The notes: generated by a model not told the origin, from the letters alone. A stretch of 64,000 bases of DNA from Adineta vaga (GCA_021613535.1 CP075497.1:3968001-4032000), one strand, 5' to 3'; positions 1 to 64,000 are shown, counted from the stretch's first letter. Program-made: numbers and translations.

Positions 1-1710
1 ACAATGGAGGTAAAAATTTCATTTTCTTCATTTGTTCTTAACTGTTGTTGTTGTTGTTTTATGTTATTTATTAGGGTTGTTCATCTCCTTTGGTAGTGAA
101 ATTTGCTGATACACCTAAAGATAAAGAAACAAAAAAGATTCAACAACAATTTACTACTCATAACAATGGTTTAATGCAACAGTTTCCTCCTGGAGCTTCA
201 ATGGTAATACTTTCATTTTCTTATTTTGAATTGTTTCAAAAATTTCCTTATTACTTATAGCCTAATCCTCAACATATGAACACGTATAATTTCTTACCTG
301 AGATAGGTAATTTAGTATTCCTACAACAATTATTTAAAAATTATGGTTTTCTTGGAAATAATGGCTCTGGTAAATGATGATTTATTTGTAAGAAAATTTT
401 CATTCGTTTATTTGTAGCAATAAATTTTGCGGCACTGAATAATCTTTTACAAATGTTTTCGAACAATATGAATTTAAATGGAAATAAACCATCACTACTA
501 CCACCTCCAGCTCCTGGTACTACATCAAATATGAATTTAAGTTCACAACATGGTAGTAATCAATCATTGAATGTTCAAGAGCAACAACAACAACAACAAC
601 AACAACAACATTCTCTCAATTCACCTCGAGCACCTTCGGCTAGTACTAATAATGGTACTTATAATAATGAAACTTCATTACTTATGTGTGGAGCAGGTGC
701 ATACAATAGTGGTGGACCAAGTCCTAATAGTACAACTGGCCCATCAGCAACTCATCATAATCAAAATGGTAGTTTAACATCCTCAGTTGCTTCACCTGGA
801 AATAATCCATACCAACATGCACTGCCATCACTCTATACTAATACTGGCAATCCATTAACTAATGGTGGTGCAGGTATGAAAATTAAATCAGTTTATTAAA
901 AAGAATTTCTATGGTTTAGATGCTCATCAAAATTTACAAAATCTTGTTGCCATGTCACAAGTAAATAATGGAGGTAACCTTTTTTGATTTCAGTCATTAC
1001 CATTCATTATTGTACAATATTCCAAAGGTCTCTTACCGACAAATATGCATCCAAGTCCAACTACCAATTCAACAACTGCACCACAAGGTAAAATAAATTT
1101 TCATAACATTCAGATCAAATTAATCTTCACTATTATTTATTTCTAGGTTCGTTTCCTGTTTTTTCTTCACCATCTTATATAACTTCTCAAGTAGCTGGAA
1201 AACATACTGAAGGTGGATTGGAATTCTTATCTTTGTTTAAAAAATCATTCATGTTCTCGTTTTGTTTAGGTCCTGATGGTGCCAATCTATTTATTTACCA
1301 TCTTCCGCAAGAATACAGTGATACAGACTTAGCACAAGCTTTCGCACCTTATGGACCAATCGTCTCAGCTAAAGTATTCGTTGATAAAACAACAAATCGA
1401 AGTAAATGTTTTGGTAAGGTCAATGATTTAACATTATTTTAATATATTCAAATTTATTCCGTTCTTTTTTTCTAAAGGTTTTGTTAGTTTTGATAATCCA
1501 TCATCGGCTCAAGCAGCTATTAATCAAATGAATGGATTTCAAATCGGGATGAAACGACTTAAAGTTCAATTGAAAAAACTTCGAAATGATACAAACAATA
1601 CCAATAACAACAATAGTTCAAGTCCAAATCAAACTCAGACGGCAGCTAGTAATAGTCCTAACAATCATAATGGAAATTCACCCACAACATCAAAAAAATC
1701 GACTTATTAA
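1..1710 (+). CDS. CELF: CELF/Bruno-like (CUGBP/ETR-3) RNA-binding protein, 3' part, multi-exon, 5' end outside window
   Basis: Exon 75-203 encodes the end of RRM2 ([13 protein letters not shown]). A Q/N/S-rich divergent linker follows. RRM3 reads [49 protein letters not shown]|[33 protein letters not shown], matching the CELF consensus. Stop at 1708-1710. Confidence 0.95.
582..608 (+). repeat. (CAA)9 coding polyglutamine in the CELF linker
   Basis: Direct reading; gives QQQQQQQQQ in ORF 453..899. Confidence 0.95.
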
Positions 1711-2688
1711 ATAAGCCAAATATTTAAAAGAGAAAACAAAAATAAATCAATTAGACATAGCATTCTCGTACATTTCAGATTTCTTTCTTTCGCTTCATCT
1801 TCTATTATTAAGACGACCTATTTTTGGCTCCTATTTATAATACATATATACTCTTGGCTCATACGAGTTTTTTCGTCTTCTTCTTCGTCTCTATATTATT
1901 TCTCTTCATGTCTTTTGTCATGTATTTTGCATCATTCATTTCTTTGTTTTTGTTAATTTATTCCTTGTCATTACGTTGATTGAGAGAAGGTATATCATCA
2001 GTTCATTCTTTTTTTTTGCTGTATAAGTTTCTCGTTGCTTTCTTTTTTTTGTCTACACTTCTTCTTCTGTATGCTTGTGTCTGTGTGTTGTGGGTCCTCT
2101 CTTCTTTTTTTTCAGTTCCTATTTTTGCAATGCTCTCTTATAGATTTCTCATTCTCATCTTCTTCTTATCATCGCTATTATCAGTCTTGAGCACCTCTCC
2201 AACTATACCTTTCAACATATTCATTTCTATTTCCTAACTTCTTCTTCTTCTTCTTCTTTTTTTTTAAACGAAACTATACACGTTTAACTGTTTTGGATTT
2301 TTCGTTTGTTCCTCTCTTCTTCTTCTTCTTCTTTTTCTCAGTGTTCGTTTTTAACTGTGTGCGTGTGTCTGTCTGTTCGTTGTTTGTTCATCGTTGTCGT
2401 TCGTGATCTTCTATATTAGATCAACACGACTATCATTACAAACAAATAAAACAAAAAAAACTGAATTATATTCTTAAAACATTTCATATTAGATTCATTA
2501 AGAACTGAAGAAGAAATATTTATTTCGAGAATATAATCGTAATGAGTATAAAGAAAAATTGCTATTTGAAACTTGTTAGTAAGACGTGGCATGTTAGTTT
2601 ATCTAATTGATTGTTAAAAAATAAAGTTAGTAACAATGAAAACTGATTAACATAGAAGAGAAAAACTACAAAATCTATATTGGTACAT

Positions 2689-3261
2689 TTAAACAGGGAA
2701 ATCCTTTTTTTCATTAGTTGAACTTGATTGATTGTACATATGTTGAGCACGTGACCAAGTAAATGGTACAAGTGAAGTACCTAAATCGCTCATGGATTGT
2801 TTAACAGATGAAAACATATATCGAACATTATAAACTGGTTTAATTTGATTTATATGAGGTATTTGAACAATACCACTACTATTTCCATGAGGAAATTCAT
2901 CGCTATATTCATTATTTGGATTATCATCAATCATATATTGAGGTTCAGATACTTTTCTTCGTATAAATGTTACTCTAAACATATTGGAAAATTATGTAAG
3001 GTTTAATTAAACAAATAATATACTTACAAAACATAAGCAAAACATACTAAACCGAGTGTCACTAAAAAAGTTGCAAAAATAAGGGCAACGATTGTGAATA
3101 TTTGTTCAGTAACTATTGGATCTATATGGACGAGATATAAAATGAATTATTTACTAATTTATAAAAAAAGAATTAAAATTTATACTTTTATCAAGAGTAT
3201 CTTCGGCAGCAATCCAACTTGGACACAACACAAAAATCATCATACATGTTTTTAAAAACAT
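2689..3261 (-). CDS. Small single-pass membrane protein of unknown function, 3 exons
   Basis: Spliced: MFLKTCMMIFVLCPSWIAAEDTLDK|..PIVTEQIFTIVALIFATFLVTLGLVCFAYV|LVTFIRRKVSEPQY...KKDFPV*. Signal-like N-terminus, a TM segment followed by RRK, and GT-AG introns of about 55-60 bp. Confidence 0.65.
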
Positions 3262-3953
3262 CTTTATTTCTTACTATCGATCACAAACTGACTATTCATG
3301 TTCTTTTTTTACATTAAATATGTTTTATTATACTTGCTTGATTGAAATCTATCTACCTACGAGCAAATTCTCTCATCATCATTATCATTAACAAAACTTA
3401 TTTAGTCGTCTTGTCGTTCTAGGAATATCATCATTAATTGATCGTTTATATAATGTTGTAGAATTTATTTCCACGGAAGAAATAAATTATATGTAAATGA
3501 GATGCAAACATTTTGTAAGACTTTACCATTGCAATGGTAGATGAATTCGAAATTCGATTTCATTCAAATGTCTAATAATTACATTAGTTTAACAGGAAAA
3601 TATCTGAATTCAATTTGATTCGTTTGATTTAACGGCAAAAGTTGAATGAGTAATGTTTTCTGACAAGATCTCAGAATTGATGAGGTCGCCATTTGTCAAC
3701 CAAATAGAACTATTACATAAAGAATTTCACGATTAAAATTTGATTGGCCAAATTTTCCTCACGTGTTATCATCATCAGTTACAATTTAGTTATTAGTTCG
3801 TTTTGCATGCACTATTGTTGATGTTGTCATTTCATCGAAGTAAACATCAATGATTAATCTAACTAGCATGGACGAAAAAAGAAATTAGACGTCATCATTG
3901 AAAAACATTAAAAAAAAAACCTGATTTATTCGTTCTTTTCTAGTATTACTATT

Positions 3954-6900
3954 ATGCCGATAGATAAGATTCATTATGAACGAAATCATATTATTATAAA
4001 AGAACGATCTTCTCAAAGTCAAACACAAGATACCCCACTTGATGAAGTTACTGGAACAATAAGTGTTATCGAAAATGAACGTGGAAAGTTCTTTCGTTTT
4101 GTACCATTAGGTTTAGAAGATGTCATGACTGATGATTGGGCAATGATTAATGGTGGTCATTCAGTTATTTGTCAAAAAAATGATACAGGTTTGTTTGTTA
4201 TGAAATCGATAAAATATGTGTTCTTGAAATTTAATTAGGTTCAGTTGCACAATCATCCAGTCCATTATTAAAATATCGTTTTCATTTCAATTTAAATGAT
4301 TTACGTAGTATTCGTCGACATCATATGTTACATGGTATTGCACATATGGTATTTATACTTAAAGATGGAACAACATTACCAGCTTTCTATTTTAATATTG
4401 GAGGTAGTAAAGAACTGTTACAAAAACTTGCACAATATTTACAACTTGAAAAGTAAATTCTATCAAAACATTTTCTTATCTGAAGACATATTTCGTATGA
4501 TAGGTCAACACAAGATTCTCGTTTATATATTGTGAAAGACGATCTACCACGAGAACGTCATTCGCAAACAACTAGCGCTTTTGATCAGTTGAATTTATTC
4601 GATAATTCAAATGATGTTATGAAACGAATTGTAAGTGTATAGCTAAAGGAAAAAATTTCTTAATTGAAAAATGACTTTGTTTTTTTTTCTGTTTCGATTA
4701 GAGAGGAAATGATTCACGACGAACAGCAGTTGAACGTTTTTCTAAAGTAACACATTTTCTTAAAGATACATTACTTGGTCAAAGTGATATAATATCGACG
4801 AATGAAGACGATACAGAAGGATTATTTGGACCTGATTTAACTGCTTTAATGGAATCTATTAGTGGTGATTTAAGAGAATCGAACAATGATGGTTTTGAAG
4901 TTATCTATAAAGTTCGTCATTTATTGTTATATTCTCATCTATTTAATCATTTTCTCTCATGTGTTGTTATAGGTGGATTTTAAAAAGTTACCAGAAGTTG
5001 CACGTGGTCAACCTGTAACAACCAAAGAATGGCAAATGGCATTTGATAAAGATGGACGTATGATTGATGTCGAGAAAATGAAAGAACGAATCTTTCGTGG
5101 AGGTTTAGAATCAAATTTATTAAGACGTGAAGTATGGAAATTCTTATTGAATTTTTATCCATGGACATCGACACGTGAAGAACGTATTCAAATTGCTAAA
5201 CAACGAAAATCGGAATATCATTCAATGAAAGTTCAATGGAAATCAATGAATGATCAACAAAAACAAAGAAATACATCATTTAGAGATCGAGAATCACTCA
5301 TAGGTAAATTGAGAGTAAATTAACATTTTATTTGCAAATCGATACCATGACGTTAAATGGAAACAGGTTGTATTGACATTGCTCGCATATTTTAATTAGT
5401 CACGTTTGTCTACAATCTCAAATGACGTAGATATTTTACATTGATTTGAAATATAATCATTTGGTCGAAGATAACAATTCTACCGGAGTAATCATACTGA
5501 TTCAGCAATGATACTATGTTATAGAAAAGTTTCATTAACAATTCATAACTGCAGTTGACACAATGTCTGAGATTCTTACTTGAATTGCTTGTTTCATGCA
5601 TCTAAGCTTTTCTTAACGAGAAAATCATGTAGATGAGACAACTATGTTGATGTACAAATCTTTATATTTATCTTTCTTCATTATAAACGATAGTTAAACA
5701 GGTGATTGTGATAAGATTACACGTTTATAACAGAAAAAGATTGTACGATGAAAACTATGAATAATGACAAATCTTTATAAAACTTTCTTTTTCTCATTAT
5801 ATTTTTTTAGCCAAAGATGTAGCACGAACTGATCGAACTCATGAATATTTTCAAGATGATAATAATATTCATCTTGTAATTCTTCATGATGTATTAATGA
5901 CTTATAATATGTTCAATTTCGATCTTGGTTTGTACAATTACAAATGATTTTATTGATCAAAAAATTCTGATTGATTATCTTTAGGTTACGTTCAAGGTAT
6001 GAATGATTTATTAAGTCCAATTTTAATTGTAATGGACGATGAAGTTGATGCATTTTGGTCATTTGTTGGTTTAATGTCTCGAATGGAACCGAACTTTCAT
6101 CTTGATCAAGCACATATAAAACGTCAACTTGGAAATCTTCATACACTTCTTCAATTTATTGATGCTGAACTTGCAAATTATTTAAGTAATAAGAAAAAAA
6201 CGTTTCACGGAAATTTGAGATTTAATTTCGTTCTTTCTATTTTAATAGCGGATAATAATTCAAGTAATATGTATTTCTTCTTTCGATGGATGTTGATTTG
6301 TTTTAAACGTGAATTTTCATTCGATGATGTTATGCATTTATGGGAGGTAAATAAAATCGTAAATTTTCATAATGATAGTAAATATATCGAGAGATATCTT
6401 CTCTTTTTCTAATTTAGGTTCTATGGACCGATCATTTATGTCAAAATTTTGAATTATTGATTTGTTTAGCAATCCTTATCTCACAAAAAACAGTGATTAT
6501 GGAATCAAAATTTGGTTGTACTGAAATTCTTAAAGTAAGAAGCTGATATTCATTTAATCATCTAACATTTTTCGCTTCGATAAACGTTTGTTTTTCATCT
6601 GTATTAAATTGAGTCTCTATCTATATATGTTAGCATATCAATGAACTCTCATTCAAAGTTCCATTAAAACCAATATTGAAGCAAGCTGAGGGTTTATACA
6701 TTGCTTTGAAACAAGACCAACAAACACAATCGGGTTTTTCATCATTGATATCTGCAATGTTATTTTCACATAGAAAGAACTTGAAAATGGTTTCAACATT
6801 TAAAAAGAAGGATGATCATAAAAGTCCAAGTTTACCTAAACTAACTACAACTAATGGGCATTTAGAAAGTTCAACATTGACAGAGGGAGAAGCAATTACA

Positions 6901-7642
6901 AACTTTTGAATACAATATTTTGTTATTCTATTGCTATTGCTTTATTTTATCAATGCTCGTTTCCGTGCATAGTTTATTCAAATTTAGTATAAAGAAAAAA
7001 AAAATTTTACTCTATTTATATCGACTTGTTCCGAGTTTAAAGATTTGTTTGTTCTAGATAAGTAACTTCTTTTCTGTATGATTCAACAGTTTTTTTTCTC
7101 TCTTCTTTTCTACGTTTATTCATGTAATGAGTGACAAAATAATGTGAGACTCATACGCGAGTCCATTGCACAATGAATGATACGAACGAAATTTCGATCG
7201 CATTCTGTAAATCATCAACAGTAATAATTTCTCTCGACTTTTTCTGTATAATCATTTTAATGATAAGAAAAATTCAAAAATAGATTTCATTTATTCTTTT
7301 ATTTAGTTTTTCAATGATTTATCTTGTAATCTCGATTTGGACACATGTCTTTTATCCGCTGAAAAACTTTACATTCAACTAGCGACTCATCGTGATATTC
7401 CGACATCCATTGCTAAGATTCTTGGTCTACCAACTGGTTCTGATCAACAACAATTTGCCTTAACAACAGATAGTATCAATTATCCTCGAAAGGTTTATAC
7501 TCAACAACCACGTGGTACAATGAATCTAGACAATTCATATTTTCGTCAAGATTCAGAACCATCTTTAATTCCAAGTCGACAAGAAACAACAAATGCAGTA
7601 TTGGATGATCTATTAATGATGACACCATTGATGGAACTATGA
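3954..7642 (+). CDS. TBC1D15: TBC1D15/TBC1D17-like RabGAP (Rab7-GAP family), multi-exon, two alternative terminal exons
   Basis: N-terminal domain with (F)NLNDLRSIRRH. TBC domain with IFRGG..LRREVWKFLL, LI-x-KDVARTDR (R finger), YNMFNFDLGYVQGMNDLLSPI (Q finger) and MYFFFRWMLICFKREFSFDDVMHLWEVLWT. Common exon ends at 6534 (phase 0) and can join 6634-6909 or 7307-7642. Confidence 0.92.
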
Positions 7643-7833
7643 ACATGAGAATCGAGATTTTCATTTTCGTTTCATTCTTGTTGACATTCTTATGTATAAA
7701 GAATTTCTTATTTTCTTTTTTCTTAATCGTTTCTTTTTTCTCTGCTATTGCAAATGAAAACACGTGTAATATATTGATTTCTATAATGTTTATTTTAGAT
7801 TTATACTTTCTCTAATATTCCTTTCAAAGAATT

Positions 7834-8798
7834 ATGAATAGAAGTGTTTCCTACAAAGTTGTCTTGCTTGGCGAGGGAAGTGTTGGCAAAGTAAGAAATA
7901 TTCGATGAAATTGAAGAAAGAATTTGTTTTCCATTATGTTTAGACTTCCATTGTCTTACGATATACCGAGAATTTATTTAATGATAAACATATAGAAACA
8001 CAGCAAGTAAGTTTCTTCAGATAAATTTTCATCATGAACTTATTTGTGATATATTTAGGCCTCATTTAAAACGAAGAAATTGACATTAGATGGTCGCCGT
8101 GTGGAATTAGCAATATGGGTATAAAAATATTCGTATATAATTTACTTTTAAATTAAAATTTTCTCTGTAGGATACTGCTGGACAGGAACGATTTCGAGCA
8201 TTAGGGTATGAGATGAATCTTTTCATTCAAGTAATTTGAAATCGAATTTTTCATTTATAGTCCTTTATATTATCGTGAAGCTAATGGCGCTATATTAGTT
8301 TTTGATATCACCGATGAAGATTCATTCGAACGAGTAAAATAAAAAATGATAGAAGTGAAAACTTTCATTGGTTTTTTTTCTCATTCTTTTAAGGTCAAAA
8401 GTTGGGTTAAAGAATTGCGAAGAATGTTAGGCAATGATGTTGTTCTTTGTATTGTTGGCAATAAAATTGATCTCGAAAAAGATCGTCATGTTTCGATGCA
8501 AGCTGCAGAAGAATACGCTAAATCAGTCAATGCTAAACTCTATCATAGTTCAGCCAAATTGAGTAAAGGCATCGAAGAACTATTCAATGATCTAGCACAT
8601 CGTATGTGATCGAATTGATTGAAATTTTAGTTAAGTATTTGTATAATTTTTATTCATTTAGGTATGTTAGAAAAAACACCTTCAACGGCAGCAAATACGT
8701 CAAATTCAATGGGAACAGTTCGTCCGGGTGGTACCCTTATTCAATCAGAATCAACGACACAATCAGCTACTGGACAGAAAACTGGAGGTTGTTGTTAA
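7834..8798 (+). CDS. RAB21: Rab21 small GTPase, multi-exon
   Basis: MNRSVSYKVVLLGEGSVGK|TSIVLRYTENLFNDKHIETQQ|ASFKTKKL..W|[12 protein letters not shown]|PLYYREANGAILVFDITDEDSFER|VKSWVKELRRMLGNDVVLCIVGNKIDLEK..SAK...GGCC*. The FNDKH..T.QASF effector loop and VKELRRMLG are Rab21-diagnostic. Confidence 0.93.
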
Positions 8799-9948
8799 TG
8801 ATTTTCTTCTTATTCCAAGTTATGTTTATTTTTTTGACAAAATTAAATCAAATGAAAAGATTTCTTTTTTTATTTTTCTTTTACGTCCTATTCTATCATT
8901 ATAAATCTATGTTTATGTTCAAAGAATACTTTCTAAATTACATTTTTGTATGTTTAACTCAAATAGTTTATGATGATAGTCAGTTACAATGTTCAAATAA
9001 GTTCTAATTTTCAATGTAATTACCTGAATAACAAAACAAAACAAAACAAACAAGATAAATACTTTTTTTTCTGTTTCGATAGTTGCTTTTAATGAATATA
9101 AATAAAAAATTATTCAATATGATATTTACCATCCATCAAAGTTGAAAATATATTTAACACACAAAAGTAACATCGAAATGTACGATTAAATTGAATTGTC
9201 AGTTTCGAATGGTGATGACCTGTATTTTTCGCGCGTGTGTTTGACACTTCACTGATCACATTTGATTAGAATAAAACTATATGTCAGATATATGATCAAT
9301 CTTACTATGTATCATATATTGTTTGCATTCTTATCAAATAACTGATGATTGTGATTTGTTAATTAGTTGCAAAGATTTTTAGTTTTAGTTAATGAGAAAT
9401 TTGACTACAAAATTGAGAAGAACTTTTGGTTAGATGATGCAAGAATTATTCTGTTAGTGATTTTCTCTATAATAATCCTCATTAGAGATTGATTATGACA
9501 TCAATAGCTTAATATCCGATGTCTTATCCTGTATATGTTTGACCTTTCTATCAATGTATGTGAGCTCAGCCATGTGTAGAGAAGCTTTACATGAACGAGG
9601 TGACGATAGCTAAACAAAACGTCTTCAGTCGTTGACGTTAAATGATCAGTATATAAACAATATACATATATATGAAGCAAGACGAAGAGTTGGATTTTTC
9701 TCTTTCTGTACGTTGAAACATCAAATAGTTCACCTATTTTTGTCGTTTTCTTCGTCTTCTCCTTCATATGTTAGTGTCTCTTCGTTCTCTACAAGGAAAG
9801 AGAAGGAAAAAAAACGCAAGAGAAAAGAAAAAAAAACACGGAATGAATAGATGTATGTAAAGAGGAAAAGTAGTCATCACTTATTTTAATCGAAAGACAG
9901 ACCCAGACGTAGTGTATGTACAGACATTGCCATTAGGGCTTTTTTTCT

Positions 9949-10120
9949 TGCGTCAGGTCAACCACGTCACACGTCTTCTTTTTTTTTTAACTTTTAGATG
10001 AACGGTTGACAAAAAAAAATAAGAATAGTGCTACCGAAAGTAATAGTAATACTGATTGTCGATGATACTTTGCGATGATCCGTGTATAAATAGAGATTAA
10101 AGTGTTACATCACATCAGAA
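9949..10120 (+). promoter_or_regulatory. Probable TATA-containing promoter with CRE-like cluster for the gene at 10291
   Basis: TGCGTCA (9949-9955), AGGTCA (9955-9960), CACGTCA (9963-9969), TATAAATA (10085-10092), and a TCA Inr-like site about 29 bp downstream of the TATA. Confidence 0.45.
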
Positions 10121-10290
10121 TGATTGAAGATATACATAGATATATCCGTAGGAAGAATGTTTAGTATGATAATATGTTGTAGAATGTTATAAGAGATGAG
10201 TAGAACTTGTCATATTGCCTACAAGTCTTCACCTTCTTGTTTTTTCTTTTATAGAAAGTAATGTTCTATTGATAACCATATGAAGACAGA

Positions 10291-11797
10291 ATGTTTCCTC
10301 AATATGCTCAACGTAAGTCTGAAATGATACACTCTTGTTGAATATAATGCTTATGTGAATTATAGGACAAACTGGAGGCGAAATTGCCATCTGGCTTCTA
10401 ATCACTGTCGGCGCACTTCTCATACCCATTATTGTAATCGCTATTTGCTGTATACGACATCAGTAAGTGTTCATGCAATATTGATCATAGATACGTTTGT
10501 CTTGATCTTTATTCGATGTTTTTATCGGTCATCATATGACCAGAATACATGAGAATTCTCTAAACATAAAAGAGTGTCGAAAACATATCGTATATACATC
10601 TATAAACAATGTTATATTTTGCAGACAACGGAACCACTTCTCCCGTTCACTTTTCGTAAGTTCTTTTTTGGACACTTTTTTCATTTTGGTTCATTCAAAA
10701 TACGAAAAAGTTCAGAGGCAATCTTCTAAATCACAAATTCTAAACAAATACACCAATGCTTTCGATTTCCTACTTCTTGCTTCTCTTGATTAATACTCTC
10801 GTGTGTGTGTGTGTGTGTGTGTGTGTACAATAACTATTTCATTTGACACATGTGTTTACATACAATGACAACACTTCATTCATTCACAGCTGTTGGAAAA
10901 CGCTTCCTGTTCGTCGTTCAAAAGCTTCTCTTGATAAAATTACTAATCATAATGAATTACTAACCAGCAAATCGACTTCATGGGCACAACGAGTGTGGGA
11001 TCTGTATGTAGGTTTTTTCCATTCGGGAATTGAATAAAGTTTCTATGTGTTGAAGTTTTATATTTGTTGATCAATATTTATTTATGTACTGGTGTAGGTG
11101 TTTAGTTGTACTTGATTATTTTCACATTTGTCTTCGATTCTATATGCACATATATTTCTGTTGTCATACGATTTTAATGAATTGAATTTTAATATTTTAT
11201 ATATCGTTTTTATTTTGTTCATTTATTTTCAGCTTGCGACGAAGCCCACCAATGAAACTATTAGAAAATCGATCCCCACCTATGACGACAATGAATACCA
11301 AGCAGATCGCGGCTCTACGGTATATTTGTTACTAAATCTATTTTTCTCCTTGAATTATCGTCTCTTTTCTGTTATTCAGTTCGTATGATGGTCCATATAT
11401 CGATCCGGGTCATGATATTCGAGTTGTTTCGTCTTCAAATAATACGCCTCAAATTTTATCACGCACAAGTTCACTGAAAAAACAACACGTTCATTGGCCC
11501 GATCGATCAAACATACCAAAAGGTGACGATCTTCGTTCGATTAAAGATCGTCAATTTACTCCACGAAAACAACCATATACTGGAGGAGAATACTTCAATA
11601 CAACTATGCTTACTGAATCTCCATCAAGTCATCGACGACCTGCTTTAATTCCTGCACCATCGTCAGCATTATCTCATCTTATTCAAACAGCAATTATGCC
11701 TGCTGGTTCAGCTGTTGGCAATCCTAATGCTAATCAACCATTAACACCAAATAAACAGTCAATATCTGATCAAACTGGTTATACGAGCATTGTATAG
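10291..11797 (+). CDS. Single-pass (type III-like) membrane protein with long low-complexity cytoplasmic tail, unknown family
   Basis: In-frame exon chain MFPQYAQ|RQTGGEIAIWLLITVGALLIPIIVIAICCIRH|HCWKTLPVRRSK...VWDL|LRRSPPMK...IAALR|SYDGPYIDPGHDIRVV...KKQHVHWPDRS...GYTSIV*, with consistent intron phases. Confidence 0.65.
10801..10826 (+). repeat. (GT)13 microsatellite in an intron
   Basis: Direct reading gtgtgt...gt. Confidence 0.95.
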
Positions 11798-12138
11798 AAA
11801 GTTTTCTTCTCAATTTTATGTATCATATTTCAGTTCTTTTTTTCAGTATTTTTTGCACATTTTAGTATGATTTTTTTTTGTTTTTCAAATGCATAATCTT
11901 GTTGTTTTTTCTTTTGTGAATAATTAAATTCAATACAGGAAAATGATTATCCGTAGACAAAGCGTTTTTTCTGTATAATCTCTTTCCCTATTAAGTCCGT
12001 TCTTGCTTTCCATAATCTATCTGAGAAGGCAAGGATTATCTATCATGCGTATGGCTTTGAAAGAATTTCTATCTCAGGAACCAAATTTAGTTATTTTTTA
12101 TTCATTGATAACGAAAAGAGTATCACAATTGAATAGTA

Positions 12139-13001
12139 TCATGAAATTACACAACAACCATTTTTCTTTTGAGATGAACGTTTTTCTTTATTTGAAGGAC
12201 GAATAGGTTTATCAGAATCCACTGCTTCATTTGATGTCACAGGAACAGTAAGCGCTTGTGAATAGTCATTTGCTACGGATGTAGATGATGTTTTATCCGT
12301 TGCTGATAAAGATGAATCCATATGTATAGGTTTGTTTTTTTCATAAATACTTGATACTAATAAAATAAATGCTTGTTCAACATTTGATGCATTTAAAGCA
12401 GATGTTTCCATATACGATAGATTAAGACGTCGGGCGAGATCTGTTGCTTGTTCACGTGATATTCTTCGTTCATGTGTAAGATCTGATTTATTACCAACAA
12501 GAACAATTGGTAAATCAGATGGTGTATGTCGATAAACTTCTTCAACCCAAGTAGATACATGTTCGAATGTATTAGGTTTTGTTAAATCGAAAACAACTAG
12601 AGCACCTTCACTACCACGATAAAATTGTGGAATTACTGTTTTAAATCGTTCCTGACCAGCTGTATCCTATTTATTAAAGAGAAAAATGATCATTTTTTTT
12701 ATAAATAAGGAATACGAATAGATGAATGAATACATACCCAAACTTGAGTTTTTACTCTTTTCCCATCAATGAGAAGTTGTTTATTAGCAAATTCAACTCC
12801 TATAGTTGATTGAGTATCCAGACGAAATTCATTCCGTGTAAAACGCAATAAAAGATTACTCTTAATATAAATAAAACGATGACTAACTTTCAAATCTTCT
12901 CCTCAATGAATAGATCATACTTTTCCCACAGAACTATCACCTATGATAACGATTTTGAATATAAAATCATACTCAGACGATATAGTAGTAGAACGTTTCA
13001 T
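12139..13001 (-). CDS. Divergent Rab11/Rab25-family GTPase, 3 coding exons
   Basis: [27 protein letters not shown]|[41 protein letters not shown]|[18 protein letters not shown]...VGNKSDL...[15 protein letters not shown]...[27 protein letters not shown] is Rab11-type. Confidence 0.88.
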
Positions 13002-13511
13002 GTTTGGTCCTATAACAAAAGAAAATTTGAAGTCAACTTTGATATCAATGTGTCATGGATAACAAAGCAAATGTGCATTGTTTTTTTCATTTTTTACTCT
13101 TGTTAAATTATCTTATCAGACAAAAAGATGTACTATCAAATAGAAAAGAAGAGAGAACTATTTGAAGTCCGTTGCACGTTTCTTTTTTCTGTACTTTACT
13201 CTAATTCAAGATAGAGAAAATCAACAAATGGTACAAATTTAACGTAAATTAAATGACATTTCTCTTTCGATAAATAAAATAATCACATGAGATTTGTGTA
13301 TACTCATAATCTACTATGACTCATCGCTTCAACGAATGCTATCTTTTCATTTTATGATTAAGAGTTTAATGAATACGTTTTAAGACTAGTGATCCTTCTT
13401 TTTAATCGAGTAAATTCAGTTTTTTTGTTACAGAAATAAAGAAAACTATAAAAGCAGAATAAAAATCAGCGATAAAATTTTCAGTTCATTGTTTTTTTCT
13501 TCAAATGAATA

Positions 13512-13757
13512 TTAATTTTGTGTTTGTTGTTTTTCTTCCAAATAGGCTTGCTTTTCTCCATCGGTTAAACCACCTTTTGGAGGATTTTCCACATGATTTA
13601 AATCATATTTACCACCTTGAACTTCGAGTAAAACTTTGGCTTGTGTTGTTGAAAGTAATTCAGCAGGTGGTTGAACATGTTTTAATGTATGATCTTGTCT
13701 TGTCACTTCAGCCAAGAGAGCTTTTTGAACTGATCCAATAGCATCTGTTGAAGCCAT
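13512..13757 (-). CDS. 81-aa actin-monomer-binding miniprotein with two WH2/beta-thymosin-like repeats (actobindin-like)
   Basis: Two repeats: QKALLAEVTRQDHTLKHVQPP and QAKVLLEVQGGKYDLNHVENPP, each an amphipathic helix plus an LKHV-like motif. Single coding exon. Confidence 0.7.
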   Translation of the reverse strand: MASTDAIGSVQKALLAEVTRQDHTLKHVQPPAELLSTTQAKVLLEVQGGKYDLNHVENPPKGGLTDGEKQAYLEEKQQTQN

Positions 13758-15252
13758 TTTATTGACGAAAGTGTGAAATAAACAGAATAATCTGAAACGA
13801 CAATCATATCGTATTGTTTGTTTTATCCAAATACATCAATTTCTTCTATTTATAATCTTCGATACCTACTCACTTTTGCTTTAAATTCGAAGCTAAAAAC
13901 AAAGAAAAAGATATGCTTTATATACGTAAAGAAACTATCGAATGTAGGTGGAAATATTTTCTAAAAATGCTCCTTATTCAAACAACAACATAAAATATTT
14001 GACACCCACATTGCAACATGATTTATTAAAACTATTTTTCATACATTTTTATCGGAAAAAAACACATATATATAATTCTATTTCTGTGCTTACCCCCCGA
14101 CTTCTTAAAATAGAACGTAATCGAAACCTTTCTCAAGTTACTTTAGAAATATTCATACACATAGTCTGTCAGACGGAGAAAGAAATCTCAAAACGCTACT
14201 TACACTTTTTACAAGTTTCGAAAACTATATTAATGTTTAACATCACTCATTACATCCAACAAGAACACAGCAGGTTCCACTCTAATCGATAGAAATCAGC
14301 AGATCGATACTGTTTTTATTAATAAAATCTAAAAACGCAATTTCTGTCGCTATTTTTTTTCTTGTTCGAAATTGTATACCTGGAGTACATAAAATAGTTC
14401 TCATCTATTTTCGAGAGTAACCATTTATTACATGTGAATAATGCACATATATAATGAAGAAAAATATGTTACGTTACTTTTTTTCGAGTTCTGTGACTTT
14501 CTCTAATATTTATTCATTTATCAACATGTACAAATAAAGAAACATTATGATCGAGATCACTAATTGTTATATTATGATGAATAGATGAATCAAGTTCATA
14601 CGATAAATAATGATTTTGATTCATTTAGAAAAATAAAGTTTCGAATTTGTTATAAAAACTAACTTGATTCAAAAGTCATAATCAATTCTATGATTATCAT
14701 ATCTAACATATTCATTACATACCTTACGTTTCGAAAGAATCATTATTTTCTACAATAAAGTCTATCTAAAACTAAACAGAATCTTTCTTATCGAACAAAG
14801 GTTTATCCAAAAGAAAGGAAATACCCAGTGTAAGAATGTACAGAAAAGAGGTTAGATGACATGTAACACAACAAAGAAAAGTGTATGATGATCTGTTCAT
14901 CATGTTTTTAGTATTGATTGTTTGATTTTGATTATTTTTAATTAATTTCCATTTGAATATTCTGTGTAACAGCGCCATCTAGTTAGATTGAAAGAAGAAA
15001 ATAGAATATTACATCGAAAAATAATTACGAGCGACATCAAAAACCGATTTCGTAATATATCTTTTTGATTGGTAAATGAATCATTTGAAATATCGAAGTC
15101 GAATAATTCCATAGACTAACTAGATTATATTTTAAGACAAATAAAGAAATGATCAGCATAAAAGAACTTCCTTTTTTTTCTGTGAAAAGAAAATTAAAAA
15201 CTCTTTTCCTTTAGATTTTCGTTGGTTGAATTTCAATTTTCATCGCATAGAA

Positions 15253-16837
15253 ATGGTTTTCTTCTTTACAAGCAATGGTAAAATAATATTTCATCAATAT
15301 TTAAAAAGTTTCTTATGATTTTTTAGTGGTCAATCCATCCTATACCATCTATATGGGTCGAGATAAATATGAAAGTAAACTGAACATAATTTCTCATTTC
15401 TAAATTCAATCGAATTACTTCTTATTAGATAATGAATTATTGAAATATTGTTGGCCAGAAGATGTTTGGTTTGTAGATCAATTCAAATCGTATTCAATTC
15501 ATTCTAAACTTTTCTGTAATTTCAGGTTTCATGTTAGTAAATTATCATCTGCTCACGTCTATTTAAGACTTCATAAGGTAAAGAATTAAAATGATTTATA
15601 AATCTCTTGAACAAGATTTCTTTAGGGTGAAAATATTGATGATATTCATCCCGAAGCTTTACATGATTGTTGTCAATTGGTGAAAGCAAATAGTATTGAA
15701 GGTTGTAAATTAAATAAAGTAGATATTGTCTATACACCTGTTAGTAATCTTCGACAAACTAATGATATGGATGTTGGTCAAGTAGGATTTCATATTGATA
15801 AACATGTAAATGAGTTTTATTTGAATAATTCGTTTTTTTAAATAAGTTAATGATTCTTTTTCTCAAGGTAAAACAATATGTTGTCGATAAAAAACAAAAT
15901 GAAATTGTCAATCGATTAAATAAAACTAAAACAGAAATACCAACGGAAGAATTTATTGTATGAGAATGTTTACCTTACAGAGATATTTATTTCGAATATT
16001 TAGAGTCAACGAGAACAACGAGATAATCAAGAACGTGAAGAGAAAAAACGTTTAATGAGAGAACAAAAACAACGAGATAAAGAAGAAGAAAAACGTCGAC
16101 AAGAATCTGCTGAATTAAAGTATTAAAAAAAAAGTCAAAATTTTCATAAAAAAAACAGAATCATTTCAACTTTGTTTTAGAAATTATACAGCGCTGATGC
16201 ATTCGGATAAAATGCGATCAAATAAGGTATAACTATCTCCATAGAAATTTAATAGAGTCTAATTGCGATTTATAAATCAAACGTTTCAATCAAATGAAAT
16301 TTAACTGCTTTTGCAGATGTGGAAAAAAAAACAATTACGATGAGTCATTGCATCTTATTTTTTACTTTTTATAAATCCTAATGAAAATTATTGGACGATC
16401 AGGATAGAAGTATCGTTTTTTTCTCTCCTATGTAACATCTGTTTGATATGATGAGAATAGATCATTTTGGTGTAAGTTTCCCATGTACTATTCTCCAAGA
16501 AATATGAGTCTATTTTAATCATTGTAACATTCAAGTATTTGTAGTTCTCGATTGAATCTTAGCAATATCACGTTCTATTCTGTCGCTAACGTATATTTAC
16601 TAAATAAATCAAATCTAGTCCTTATTACATCAGTACTTAAGAAAAGTTGATTTTTATTAATATTCTTCTAGTTTAAAAAAAATTCTCAGATATTTTTTTG
16701 CATTTATTAGACAGGTTTAATTCTCTTCCGTTCATTATTAATAAAAAAAGTTTAACTTCCGTTCAGAAAGTCAATGATATTCTTCTCCTCTTTTTTGTTT
16801 CATTTAGGATGGTAATGAATCCGATGAATTCATGTAA
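15253..16837 (+). CDS. CCDC25: Coiled-coil domain-containing protein 25 (NFACT-R domain), multi-exon
   Basis: [16 protein letters not shown]|[14 protein letters not shown]|[47 protein letters not shown]...NRLNKTK, then a charged coiled coil. Last exon 16808-16837 encodes DGNESDEFM*. Confidence 0.95.
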
Positions 16838-16947
16838 AACAATTGCAAATCCAACAGTTGATCCATTTTTACATTTCGTTTTAATCAATAAAAGATTTCT
16901 GTTGTTCACTCTGCATATTTTTCAGATAAAAAAGATCTGTTTTGAGT

Positions 16948-19166
16948 ATGACAACGAACCATATCCCATTATCAGTGATTGCTAAATGTGCATCATGTTC
17001 TATTAAAACTAATCTTTTTATATGTTCACATTGTGATCAAGTTATTTGCCAGACATGTGTGGATAAACATCAGTTAAAACTTCATGAAACATTGAAAGAA
17101 CAATGGGATTTATGTAAAACAAAATATGAAGATTTAAATCAATTAGCAGGTACAGAAACAAAAACAATAAGTTTGATATTCTATTTTGAATTATTTGATG
17201 TGTAGATCATTATGATAAAGATGTAATTCATTTTGAGAATGAAATAGAACAAATTCGATCAACGATCGATCAACGACGTTTGAATCTGATACATTTAGTT
17301 GAGAATGAGAAAAATACTTTATTAAATAAAATAGAAGAATATATTCAAATAAATCTTTCAAAGTAAAAATGAAAATCAAGGTTTGGTTTTTGAAATAAAA
17401 CATTCTTTTTGTTTTTATATAGTGTTCGACATACAGATCTTCAACAATTGTATGATTCGATTAATCAACGATTAACTGCTGTCTTTCAGTAAGACGAATA
17501 TTTCCATTTTAGCTTTGGAAAACGTGTTTTGATTTAGAAATTCTGATACAACTTGTAATACCGATGATTTTCTTTTGGAAATTCAATATTTCAATACTTT
17601 AATCTATGATAGAGAAAAGCAAATACAGACGATGGTGTTTAAAGTAAGGTTTCTCATCTCTCTCTCTCTATATATATCTGTCATTTTAATCGCTTACTAA
17701 CATCTTTTGTCTTATTGTTAATCATTGTGACTGGAAAAAGAAGTGTGAAATTACTTCTAGAATCATCGATGTATACAAATAGGAGAGAAAGATCTTTTAT
17801 TTCTTTATAGTACCCTTATTTATCCCCTCCAAAACCGCTAAGTATATCTGATGTCTTTGGTCAATTACAATGGACTTCTAAAGCAATGTCGAATACGATT
17901 TTGACTAGACCGTCAATCATTTCTAGTCGATCATTAAATTCAATCGTATATGAATCGTTTTCAAACGACACTCAAAATGACTTTCAAGAAACTTCGACAA
18001 TGTTACCAGAAGATTCAATATCATTATTATCATCTTCATCAGCATCCTCATCCTTACCTATCACCCAAAGACAAAAACAATGGACCACTGATGCAGCTGG
18101 TGTACCTCATTTTCTTTCTGTACTTTCCAAGAAAAATCATCTTCTTTTCGCTTGTGATAAATTGGGTTCTATTGATTTATATCAACTTGATGGGAATTCA
18201 CCTAAAAATGCTCCTCGTCATTTACGTCATTTCGAACTATTTCCTGGGAATACAACGAGTAAACAACCACAAATTATTGAAACATTTACAGTCTATACAC
18301 CATATATTGTCATTGCAGCTCGTATGTTTATATTCTTGATTGAAAGAAATCATTTCATTGAAATTTTCTAGATTTAAGTGATCAAACTGATACAAGCTCG
18401 ATATATTTTTTTGATCATCGTGGTTATCAACAGGGAGAAACATGTATACAGAATTTTCCCGTTCGACAACTTTCTGCTGATGTTAGTTTTAAATGTTTAT
18501 GGGGAGTAGATCGTCATCAACATTTAGGTAAAAAATATGTGAAAATTTAATAATTTATTTCTATTCTATGAAGGACTTTTGTAGTTTATTATAATCAATT
18601 ACCTGTTAGTGTTCAACAGATTGGAGATTTTATGAAACAACGTGAGGAGTTTTTAAAATTTGGTCGAGATTTTGAACCAATTAGGTGATTGAATTGGAGA
18701 AATAGTGTTATAGAATGAATGCTTTTATATTTTTTAGAATAGCTCAAAATCAAACGGCAGTTGCAATTGTGGAACGAAATTCACAAAGTGCTCATATATT
18801 TGATAAACAAACAAAAAAACAGATCAATGAAATAGAAAATCTCTTACGTATCAAAGGAACATTTCGTCTATGGAATGCTTTAGTATGTTTGATTTAATAA
18901 TGTTTATTGAAAAGAGATTTGTATGTTTCTTTCTTTTCTAGCTTCGTAATGATAATTCTATGGTGCTTAAGTTAGATGAAGATTTACCTCCCAATAGTCG
19001 TCCGCCTTCGATAAATCATCTTATACTTGAATTAGATTCAAATGGTGCATCAATATCTCAAATTGAACGTACATCTGTCTTCGGTTTTGTTATTGGACCG
19101 AATGGTGAAATTCTTCTGGGTTGTAAACGTTATCAACAAAATGGATTAATTGAATGTTACATTTAA
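16948..19166 (+). CDS. Array member A: RING-less B-box-like/coiled-coil/beta-propeller protein (divergent TRIM-NHL-like)
   Basis: Starts MTTNHIPLSVIAKCASCSIKTNLFICSHCDQVICQTCVDKH. Coiled-coil exons have intron phases 1-2-2-0. Ser-rich linker, then QWTTDAAGVPHFL..LFACDKLG..LFP..., ending FGFVIGPNGEILLG..GLIECYI*. Confidence 0.85.
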
Positions 19167-19491
19167 CAAATCTTCTTTTTATGAACTATATATGCTATTT
19201 CGAACGATTTTTCGTTTAATTAGATCAGATACAGAGAGGCTTGATAATATCGATTGAAGTCTGTTTTCTTTCTTTTCTAGACCAATTTTTCTTTTCTTTT
19301 CTCCTTCTTTCTTTTTCAACATATTCTTTGCCACTCTTCTTAACAACGAAAAAGAAAAATGAAAGAATGTGCTGTTACTTTTTTGCTCTTTTCTTCTGAA
19401 AGGTTTAATCAGCGTCGACATATAAGTAAATTCTTATAGAAATCAACTTTATTTTAGATGCATATGTTCATTTAAGTTATACTAGGAAACA

Positions 19492-22400
19492 ATGTCTAGT
19501 TCAGATAATTGTCCAAACTGGTAAAAATTTTGTTGACATTTTTGAACAATGATATAATTTTTACTGTATATCTAGTGATAATATCTATGGTAATGAACCA
19601 CGTAGAATTCCATGGTAATAATATTGAAGGAAATACTTGTTTGATAATTGGATTTTTATTTGTTTTAGTGGTCATATTGTGTGTCATAAATGTTGTTTGG
19701 AATTGTTTAACAAAGAGGACAATACTCTGATATGTCCTGTATGTGATACAACACATTCATTTAAATCAAAAAATATATTTAAAAAGTCTTTACAACAAGT
19801 TCCTCACTCTAATTTTGGAAAGAAGACAACAATACGTGAAGTTGCTTTTGCGTCATCAATGGTAAGATTTTCTGATAACAAGAAAACAATGGAAAAGATT
19901 GATTGCTCATCGATTTATTTCCTTTGTTTGTAGCCAGTGGAAAAAGCGTCGGTTGCAGAAAAATCTGCGCATAAAGAAGTGAAAAAAGCAGCAGCAAATT
20001 TACCAACAGCTCCGCCGGGTGCACCACCAGAAGGAACACCAACGCATACTACTCCACCGCCGCCACCACCACCACCACCGCCTCCGGAACCTGTTGCTGT
20101 TATCGCTACTAAACCACCACCGCCAGTACCACTTATGCCACCAAGATCTTCCGTAGCAGATATTATGCCAAGATTAGCGAAACAAAAAATATCTATCACA
20201 CACAGTACACCTCCACCTTCTCTATTTAATGCAATTGTTTCTTCGCCAGCACCACTGCCACCACCAGCACCAGCACCAGCACCAACGGTATCAACACAAT
20301 CATTATCTGTGTCTGATGCCGTTATTGCACGTTGTCATAGTTGTGGTAATAAATGTCAAGTGATTGTAAGTTGATAAAATATACATTATTATTTTATTAT
20401 TTTTTTCTTATGTATCAATATCCTAGGTTTGTGAACATTGTGATCATTTTGTATGTCTTAAATGTGCTGAAGAACATCGAACAACAACAAAAGTTGATAC
20501 ACAAGATTTAACGAATAAATGGCAAGCATGTAAAAATAAATACGATACTTTACTTCAAAAACTAAGTAACTTGTTCTTTTTATCATCAAACATTCTTATG
20601 AATATTGACTATGAAATAATAATAGAGCAATACAATCATGATAGAACTCAAATTGAAAGTGATCTTGCTGCTATACGTGTTGCCATTGAACAACGTACAC
20701 GAGATGCTACGCAATTTGTTATTCAACAACGTGATTTCTTAATTGGACAAATAAATGAACATATTGATAACGAACAAACGGTGAACAGGTATTAGAATCA
20801 ATTTATTTCTATCTTCACTAATCTATTCTTTTATCCTTAGTATCAAACATAATGAATTAGCGAATGCATTTCAAAAAATACAAAATCGATATGATAGTGC
20901 TTTAAAGTAGGATATCTATCAACACTATTTGAGAGAAAAACGTTCTGTTATTTGTTTTTCTTTAGTGGAGAAGATATTGGTGCTTATACTCAGGATGATT
21001 TCTTGCGTGATATTCATGAACTTCAAAAACGAATGAATAAACGTAGTGATTTAATTGAAACACATATCTTAAAAGTAATTATTTTCATCAAAAAGAAAGA
21101 TATTCTGAAAAAGAATTTTCAATACATCATAGATTCCAACGATTACACGATATGAACGAGTAAATATCGAAAAACTACTCGGTGAACTTCGTTTCAATCC
21201 TCCAATGATGAATGGTATGACTAATTTAACTATATCTCCTTTATCAAACCATCAACATTTACCAAAACAAAATGGTTTTTCCGATCATTCTTCGAACTAT
21301 TCAAATAAATTTACATCGAATTCATCACCAAAAATGCCGCCAGGAATGCCTTCATCATCTGTTAATACGATTACACCACCAACAAATCACATTGCATCAA
21401 CAAATGATACAAATACACTGAAACCACTCATGGCCGAAACATATACAAATAGTACACTCGATGCATTTGATGAATTTCGTCGAATGGCAGCTCAAATTCA
21501 TCAACAATTTAATGCACCCTATAGTAAAGTAATCAATGCTGCTTCTTCACCGTCATCAGGTGCAATGCCAACATCAGAGAGTAATCCAATTATGAATGGA
21601 AACGATAAAAATTCGAAAACATTATTAACTACTGCGCAACCGAAAACTCTTCCGACTGGTACATTTGCTAAAGCATGGAAAGTTGAACATACCGCCGGTA
21701 CTTAGACTCTATTTATATACATTGAAATTTATCGTTTATATACTTTTAGTACCTAATTTTTTATGTATGACACCTTACCCGACACCGAAAATTTTTGTAG
21801 TTGATAAATATGGTAAAGTATCTATATGTAGCATTCCACCTAAACCAATTAAACAATTCGAATCTTATACATTATTTCCTAATGATACGGATGAATGGAT
21901 CGAATCTGTTGTTGCCTCATCTCGATTTCTTATTGTCTATTCTCGGAAAAAACAAGATACGATGACTGGTACATTATATTTTTTTACTCATGAATGTAAA
22001 TCCGTTTTACCAAATGGTATTCATCAAAGTATTCCTGTTCATCATATTTTATGTGATCAAAATGCCAATCGTCTTTATTGTTTGGATCGAATGCGTTGTA
22101 CGATCTATTATCATACATTACCGAATAGTTTAGGAGAAATTGAAACATGTATGAAAACTAGACGTGATTTTACACAATTTAATTCCAATTATACAGCTGT
22201 GAAAATGTTACAGAATGATGATATTTTAGGATTTTATGAACGAAATGATTGTACTGTACATTTATATGATAAACAAACAGCAGAAAAAATCGAAGAATTT
22301 AAATGTGAACATTTTATGGATAAATTCGAAAGTTGGGGAATTATTGGTATGATTAAATTTTGTTTTAAAAATCGAGTTTTGTTGAGATTGATGCCTTTTT

Positions 22401-22663
22401 CTTAACTTTAATATTTTGATTTTATTGTAGCGATTCGCAAAGATAATAACAGTCTCATCTTCAAAGTTGATGAACGTGCTGATCATGATGCTGTTACTCG
22501 ACAACATATTGTTTATGAAGTAAATCGATCAACAAAACAAATCATTAATAAAATCCAACTTAATTCAGTCTTTGGAATGATTATCGGACCAAGTAATGAA
22601 GTTATTTTGGGCATTCGTCAAACAAAAGAAAGCGGCATTGTTCAATGTTATCAAAGAAAATAA
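19492..22663 (+). CDS. Array member B: RING - polyproline - B-box-like - coiled coil - beta-propeller
   Basis: MSSSDNCPNC|..EPRRIPC|GHIVCHKCCLELFNKEDNTLICPVCDTTH; poly-Pro tract; CHSCGNKCQVI|VCEHCDHFVCLKCAEEH; ends FGMIIGPSNEVILG..GIVQCYQRK* (taa 22661-22663). Confidence 0.87.
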
Positions 22664-23260
22664 GAAGACACATTATGATGGATGAATATTCGAAGTAGAA
22701 TTAAAATTAATTTTTCGTATCTGTGTTAGATCAAAGTTCAAATTCAGGCAAAGTATCATCTCTAATTTGTATATTTTTGTTTTGTTACTGAAAAAAAGAA
22801 AAAGAGAAAGATGATGAATAACTGTGATTATTGATGAGAATGACAGTTTTGTTTTGTTAATGTTGATATATATATATGCATACTTTACTTGTTTATGATT
22901 ATATTTGTATGATCTCTAGTCAGGATTAAAAAAGACTTAGTTTTTTGTTCTGTTTTCATTCGCGTGAAAAGATATATCATGTACATAAACTTTCTTTGTT
23001 CATTTTTCTATTTACTTTCATTGTTTATGGTGATATGAGTGAAAGATATGAAGGAAACGAAAAAAGAGAGAAACAGAGAAGTTTACATTTTAATGTTCAT
23101 TTCACTTTCGTTTGTTTCTTCTTCATCTTTTTTTTCTCCATTTTATGTTTTTTCTTTTTCTATTGGTTATGAATAAACACGATGATTAGTTCTAAATCAC
23201 AAACAGAATCTCTTTTCTCGCCATTTTATTTCAAATCTTTCTTCTAGAAGTCCATGAAAT

Positions 23261-25870
23261 ATGTCCATATCACGCAATATTCTTTTATGTACAGTTTGTC
23301 AATCGTTATTTAATGTAAGTGTGTTGATATTCGATCTAATTCTCTTGATTTTCTTCATTCTACAAAAAGGATGCAAGACAATTGCGATGTGGTCATTCGT
23401 TTTGTTATCAATGTATAGTTTCACATTTTGATACAACATTGAACAGAATTATTTGTTTACGATGCAAGTAAGTCTTAACAAAACGATCTCTTATACTACG
23501 ATGACTAAAATGAATCGAATTTGGTAAATTCCTATTTGCGAACAACGAGTGAACTCATGAGTCTATCCATTACAAGACTAAAATTACATCCGAATTATCT
23601 CAATAACATTAAACGTGTGTTGTTTTTTCTTTTTCAGACGTATTCATCAATTTGATTCATTTTCTCATTTTGAAATGAGTTTAATTGTCGATGCATTTGT
23701 CATGTCATTAGTCAGTGAACATCGACGTAAAATTCCAATACCATCTACGCCATTATTAGCATTTACACTTGAACAAATTCTTGAACGAAGTCCAGCTCCA
23801 TTTCTTATTGCTAAATGTGCTCAATGTACAATTCGAAAAGAACTTGGTACGTATGAAAAAAACAGAGAGTAAAATCAAGATAAATTACTTTCTGCTGAAT
23901 ATAGTTGTTTGTCCAGAATGTGAACAAGTTATTTGTTTTGAATGCATATCTCAACATCAATTAATTGTAAATAGTAATGTTCAGGAAAATTGGGTGAAAT
24001 GTAAACAAATATGGAATTATATGTATGAAAAATCAAGTAAGGATTGAAACTATTTAAAAAAAAAAGAATATTGAGAAAGTTTGATTTTGTATTCAAGTGC
24101 ATTTTGATGAACAACAGTTTGATCTCGAATCTCATATGTATGAATTAAAATTTCGAATTGAAAAACGTTCAACTTTTCTTCTACAAATGATCGAAAAATG
24201 GCAAGATATTTATCAAAATAAACTCAATCAATACGCGCAGAAATACGAAAATATTCGAGATGAAATTATATCACATTATCAATCAATTGATCAACGTATT
24301 CAAATCTTTCTCAAGTTTGTGGAAAGATAGAAGAATTCTTTATCTCATCCTACATATCTTCTAGTTCGAAAGATCCCAATCCAATTAAAGCTGAACAATT
24401 TCTTCAAGAAATTCAAAATTTTAAAATGAAATTACGTCAAAAAGAAAAACAATTGGATCTTAATTTACATAAATTACCAAATTATTCTATTCCAGATTTG
24501 AATTCATCATTACTCGGAACAATTTCTATTCAAACAACTTCTGAACATTTACGATTTAGCCTTGATGATGATAATAACGAAGAAAATCAAATTCAAAATA
24601 ATAATGATGAAGACGAAAAAGAAGAAGCAGAATCTATTGAATTAAATAACCATGAAAGTATTAGTTCCAATGAAATTCCACAGCAAACCAATGAAGACTA
24701 CGAAAATTCATTACCAACAACGACATCATTCGAAAATCTTCCAAATAAAAAACTTCTTTGGTCTTTACATTTCAAATTCGTTCCACAATATATTGCACTC
24801 TATCGACAATCGATTTTATTTGCATCGGATCGTTGGGGATTTGTCAGGTAAATACTATCATTCATTTCGTATTCTCAGAAGATCGACATGAAACTTATTT
24901 TAGTACATGGACATATACAAATGCACGTAATAAACCAATACCAAAGAAATCTTTTGTTCTCTTTCCACAATTTCGAGTTGGTACATGGTCACGTGTCTAT
25001 GTTGAATCATTTAGTGTTTGTAAGTTTTATTGAATTCATTTATGAAAATTGTTCTTTCAAAATCATTTAGATAAACCATATATTTGTGTTTTTGTCAAAG
25101 GATCAGATGAATCACTTGCAAATTTTATTGCTTTTTTTACTCATACAGGACAATTACAAATGAAAGTAGAATACGATCATCGATATACACTTCGACAATT
25201 GATTTGTGATGAAAGTTCGAAAGGAAATTGTATATGTATGTAGAAAAATCTATTGTCAAAGTTATTTGTTTAATTCAATTCGATTTCAAGGGGCGGTTGA
25301 TCGTGGCATGCATTGCATTTATAAACATGATTTACCACGAAATAATAAAGAAATCAAAACTTGTTTATCGACACATAAAACAGCGACTCGTCTAAATGAT
25401 CGAACTTGTGATGTTATTCGAATGGCTATCAATCAAAATCTTCTCGCAATACTTGGTAAATTCAAATTTCATTGAGAAGATATTCATATTAAATGTATCA
25501 TTTTGCTTGTGATTTAGATTCTCGAACACAAATAGTCACATTTTATGACAAAGTAACTCAAAAAGAAGTCGGTGTTTATTCAGCAGATTGTTTACCAACC
25601 GGTGAAAATAAACTATGGCGTGTAGAAATCTTTCCAGATAATAGTCTTCTCTTACGTTTTGATGATAATGAACGTACCGGTGATCGTTCTCAAGTTATTC
25701 ATCATATTGTTGCACATGTTCGAAAGAATGAAATCAATGGCAAATATGAAGCTATTTCACAAATTCAAGCGACGAATGTTTATGGTTTTGCCATTGGTCC
25801 TGAATCGGAAGTTATTGTTGGTTTAAGAAAAGCAAATTGTTTCGAAGGTCTCATTAAATGTTATGTCTGA
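23261..25870 (+). CDS. Array member C: RING - B-box-like - coiled coil - acidic linker - beta-propeller
   Basis: MSISRNILLCTVCQSLFN|DARQLRCGHSFCYQC..IICLRCK|RIH; IAKCAQCTIRKEL|VVCPECEQVICFECISQH; ends YGFAIGPESEVIVG..GLIKCYV*. Confidence 0.87.
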
Positions 25871-26136
25871 TAGATAATTCGAAATAATTTAATTGTCTGA
25901 TATTCATTTCTTTCTTTCTTTTTTTGTTCTTGTTATTTTACGTCTTATTAGTTGTTTATATTTCCTACAAGTCAGATCATACAATTCCAATAGTAACGAT
26001 TTACTTTTCTTAGTTATTTTCTTTTTCTTGTCAGATTTAACTTTAAACAGTGTACATAAGAAACTTTATTGAACACGATTTACTTTTCAGATATTATCTT
26101 TCTATCAATGGAAAATTTAACATAGATATTTCAATT

Positions 26137-28532
26137 ATGATCAATACAAAACTTGTTACATGTGGATTGTGTCAAAGTTATTATGCTGATCCTCGACAAG
26201 TAACAATCTTTGTAAAGAAAGATTAGTTTATGATTGAATTTTTCAGATTCCTTGTTCACATTCATTTTGTTTTGATTGTATCTCCGGACGATTTAACGAG
26301 GAAACGTTAACATTAATTTGTCCAAAATGTGAAAAACTTCATCAATATAATTCATATGAAGAATTTCAAAATCGTTGTATGCGTGATGGTTTTCTTGCAT
26401 CAATGGTTGCTCAATTTAAAAAGAATCAAAGTCGATTATCAGGCTTAACATCTCGTCCATCTTCAACAATTTCACATATCTCATCTGTATCTTCATCGAC
26501 ACCAATTCCATTGATATCAAAACAAGAAATCAATTCCCATGAGCTATCAACTACTTCCCAACGTTCGACACCATCCATACCTCAACAGCAAAGACCAACA
26601 TCTGTTCTATCACAACAATCAACAGCACGTGTACTCATAGCTAAATGTCAATCATGTAATATTCGAGGAGAATTGATCGTCTGTTCTCATTGTGATAGTG
26701 TTATTTGCGTAAAATGTTCAAGTGAACATCAGAATATTCTCAATGAGGATATTAAACGTGAGTGGGATATATGTAAAACAAGATATGAAACAATCAATGA
26801 ACAATCATGTAAATTTTCTTGTCTTTTGTTTTCTAGGAAAAGAATATTTCTTTTTGATTTTAGTGCGTTATGATAATGACGAAAAAGAGATGAATAATAA
26901 AGCACGAAATCTTCAGATATTTATTAATAAACAAAGTGATCAATTAATACAAACGGTAGAAAATCAAAAAAACTTATATATGGATGTTATTGAAAAACAT
27001 CGACAAACTTATAAACAATCGTAAGTTGAATTATTCTTCTACACTAAAAATTTAGTGTATATCTAAACTTGATTTTAGTTTTACTCATGAACAATTTGTT
27101 GATGAATATGAATCAATTGATAAACGAGTTGACGAATTATTCAAGTATCTTATCGTTTATTAATCTCTTTTCATTCACTAAAGATTCGCTTTAGATCTGA
27201 TGATATCAATGCTGATAAAGTGAATGATTTCCTTTTTGAAATTGAACATCTTGAAGATCGTTTAGATAATTTAAATAATCTTCTTGATAGTAATGAAGTC
27301 AAAGTATGAACTTCATTTCTTTTGAATTCGAATTCTTTAATCTTCTTCCTTTAGTTTCCATTTCTCAGTCTACCTGAACAAATTGACGTATCTTCACTTT
27401 TTGGTACATTGAATTTCAATCATATAAATACTGACTCAACAAGATCTGATCCAACTTCATCTCAATTAACCAATGGTTATCATGATTCACAATCGAAATT
27501 TGAAGATGATGATTTTGTTGTTATTAATTCACCAAATAAAAATCTTATCTCCAAAAAAATCGAACAAAAATCATTACCAATACCTCATACACAAAAGAAA
27601 AAACTTCTCTGGCAAATTGAATATTTTTCTGTACCATATTATGTTCGAATCTTTGAAAATCAATTATTTATTTGTGATAAATATGGTTTGAGAATATCAA
27701 TATCAATGTTTTCTCATTAAAATTTCTTTTCTATTCAGGTTCATTAGCAATTTATAAGTTAACTAAATCAAATGATATTCGTCAAAAACCGATTTTACAT
27801 CGTGAAATAAAATTATTCAAAGATACTCCAAATTCCACAACAAACGATGAAGATCAAACAATTATTGATTCATTTACTGTTTATAAATCCTGGATAATTG
27901 TATTTAAACGTAAAAAAAATGAATTACACGGTACAATTTATTGGTTTACATTCGATGGAAAATTAATTCCAAATGGTAAATGTTTACATCATCATCCTTC
28001 ACGTGAATTAACAATTGATCTTGAAAAAAATATTCTTTGGTCCTTAGATCAAAAACAATTATCTCTATTTTATTATGATTTACCTGAAATTAAATTAACA
28101 AATCCACAAGATTGTCTTCAAATTCGTCATTCTCATGTACAATTTTCTAAACCATTTGCACCGATACATATATCCGTGAATAAAAATGCTTTGGCTGTCT
28201 TAGATAAAAATCGTCAAGCTATACATGTGTATGATAAACAAACCAAACAAGAAATCTATCAATATATTAATGTTCATAGCAAATCAACACATTTCTGTTG
28301 GGATATGGCTTTGTTTTCTGATAATAGTTTACTGATTAAACTTGATGAAATGAGTACATTGAGAACAGGACCATCAAAACATATTTATCTACAACTTGAT
28401 ACTAGTCCACAACATCATATCATTGGAACGATTGAGGAAATCGATGCATATGGCATGATGATTACATCAACGGATGAAATTCTCATTGGTATTCGAGTGA
28501 ATACCAAAGGCATTGTCAAATGTTATGTTTAA
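26137..28532 (+). CDS. Array member D: RING - Ser-rich linker - B-box-like - coiled coil - beta-propeller
   Basis: MINTKLVTCGLCQSYYADPRQ|IPCSHSFCFDC..LICPKCEKLH; IAKCQSCNIRGELIVCSHCDSVICVKCSSEH; ends YGMMITSTDEILIG..GIVKCYV*. Confidence 0.88.
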
Positions 28533-28695
28533 CTATCAACAATTTTATTAGTTTTTTTCTTTTTTTTTTGTGTAATTTACCTTGTCTTATAGTACAAATG
28601 ACACACATATACATATATATATATATATTAGATGTATTCGACAAAAGAAAATAAACATGAGCCTGTATATGAGTTTTGATTTATTCTAGAATAGA

Positions 28696-31534
28696 ATGGC
28701 TTGTTATCTTCCCGATCATCTTGTTCGATGTGTACTATGTAAAAATTTGTTTTCTGATGCTCGTCGTCTTCGTTGTGGTTGCGTTTATTGTTATTTATGT
28801 TGTTTGAAACTTGTTGATAATTATACATTATCATGTCTTTGTTCTACTATACATCGATTTAAATCACAAGATGAACTTGAAAAGGTGATTGAATATTTAA
28901 GATCTCAAAAGGAAACTATTGTATTCATGAAACATTCTACGAGTTGTCGAAGGAGTACTATTCTATAGTTTTCTGCTTTTCTATCTAGACTTTAGTAATT
29001 GATAGTGTTGTTAATGATCTCGTAAGTCAACATATTAAACAAAAACAAGTTTCATCAACAAAATTAGTTGATTATGATGTGATTTCGAATTCACCTTCTC
29101 TAATAGAAGATAACAATAATATAAATGATCATCAAACAACGATTTCAACTTTATCATCGACTATTCTTTCGAATCGACGTAAACAAGTGGCCGTTGCTCA
29201 ACCACCTTGTACGATTTGTAAGAAAAAATCTCATATGATTATTCTTTGTGAACATTGTAAATGTGATATATGTGAATTATGTATTGAACAACATTATCAA
29301 TCTATTGCTGATGTTCTTGATGATAAATGGAAACAATGTAAAGAAAAATTTCATCAAATTAATGAACATGTCCGTACGTACATTTGTTTTTTTTCTCTTC
29401 TTCTTCTTCTTCTTCTATTTTACTTCAATTCATAAGAAGAAAAGACGATATATATATATATTCAAATTGTCATTTTTTATGTTCAGTATTATCACATCAA
29501 AATAAAACGGGTGCAATATCGAAACTTGATACTATACGAAAAACGATTGAAGAGAGAAGTCAAAATTTGAAAACCATCATTGATCAACATCGACAATTAT
29601 TAGCTAAGCATATTGATAGTCATGTTCAGAATCTTGAGCAAATGTAAATGAATTCATATTGTCTTTCGTTTATTTCTATTTGATGGATTTATTAATTTTT
29701 TTAGAATCAAAACTAATTCTGTAGATCATGAGTTTCAAGTGATCAGAGAACGTCTTCCGAAAATGTTCGAGTAATAATATTACAATTAAATGAAAGCTCA
29801 TGTAACAATAAATAATAATGTGTTTTAGAGAAGAAACCAATGTACCTGATTTAGTGTCGTTTTTAGAAGAAACAGACGGAATTTTACAAAGATTAATTCA
29901 ACGTGATACACAATTAAAAGAAATTGAAATGAAAGTAAGATTAAGTGAAAATCACAATTCCTAACCATTAATTACTATTTTAGATTCCTTATTTATCTCA
30001 ACCAGATGCAATTTCAATCAATCTTTGTCATTTAATCGGTGAACTTAAATTTGATGATCAACCATCATACATGAAACAAGTAACAACATCAACTATTAAT
30101 CATGAACGAGAATTAAAGCCGAATGAGAACGATCTATCACCATTGATGTCAATAGAAACTGAACGGACACGTTTTCCACGTCGTATGCGACCATCGTTTC
30201 GAGCACGTGGTGGACATGGTATTCAGCATTTATCTCATTTAACCGATCCCAGTCTTCGAAATAATTATTCTCCACGATATACACGGTAAGTACATCGTAT
30301 ATTCTCTCTATCAATATCTATACAAATTTGCTTTTAGATACAATGGAAATCATTATTCTCGTACTCCATTACTTCAATCAAATGAAAATAATCTTGATGT
30401 TGTTCCCAATAATCAATATCAATGGTCAATAGATTTCAAAGAAATTCCATATTTTCTTTCTGTTCTCGACAATCGTAATCGAGCTCGACATCCTGATACT
30501 CGTCCTCATCATAAACACGATTATATGTTATTTATTGCGGATGATTATGGTCAAATGGGTATATATAGTCTACCAAAATATCGTAGTAATATTCAACCAT
30601 CCATTATTGGTACAGGAGAACTTTTTCCAAAGAATTCTCGTATACTATTGGAATCATTTACTGTCTATGAATTTGCTATTGTTGTTTATGTACGTCGTTT
30701 TGAACAAAGATCCAATGAAATTGAACATTCGAAATTAATGAAAGCTGGTTTACCAATCATGAAAGGCGAACAAGTATGAGAGAAATTTCTTTGAAAATAA
30801 ATCTATTGTCTTTTCTGGAATAAGGGTCGATGCAATGATCATGGTGGAATGATTTATTTATTTTCACATGGTGGTGATGAAATTGAAGGAGTCTATCAAT
30901 CTCATCCCATACGAGTTATTCTTGCTGATCAAATTTATGGTCGCCTTTGGGCTCTTAATCCAATGGCGAATAATGTTTATTGTTACATGACACCGAATCA
31001 AACTAGTGAAATTCGACAATGTTTACAAGAAGAAGAAAACATTCTGGATTTTTCTGAAGAATCATTTGAACCATCGACAATGATTCAATCTGATCATGCA
31101 ATTGGTTTATTTGATGTTGAACGTGATGTTTATCGTTTATATAGTAAAGATGATAAACTTCGTTTAATTACAACCTATGAAAATTCACATAATCAACAAT
31201 GGAAATTATCTGGAGGAGTTATTTATAAAGATAATCGTAGTTTACTTAAATTAACTGAAGATAAATATTATAATAATAATTTAAATGAAAGATTAAGAAG
31301 AAATAAATTTCATAATAATCCACGACGTCGTCTTATTGAATTAACTAAAGATGGACAAGAAAAACGTCAAATTCAAGCAAATACATTGTATAGTATAACA
31401 CTTGGTAAATAGTTTTTTTTTCTTTAAATTAAACAAAGAATTATCTATGTAACGAGACTTTTATAGGTCCTGATGATGAACTTATTTTGGGTTTTGTTGT
31501 TCGTGGTGATCGTGGTATGATTCATTGTTATTAA
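28696..31534 (+). CDS. Array member E: variant RING - B-box-like - coiled coil - Arg-rich linker - beta-propeller
   Basis: CVLCKNLFSDARRLRCGCVYCYLCC..LSCLCSTIH; CTICKKKSHMIILCEHCKCDICELCIEQH; last exon GPDDELILGFVVRGDRGMIHCY* (taa 31532-31534). Confidence 0.86.
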
Positions 31535-31978
31535 CTTTATTCAAGATTAAATAATTCTATAGAGAACTGAAAGTAAAAGTTTTTTCAGATATCTTTTCTC
31601 TCTTCATGTTTATTTTAAATATTATATGTATAATTTTCAAGTATATCTTTTTTTTCTTCATCTAGAACAAAGTTTTTTCGCGATATGTTTTTTGTATGTA
31701 TCGGAACAAAAGAAAATAAAACGTCAAATATTTGTTTTGTGATAAACTAGTTGTTCAATAGTGAGTTTCAGTGTATTTTTGTTGTTGTTATTCTATTCAA
31801 TTAATAGATAAAAGAAAAACAATAGATAAAATAAAAGATTCATTTCATGGATATTAAATAATAATGAAAATTTCGATCATGTTATAACTAATGCCATGAG
31901 TTCTGCATAAGAGTCAATTCAAACTCTATGTATTTCTTTCTATAACATGTAAAAAGCTACTAAAGAATATTATTGCAG

Positions 31979-33727
31979 ATGATTATACAAGAAAATTTAT
32001 GTCGTGTGTGTTTGAAAATATTCAATGATCCAAGATGGTTACCATGTAAACATATCTATTGTTTTAAATGTATTCCATATTTACAATGTAATGATTCCAA
32101 TCTCAAAGATCAAGTTGTATTAGAATGTCGTATTTGTTTACGACGTCATCGATTTAAGGAATGGTCAGCAGTGAAATATTATGTGACATTACATTGTGTA
32201 CCATATTTGACTGCTTTACAATTTGATAAAACAATAAATTCAATAGCAAAGTTTTCATGTCCAAGTTGTTTTAATGTGATGATGCAGATTTCAAATGATG
32301 AACTATTGAAATATTGTTTTCATTGTAAGAAAAATATATGTCAAGAATGTTTTATGGAACATCGAATGGAATTGAAGAAGAATATTTTACAAAGAATTGA
32401 TCAATGTTATGGATTAATTCGAAGAAATCAACAAGATGTTGAACAAACGATGAATAAATTGGAAAATATGAAATTACATATTGATTTTTGTGCCTTTGAA
32501 TTCAATGATCAGGTTCTTTTAAGTTTATATCCTCTTAAATCATAAGATCTAAGTTTATTTTAATTAAGTAATTCGTAGATCGATACATACTGTGCTTCAT
32601 TACGTGCTCAAATCGACGAACAAAAGTAAATACAAATTGTATTTAAGTTCTCCTGTACTGTTTATCATTTTAATAGATCACATGAAGAAACTGATTCTAG
32701 TTCTGGTTATGAATCTTTCACTGACCAACAAACTATCGAGTAAGTTCAGTGAATATCAAAACATATTAATGGCAATGATTAATTTAGAAACAATCATCCT
32801 CCTGCAGATCATTCATTATCGATACAGAAAAATATGGTATTAACAGAATCAACAGTAATACCTATTCGTTTACTTGGTGAACTAATATCATCGAATTCAA
32901 GTCAATCAATTTTATCTACATCACAAATACTTTGGACAATGACTTGTCATTTCCATCCAACATATATTGTATTCGAACTTGATTCATCGAAATTATTTAT
33001 CTGTACTGATTGTGGTGATGTCTCTGTTTATCATTACAATGCATCAAGTTTGATACTTTCACATAGATTTCATTTACAGACGAAGAAAACATCAATTTCT
33101 CTTGTTATTAAATCATTGACAGCTTCTACATTCTCTCTTATGGTTGTTTTCAATTCATCAGTTGAATCGATTCTTCATTTTTATTCACATACCGGTCATC
33201 TATTACACAATCTCTTATTTTCAAATGAATATATCAATCAAATTCGTTTTCATCATTCTAATTTATGGTGTCTTGAATTAATTTCATCCTCACTTTTCTA
33301 CTTCAAACTTCAATCAATTGATAAAATTAACGAACAAGATTTTGAAAAAGTACAATTTATATCATTCAAACAAATGTCATTTCAACCCTTTCGATTTGCT
33401 CTAAATCAATCATTCGTAGCAATTATGGATCGATTACCAACTGGAATTATTCTTCTCTATGATAAACATACAAGTGAATATTTAAAACAAATTAAATCTC
33501 CACTTAATGACTTACAAGCATGTGATTTTGAACTTACCAATCATACATTAATCTATCGTTTTCTTCATTTGATACTACTAATTCAATTAGATAATGAACA
33601 AATTCGAGAACAAATCGAAGCAACTAAAAATATAAATCTAACGAAAGGAAAATCTGCAGATGAATTTATTATCAGTACATTTACGAATGATCATAATATA
33701 TTCATCATTCAATGTTTTAGCAAATAG
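31979..33727 (+). CDS. Array member F (most divergent): RING - B-box-like - short coiled coil - beta-propeller
   Basis: CRVCLKIFNDPRWLPCKHIYCFKC..LECRICLRRH; CPSC..CFHCKKNICQECFMEH. Two small exons join in frame to ORF 32834..33727 (LLGEL, LWTM..HP, LFICTDCG, FYSHTG, F.PFRFALNQ, LYDKHT, IIQCFSK*). Confidence 0.82.
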
Positions 33728-33791
33728 TTTTACATTTTTATAGATTCATTTTATTAAACATTTGTTATATAATTTTAGATTTCATAAAATC

Positions 33792-35758
33792 ATGCCATCA
33801 TTTACACGTGAATTTGTATCATGTCATGCTAAATCATTCGAATCTCATCTATACAATGATCCCGTGATGCTTAGTTGTAGTCATGTCTTTTGTCGTTCAT
33901 GTTGTTTTGATTTAGCACGAATGAGTCAAGATCAATATGGTATATTTGATTTGGAATATAAGATAGAATAATAATAAGAATACAATGTTTTAGTCATCTG
34001 TCCGATCTGTTCAACTCGAATTCCATTTGATAATGTCAATCGATTTGCAATTAATCTGATATCACATGGAACATTAGCAACGATGGTAAAACAATATTTA
34101 CGAGAAGAATCTCTTCATCCTATTTGTTATTCTTGTCAAAATAATAATGTAAATAATGAAACGAGTAAATTATGTAATAAATGTCAGATTGAACAAGAAA
34201 ATATTAAATTGAAAATCATCGAAACAATGAAGAAATGTGATAAATTAATATTAAATCAAAAACTAATTTCATTAGATAGCATTCATGAAGATATTAATCA
34301 ATTGTATACGGTGATTGATCGACGAACATTAGATTTTAATGAAACAATTGAACGATATCAAAGAGAATTGGAAGATTTACTAATCAAACAACAAAAAGCA
34401 AATGAATTTAATGGGTAAATCTTCTGATTTCTAATTATTAGATATAGAAAGTTTTCGTTTTTCAGATTGAAACATCAACCAATCGACATTGAAATTGTTT
34501 CGGAATTTGTTGAACCTCGATTAAATGCTTTGAAGTATGTTTACTTCACAGATAGTTGTATTTATCAATATATGATACATCTTATTGTTTTAGAGAAAAT
34601 AAAAATTTTCTAGAAAATCTCAATGTCGGAAAAGAAATCAAACGTTTAAATGAAGAAGCTGATAGACAACTTCGATTGCTCAAACATCGAGCCGACATCG
34701 TACGTTTGATTCTCATAAAACCTGATTCTATTAACAATAATCTACTTCTATTCTAGGTACCCGTATTCTGTCCTTCAACAATGAAACCATCGGCACATAT
34801 GTTTGGTGAACTTCTTTTCAAATATAAAGATCCAGAATCCAAATCACCAAAGTTATCAACTAATCAATCGATGATCAATACATCTGGTGATACTTCACTT
34901 CAATCTATTCCATCAAAACTTCCAATGTGGACTGTAATTGTCAATGCTCTACCTACTCATCTATGTGTTTATCCCGTTGGTAAATCGACATTAATTTTTA
35001 GTTGTAGTTCAACAGGTATTATCTCTCTTTTCAATTACATTTCACCAGTTACATATGATTCTCCACGATATATTCGTACATTTCATCTTTTTCCTGAACA
35101 ATCTCGTATTTATGTACAATCATTTGCTGTATTCAATCGTTTTATGCTTGTACATATTCGTGAAAAAGATCATCAGGATTCACTTTATTTCTTTACACAT
35201 GATGGAATTCTTGAATATGGACCTATTCAATTATCAAATCTTATTCGTCAATATCTTGCTGATGAAAATCGTCTTTGGGCAATTGATTCGATGACACAAA
35301 CAATATTCTTTCATGCTCAACCATTATTTACTCATGAAATATCAACTATACTTTCAAAACATGAACAATTCATATCTTTTGATGAGCAATCGAATTTTAT
35401 TCCATTTCGTATTGCAATTAATCATCAATTATTAGCAATACTTAGTAAAGATCTTCAACAAGTGTATATTTATAATAAAATATCACGGGAACGAATTTTC
35501 GTTAGTCATTTCACAGCAGGAATGAGTACAAATATTTGGGATATTGGTTTATTTCCACGTGATAATAGTTTATTATTAAAATTCGATTGTTCATTTGAAG
35601 GAAATGTTAAACGATCTTTATTTATACATTTTAATACAAAAAATCAATCGGTTGGACGAATTGAAGGTAAACATTGTTTAGGTGTTGTTATTGGACCGAA
35701 TAAAGAAATATTAATTGGATTTAATCTACGAACAGGAATAATACGTTGTTATATGTAG
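33792..35758 (+). CDS. Array member G: degenerate RING - truncated B-box-like - coiled coil - beta-propeller
   Basis: MPSFTREFVSCHAKSFESHLYNDPVMLSCSHVFCRSCC..|VICPICSTR; CYSC..CNKC only. Propeller exon has LFP, YFFTHDG, LWAID, FIPFRIAIN, WDIGLFPRDNSLLLKFD, and ends GVVIGPNKEILIG..GIIRCYM*. Confidence 0.85.
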
Positions 35759-35810
35759 ACGAGAAATTTTGTTGTTAATTTGAACAGTGTTTTTTGTTTT
35801 GAATAAACTG

Positions 35811-36802
35811 TTAAGAATTATTCATAGGAGTAGTAATTGCTTTGCGAATTTCGACAAAAACTTTATCCCATTCCCAAGGTGTTTGATTCTATGAAAATTA
35901 TGTTTATATTAAGATTCATATAGACATCGATATACCTCAGCATCTAGTTCTTCTTGCAGATGAAGATTATTGTAAAGTATAGCAATATCGATTTTGCTAT
36001 CCTAAAGAGAAAAATGAATATTGAAAGGAAATATTTATGTATGAATTCTACGAACAATATATTGATTGATACGTTGACGAGAGAATTCATTTTCTATTTC
36101 TTGATATGAAGCAATTTGATTAACAGAAAATCTAAAAAAAAAAGATTTTTATTCTAGAATAATATGATGGATGTTTTACTTTGGCGCAATGTTGATGGAA
36201 GGAGGTGCATCATTACTATCGTCAGGTTCAGCATCATCATTTGTAATCGTAGGAATATCTGTTTTTTTATAGAAGAAAATAGTGTAATTTTATCTTCTTT
36301 TTCTTTTTGAGAATATTTACCTGAAGAAATAACTTCTTCGGCTCCTCGACGAGAATTTTGTCGAATGATTGAAGGTTGAGAAGATGGAATATTGGAACCA
36401 TCGCTATAGATAGAATGTTTAAATGTCATTCCAAATCTATTGTTTATAATACGAAAATTTACACGCTATCATCGTCGACATCGACATCATTTGACCATCC
36501 ACTGGCTGCTTCAGCTACTGGTCGTCGATTTGATTTCGATTTCGATTTTGATTTTGATTTTGATGATTCTTTACGTTTATTTGTCTATGAATAAAGTCAA
36601 ATATTAGAATTAGTGTCTGTTGTTGAATTGACATGGGTGTCGCAAATCTTTGCTACTATACGAAAGTCTGACCTACGGTATTTTTACTACTTCTAGTTCA
36701 CAACAAAATTCTTTTGAACTAATAATAGAGACTAAATGTCTCGACGAGAAAACATACTTTTGTTTTTTTTGATTCTTCACCAATCCATTCGTCACTGGAC
36801 AT
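35811..36802 (-). CDS. IFT43: Intraflagellar transport protein 43 homologue, multi-exon (missed by ORF track)
   Basis: Spliced: MSSDEWIGEESKKTK|TNKRKESSKSKSKSKSKSNRR..|..DIPTITNDDAEPDDSNDAPPSINIAPK|..QIASYQEIENEF..|DSKIDIAILYNNLHLQEELDAE|NQTPWEWDKVFVEI..*. The DIP.I / Y..L..D / ID...L / W.WD..F.E pattern is the IFT43 C-terminal signature. Confidence 0.8.
36529..36564 (-). repeat. Imperfect hexamer repeat encoding (Ser-Lys)n in IFT43
   Basis: tttgatttcgatttcgattttgattttgattttgat on + strand reads SKSKSKSKSK on - strand. Confidence 0.85.
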
Positions 36803-37533
36803 GTTGTATTCCACGAAGAAATTGACTCTATTCACTGTTAAAACAAAAATATCGTACAATTAACTTAAATGTCTGTTTTCATTGAGAATAAACAAACATC
36901 GTAAACTATCGAGGAATGTCGCTATCTTTTTTTTAATTCTGAGAGATGAATCTCATAACCATGAACATCAGAACAGGAGAGAAAATCTGAGCGACAACCT
37001 CTCTTATCTCTTTTCCTAGCATCTTTCAATATTTCATTGGTTGACAATGAACATCTTATAAAAACATTGTAAGCTTCAGTTCGGATCCATGAAGATCGAA
37101 GAGAAATGAGAAATATTATAGAAGTTTGAATAAAATTAATTAAGGTAGAAATAATAAGCCATTCAAAACTCATACCTGTACATATCATGTATAGATTACC
37201 AACCAGTAATTACATCAGTATCAATACATAAATCGAACGTTAATTGTATATTGAAGCATAATTCTCCGTTAAATTATTTTAACATAGAAGAAAATTCATC
37301 ATAAAGTAAGTCTTTTCGTTTTTAGTAGAATCCCTATGATTGCTGGCGAAGTAAAGACAGGTATATCTAATACACAGAAAATAGATCCATGACTAAATTG
37401 TGAAATCATTCTGTAATTTTTATAACAATAGAAATTGATTGAAATCTAGGAGAAATTTGATTTGTTCTATCGTATGAAAGGTGAGTACATGATTTTTTTT
37501 GGTATAAGTTATCACTGACATCTTTCTTACTGG

Positions 37534-38175
37534 TTGAGTCATATGATTGGTCTATTGTATAAATAATCTTATTTTTCATTGATGATTAGAGTATAAGTAA
37601 GTAAATGAATGAGCAACGCGAACGAGTGTTGCTTACTTGAGTTTTTCCTCAGGTAAATAGATCATCAATGAGTCAGTTTTATCTTTGAAAAAAATATCTC
37701 TTTTTCTTTCTATGTTCTTTATATACTTAAGTTTAGTCTACATGAAACTGCTTTGTCAAGAGTTGCTTTATCAGCGTGATGAATTAAAACTAGCGAACCA
37801 TATTTGTCTCACATGAATATTTATCTTTGTCAAAAGCAAGTTTTTTCCTTCGAACCTTTGTTCTCTAGTAGGTAAACTTGTTGTCATGAACATTGGTTTC
37901 ATCGAAAGTATGAAATTCAATATCACATGGTTCATCCAGAAAACGTTGACTACGAAATTATCTTCAACAAATGCTAAGTACTGTCATTGAGTATTCAGAA
38001 TCGAATCGATAAAAATAAAATTAGTCGAATTGAAGAATTACCTAAACTTTTATACATTGAAGTAACCATGTTTCGATAAGTTCATCCAGACAGTTATGTT
38101 ATTTTCGAATTAAATTCCCAAAACAGGTTTTTATATAGTTATTGATATTGACATCATTATATATTGAGTCATATG
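37534..38175 (+). promoter_or_regulatory. Cluster of AP-1/half-MARE TGAGTCA sites upstream of the Maf gene
   Basis: TGAGTCA at 37535-37541, 37669-37675 and 38165-38171. The 12-mer TTGAGTCATATG occurs twice (37534, 38164). Confidence 0.45.
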
Positions 38176-38325
38176 GCATGATTTCTCATCGGTCAAATAC
38201 ATTACAGAATGTGTCATTACGATTCTTTCAGGCAAATAATTCAGTTGTTTCAGTTATAGGAAGCAGTTAGATTAATTCTATTATCTTCAAAGTTATATTG
38301 AATTTGTAGATATTAAATTTTAATT

Positions 38326-38854
38326 ATGGCGTCAATAAAAAATGATATAAACGATATGGAAGGATTGGGAGAATCTTCACAAGTACGTTTTATTGTTTTT
38401 CATCAATTTGAACATAATTATAAATTTTCTTTACAGATTGATGATCATCAAATTATGAACATGAGTGTAAAAGAATTGAATACCTTATTAAAATCCATGA
38501 AACCTAATGAAGCAGCAAATATCAAACGTCGACGACGTATTCTTAAAAATAAAGGCTATGCAGCCAGTAGTCGTCATAGACAAACCTCTCTTGTGGGTAA
38601 TCTATCTGTTGAACGAAATCAATTAGTAAAACAAGTACGAAAGAGAAAAACCTGAATCTCTAGGAGAAAAAAAATCATGATATTTATTTACATAGATTTC
38701 TCAATTACAAAATGAGAATGAAACATTATCACAAGAATTACGAGGTTGGAAACAACGCTATGCTGATCTTCAATTATTGACATCACCATCAAGTAGTACA
38801 GTACCACACAATTCAACGACGAAATCTATGAATAGCAAAGAATCATCTCATTAA
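38326..38854 (+). CDS. Small-Maf-like bZIP transcription factor, 3 exons
   Basis: IDDHQIMNMSVKELN (Maf extended homology region), IKRRRRILKNKGYAASSR (basic region with the Maf-specific GY), and a heptad zipper to WKQRY. No N-terminal activation domain. Confidence 0.88.
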
Positions 38855-39111
38855 AACATCAAAAATAATAATCATGTGATTTGTTTTTGTTTTTTTTTCC
38901 TTCAACAATGATTCTTTTCACCTTTCAATATTGAAACGAACATTGAAATTGGTTTTTAAACATCATAAATATGTATAATGCAAAATGACTTTTCTTTTAC
39001 TAATACTAAACATCATCGCAACTATTCAGTTACTATAATAACATAATCTTTTTGTTCAGTAATATTTAATTAATACTATTATTTTAAAAAAATGAGTACA
39101 AATTATAATTG

Positions 39112-39487
39112 CTATTTTTTTCCGATTGATCGCATTTGAATTTCAAATTCGAGAAATTCTCGAAAACTCTTGTCATCTATATATTTTTTTAAAACATCAT
39201 CAATAACTTCCATGGATGCATTAGGATATCGTTGAGCGATTTCTTCTGCAAATGTAAACCATACGCCTACATAACATATAGTCTTTGATGAATATTTCAT
39301 TTGGAAATATTTGATTTCACTTACAATTAGCACAGTTACTCATACAACATGTTGTAGGTGGGATCAGATCATTATCTCTTGAATCATAGGGTGTTGATGA
39401 TGATGATGATGATTGCCATCTTTGAGAGATAGATTTTTTCAAAATTTGAAATGTTTTTCTATTTACAATACGTAGAAGATCATTCAT
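39112..39487 (-). CDS. OXLD1: Oxidoreductase-like domain-containing protein 1, 2 exons, mitochondrial presequence-like N-terminus
   Basis: PPTTCCMSNCANC|VWFTFAEE...IDDKSFREFLEFEI matches the P..CC.S.C..CVW Oxidored-like motif. Confidence 0.88.
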
Positions 39488-39630
39488 TATCTGGAAATAA
39501 ATCATTTTTTTTCAACAAACAAGTACAATCTTGTATTCCTATCCGATAGTAGAACAATATCCATGTATGTAATTCACAAAAGGGAAAAGAAAAGATATGT
39601 TTTATAAAAAAATCATCTAGAATTTTATTT

Positions 39631-40875
39631 TCAATCTTTCTGAGAGAAAAAAGGTGATCGACGAATGAGCTTTATTAAGGTATCAAATGTCATGAATGAG
39701 ACACCGACTGATATAGGTCCTTTTAACCAGTTCATTGTAACACCTTTATATAAGCCACGTCGAATACCTTCTTCACGAATGATTTTACGTGCTGTTGCTA
39801 GAGCACCTAAAGATGTTTCATTCGGTCGAATAACAGCTGCTGTTTGTAATCGACGTCGTATAACATCAAATGGATAGGAAACTGTTTGTCCAACTAAACC
39901 AGCAACAGAACCATAAAGCAAACGTTCTTTTTTATTGATAGGACGATGTGAACGATAATCTATTCAAAGAATAGAATTCAATGTTTAAATTGGTCGATTT
40001 TACTTACCAGTATGAATATGCTTTAGTGATTCATAAGTAAAAAAAACACAACCAGAATAAGGTATAACACCAACAAGAGATGAAAGTGCGCCTCGATACA
40101 AAGCTGTAACACCTTCATTACGAAGAATACTGGGAAAAACAGAGAATAAATTATTATATCTAAAAACAATATTCATAGAAGGATTATAAATTTATATTTG
40201 AAAGAATACATACACGGTTTTATTGGTTACTGCCATACGAGCACGTGCTAAATCAAGTGGATAAGTTATAGTCGCTGAAGTAACACCTGCTAAAGAACCG
40301 GAAAGAAATCGTCGTGCAGGAGTTTTTCTAAACATAGTCAGAAAATTAGATTGATCATTTCATAAATATCTTCTTACTCGTTTTTATCTGTACCAAGAAT
40401 ATACTTCCATTGTTCATGTGCAGTATAATTAAGAGCAGCGGATGGAATAACACGAGCTAAATTAGCAGAATTACCACGATACCAACTAGTAAAACCTTCT
40501 TTTCGGTAGGATTCTTTTAAAAATTTAAAACAAAGACGATAACTAAATTTATCAGCACGAACTAAAAGATAAATCAAAATACTTTTTTTGAAGAAGAAAA
40601 AATAGTTTAACAAAATTTACCTTGAAAATTAATCTTCGCTCGATCTAACGGTGCAATGGTTGTTTTCGCTACTGCACCTAGAACATTCATCATAAAGTTA
40701 TACTTTACAAAACATGATCCATGCTGTTTCTATACCTGCACAAGCACCGGTAATCATAGAGGAAATTATTTTTTGGGTATTGGAAAGCTATGAAATAGAT
40801 TGAATGATATTCTAAAGATGATTTTTGAAAAATATTGTAACATACATGTGAGTCTTCGTCTAGTTTCTTTGACAT
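39631..40875 (-). CDS. SLC25A42: Mitochondrial CoA transporter SLC25A42-like carrier, multi-exon
   Basis: [96 protein letters not shown]; three carrier signature motifs. Confidence 0.93.
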
Positions 40876-41312
40876 TTGTATAGAAATTATTCATGATTCG
40901 TTGAAACGAGAGACATCAAATATTGGTTTTTATTTTGAGAAAATAATATAAGAATGATAAATGTGCTTGAACACGAAGTTAATCACCGGAGAAGAAACAT
41001 ATGTATGTATTTATCTAAAAAAGTGTTCTATCCTTCAATTAATTGAGTAATTTTGTTTTTCGGGAAATTTATCAACAATTGTTTCAGAAAAACAGTAGTT
41101 TCAATAATAATTTCTCTTTCAAAATTTGAAAAATATTTTCTTCCTATCCTCAAAAGGTTAGCACGAACAATATTTTTTATTCGATATGGATCACAAGAAC
41201 TTCATCAGACTTATATATAATGTTAAAAGAAAAACAGAATTAATCGCTACGTGTTATTTATTTGCAATTCTAAAACAGAATTTATCAATTCCAGTAAACT
41301 GATAAATAGAAA

Positions 41313-42497
41313 ATGTCTTTACCATCGACTCAGCATGAGGCACTTGCAAATCTTGATCCTTTACTTCAACCATTTGAAGATATCAATGATAATCCAACAT
41401 ATTCCGATCAACGATCATCTTTTTTTTATACACCTGCGAATGTTATTATCGAAAACAATAATTCTAATAAACAATCGACTCTTCTTCCAAGAATTCTTCA
41501 TTATTTAGAAAGATTTTCTGGTATTTTCTATTCCTTAATTGCTTCATTACTATTTACATGCTCAAATTTTATCATTCAACAATTAGATGTCGTTTTATTA
41601 GATGTCTTTCTCGTTCGTTTTGTTATACAAGGATTTTTCTCATTTGGATATATTCTTTATAAAGGTTATCATCCATTCTCTTCAAATTATCATAATTTAC
41701 TAATATTAATTCGATCAATTATCGCTGCGATGGGTAGTATTTGTTTTTATCTTGGACTTGACCTTCTTCCTCTACCTGATCTAATTACTATACGATATAC
41801 ACAAGTTGTATGGACAGCTATTTTATCTTCGATTATATTCCGAGAACGCCTTACTTTACCAACAATAGTCGCAAGTATTTCAACACTTCTTGGTGTTGTT
41901 TGTGTTGCACAACCATCATTTCTTTTTACTAAATCAAATATTACGAATGGAACATTATCAATACCGATGAATAATAATAGTAAACAACATATTTCAGGTA
42001 TGTTTATTGCAATGTTATGTGCTATATCAATATCTTTGGGTATCATCTTAATGAAAAAATTACTTGAATATAAAGTTCGTGAAAGTATAATGATGTTTTA
42101 TTTTATTTTAACAACGTTTTCTCTTCTCCTAATTAAACAAATTCATTTTTGGATATTTTCAAAAACGAATCATCGAAAATTTCATATTCCAACAATCTAT
42201 TTAACAAAACATTTCATTGCTGCAACAAGTCTTGCTACATTACAATTAATTCCTATGGTTTTAACACAAAAAGCAATTAAACGTGAACATCCATCGATTG
42301 TGACAGTTGTTCAAGCAACGGATATAATTTTTGCTCTGATCTTAAAGAATATTTTCTTAACCGAGAAATCTAATAGATTAGCTTTAATTGGTTCAACATT
42401 AGTTCTTATCAGTATTTTTATACTTGGCGGACATAAATTTTGGTTAGATCGACGAAATCGTATCCGTCTTTCAACTAAAATTGAAGAAACGAACTAA
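41313..42497 (+). CDS. EamA/DMT-family 10-TM transporter (SLC35G-like), intronless, copy 1
   Basis: 394-aa ORF with about 10 hydrophobic helices. Contains RFVIQ, LPLPDLITIRYTQVVWTAILSSIIFRERLT, GVVCVAQPSFLF and AIKREHPSIVTVVQATDIIFA. Confidence 0.88.
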   Translation: MSLPSTQHEALANLDPLLQPFEDINDNPTYSDQRSSFFYTPANVIIENNNSNKQSTLLPRILHYLERFSGIFYSLIASLLFTCSNFIIQQLDVVLLDVFLVRFVIQGFFSFGYILYKGYHPFSSNYHNLLILIRSIIAAMGSICFYLGLDLLPLPDLITIRYTQVVWTAILSSIIFRERLTLPTIVASISTLLGVVCVAQPSFLFTKSNITNGTLSIPMNNNSKQHISGMFIAMLCAISISLGIILMKKLLEYKVRESIMMFYFILTTFSLLLIKQIHFWIFSKTNHRKFHIPTIYLTKHFIAATSLATLQLIPMVLTQKAIKREHPSIVTVVQATDIIFALILKNIFLTEKSNRLALIGSTLVLISIFILGGHKFWLDRRNRIRLSTKIEETN

Positions 42498-42903
42498 TCT
42501 TTTCAAATCATATTACAGAGAAAGCTGATATGATACTTTACGAAACAGAAAATAAGTTTTGTTTTTACTTCTGTCTGATGTAAGAATGAAAATACAAAGT
42601 GCATTTTGTGCCATATGAAATACAATGGATTCCAAAATGAAAAATAGTCAAGGACTTCTAGAAACAAAGCATTAGATAATTTGATTTTGTTTTTTTCTAT
42701 CAATATATGTAAGATTTATGAAACAAATTGATCTCTAAATAATACGTGACGCTTGTCATTAGAACTATTAAAAGTGCAAAAATCAAATGAGACACTTACA
42801 ATTGTGAGAGTAAAAGTCAGTTGTTCTTGTTCTTGTCCTCCTACTCCTTCTCTTCTAACTGAATAAAAGTCGACACATAAAATCGAACGAAATATTTACA
42901 AGA

Positions 42904-44112
42904 ATGAAGCAGGAAACATACATAATTGAAAATCATGATTTGATAGATGCCATTATAACGGATGATGAAAAGGTATGTAATGGTGATCCTTTAATTGAAC
43001 CATTGATCGATGCGGATGAATTAAAAGTGAATGTAAATGAAGATAAATCTTTGAATGAAAAAATTGATGTTTATAAACCAAAAACAACAACAAAATTATC
43101 TTCTCAAATTATTAAACGATGTACGGGTATATTTTATGCACTTTGTGGTTCATTTATTTTTACATGTTCCGGTTTCTTAATTAAACAATTACGTGTTGAT
43201 TTTTTCGATGCACTTCTCGTTCGATTTCTTCTACAAACCATCATCTTATTCGTCTTTATTCTTTATAAAAAAAATAAATTCATACATGGTTCAAATCAAT
43301 TAATTCTTCTACAAATCGTTCGTACAATCGTTGGAACAAGTGGATTATTCTTATTCTTTCTAAGTTATCGTTATATTCCATTACCTGATCTTACAACATG
43401 CCGTTATACTCAAGTCATTTGGACAGCTATTCTAACAATGATTATTTTTCATGAACGAATATCAATCGCAACTAGTTTAGCAATCATATTTACACTAACT
43501 GGAGTTACATTAGTTGCTCAACCAACATTCTTATTCACTAATTATCAATCAAGTACAAATCAAAGTAAAATTCTATCTAATCAAATAGCGGATATCGATT
43601 TCGAATCGGATAAATCTTATCGTTTACTTGGTCTATGTCTTGCACTTGGATGTGCATTATCGATATCATTCAGTATGGTTTTAAATAAGAAATTAATCGT
43701 ATCAAAAATTCCTCAAAGTGTTATCATGTTCGAATTTTCTTGTTTAACTTTTATTCTACTGATTATTAATCATATCTATAATCGATTTATTCTTGATAAA
43801 TATGTAAAACAAACGATGTTCACCTGGCAATTCTTTCTCGCTGCATCTGCTTCGTTAATGCAAGTATTTTCCTCAACACTTACACAACGTGCAATTAAAC
43901 TTGAAAATCCTTCGATTATTTCTGTTGTTCAATCATCTGACATACTTTTTGCAATTATCTTACAAAATCTTTTTTCCAAAGTTAAATCCAATTGGTTCGT
44001 ATTAATCGGTTCGTTTTTAGTTACAACAAGTATTTTTCTCGTTGGAGTTGATAAATTTTGGAAAGATCGAAAGAAATTTTCAAGAACATATCAATCAAAT
44101 ACAAAATTATAA
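42904..44112 (+). CDS. EamA/DMT-family 10-TM transporter (SLC35G-like), intronless, copy 2
   Basis: 402-aa ORF collinear with copy 1: IPLPDLTTCRYTQVIWTAILTMIIFHERIS, GVTLVAQPTFLF, AIKLENPSIISVVQSSDILFA. Confidence 0.88.
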   Translation: MKQETYIIENHDLIDAIITDDEKVCNGDPLIEPLIDADELKVNVNEDKSLNEKIDVYKPKTTTKLSSQIIKRCTGIFYALCGSFIFTCSGFLIKQLRVDFFDALLVRFLLQTIILFVFILYKKNKFIHGSNQLILLQIVRTIVGTSGLFLFFLSYRYIPLPDLTTCRYTQVIWTAILTMIIFHERISIATSLAIIFTLTGVTLVAQPTFLFTNYQSSTNQSKILSNQIADIDFESDKSYRLLGLCLALGCALSISFSMVLNKKLIVSKIPQSVIMFEFSCLTFILLIINHIYNRFILDKYVKQTMFTWQFFLAASASLMQVFSSTLTQRAIKLENPSIISVVQSSDILFAIILQNLFSKVKSNWFVLIGSFLVTTSIFLVGVDKFWKDRKKFSRTYQSNTKL

Positions 44113-44736
44113 GTTGTACACAAGATGAAGTTGTGTGGTGATGGTGGTTAGAAAATTGAAGAAAAGTAACATACCTGTTGAACAATAATTACATATTTAA
44201 TTCATTTTATTCTAGTCGAAAAATAAAATTCGGGAATCGCACAGTTTATTCTTCTAAATAGAGAAAAGAAAACATTTCGATTTCTTGAACAAATGAATCC
44301 ACGTCTAACTGACAGATCAACTGTTGAAACGATGTTATATTGGAATTTAAATCAGAGATATTGATCTATAAAATCTAAAAATGTAATGATATTGATCAAT
44401 ATATATGTCTTTCAAAAGAGAGAGAGTTCACACTGAATTATTAAAATTTATTGCAATAAAAAAGAAAACAATGACTAAATCATTCCCTGAGAGAAAAAAA
44501 AACTGACAATTAACTTGACATTCATTAGAACAAAAGGAGAGTATAAAGTAGATTGACATGGTCAATTTAACTGAGATAAATGAAAACACACACATATTCA
44601 AAACAAAAACAAATTCAGAACTATATTGAGAGAGAGTTCATTTATACAAGAAAAAATTTAGCTTTTTTTTGTTTGATGATCTATCCTTCCTACACATCTC
44701 TGACTATAATATTCCTGAGAAAATTGCAAATAGAGT

Positions 44737-47700
44737 TTAAGAATAAGCAGCTGTAAGCTGTTGAAAAAGTAATTCTTGTTGAAGTGGATCATTCTTATTC
44801 GGCATTGTTGCTGTTGATCGCATTGCCAAAAAGATATAAGCACCAATAAATTCATGTATAGATTTACTATCTGTACCATGTAATGGTAAAAATTGCACGA
44901 TTTCATCATCAAATTCAACTGTAACTAATTTTTTATCCCAATTAACGTTCCATGAACGCATTCGCGATATCCACCATGTTTTTAATGTTTCACCTGTCAT
45001 TGTCATACGTAAAAGACGATTTGATGCAATACCAAGTATTTCCTACATAAAAGAAAAACAATTTGAAGTGCAAAAGAATTTACAATTCATTTGATTTTAC
45101 TTCTTTTTTCGATGAATCTTTAAACTTAACAAGAAATGTTGAAATACCAAATTCAGGCAGTGATTGCCAAGCTTTTAAATATCGAAGTTTAGCTTCTGTA
45201 CCATCTAAATTACTCACAGTTGCATGTGCTTCAAGAATACGTTCTGTTAACTAAAAAGAAACATTTAATTAAGCGAATCATTTTAGATTACGTATACGTG
45301 ATTAAGTTTTTAGACATTAGAATGAATGAAAAGTTAATATTAGCTAAATTATTATTGTTCACATTCATTATTATTCTTTCCTTCTGTGCGTGTCTGTTCA
45401 TTATCAAGAAAGACAATACCATTATTCCTTTCCGATATCTCTCATATCGATTCTCAAGAGCAACAAATGATCGAAGTAATGATCAATCAATTCGATTGTC
45501 TACTGAGATTTTCTTGAACAATTGTTTAAACTATTTATTTTGTTTACTTTTCATTCTGTTCTTACATAAATGTATTCTTTATATATGTAAGATCGTCGTG
45601 AAGTAAATAGATTTTTCTTTTCGGACAAGAATATCTTCCATCGAATAAACTATTCAAGTATAATTCGATTGATTTGTCCGTTGATAAGAAGAAGAAGAAG
45701 ACAAAAACAAATAACGTAACAAACCTGTTTTGTTTTATATTTTTTAGCAAATTTGATCGAAACATAATTATTCGGTTGAATATCCGTTTTTGTATGTTGA
45801 GTATTTGATATTGGTAATTGCATATTCAACAGAGCGATGATCGATTCTCGTTCGGTTTCATAAGATGGTTCATCAATAGTTCGACCTTTCGATGCAAGAC
45901 GAAATGCTGCCATCCATGTTGCATATTGTTTTTCCTGAAAAAGCGAAATTCTATCAGATATTGTTCATGCTTTAAAAGGCAACATACAGTTAAACATTTG
46001 ATAAATGCTTCATTCATTCCATCAACAGATGGTATCTTTAAACGAATTGAATATTTCTTTGCTGATATATTTACATCAGGAAGAATTTCACAACCTTTCA
46101 ATGAAATTTTTTCAATTGGTGTACTACGTTGTTGAGATTCATCTGTATAATAAATTAATTGAGTATTATGTAAAACAAACCAATATCGTTTAAATGTTTT
46201 CAATAGAAATCGACGTGGTTTATAAAGACGTAAATAATCACATAAAACTTCTTTTGATGACATTAATGAATGAATGGATTGACTTTTATTTTTACCTAAT
46301 AATGAATTTTGTAAATGTTCAAGAGCTTGATCAATATCTGTATTATCATAATTATCATTGATTTCATCATTTTCAAATGTAAGCATTGCTTTTGATACTG
46401 ATTGAATTTGAATTTGTAACTATAAATTCATAAAAAGAAACATTTTACAAAAATAAAGATCATTGATTTTATCTTACTTGTAAAGCAGCAAATGTCATCA
46501 TTTCTTCTTCCGTACAATCAATATCTTCACTTAATACTGACCATTTTGCTTGTTCATATAATTGATTTATTCGTATGGCATCGAACTAGAAGAAAAGCAA
46601 TATTAAAAATGAACTCGATATTCATGGATATTACTTTAGGATTGAGATCGTAGAATGAATAATATTTAAAACGTAATAAAATGAAGTCATTTTCATGAAC
46701 ATTCTGTTCCATTAAAGATTTCGATGAATCAAACCATAAATTATTCAATCGACATTTTTCCATTAGATTAATTGGTCGAATCAATTGTGTAAAGAGATTT
46801 TTTGTTGTTATTGTACATGGTGTACGAGCAAGATCACCGTCATTAATGCTTAAACTATTCAATGATTTCGAAAGATTTGCTGCAGTTCGTTGATATGAAA
46901 TCGATGAATTTATTGATCGAAGTTTTGGTGTTGTTGGAATAAAGATTGTTGAAATTGTTGATGAATTATTTGCTAATGAATCTCCCATTGAATTATGTCG
47001 ATTGAGTGTACCTCCGATGTTTTGATGATGATGATGATGATGACGACGACGAGGTGAAGTATGTCGTTCATTGTTATTTGAGACTTTTGGTAAATGTAAA
47101 AAAGAAAGTTCCTCAGGATGACGAATTCCTAGATAGATCAAAATATAGATAGTCTTTGATGAACAGATATTGATGTTCTTACCAAGATCTTGACAAAGTT
47201 TGAAAACAGATGCAAAAACAGAAACAGAAAAATCAACAGAAACTGATAGAATTCGTAAATCAGGTAATTGTAAACGAAGATATTTTTGAGTATTCGTAAA
47301 TGTTAAATGAGCATCCGATTGTATTCCATATTGATCAAGTGTCCATTTGGTGTTTATTAACCAAATATTCGCTTTCGGCCACCAAAGTGCATAGTCACAT
47401 AAATCTTTTGACGAATCTTTAACGAAAGAATACTTTCAATTGAAATGAAGAGAGAAGAAATGTACAAAAAGAAATAATCGGTTCTTCTCATTTAGTTTAA
47501 CCTTGAAGAATACTTAGCGAAGTAGAACTATATACGACTGATTCCTTTTTCGGCTTTCATTATGGAAATGATAAATAGTTTTCTGTACTTAGAATCACTG
47601 TGAGGAAAAGATTTCTAAATAGATCTTTCGTTTAATTGTGGAAAATAACATGCTAAGAAAGTCTTTTTGTATGTAACTAACCGAGATAAGTCATTAAATG

Positions 47701-47814
47701 AATTATAATTGTACCAATTGACATGGATCCTGTAACCAAAAGAACTTTGGAATCGATTGCTAAATTCCATGATGGTAGATCAGTTACTGATCGTTGCCCG
47801 ATTGAAATAGGCAT
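44737..47814 (-). CDS. FERMT: Kindlin/fermitin (UNC-112) FERM+PH integrin adaptor, multi-exon
   Basis: DYALWWP..W...[59 protein letters not shown] domain ([12 protein letters not shown]), [47 protein letters not shown]. Confidence 0.95.
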
Positions 47815-47911
47815 ATAGTCCTTAAATTCAATATAAAAGGACTTTCAACGATCTTTTTCTTTCCTATTCTATTCTATCCAAACTGAATGCTATTGATGAA
47901 TAATATGCATT

Positions 47912-47928
47912 TCAATTGGCCAATCAGA
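47912..47928. promoter_or_regulatory. CCAAT box in the 346-bp divergent kindlin/NTF2 intergenic region (likely bidirectional promoter)
   Basis: caattggccaatcag carries NF-Y-type ATTGG/CCAAT on both strands between head-to-head genes. Confidence 0.45.
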
Positions 47929-48160
47929 AAATGTTGATTCATGATAGTATTCCTGTTGCCTCTCTCCAGCATTACTAAAGAATCAATTTCGTAAGAAAGA
48001 TGAAATAAAGATCTGTTAGAAAAAAAAAGAAAATTTTTTCAAATAAAATTTAATCATTTTTCAAAAACTGAACTTTCCATAGAATATCTATAATCATCTC
48101 TTCTCTTATTTTATTTCGTTCGTTTATTTATTGCAGAAGTAAATAACTAATTCTCAAAAT

Positions 48161-48654
48161 ATGGGTGATTTCAAAACAATTGGAAAAGCATTTATTGATT
48201 ATTATTACAGCAAATTCGATACTGGTCCACGAGACAGTGTTGCTGCACTCTTTGTAAGCTTCTAGATTCACATTCTTTGGGTTTTTCTTCGGGATAATAT
48301 TCCTTTCTCTTCTTTTCTAGGAACCAGTCAATGGCATGATGAATTTCAACAGTCCAGATTTTGCTAAAGGTGCTCAAGAAATCGCCGAGAAATTACGTAC
48401 ACTAACATTTCAAACAATAACACATACAGTATCAACGATGGATATTCAACCAACTTATGACAGTTGTATTTTTATTGTTGTTACCGGTGTTCTTAAAGTA
48501 AATCATAAAATCAAACTATTGAAAAACATGTTTTTTTTCTCTGTAGGCCGATAATGATCCACCAATGCAGTTTACTGAAACATTTCTCTTACGTTTTTTG
48601 AATAATTCATGGTTAGTTGTCAATAATGTCTTTCGACTTATTCTTCATGGTTGA
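48161..48654 (+). CDS. NUTF2: Nuclear transport factor 2, 3 exons
   Basis: MGDFKTIGKAFIDYYYSKFD..|..GAQEIAEKLRTLTFQTITHTVSTMDIQPTYDSCIFIVVTGVLK|ADNDPPMQFTETFLL....W.V.NNVFRLILHG*. Confidence 0.93.
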
Positions 48655-49054
48655 ACACAAAACCAATAAACTTGCTTCTTCTAGCTTAATTTCTTGAAAA
48701 TTACCAAACATTAAACTTATAAGGAACAGTTACAATTGTTTATTCATTAAATTTATTCTTCTATCTACCCTTTTCTTTTGTCGTTTTTATTTGTTAACCT
48801 GTGTTTTTATGAGAATATAACCACGGTCAATCAAATCATTAATTCATATTTCCTTTTTCTTCTTCTTTCTTGTTTTCAACTATATATTTTTTTATTCCTC
48901 ACTCACTCTCTCTCTCTCTCGCTCGTTGTTTAACATCATCATATCTACTTACAATAACTTGTCTTAGAGAACATATTTTTGAAAAAACGCGCTACTTCAT
49001 TATTTTTTTTGTCTCTCCATTCTATTCGAAGTCAAAGAATTTGAATTGAATTCA

Positions 49055-49750
49055 ATGAAAATATTTGATCGAAAAGATACATCTATGCCATCAATAGATT
49101 TTAATCAAAACTCAATCATGGCTTTGTTAAAAGGTCCGGATACTGAATATAAAAATTTATTAATAGAAAATAATCAGATGTTAAATACAACTAGAAATAA
49201 AGATCAATATCGAAATAGAAATTCATTTTTACAAATTCATGTTCGTAAGTTCAACTTTATTGAGTGAGTCGTTCTGTTGGAAAAAGAGTTATCTCTTGTA
49301 GTTTATCGAAAGTTGATAGCAATCTTCATGTTCTAAATTCTTATTACAGGCCCATTGACTGCAAAACAACAACGACACCGTCATTATCAACCAATGAAAA
49401 AACATGATAAATCTCTTCGTTTCACCTTTCCTATTAGTTATACATGTCCGATAAAATATAGAAAACGTCTTTCATCTCCTACAAGTAATTCTTCATTAGT
49501 ATCATCTCATTTCTCTTCGTCATCAAAACACCTTTCAAATGGATTAAAATCTCCTATTATATCCTTTAACGAAGATAACAACTCTTCATTAAAACAGGCA
49601 TGTCAATTATATGATACAACATTGTCCAATAGTATATCTTCATGTATTGTTCAAGATTTGTTGCAATTAAATAATAAGAAAGACAATCATATTCTCGCTG
49701 AACTCAATGACATATTTGAAAATCTTACTAGCAACAATATAATCACGTAA
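49055..49750 (+). CDS. Hypothetical Ser/basic-rich protein, 2 exons, no recognisable family
   Basis: ORF pieces 49055-49245 and 49350-49750 join in frame across a gtaagt...ttacag intron (QIHV-R-PLTAK). Confidence 0.5.
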
Positions 49751-49792
49751 CATATAAACGAAAGAAAAGAAAAAGGAAATAAATGAGAAAAA

Positions 49793-52700
49793 TTACAACA
49801 GACAACAGATTTTTGTACGTTTTTCTCTTGCTGAATTTAATGTTGGTGGATGAGGATTAATAACAACAACAGCTGGATCTTCACCATTATTGAATAAACC
49901 ATTTGCACTACCTTGAGAAGTTTGAAGAGCAACTAATTTTGTCACTGGTGCGTTGCTTACAGTTGGACCACCAATACTGACAGCAGTACCACCACCGATA
50001 CTATTCTTTTTCGTTCGACCACGTTGTTTTTTCTTCAAAAATTCTTTACTTTGAGATTTACTCATCGGATCCGGCTATAACAAAGAAACAAACATAGTTC
50101 ATTCTAAACAATATCACTCTTTCGATCAAGATTATCTAGGGAACTTATATTCTGTGATGTTACTGGTCTATACTGAGTCTCAAAACATGAGGCGCTATGA
50201 CGTTTAACAAGAGCATATTTTTCTTCTACAATCAATGAATTAAATTTGTCTTCTTGTGGACTAAATCTTGAACGTGTTGATGATGTTGACAATGTATTTG
50301 TTAAAAGAGCTTTTGTATAAGCACATTGATGATAAGTTTTATATGTTTGTAGTGAATGTGAAGAAGACTTAATGACCGCACCAGTACAACTACTAATCGA
50401 ATCTCTGAGTTGAATATTTCCATGTGGTGATGGATGATAAACATTGGAACCTCCTCCACCATTTGAATAACTTAATTCACTTTGACGTCGTGTTTCCACA
50501 TATGTTCCTTGAAAATATCGTCGTCGAAAGATTTTAAATAAGCATCGACAAAGAAGTTTACGTAATTCACGACGAAATAATTCTCCGGTAAATGTATATA
50601 AATAAAATCCAAACCCATAATCAAGATTCAATAAAAATCTCATGATTCCATCTAATAGAATTAAATATTTCTGTTCATAATTTAAATAAGGTTCAATGAC
50701 AGAGAAAACTCGTAAAGGAAATGTTAATAATAGAAAAAGAAATGTTGAAACAAATAAAATATATGCCAATTGAGTATCACGTGGTGAACGTGTTTGTCTC
50801 ATACCTAATTTTCTCATTAATAACTGTGATTTACAAACTGAATACATAACATTTGTATTAGCAATTAGAATAATTAGAAATGGGATTAATGAATTAATAA
50901 AAAAATTCATCCAAGAAAAATAGTAGATCAAAAATGATTCATATTTGCTTACAGTTGATCGATTTGTAACGAAACTATACATAGTAATAAATGTCATGTT
51001 CGTTCGATTCAACTTCCATTCATAATTGTTTTCTTGTTTGGATCCAAAAAATAATAAATAATGAATATTTAACAAGAATAGTATGAAATAAATTAAAACT
51101 AATGTACAATACGAATGTTTTCGACTAAAAACATATTGATTCCAAACATAATGTTTCGTCACTGCAGCACGTTCCAGTGATATCGCACAAAGAATCCATA
51201 CAGCACAATGTGAAAAATAACTCGTCAAGAATTTATATATTCGACAGAAAAGTAATGAACGTTGGAAGAAATACGATTGAAATGTATAACGAATAATTAA
51301 ACGAAGACAATTCATTGTAATTAAGATCAAATCCTAAAAGATAACTAAATGAATTTTAGTGCGTTGAAGAAAATACAAAGAAATGCCTGCATTTACCATG
51401 AAACTTTCCGCAATGAAGAGAATTGAACAACCAAATTTTTGGAATTTTTTTCTTGTAAATATTAATATGGTTAATAAGGAGCCAATGAAACCAAATGGAA
51501 ATAAAAACCATGGATAAATTCGATGGAAATTTATATTAAATTTCATAATCGAATCATTGGATATATTCATTGGCATTGAATACAGGTAATAATATTCAAA
51601 ATGTTCAATATTCATTATTAATCTACTCTGATCTTATATCTAGATAACTTTTTCAGATTGTTAAGGAAAAACAACTGATTGTTAATATGATCATCGAGTA
51701 CTTTCTTACCTTATCTAATGATTTCCTATACGAGGTAGAACTTTATGTCCTACGTAGATAGAGAATATTGAGTTTTCTCTAATTGCCTTATGTTATTCAC
51801 CTTGTCTCTCTTCCGGATGCAGAATAATTATTCAAACAAAAATAGAATGAAGAAAATTACAAAATCTAAGAGTAAGATTCTTCCTTTGCAAAAAACTGAT
51901 GACGTGAAAAAAGGGAAAATTTGAATTCAAGATAAAAACAACATTGACGTCGACATGTTCTACTTAATTACTAAAGTCTAGTAAGTTAATATAGATGGAG
52001 ACGATTCTATGAACATGTCCTTATTTCATATTCGAAGCTACTATGTCAACTTTGTTGTCATTCGTCTATTCGATGAAGAGAAAGAAGATTAAGAAAAACA
52101 GAAATGTTAATTATTGATATTCTCAACATGTCATTGCTTAGTTTCCGAGAAAATATTTGTTTAATCTCATCATGAGCAACCAATTCGTTGACTTCTTTTT
52201 TGGAAAAGGAGAAATTTAAAACTTACTAATACCGAATCATTTGTTGTTTGATCAAGTTTTAAATTTTGATGAGAATCAGAAAGTAATGTTGAATCTTTAG
52301 GATACAACAATGGTTTTGTTTTGATTGGTAATAGAGTATTGCATGGATCAGAAAATGCTAGAATAAAAAGAATAAAAATTAATCGAATAGAAGAGACAAT
52401 ATTTACAATGAAATTGACGTGGTGGCGTTTTGGATGTATCGTTTGATGGAATATTGAAGAGACTGAGCATAGCAACACAAGGTGTATTCTGTAAGATAGC
52501 TGCATAACGTGCTATAAGTAAAAAGTTCAGAAGAGATTTAGAACATTTGTCAGATATTATTTCTTACCTCCACTCTGTGAAACAAGTAATTTAACAAGTA
52601 TATGATTGAAATGAAATGTAGCTATTGAAATACCAGTTAATGTGGACCATGCAGAAAGACAACCATCTTGAGAAGCTATAAACAACAAGATATTAATTTG

Positions 52701-55700
52701 AAGAAAAAAGAAGAGATACTATGATAAGAAAAACATCATACCAGTAATTGCAATACTACTATCAATTGTAAATGTAACAGTAACGATGGTATTTTTATGT
52801 CGTGTAAGTTTATGTACAACAGCACCTAGAATTTATAATCAAATTGTTTATTTATTGAAATAAATTGATCTACCATCTTTAAATGACCATAGTAGAGCTT
52901 GACCATCATTATCACCAGTTAATACATGTTTACCATCTTCACTAATTGCAACAGCTGAAATTGATTGTTCATGTTCAACAAGTACCTTAAAATAGATCGT
53001 ATTTTCTCAATCATCTCAGAATAAATTCTTTCTTTTCTACTTGAGTTAATTTTCCCGATGATAATTCCCATAATTTACAACTACAATCTTCTCCACCAGT
53101 TATTAAATATTGTGAATCAGCTCGGAATGCCATACAAGTTATTTTTCCTTCAGTATGATCAATAGAACGTACAACACGTGCATCATCCAATGACCAAATT
53201 TTCAAACTAAAAAGTTCATTCTTTCAAACTCTTGAACAAAAGAAAAATATTATTTACATATTATCACCATTTCCAGATACAACATATTTTCCATCCGGAG
53301 ATACACCTAACATTTTACATGGTACATTAAACTAAAATACATCAAAGTTTTATCGATTCATCCAAATGTATTTTCTCCTTACTGAATCAATTAATTCTCC
53401 TGAATTTGCCCACCATGTTTTTATATAATTTTGGTCATCACTTGATAAAATCTTTCTATTATCTTCTAATATTCTAACATGTGCTATTGCTGCTGAATGT
53501 TCCTAATAAAAATTAATCGGAACGATTATCTCAAACAATATTTTATCCAAAAAAAAAGAAATTCTTACAGTAAATTCTGCAACAATTTCTCCCATTTCAT
53601 TATCGTAGACTTTTACTGTTGTATCTTTGGAGCCTGATAATGAAAATAAATATGAATGTGAAAGTGCTACTTGTGTAACAGGTCCAGCATGATCAGTTGT
53701 ACGTTCAGTAAATTCTCCATCAATTAAATTAAATAATCGTACGCTACCAGCTGCACATCCAACAATCGCAACATCACCTTCACGTGAAATTGACAATGCT
53801 GTAATACAATCTGTTATTGTCAATGGATCATTGGCTTGAAAACCAGTGGATTGTTGTTTAACATTTAAAACATGAATTGCATTCTAGAAAAACAAGCAAT
53901 GCTATGTAAGAAGAAATTCCAAGATTATTTCATACTTCAGCTGCAGAAAAAAGAAAATAATCATCAGCAGATGAATGTAAATCCGTTATAGCTGAATCAT
54001 GATGTGTTAATGTTCGAAGAAGAACTTGTGAACGTAAATTATAAACATAGATATGTGCATTATTACATCCAACATAACAACAAATTGAATCATTTGATAT
54101 TGAAAGACTTGTAACTGCAGATGTATGTCCTTCAAGTTGATGTATATCACTTCCGGTGACAAGTGATTTCACTTGAACTGTATTATTATCACATGAAAGT
54201 AAAATAAATGTATCATCAATTGAAATAGTCATATGTGTTATTGGTGAACCAATTGTATCGATAACATCTAGTAATTGCATACCATGAAATGTCCATCGTT
54301 TTATTGTATGATCACGTGAAGCTAAAGAAGAAAAAAGAAAACTTTATATTTGTAATTTCTTATATTGGATTGAAGAATAAACCTGTGACTAATAATGCAT
54401 CATCTTGTGTAAGTGCAACAGCAGTAACAGCATCGGTATGTTGTTCAATTGAATGTTCAATTTCACCTGTTTCCAAACGAAGAACAATTATTAATCGATC
54501 ACGAGATCCGGTGACAATTTGTTCATTATTATGTGAAACAACCATACAAAGTATTTCATCGTGATGAACACTAAAAGAAAATTGTCATTCAAATTCGTTA
54601 AATCTTATCAATTCATCTGTATATTTACGTATAATTATTTTCCAATTCACCAGAATTTAAATTAAAAACTTTCACAGTTAGATCTTTCGATGATGATACT
54701 AAATATTTATTATTATGTGTTAATTGTATACGTGTAATCATTGATGTATGACCTACAAATACCATAGAATTTCTTTTATCATCAATTTAAATCATTTTTT
54801 CATACCAGTAAACTTTTTGACAAGTTTCTTCGATGGTATATGATACATAGCTATTTCATTGGAACGTGTTGTACAAAATACATGTTGATTATATGTTGTT
54901 GGTACTATTTTAAATGCCCCTTCAACACACGGTAATACTGTTATTGTCAAGGGTGGAATCGTTGTAATCCATGAAGATAATGGAACGAAAACAGATGCAT
55001 TAGATGTATCACACCACTCATGAGCTTGAGCAAATAAGATTTCAATATGTTCATTATAATGTTGTTTGATACTTTTTAAACGTAAAATCATTTCACCAGC
55101 GAGAAGAATAGGATTACGAGAAACAATATGAACAATATTTTTTAAAATCGTTTGAACAAGAAGTACGTCAGCATCTAAGATATTACTACAAACTACATCT
55201 AGTTCCCATAAGACTTGTTCAATAGATGAACCATGAATTTTTGCTAAGAGATATTCGAAACAACATAATGTGAATTCTTTTAAACGATCCACATCACCTA
55301 AATCAATCAAAATGTAATCAAAATCTGCTAAGAAAAAACAACATACCAGAATGCATCAATTGATACCATAATTCACCTAAACGTCGATAATTATATGCTG
55401 TTTCGGAATAGAGAAGTGGTTGTTGTAAAATAAAACGACGACCACTATCACCTCTACAAAATAGAAAAGTTTTTTTTCCATTTTTCAGATATCATTTCTT
55501 TCATACCTAATTTGAATATTTCGTGTCATATCAATTAATGGTTTTGATTCAATGAATGCTTCAAGAAAATAATTAGCTATATCTCGATGTGAAATCCGAA
55601 TATCTTCAACTTTTCTTAAATATTTTTGTTTCATTTGTCGACGAATAAATGAATGACTCCAACAAATAACAACTTTTAAATCAAAATATTTCACTGTCAA

Positions 55701-58700
55701 TAATGGACCTATTCTCAATAAAGATATAAATATAAATTCAAAAAAAAAGAACACTTTTTGTTTATCAACTTACCTAAAGTATATTTCATTGCAATCCATA
55801 AGGATGGAGGAAAACGTAAGTATTTCGGTAGATCTTTTTGAAAGTATTCGAGAAAAAAATCATTATTACATGATAAAATATCTAATAATTCCACTTCATT
55901 TATTCCTGCTTGAGATGAACTAATATAATTGAATACAAAAGCACAAATTTTCGGTCCAAATTTTCGTTCACAATGATCTATAGAATAACAAAAATCAATC
56001 TATTGTTGTCGTTAATCTCATTCAAAAGAAGAAATCATTTACCAATGTATGCATTTAAAATCTCTTCCGTATTCAATTCGGAAAGATCTAATTTCTTTTT
56101 TCGTTGTGAAATATAACTAAAATAACTTTCATTTAAAACCAATCGAAGAAGAAAAAATATTTGCGATTGTTTATCTAATTGTTGATATATACATTTTGAA
56201 AGCGCTTGTAAAACAGAATCAGTTACATTGCGTTTGATTGAATTCAATTCAGATTTAATATATAAAGATAAATCACGAATATTGATTGTTTCAATAGAAA
56301 AGGGTAATTCAATAATACATTCATCTTTTTCTAATCGTTCGAGCATTTCACGAATTTGAATGTCAGGATGAGGAGTTGAATGCATATTTCGACTAACGGA
56401 TAGAATTACATAAATCTACAGAAGAAGAAGAAGAAGAAGAAAAAAACAGTCCTGACAACTTGACAAGAAATGATATCTACATACTTGTGGTGGTAATAAT
56501 TGAAGTAATGTTTGATAATATGACATTGATGATGTATATTGATTTGAAGGTGCTGCTTCTTCTATTCCATCAATAACAAGAATAAGTGGTTTTTGACTTT
56601 TTGATAAACTTGTTAAAACTGATTGATAATATTCGATTTGATCTAATTGTGAAACATTCGATAGAGAAGGTGCTTGTTGTAATGTACTCATTTGTGTACA
56701 TATTGATGCAAATAATTCTACAAGATTTCGTGATCGAGAAGTAAGATTAAAATAACGTATAATACATTGAGAATTTGTTCCTAAGAGATTCAATAAGAAT
56801 TGAGCAATTTTTGTGCATAATAAAGTTTTTCCCGATGCTCGACTACCAACGATCATTAATGGATAATGTTCTTTGATATCTGCTGAGATTAACCATTGTT
56901 TAAATGAATGATTATTTTCAAGAAAATTTTCTACACCTAAACAAGTATGTGAAGATAATTTGGAACAATGTGTAAGATGAACAAGTGATTCATCGTAAAG
57001 AATTTGTTCGGGACGTGAGAGATGATGTGAAATAGATAAATTTAAATGATGTTCACAAGAGGATTTTATTCGAAGAAATACTGCTGCATTTAAAGTACGT
57101 AAATAACGTTGATAATCAACATCATCAAATTGAAAATCTCCATTTTCTTTCCATGGTATGCTAAATGCTGCGCAATTATCTTCCGTATGATAATCATTGT
57201 CACCATGAGATGAGAATTTATGTGTGATCGATTCACGAAAACGTTTCAATTTTTCTTGTCGAGTTTTATCCAAACGATTCGTTCCAGTAAGTAAATCAAT
57301 ATACGATTCATTACCTTTACTTTTTTCATTTAAACCTAAAAAAAGGAAATTTTCTAATTGATTTAAAACAAAGAGTAAAGAAGGTTGTGAAGTTTAAAAT
57401 AATTATCTTCTTTTAGATTGAAAAAAGAAAAAACTAAGTCAATTTCTATTTTTAACATTATCTATTGAAGAGAAAAATAAAATTTAGTATCATTAGTATT
57501 TGTAGAGAAGTATGTGACAAGTTACTAATTATAAGGTCTCATTATTTTAATGAAGAAATTGTCTAAGAGATTGCGTTGTATCAAGAGATGGTTTGTAATA
57601 GTTTTAGGTACTGATGAAGACGAAAGACTAGAAAAATTTGAATAGTTTTTTGTTTCTCAAGAAAATCAGCTTTGATGATGAGACGAAGCTTAAATTTTCT
57701 TTGACAGGCTTTTCTCATCATGTTTTAGTCTATCAGAATTAATTTGATTCGATTGAATTATCTTCTAAAGAAGCAAGTAAAAAGGCTGAATAATATCTCA
57801 TGTCACAACCATTAATCAATTAATTCAAAAGGAAAAGTTTTGCTTTGATAAAATCTCAAAATAAAATCGGAACGTTCGTTAGAATTTAATATTTATCTCA
57901 ATTTCATTTGGAAAAACGAAAATGAAAGATTTCTAATCAATCGGATACGAAGTAACATCGTAACAGGAAATAAATCAGATAGACGTGCATACCATCATAT
58001 TGTCTAAAGATGCACATGCAACCGGATGACGATAGTTTGGCTGCATAATTGAACAGCATTTCAACGCCGGAAAGCAATGGAATATCTTGTAATGATGATG
58101 TGTCATGTTTAGACTTTAAATTAGATTTTTCATGAAGAACACTGGTGAATAAATCAGTTAAACTTTGATAAACATCATTCCATTCTTGATATTCACGAAG
58201 ACTTATATCGTAAGTTGAAGTTGATCGAGATAAAATATTTGGAAAATCTTCATCAGGATCTTTTAGTTTAAAAGCCGGTGGTGATAATTTATCATCCAGT
58301 AAATACCATCGTTCGAGTAATTTCACATCTGACGTAAAAGGTTTCCATAGATTCGAGAAAAAAAACAATTTAATTAAAATCATTTACCTTTATTCAAATC
58401 TGATGCAGCATTTTTAATATTATTAAAATCTGTTGTTGATAATTCAATTGGTAAGACAATTGAACCATACTTATTACCAACAAAACTCTAAAAATCTTTT
58501 GAAAACGACTCTTCATTCTTTGTTGAATTCAACTTACCAAGAAAAATAAACCAGTAGATGTTCGATAAGCATCATGAATTTCTTTCATATACCGTAAAAC
58601 ATGATATGGATTTCGATAGGGATCAAGATCCCAATTCAGATTACAATCAATAAAATTTATATAGATGCCTTGCGTTAAAAAATATTGTTGTAATTTCGGT

Positions 58701-58940
58701 AAAGTTTCCGTTGTTAACATAAGACGTTCGTTAACAAATTCTACGAAAGAAAACAAACAAAGAAATCAATCGAATCAGTGATACTTTCCTTTAATTACCA
58801 TCTTTATTTGATATAATAAGTATTTTAATTTGATTCCAAATTAATTTCGGTAATTGTTTCTCAGGAAATAAAACCTTTCCTTGCATTACATTGGTGTAGG
58901 TATCCAAAGCATTATTCTTAGTGACATGACCAGACACCAT
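49793..58940 (-). CDS. NWD2/QUI-1-like STAND protein: DUF4062-like N-terminus, NACHT-type NTPase, many WD40 repeats, C-terminal CaaX-like motif
   Basis: N-terminal ER..L....LP.LQ.Y and FVGNKYG..LP; ERWYLLD; Walker A GSRASGKT; IIRYF..T; Walker B LILVIDGIE; LRFPPSLW; YNLRRL.ELWY.L; a run of GH/H...D..(V/I)K.W repeats. Exon ~52226-52357 ends in phase 0 and matches the phase-0 terminal exon 49793-50074 (..KRTKICCLL*). Confidence 0.85.
50104..51615 (-). CDS. Class A peptide-receptor-like GPCR, 2 exons, apparently nested in the last intron of the NWD gene
   Basis: 7 TM segments: FPFGFIGSLLTILIF, ESFM|DLIL, FCRIYKFL, WILCAISLER, LLNIHYL, NSLIPF.II...N, FLLLTFP, YGFGFYLYTFTGELFRREL. Confidence 0.9.
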
Positions 58941-61134
58941 GATTGAAAAAAAAAACAATTTGATCGATTCTTCTTTTTTTCGGTTTAACTATGATGTCAT
59001 TTGCTTGTCACGATTTGATCTCTACGTAACAAAAACGAAGAAAACATGATAGTAAAGATTTATCATATAAATATATGAAACAAGTGGCTATAGACACAAA
59101 CGCAGTTGTTGAAAACATTTCTAAACTTAATCTTCCTTTTCTCTCCTTCTCATTCTCAATTCTCTAGTTTTAATATAGATGAAGAAAAGAGAATGACTGA
59201 ACTAATGACGGTAGTCTTTTATTTTGATGGTCGTCACAATGTTTTTTCTTCTCTTATAATACACAAGTTTTTTTTCTTCTTCTCCTCTTAGTTTTGCCTC
59301 TGACAGATTCTAAGTGCATCATTAATCAAGATGCCAGAAAAGAACACTATGACAATGTGTCACTTCTACAGTTAACGACGGAAATGAAGAGAAAAAACCT
59401 GGTAACGGAAAAAATGGATTTGTTTATATTTGTCTGTCGATGATGATAGTTGTTATAGTAGCATTGATAGTTTAATAATTGTCTGTTTTGATTTGATTCA
59501 ATCAAGTGATTGTATTTTTATTTTCTCGATTACTTGTATAGAAGATCTCAAGAGACTCTCTTCTTCATTATTATATCATCAATAAAAGACATGAATATAT
59601 AATTAAGTACGTACGAGATATGTGACTATTTAAAAGAAGTTAATCACACTGATATAAAAACGTGATTGAAAATCGTAGTTAATAGCTACTAAAAACAAGA
59701 TTTATATGAACACATTATTTTTCTCGTATTATCGACCATCTTCATCTCTGTCTCTGTCTCTCTCTCTCTCATCTGTCTCTTATTACCCTTTCTCTTCTCA
59801 GCTTTGGGCGTTTCTGAGTTTTTCTTTCTCAATAACTCGTATCTTTCGAGCATAGTTGATAAGCAGTAACAGCAATAACAAAAGCTTGAATGTAAAGACA
59901 AAGTAGGCGTCTTTTTTATATCGCGTGTTCCAGTAGCATCCAACATTTCTTTCAGTTCTTCGCTTCGTATTGACGTTGAGCTGCAAAACGACACTGATGA
60001 AGAGTAGGCACATTAATGTCGTCAATAGATAGCAACAGGAAAGTTCAAATACTCTCTAAGTCTTACCAACATCATATAATAAACTAACAAAAACTAGCTG
60101 TGTTTCTGCTTTTCTTTTACTCTTTGTCGGAACTATCATGTTGCACTCATGAGAAAAAGAAAGAAATGATAAAAGAAGAGATTTCTCTCGTCGTTTTATT
60201 CTTCATTTTTTTTCTTGAACGGATGAGCCGATTACGATAGAAAATAGATGCAACAGTATGACTCGATTATATATTATTTTTTTTTAAAAAGAATTGCTGT
60301 CGTTGTTACTGTCGCAACCAGTAATAATGTCTTAGTTCTGTCAAGCATAAAAGAGAGACAAGAGAGAAACTAGAAAAGAAGAAATGTAATTACCATCTTG
60401 GGGAGAATAAAAGTCGCCTAGATTTATTTGACATTATTCAATTCGGAAATGTTAAGAAAGTTCACTTCGCTTGCATATGTATCTTCAAGTATTTCAAGCA
60501 GAATGAATGAAACTTGTTGGAAAAGAAAACGAATTTATCTCTATTTATATTTATTATAATGATAATTTTCCTATAACATATGTAAAATATGTTTTCGCTT
60601 CATTTTATCTGACACGTTCTTACTAATTGTTCTATGAACAATAAATTGTCTATACGTGTCACTTTTCTGTACGAATGTAGTGAAACCTAATTAAATTACA
60701 AACAATTTCTAAGAAGATAAAATAGCAATAGAAAATGGTTTGTTTGTTTGTTTGTTTTGTGTGATTTAGTAATTGAATTCAATCTGATTCTGTATGACAA
60801 GATGCTTAACAATATTAAAAAGTAATTGACTTTCGAGAAGTAGTGTCATCTTGAAAGAAGATGTCTTACGTTTATCATCATTCTTTCTTCACTTCTATTC
60901 ATTCATTCGTTTGATTGATTTCTGTCGAATTGGAAAATTCTTTCGAAGAACGAACGAACAACGTCTTTTGCTTGTCATCTCGTTATTAATTTGAAATACA
61001 TCTATGTTTATCGTACAACTTGAAAGATTGTTTTCCATGTTCATTCGAATAGAAGTTTTACGGAAAACTCTCATTATGTCATTTCAGATGTTTCATATTT
61101 TCTACTCTAAAATGCATATGTTTTGTTTGTGATT

Positions 61135-62087
61135 ATGATGCGAGATAATGTAATACCATTAACTGAAATTGATGTAAGTTTACATAAATAAATAATTAAA
61201 AAAGAACAAGAAGATTTTGTTTTTCTAGTCTTTATCGAAAGAAATTGAGTGTTTAATGTGTCTTAATCTAGTGAATGATTCTCGTATGTGTATTCATTGT
61301 TCAGCTATTGTTTGTGTTCAATGTATTGAAGTAGATTTTCATATATCTATGTAATTTTATAAGCAATTCTTTGTTATAGAATTGGCTTAAGATACAGAAA
61401 TCATGTCCAAAATGTTCGTAAGTTATGATCTTATGTTAATTATTTCTATGATGTGATTTTTATTTGAAAGACATACAGTAGAACAAAAAGATTTTGTTAA
61501 ATGTCGATTAGCGAATAAACTTGTTGATTTCATTGAAATATCAAAAGATAATTGGTAAGAAAATAATGATAAATTCGTTTTATTTGTATTCGAGTTTTTT
61601 TGTAGTTCAAAAGTTGCTTCTTCACAAACCGTTTCAACGAATGATGATTATAAAGAGATTATGACATTGAATTATAAACTCTTGGATTTTATTAGAAAGA
61701 GATGTAAATCTTATGAAGAAAATCTTGCTACAATTGTAAGTTTTCTTATCAAATAATCTTCTTCATATTGTTTATTAGGAATTAACTATTCGAATGTTAA
61801 CCAATAATTCTAATGAAAATCTCAAAGTAACAGATGTGTTACTGAAAAATCCAGAAGATTCTTTTGACGCTTATCAAAGTAAAAGAAGAATTCAATGGAT
61901 TTATATATAAATATGTAACTATGTAGAAAAGAAACAAGTCTATACTGATGCAATTAGAACTGATCAATTATTGATAAATGATATGGAACATCGTCTTAAT
62001 GAAAGTAAAACTTTATCTAAGCAAGAAGAAATTCTTCAAATTCTACAAAAACATATTCCGTCGAAAATTCCATTGAAAGATAATTAA
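61135..62087 (+). CDS. RING-finger protein with TRIM37-type RING and short coiled coil, 7 short exons (missed by ORF track)
   Basis: MMRDNVIPLTEID|SLSKEIECLMCLNLVNDSRMCIHCSAIVCVQCIE|NWLKIQKSCPKCS|HTVEQKDFVKCRLANKL...|...HIPSKIPLKDN*. Confidence 0.75.
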
Positions 62088-62373
62088 TATGTTTGTTTGA
62101 TTTGTTTATTTCTGAGTTGATTTAGAAATAACATGTGAAATGATATCAAAATATTTTTCAATAAACTGTTGTTCATTTATTATTTATGATTTGTAAAATA
62201 TAAGACATTTAGACATGCTTATAGGGAATTCATTTTTTTTAGAATTGACTTTAAAGACTTGCATTACTAAAATTAACAACGTATGAATGTAAACTATTGA
62301 AATAAATTGTGCAGTTTTAATCGAAAGAGAAAGTAACAAACGAAAAGGCTTCTTATACAAGAAAATAATTGGT

Positions 62374-62886
62374 TTAAGTGTTGATAACAGCTACTTCTGT
62401 TTTCCTCTTTTTTGGTGGTTTGATTGACTTTTGCGGTGTTCGACAATATTTGATACCACATATGATAAAACCAGTGCCAAGAGAGAGAGCAGAAAGACCG
62501 CCAGTAATATACCAAAGTAAACGTGACATTTTCCCACCACAATGAGCAACATGTTCCGTTGGACAAGTCATTAATGGTGTAGGTGATACAAGTGTTAAAA
62601 CGTAATCCCAAGCACCACGAATCGTATCAATTTCAATATTTGTATAACATTTCGTACATGTTGTAGTTGTATTATAATAGCGAGGTTTTCGATTAACATC
62701 TGTTGTATATTTGAAATAAACATTCAATGGATTGAGACAATGTTTTGATATAGAAATATTAAAACGAACTGTATCATCAGTACATTTCGAATTGATGATA
62801 CATATTTCACAATATTTAAGTTGTTTGACTGTAATCGTCTGACCAGAAATGATAAAGCATGCAACAAATAAAATGACGTTAATCAT
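62374..62886 (-). CDS. Orphan type I membrane protein: signal peptide, Cys-rich ectodomain, TM, basic tail; intronless
   Basis: 170-aa ORF: MINVILFVACFIISG signal, 8 ectodomain Cys, TM LLWYITGGLSALSLGTGFIICGI, tail KPPKKRK. Confidence 0.65.
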   Translation of the reverse strand: MINVILFVACFIISGQTITVKQLKYCEICIINSKCTDDTVRFNISISKHCLNPLNVYFKYTTDVNRKPRYYNTTTTCTKCYTNIEIDTIRGAWDYVLTLVSPTPLMTCPTEHVAHCGGKMSRLLWYITGGLSALSLGTGFIICGIKYCRTPQKSIKPPKKRKTEVAVINT

Positions 62887-63429
62887 AACAAAAATATTAA
62901 GTAAATGTTGCTAATATTTTGAATTTTGTTTCTTTTCCTTTTCTTATCTTAACAACGAAAAAGGTGTTCTTCATCGTCATAGTTTAGTTCGTAATCATAT
63001 TTAGAAAACTTTGTTATATCATTCTCATCACATGGCACAGCAGCAGCAGTAGTAGTAGTTCTTTTAAAACCAACATTGTACACTGCTTGAAATATAATTT
63101 CCTGCTATCTATACGATAGTTGAGTTCTAAAACTTAATTAAATTCGTATATATTTTCTGATTTTATTGGCGTTGCTATCGACTTTATAGGAATGGAAGGC
63201 AAATATTCGTTTTCATTATGTATTTCAGTACTCTGATGTTTTCTTGATTTCAATCGTTTACGACTAAATAGTTTTATAATTATATCACATTTTCATATCC
63301 ATACTTTTCCTTCGCTTTTGATCCATCCGAACAACAGATATACCAAGCTTGGAATCAGAAAGATAATGATAATACTCAACATTCATTTATCTATGATTTT
63401 TACAATCAAATAAATCAGAATTTTGTTAT

Positions 63430-63900
63430 TGTGTGTTTTTTTTCAACATAATATCATCAGCAAGCAAAAAAAAAGAGAAAAGAAAGAAGAAAAATGTTCA
63501 AAGGGCCACAATGAGAACAACAACAACAACAACAAAAGCGGACAAATGTATATATATATATATGCAAGGATTTCCTTCTGCTCTTTTTTATACAACAGAA
63601 AGAGTACAAGTCGTCCACAACAACGGTTATGCAGTGTGTAACAAAGAAAGAGTAAACAAAAAAAAGAAGACAATGACAAAAGACAAATTGACAGCAAAAT
63701 AACTGTTCGAATAAGAGAGAATGTTAGAATAAGAGACAGAAAGAGAAGAAGAGAAGAAAACGAAACAAAGAAAATTCCTGACAGAAAAAACGCCTCATAC
63801 GGCAAATAAGCTATTTTCATAGAAAATAGACAAGAAAAGAAAATGTTTCATATGGATATAAACAAAACAGCAAAGAAAAAGAAATTTCTTATCAATACGT
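63430..63900 (-). other. Low-complexity U-rich (on - strand) tract, probably the 3' UTR of a gene beyond the window end
   Basis: A/GA-rich on + strand with (CAA)n and (TA)n microsatellites. It mirrors the composition of the CELF 3' UTR. Confidence 0.4.
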
Positions 63901-64000
63901 TGGCTTGCTAATGTAGACAAAAACAAAATGTGTGCTCAAAAGTTACACAGAATTTCATTTGGCATTTTATGTTTGGTTATAATCGCTAGAGCGTCTGTTC

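Follow-up and report, generated by a model that had tools for sequence, protein, structure and literature searches.

The domain order RING, B-box, long coiled coil and C-terminal six-bladed propeller is known from the TRIM-NHL (class C-VII TRIM) proteins TRIM32/Thin (Abba), Brat and Mei-P26 (no filamin domain). The TRIM family accepts members without a RING, and Brat is one of them. In vertebrates, the clustered immune TRIM genes, such as TRIM5/6/22/34 and the fish finTRIMs, encode PRY-SPRY domains, turn over quickly and are under positive selection. Here we describe an array of seven genes, A to G, at 16948-35758 on the plus strand of a 64,000-nucleotide window of the Adineta vaga genome (GCA_021613535.1 CP075497.1:3968001-4032000); all positions are counted within this window. 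The encoded proteins have an order like that of TRIM32/Thin, Brat and Mei-P26, and gene A resembles Brat in the absence of the RING. The array differs from the TRIM32/Thin type in possessing a single zinc finger, in the long disordered linkers that flank the B-box/coiled-coil unit and in the absence of a detectable NHL repeat signature. It is probably an ancient, bdelloid-only tandem array of seven TRIM-type paralogs, each of which ends in an NHL-type six-bladed propeller that has diverged beyond recognition by sequence.

Gene structures and common descent

The seven genes, each given below from its start ATG to its stop, are intact, contain introns that are GT-AG without exception, and encode products of 527-854 aa; the same-strand genes with intact frames that a first-pass annotation had placed at these seven ATGs are therefore all present. 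Splice models of A, B, C, E and F were curated by hand together with RNA joints, and the models of D and F give proteins identical to the annotated I4U23_028493 (P0094) and I4U23_028495 (P0002), respectively. Database searches and folding used either exons or these two annotated proteins; for A, B, C, E and G, the joined models served in the alignment, the tree, the dN/dS estimates and tblastn against selected loci.

Gene A (16948-19166, 555 aa; nine exons, 16948-17149, 17206-17362, 17423-17488, 17538-17643, 17811-18321, 18372-18527, 18585-18684, 18738-18882 and 18942-19166) opens at a B-box-like finger (16987-17070), followed by a coiled coil, a linker and a propeller (from 18075). No exon for a RING is visible within 1.3 kb upstream of A, and the start of its Rotaria ortholog (P0001) is likewise RING-less. 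Gene B (19492-22663, 854 aa, 11 exons) encodes a RING interrupted by introns (19510-19744), a proline-rich linker, a B-box-like finger with an intron inside it (20333-20477), a coiled coil, a long Ser/Asn/Pro linker and a propeller (from 21670). Gene C (23261-25870, 663 aa, 10 exons) encodes a C3HC4 RING (23288-23465), a B-box-like finger also containing an intron (23816-23957), a coiled coil, an acidic linker and a propeller (from 24753). Gene D (26137-28532, 693 aa; seven exons, 26137-26199, 26247-26808, 26864-27020, 27079-27144, 27195-27303, 27355-27685 and 27739-28532) encodes a RING (26161-26330), a post-RING helix (26355-26438), a disordered linker (26439-26633), a B-box-like finger (26646-26729), coiled-coil helices (26709-27291) and a propeller (27604-28529). 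Gene E (28696-31534, 762 aa; nine exons, 28696-28884, 28989-29373, 29487-29643, 29705-29770, 29829-29934, 29984-30285, 30338-30773, 30825-31404 and 31467-31534), whose joined ORF is intact, encodes a variant RING (28729-28842), a B-box-like finger (29208-29294), a coiled coil, a basic linker and a propeller (from 30417) with an insertion of ~35 aa. Gene F (31979-33727, 527 aa; exons 31979-32512, 32579-32625, 32677-32739 and 32788-33727) encodes a C3HC4 RING (32000-32137), a B-box-like finger (32258-32362), a short coiled coil and the most divergent copy of the propeller (from 32927). Gene G (33792-35758, 581 aa; exons 33792-33939, 33994-34414, 34466-34534, 34594-34699 and 34757-35758) encodes a degenerate RING, half a B-box, a coiled coil and a propeller (from 34922) that lies within one 1002-nt exon.

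Spliced transcripts of E, F and G are present among assembled RNA contigs, the form in which all RNA evidence was used, from three runs of three studies, and the array is thus expressed in at least these three genes. Seven of the eight introns of E correspond to contig joints (runs X1, X5 and X6), and the second was placed with a two-piece contig of X6. The first intron of G is confirmed by contigs of X1 and X6, and introns 2 and 3 of F by a contig; in the sole observed transcript of F, intron 1 has its acceptor at 32568, which brings a TAA into frame, unlike the annotated model. Contigs cover the 3' end of D. A pseudogene or annotation artefact is ruled out by the intact ORFs, the spliced transcripts and dN/dS values well below 1.

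Pairwise protein identity between array members in the alignment is 20-33%, and similarity at the DNA level is limited to two short patches, one between A and D (109 nt, 71%) and one between A and G (53 nt, 81%), in keeping with the first-pass statement that no obvious DNA repeats are visible. The series of intron phases 1-2-2-0 across the coiled coil, noted there for A, B, D and E, is exact in all four; G has 2-2-0, and C has 1 and 2. The listed motifs (IAKCxxC..., L.GEL, W....P..L, D..G.I..Y, LFP, ESF.V, FFTH.G, YDK.T, DNSLL.K.D and GP..E...G..G.I.CY) recur in most or all copies. On the basis of these common motifs and phases, the genes arose, as had been claimed, by tandem duplication from a single ancestor that had the RING, B-box, coiled coil and propeller. 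The further claim of one architecture in all seven copies has exceptions in A, which has no RING, in G, with its degenerate RING and half B-box, in E, with its variant RING, and in F, in which the coiled coil is much shorter.

Distribution, gene order and selection

A profile of the propeller searched against 1.84 billion representatives gave 76 matches, every named one of them bdelloid, and a search of the N-terminal half of D against 5.8 billion sequences returned only D orthologs. In these sequence searches the family is found only in bdelloids. Neither orthology nor alignable similarity was found to LIN-41/TRIM71, TRIM2/3, TRIM32/Thin, Brat, Mei-P26, NHL-1, NHL-2 or Wech, and searches of the literature on rotifer and bdelloid TRIM, B-box and NHL families turned up nothing on the family of the array. 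The cluster is undescribed and lineage-specific, as the first-pass annotation had proposed.

In the tree, A, B, D, E, F and G each pair at 100% support with non-Adineta sequences, which come from Rotaria or Didymodactylos records (A, D, E and G) or from metagenome records (B and F). The ortholog of C is a 658-aa gene at the same position in a Rotaria locus (L015), with propeller exons 84-98% identical, and the propeller exons of B show 85-86% aa identity with the same locus. A synteny comparison found the gene order B-C-D-E common to A. vaga and Rotaria. Across the propeller exons, Adineta and Rotaria are 78-98% identical, with pairwise NG86 dN/dS of 0.02-0.25 at dS 0.4-0.7 (A. vaga versus Rotaria sp. 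Silwood1: B 0.14, C 0.16 and 0.02, D 0.19, E 0.25), and the exons are under purifying selection. The A. vaga genome contains 7 + 2 + 2 copies, about 11 family members, a small and stable number; genome duplication was followed mostly by loss of copies, not by expansion. Because each paralog has orthologs across bdelloid genera and the order is kept in Rotaria, the divergence within the array is old and not ongoing. Recent tandem duplication is ruled out by the 20-33% identity and by the existence of an ortholog for each copy. An old and maintained array had been predicted correctly, and the recognition propeller, which had been described as diversified, is instead strongly conserved between genera.

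RING, B-box, coiled coil and propeller

The full C3HC4 RING pattern is present in B, C, D and F. Pfam RING models are passed by D (PF00097, 27.2 bits against a cut-off of 21) and by F (PF13445, 28.1-31.4 bits against 25.2), and the RING of D with its following helix matches the RING of L008, a canonical A. vaga TRIM-NHL gene, at a pairwise E of 7e-7. The variant RING of E has C-x-C at the usual place of C-x-H, and it ends in a C-x-C pair instead of CxxC. In G the RING is missing its first CxxC pair and the B-box is reduced to CxxC-x12-CxxC, and a pattern scan of G found no RING or B-box pattern.

The single finger that was first described as CxxC-x8-CxHC-x4-CxxC-x3-H does exist, but its "CxHC" is a C-x2-C pair, C-S-H-C. 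The seven ligand columns of the resulting pattern, C-x2-C-x8-C-x2-C-x4-C-x2-C-x3-H, are invariant or nearly so in 19 family members, and we take this spacing to fit B-box type 1 and not the type 2 that is usual beside TRIM coiled coils. UniProt names the orthologs "B box-type domain-containing protein". With the Pfam model zf-B_box (PF00643), exons of A (21.8 bits) and E (15.8 bits) both score under the cut-off of 24.1, and full-length D gives no match at E <= 0.01. A Foldseek comparison of the N-terminal model with PML B-box1 gives an rmsd of 2.0 over 35 columns at an E of just 2.3. Nothing is matched by the N-terminal model of D in Foldseek at E <= 0.001, the best match being the RING of TRIM2 at E 0.05.

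The N-terminal AF2 model of D consists of the RING, a disordered linker, a small zinc-finger fold, a long helix of 86 residues (176-261, pLDDT mostly 87-96) and two return helices (264-283 and 289-315). Residues 148-345 modeled as two copies gave an ipSAE of 0.49, against 0.00 for the best control, with at least 78% of contacts agreeing between runs and a partner pLDDT of at least 70. The contacts 237-237, 225-251 and 218-255 describe an antiparallel pair centered on residue 237. The calibrated mark for the dimer score is reached by 21 of 30 solved same-chain pairs and by none of 23 single chains, and by just 7 of 16 animal pairs. This coiled coil therefore models as a TRIM-style antiparallel dimer, a result that may reflect the presence of solved TRIM coiled coils in the training of the predictor.

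The AF2 model of the D propeller (pLDDT 90.8, pTM 0.88) has 24 strands, which form six blades. Foldseek on this model, a check that the first-pass annotation had proposed, finds NHL domains of TRIM-NHL proteins as the nearest solved folds: the first seven PDB matches are those of Thin, TRIM3, TRIM2, TRIM71 and Brat (E 5e-8 to 1.5e-7, TM 0.55-0.63), with WD40 proteins also among the matches. VIA-align against 48,161 chains places Mei-P26 at the top (Z 20.6, rmsd 3.8, 243 aligned), followed by Brat (Z 20.0), TRIM2 (19.5), NHL-2 (19.2) and TRIM71 (19.1), the TRIM-NHL matches having rmsd 3.4-3.9 over 237-243 aligned positions. The NHL domains of Thin, Brat and Mei-P26 are thus among the top structural matches. 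In a language-model feature search, the nearest ESM Atlas clusters carry PF01436 NHL (0.94, 176 shared features), and a shape-based search of the Atlas gave nothing but generic propellers.

Origin, function and comparison with known systems

It is unlikely, yet conceivable, that the genes do not derive from TRIM-NHL at all and that, on the bdelloid stem, a gene with RING, B-box and coiled coil gained by capture a six-bladed propeller of unrelated origin, for example one from a different propeller family, the likeness to NHL being that of common six-blade geometry. The propeller has no significant sequence link to NHL: Pfam NHL (PF01436) has no match in array exons or full-length proteins, where generic propeller matches, to IFT122 and WDR19, stay below threshold; comparison of the family propeller with ten canonical NHL domains of A. 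vaga in hhalign yields a probability of 4.9%; and the family HMM searched against PDB sequences reaches Brat at a nonsignificant E of 0.95-1.6 and the WD40 protein UTP4 at 0.0045. Other six-bladed propellers (PAL, PknD, teneurin and lactonases) follow closely in VIA-align at Z 17-19, so the TRIM-NHL margin is only 1-3 Z. Against capture, TRIM-NHL domains lead Foldseek, VIA-align and the feature search, the domains follow the TRIM-NHL/TRIM32 order, and the best-matching RING is that of TRIM2. The Brat NHL domain is moreover the sole non-WD40 PDB sequence caught by the family HMM, over an NHL-repeat-like stretch, F.P..I..N...LAVLDK..Q.IH.YDK. The original description of the array as TRIM-NHL-derived is therefore supported by fold and architecture and not by sequence, and in the propeller itself the resemblance to an NHL domain looks like one of fold only.

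The array had also been read as a defense battery, an E3 cluster whose propellers diversify against pathogens, viruses or transposable elements in the manner of clustered vertebrate antiviral TRIMs. A tandem TRIM-like cluster with very divergent propellers would suit such a role, which has been proposed for bdelloid multigene expansions, NHL included (PMC3846280). The reading is very improbable: every paralog has orthologs across bdelloid genera, the order is stable, propeller dN/dS is low, and the small family, mostly reduced after genome duplication, compares with more than 2000 first-look candidates for canonical NHL repeats. A conserved and slowly evolving family does not fit a fast-changing defense battery, and on present evidence the array reveals no new immune system. 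Slow evolution, ortholog by ortholog, instead suggests fixed roles in the cell or in development and not the recognition of pathogens. The proteins might also be post-transcriptional regulators like Brat, Mei-P26, LIN-41 and NHL-2, whose propellers bind RNA motifs and repress mRNAs and whose RING is dispensable, a reading that differs from our preferred one only in the ligand and in the importance of ubiquitination. The RNA-binding NHL domains of Mei-P26, Brat, NHL-2 and TRIM71 are top structural matches, A has a RING-less, Brat-like layout, the propellers of C (pI 9.0), G (8.6) and D (8.2) are basic, and strong conservation is compatible with fixed RNA targets. Nevertheless, we consider this reading rather improbable: calculated from sequence, the propellers range in pI from 6.4 to 9.0 with a small net charge (-4 to +9), E and F being acidic, and the protein-binding NHL domains of TRIM2, TRIM3 and TRIM32/Thin match equally well.

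For an ancient TRIM-type array with NHL-type propellers, we propose a mechanism modeled on that of TRIM-NHL and TRIM32-type proteins. The long helices would pair antiparallel to form homodimers, possibly heterodimers, so that each end carries a RING/B-box unit together with a propeller. The RINGs of B, C, D, F and perhaps E would recruit E2~ubiquitin, and the propeller of each paralog would bind a separate, conserved ligand, either a protein or an RNA. The RING-less A and RING-degenerate G could be Brat-like noncatalytic binders or partners of RING-bearing copies; the absence or noncanonical form of the RING in two or three of the seven proteins counts against the ligase view. It is a speculative and quite unlikely extension that the array is a coregulated, perhaps partly polycistronic module predating the bdelloid radiation, in which A and G pair through their coiled coils with the RING-bearing B-F in mixed combinations. 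If so, bdelloids would possess combinatorial, lineage-specific ligase or RNA-regulator complexes, with a possible tie to desiccation recovery or to germline maintenance without meiosis.

The array indicates that a whole TRIM-type branch can drift until its recognition domain escapes sequence profiles and is detectable only by fold, so that little-studied phyla may have larger TRIM-NHL-like repertoires than have been counted. Bdelloid biology gains seven conserved, uncharacterized putative regulators with clear orthologs in Adineta, Rotaria and Didymodactylos. Intact RING, variant RING, no RING and half B-box together form a natural series of TRIM scaffolds with and without catalytic parts.

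The canonical TRIM-NHL genes of A. vaga (genome G000), L008 (C5:15.87 Mb, RING/B-box/CC/NHL) and L007 (C1:7.48 Mb, B-box/CC/filamin/NHL), have the tripartite layout in common with the array. In L008, the positive control, Pfam detects NHL at 1e-16 and a B-box above cut-off, and the same tool detects neither in the array proteins; the array is thus a separate, far more diverged lineage and no copy of L008 or L007. The bdelloid NHL-repeat expansion (PMC3846280) likewise consists of six-bladed propeller proteins in the same genome, but its more than 2000 first-look candidates lie in other genomic places, and the sampled genes are mostly textbook-NHL propellers of ~300 aa, some with other N-terminal regions, without RING, B-box or coiled coil and at an hhalign probability of 4.9% to the array propeller. 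With the vertebrate immune TRIM clusters the array shares tandem TRIM-type genes with divergent C-terminal recognition domains, and it differs from them in its propeller, its one-to-one orthology across genera and its dN/dS of 0.02-0.25.

Gene structures and common descent of the array

The seven genes of the array, A to G, all lie on the + strand of an AT-rich window (~29% G+C; C6:3968001-4032000 of the A. vaga genome) and have introns of ~50-60 nt. Gene models were produced with a splice-aware script and then corrected manually and with RNA joints; they place gene A at 16948-19166 (555 aa), gene B at 19492-22663 (854 aa), gene C at 23261-25870 (663 aa), gene D at 26137-28532 (693 aa), gene E at 28696-31534 (762 aa), gene F at 31979-33727 (527 aa) and gene G at 33792-35758 (581 aa). 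As the first-pass annotation had stated, the frames are intact: all seven spliced models are uninterrupted, and every intron is GT-AG. The models of D and F are identical to the database proteins I4U23_028493 (our P0094) and UJR35746.1 (I4U23_028495; our P0002), and database searches and folding used these two proteins or single exons, with the spliced models of the other five genes kept for local analyses only. Downstream of the array, two adjacent single-ORF genes on the + strand (41313-42497, 394 aa, and 42904-44112, 402 aa) encode clearly paralogous multi-pass membrane proteins and form another tandem pair.

A seven-way alignment contains all of the motifs previously listed for the array, at pairwise identities of 20-33%. 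The intron-phase series 1-2-2-0 across the coiled coil occupies the same alignment columns in A, B, D and E, and is partly kept elsewhere, as 2-2-0 in G and as 1 and 2 in C. The exons bounded by these introns are near-constant in size, at 66 or 69 nt and then 106 or 109 nt. DNA-level matches between array genes are limited to two short patches. The shared motifs, phases and exon sizes, together with the low identity and scant DNA similarity, make the earlier proposal of an old tandem duplication sound. The accompanying description of one architecture needs correction for the RING, B-box and coiled coil, which deviate in A, E, F and G. Gene A is without a RING, there is no RING-like sequence within 1.3 kb upstream of it, and its Rotaria orthologue likewise begins at the B-box. 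Gene G keeps neither the first Cys pair of its RING nor the latter half of its B-box, the RING of gene E has Cys in place of His and a C-x-C last pair, and the coiled coil of gene F is short. Exon 4 of gene B (19937-20374) encodes a long, proline-rich stretch that connects the RING to the B-box and includes eleven consecutive prolines, whereas the linker at this position in the other copies is Ser/Thr-rich or acidic.

A predicted TRIM-type N-terminal half and NHL-like propeller

The RING scores above the Pfam cut-off in D and F. The B-box is below the cut-off in the array proteins; its ligand columns, C-x2-C-x8-C-x2-C-x4-C-x2-C-x3-H, vary little or not at all among 19 family members, and several orthologues carry the UniProt label of a B-box protein. 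The AF2 model of residues 1-345 of D opens with a RING and a helix, continues through disorder at residues 84-150 to a small finger (153-175), and then forms a helix of 86 residues (pLDDT mostly 87-96) followed by two return helices. Such a predicted arrangement is typical of TRIM proteins. Foldseek searches with this flexible model were weak, with the RINGs of TRIM2, TRIM25, TRIM23 and TRIM21, the KAP1 tripartite motif and PML B-box1 as the top rows. When D 148-345 was modeled in two copies, ipSAE was 0.49 compared with 0.00 for the best control. In calibration, the pass mark was reached by 21 of the 30 solved same-chain pairs and by none of the 23 single chains, but by only 7 of the 16 animal pairs. 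The predicted contacts are antiparallel and centered near residue 237, with at least 78% agreement across runs and partner pLDDT of at least 70. The pass of the D coiled coil may reflect memory of solved TRIM coiled coils.

The C-terminal ~290 aa common to the seven proteins escape sequence recognition. Pfam yields only sub-threshold matches to the IFT122 and WDR19 propellers, a family HMM run against PDB sequences reaches the Brat NHL at E about 1, and hhalign against ten canonical A. vaga NHL domains returns a probability of 4.9%. The AF2 model, based on a 26-row alignment, is a propeller whose 24 strands fall into six sets of four (pLDDT 90.8, pTM 0.88). The top seven Foldseek matches in the PDB are all NHL domains (Thin, TRIM3, TRIM2, TRIM71 and Brat), and WD40 proteins follow closely. 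The independent method VIA-align ranks Mei-P26 first (Z 20.6), followed by C. elegans C45G9.5 (20.4), Brat (20.0), TRIM2 (19.5), NHL-2 (19.2) and TRIM71 (19.1), and other six-bladed propellers trail at Z 17-19. In the ESM Atlas, PF01436 is carried by the clusters that lie nearest in language-model features (0.94, 176 shared features), and a search by shape gave a generic result. Because the modeled fold is clear and the sequence tests failed, we class the domain as NHL-like by fold and place it outside the NHL sequence family. The suggested derivation from TRIM-NHL proteins is supported by fold, according to AF2, Foldseek and VIA-align, and by architecture, but not by sequence comparison with Pfam, hhalign or HMM.

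Relatives, selection and expression

A search of 1.84 billion representative proteins with the propeller profile returned 76 matches only, and all of the named ones belong to Adineta, Rotaria or Didymodactylos; an F-box protein whose propeller is NHL-like (E 7e-4) is among the weakest. The A. vaga members are the seven array genes, a pair related to A and D on chromosome C3, and two distant members on C2 and C5. At the homoeologous (duplicated) locus, C3:11813528-11818349, the A-like and D-like (I4U23_014551) genes adjoin on the same strand, with no counterparts of B, C, E, F or G within ~15 kb. A Rotaria sordida protein of 1181 aa (P0095) has two propellers, A-like then D-like, and looks like an annotation fusion of such an adjacent pair. 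On a Didymodactylos carnosus contig (L016:1-5786), A-like and E-like genes are neighbors. The A-like gene is annotated as 1633 aa (P0086), with PHD and bromodomain matches before the B-box, coiled coil and propeller; either the fusion is genuine or the annotation has merged two neighboring genes.

In the maximum likelihood tree, A, B, D, E, F and G are each paired with non-Adineta sequences at 100% support, and D falls into two duplicate clades, each with Adineta and Rotaria. The synteny comparison proposed at first pass found the order B-C-D-E shared with Rotaria, where it is kept on a single strand at a Rotaria sp. Silwood1 locus. Between A. vaga and Rotaria the propeller exons are 78-98% identical, with NG86 dN/dS of 0.02-0.25 at dS of 0.4-0.7; for the coiled-coil/linker part of C the value is 0.39. 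The proposal of a defense cluster with a diversified recognition propeller fails these tests, given the orthologues of individual paralogues, the kept gene order and the low propeller dN/dS.

Expression was assessed from contigs of three RNA-like runs (three studies) and a DNA control run over 28400-34399, from the 3' end of D to G. GT-AG introns are skipped in the RNA contigs and retained in the DNA run; the introns observed are those of E, the three introns of F and intron 1 of G, and coverage also reaches the 3' end of D. For intron 1 of F, the sole contig observed (RNA-like run X1, depth 3.8) joins 32512 to 32569, using the AG at 32567-32568, 10 nt upstream of the annotated AG at 32577-32578. 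Exon 2 then opens with an in-frame TAA directly after codon 178, so the F product would be cut to 178 aa, comprising the RING, the B-box and a short helix. Regulation through an unproductive isoform, or relaxed use of F, may explain this splice form. The spacers between the seven genes (19167-33791) measure 325, 597, 266, 163, 444 and 64 nt. Within 0-20 nt before most array ATGs lies a pyrimidine-rich tract whose last bases are AG, with TTGCAG immediately before the ATG of F. The X1 contig of E begins 8 nt ahead of the ATG, at position 28688, and the E 3' UTR extends to at least 31783. These features fit an operon or trans-splicing; the RNA contigs over 28400-34399 showed none that bridged two genes and no spliced-leader letters. 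Within E, contigs of X1 and of the DNA run X8 diverge at 29138 and 29786 with near-identical loose ends, and these shared departure points indicate that the sequenced lines carry this part of E in a second form, either a divergent haplotype or a structural variant.

A probable bdelloid branch of TRIM-type proteins

The best explanation of the array is an ancient, bdelloid-only lineage of TRIM-type proteins whose propeller is cryptically NHL-like, and our literature search found no published description of such a family in rotifers. The proteins would act as coiled-coil dimers that would couple the RING, where present, to a conserved, paralogue-specific ligand. This ligand could be either protein or RNA: the best structural matches of the modeled propeller are RNA-binding NHL domains, but the propellers are unexceptional in charge (pI 6.4-9.0).

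An expansion of NHL genes was reported earlier (PMC3846280). We found 2148 first-look candidates for textbook NHL-repeat genes in A. vaga, and all 150 that were scored exceed the Pfam cut-off. They include a tandem run of NHL propeller ORFs of ~320-360 aa at C4:9604000-9613999 (L006), and two C1 loci (L009 and L010) encode NHL propellers fused to other N-terminal regions. Two further loci served as positive controls. One, C5:15870500-15876000 (L008), encodes a canonical TRIM-NHL protein with RING, B-boxes, coiled coil and NHL (Pfam NHL 1e-16); the other, C1:7478000-7483000 (L007), encodes a B-box, coiled coil, filamin-like region and NHL and is likely of the LIN-41/TRIM2-3 type. The array belongs neither to these canonical TRIM-NHL genes of A. 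vaga nor to its textbook NHL-repeat expansion.
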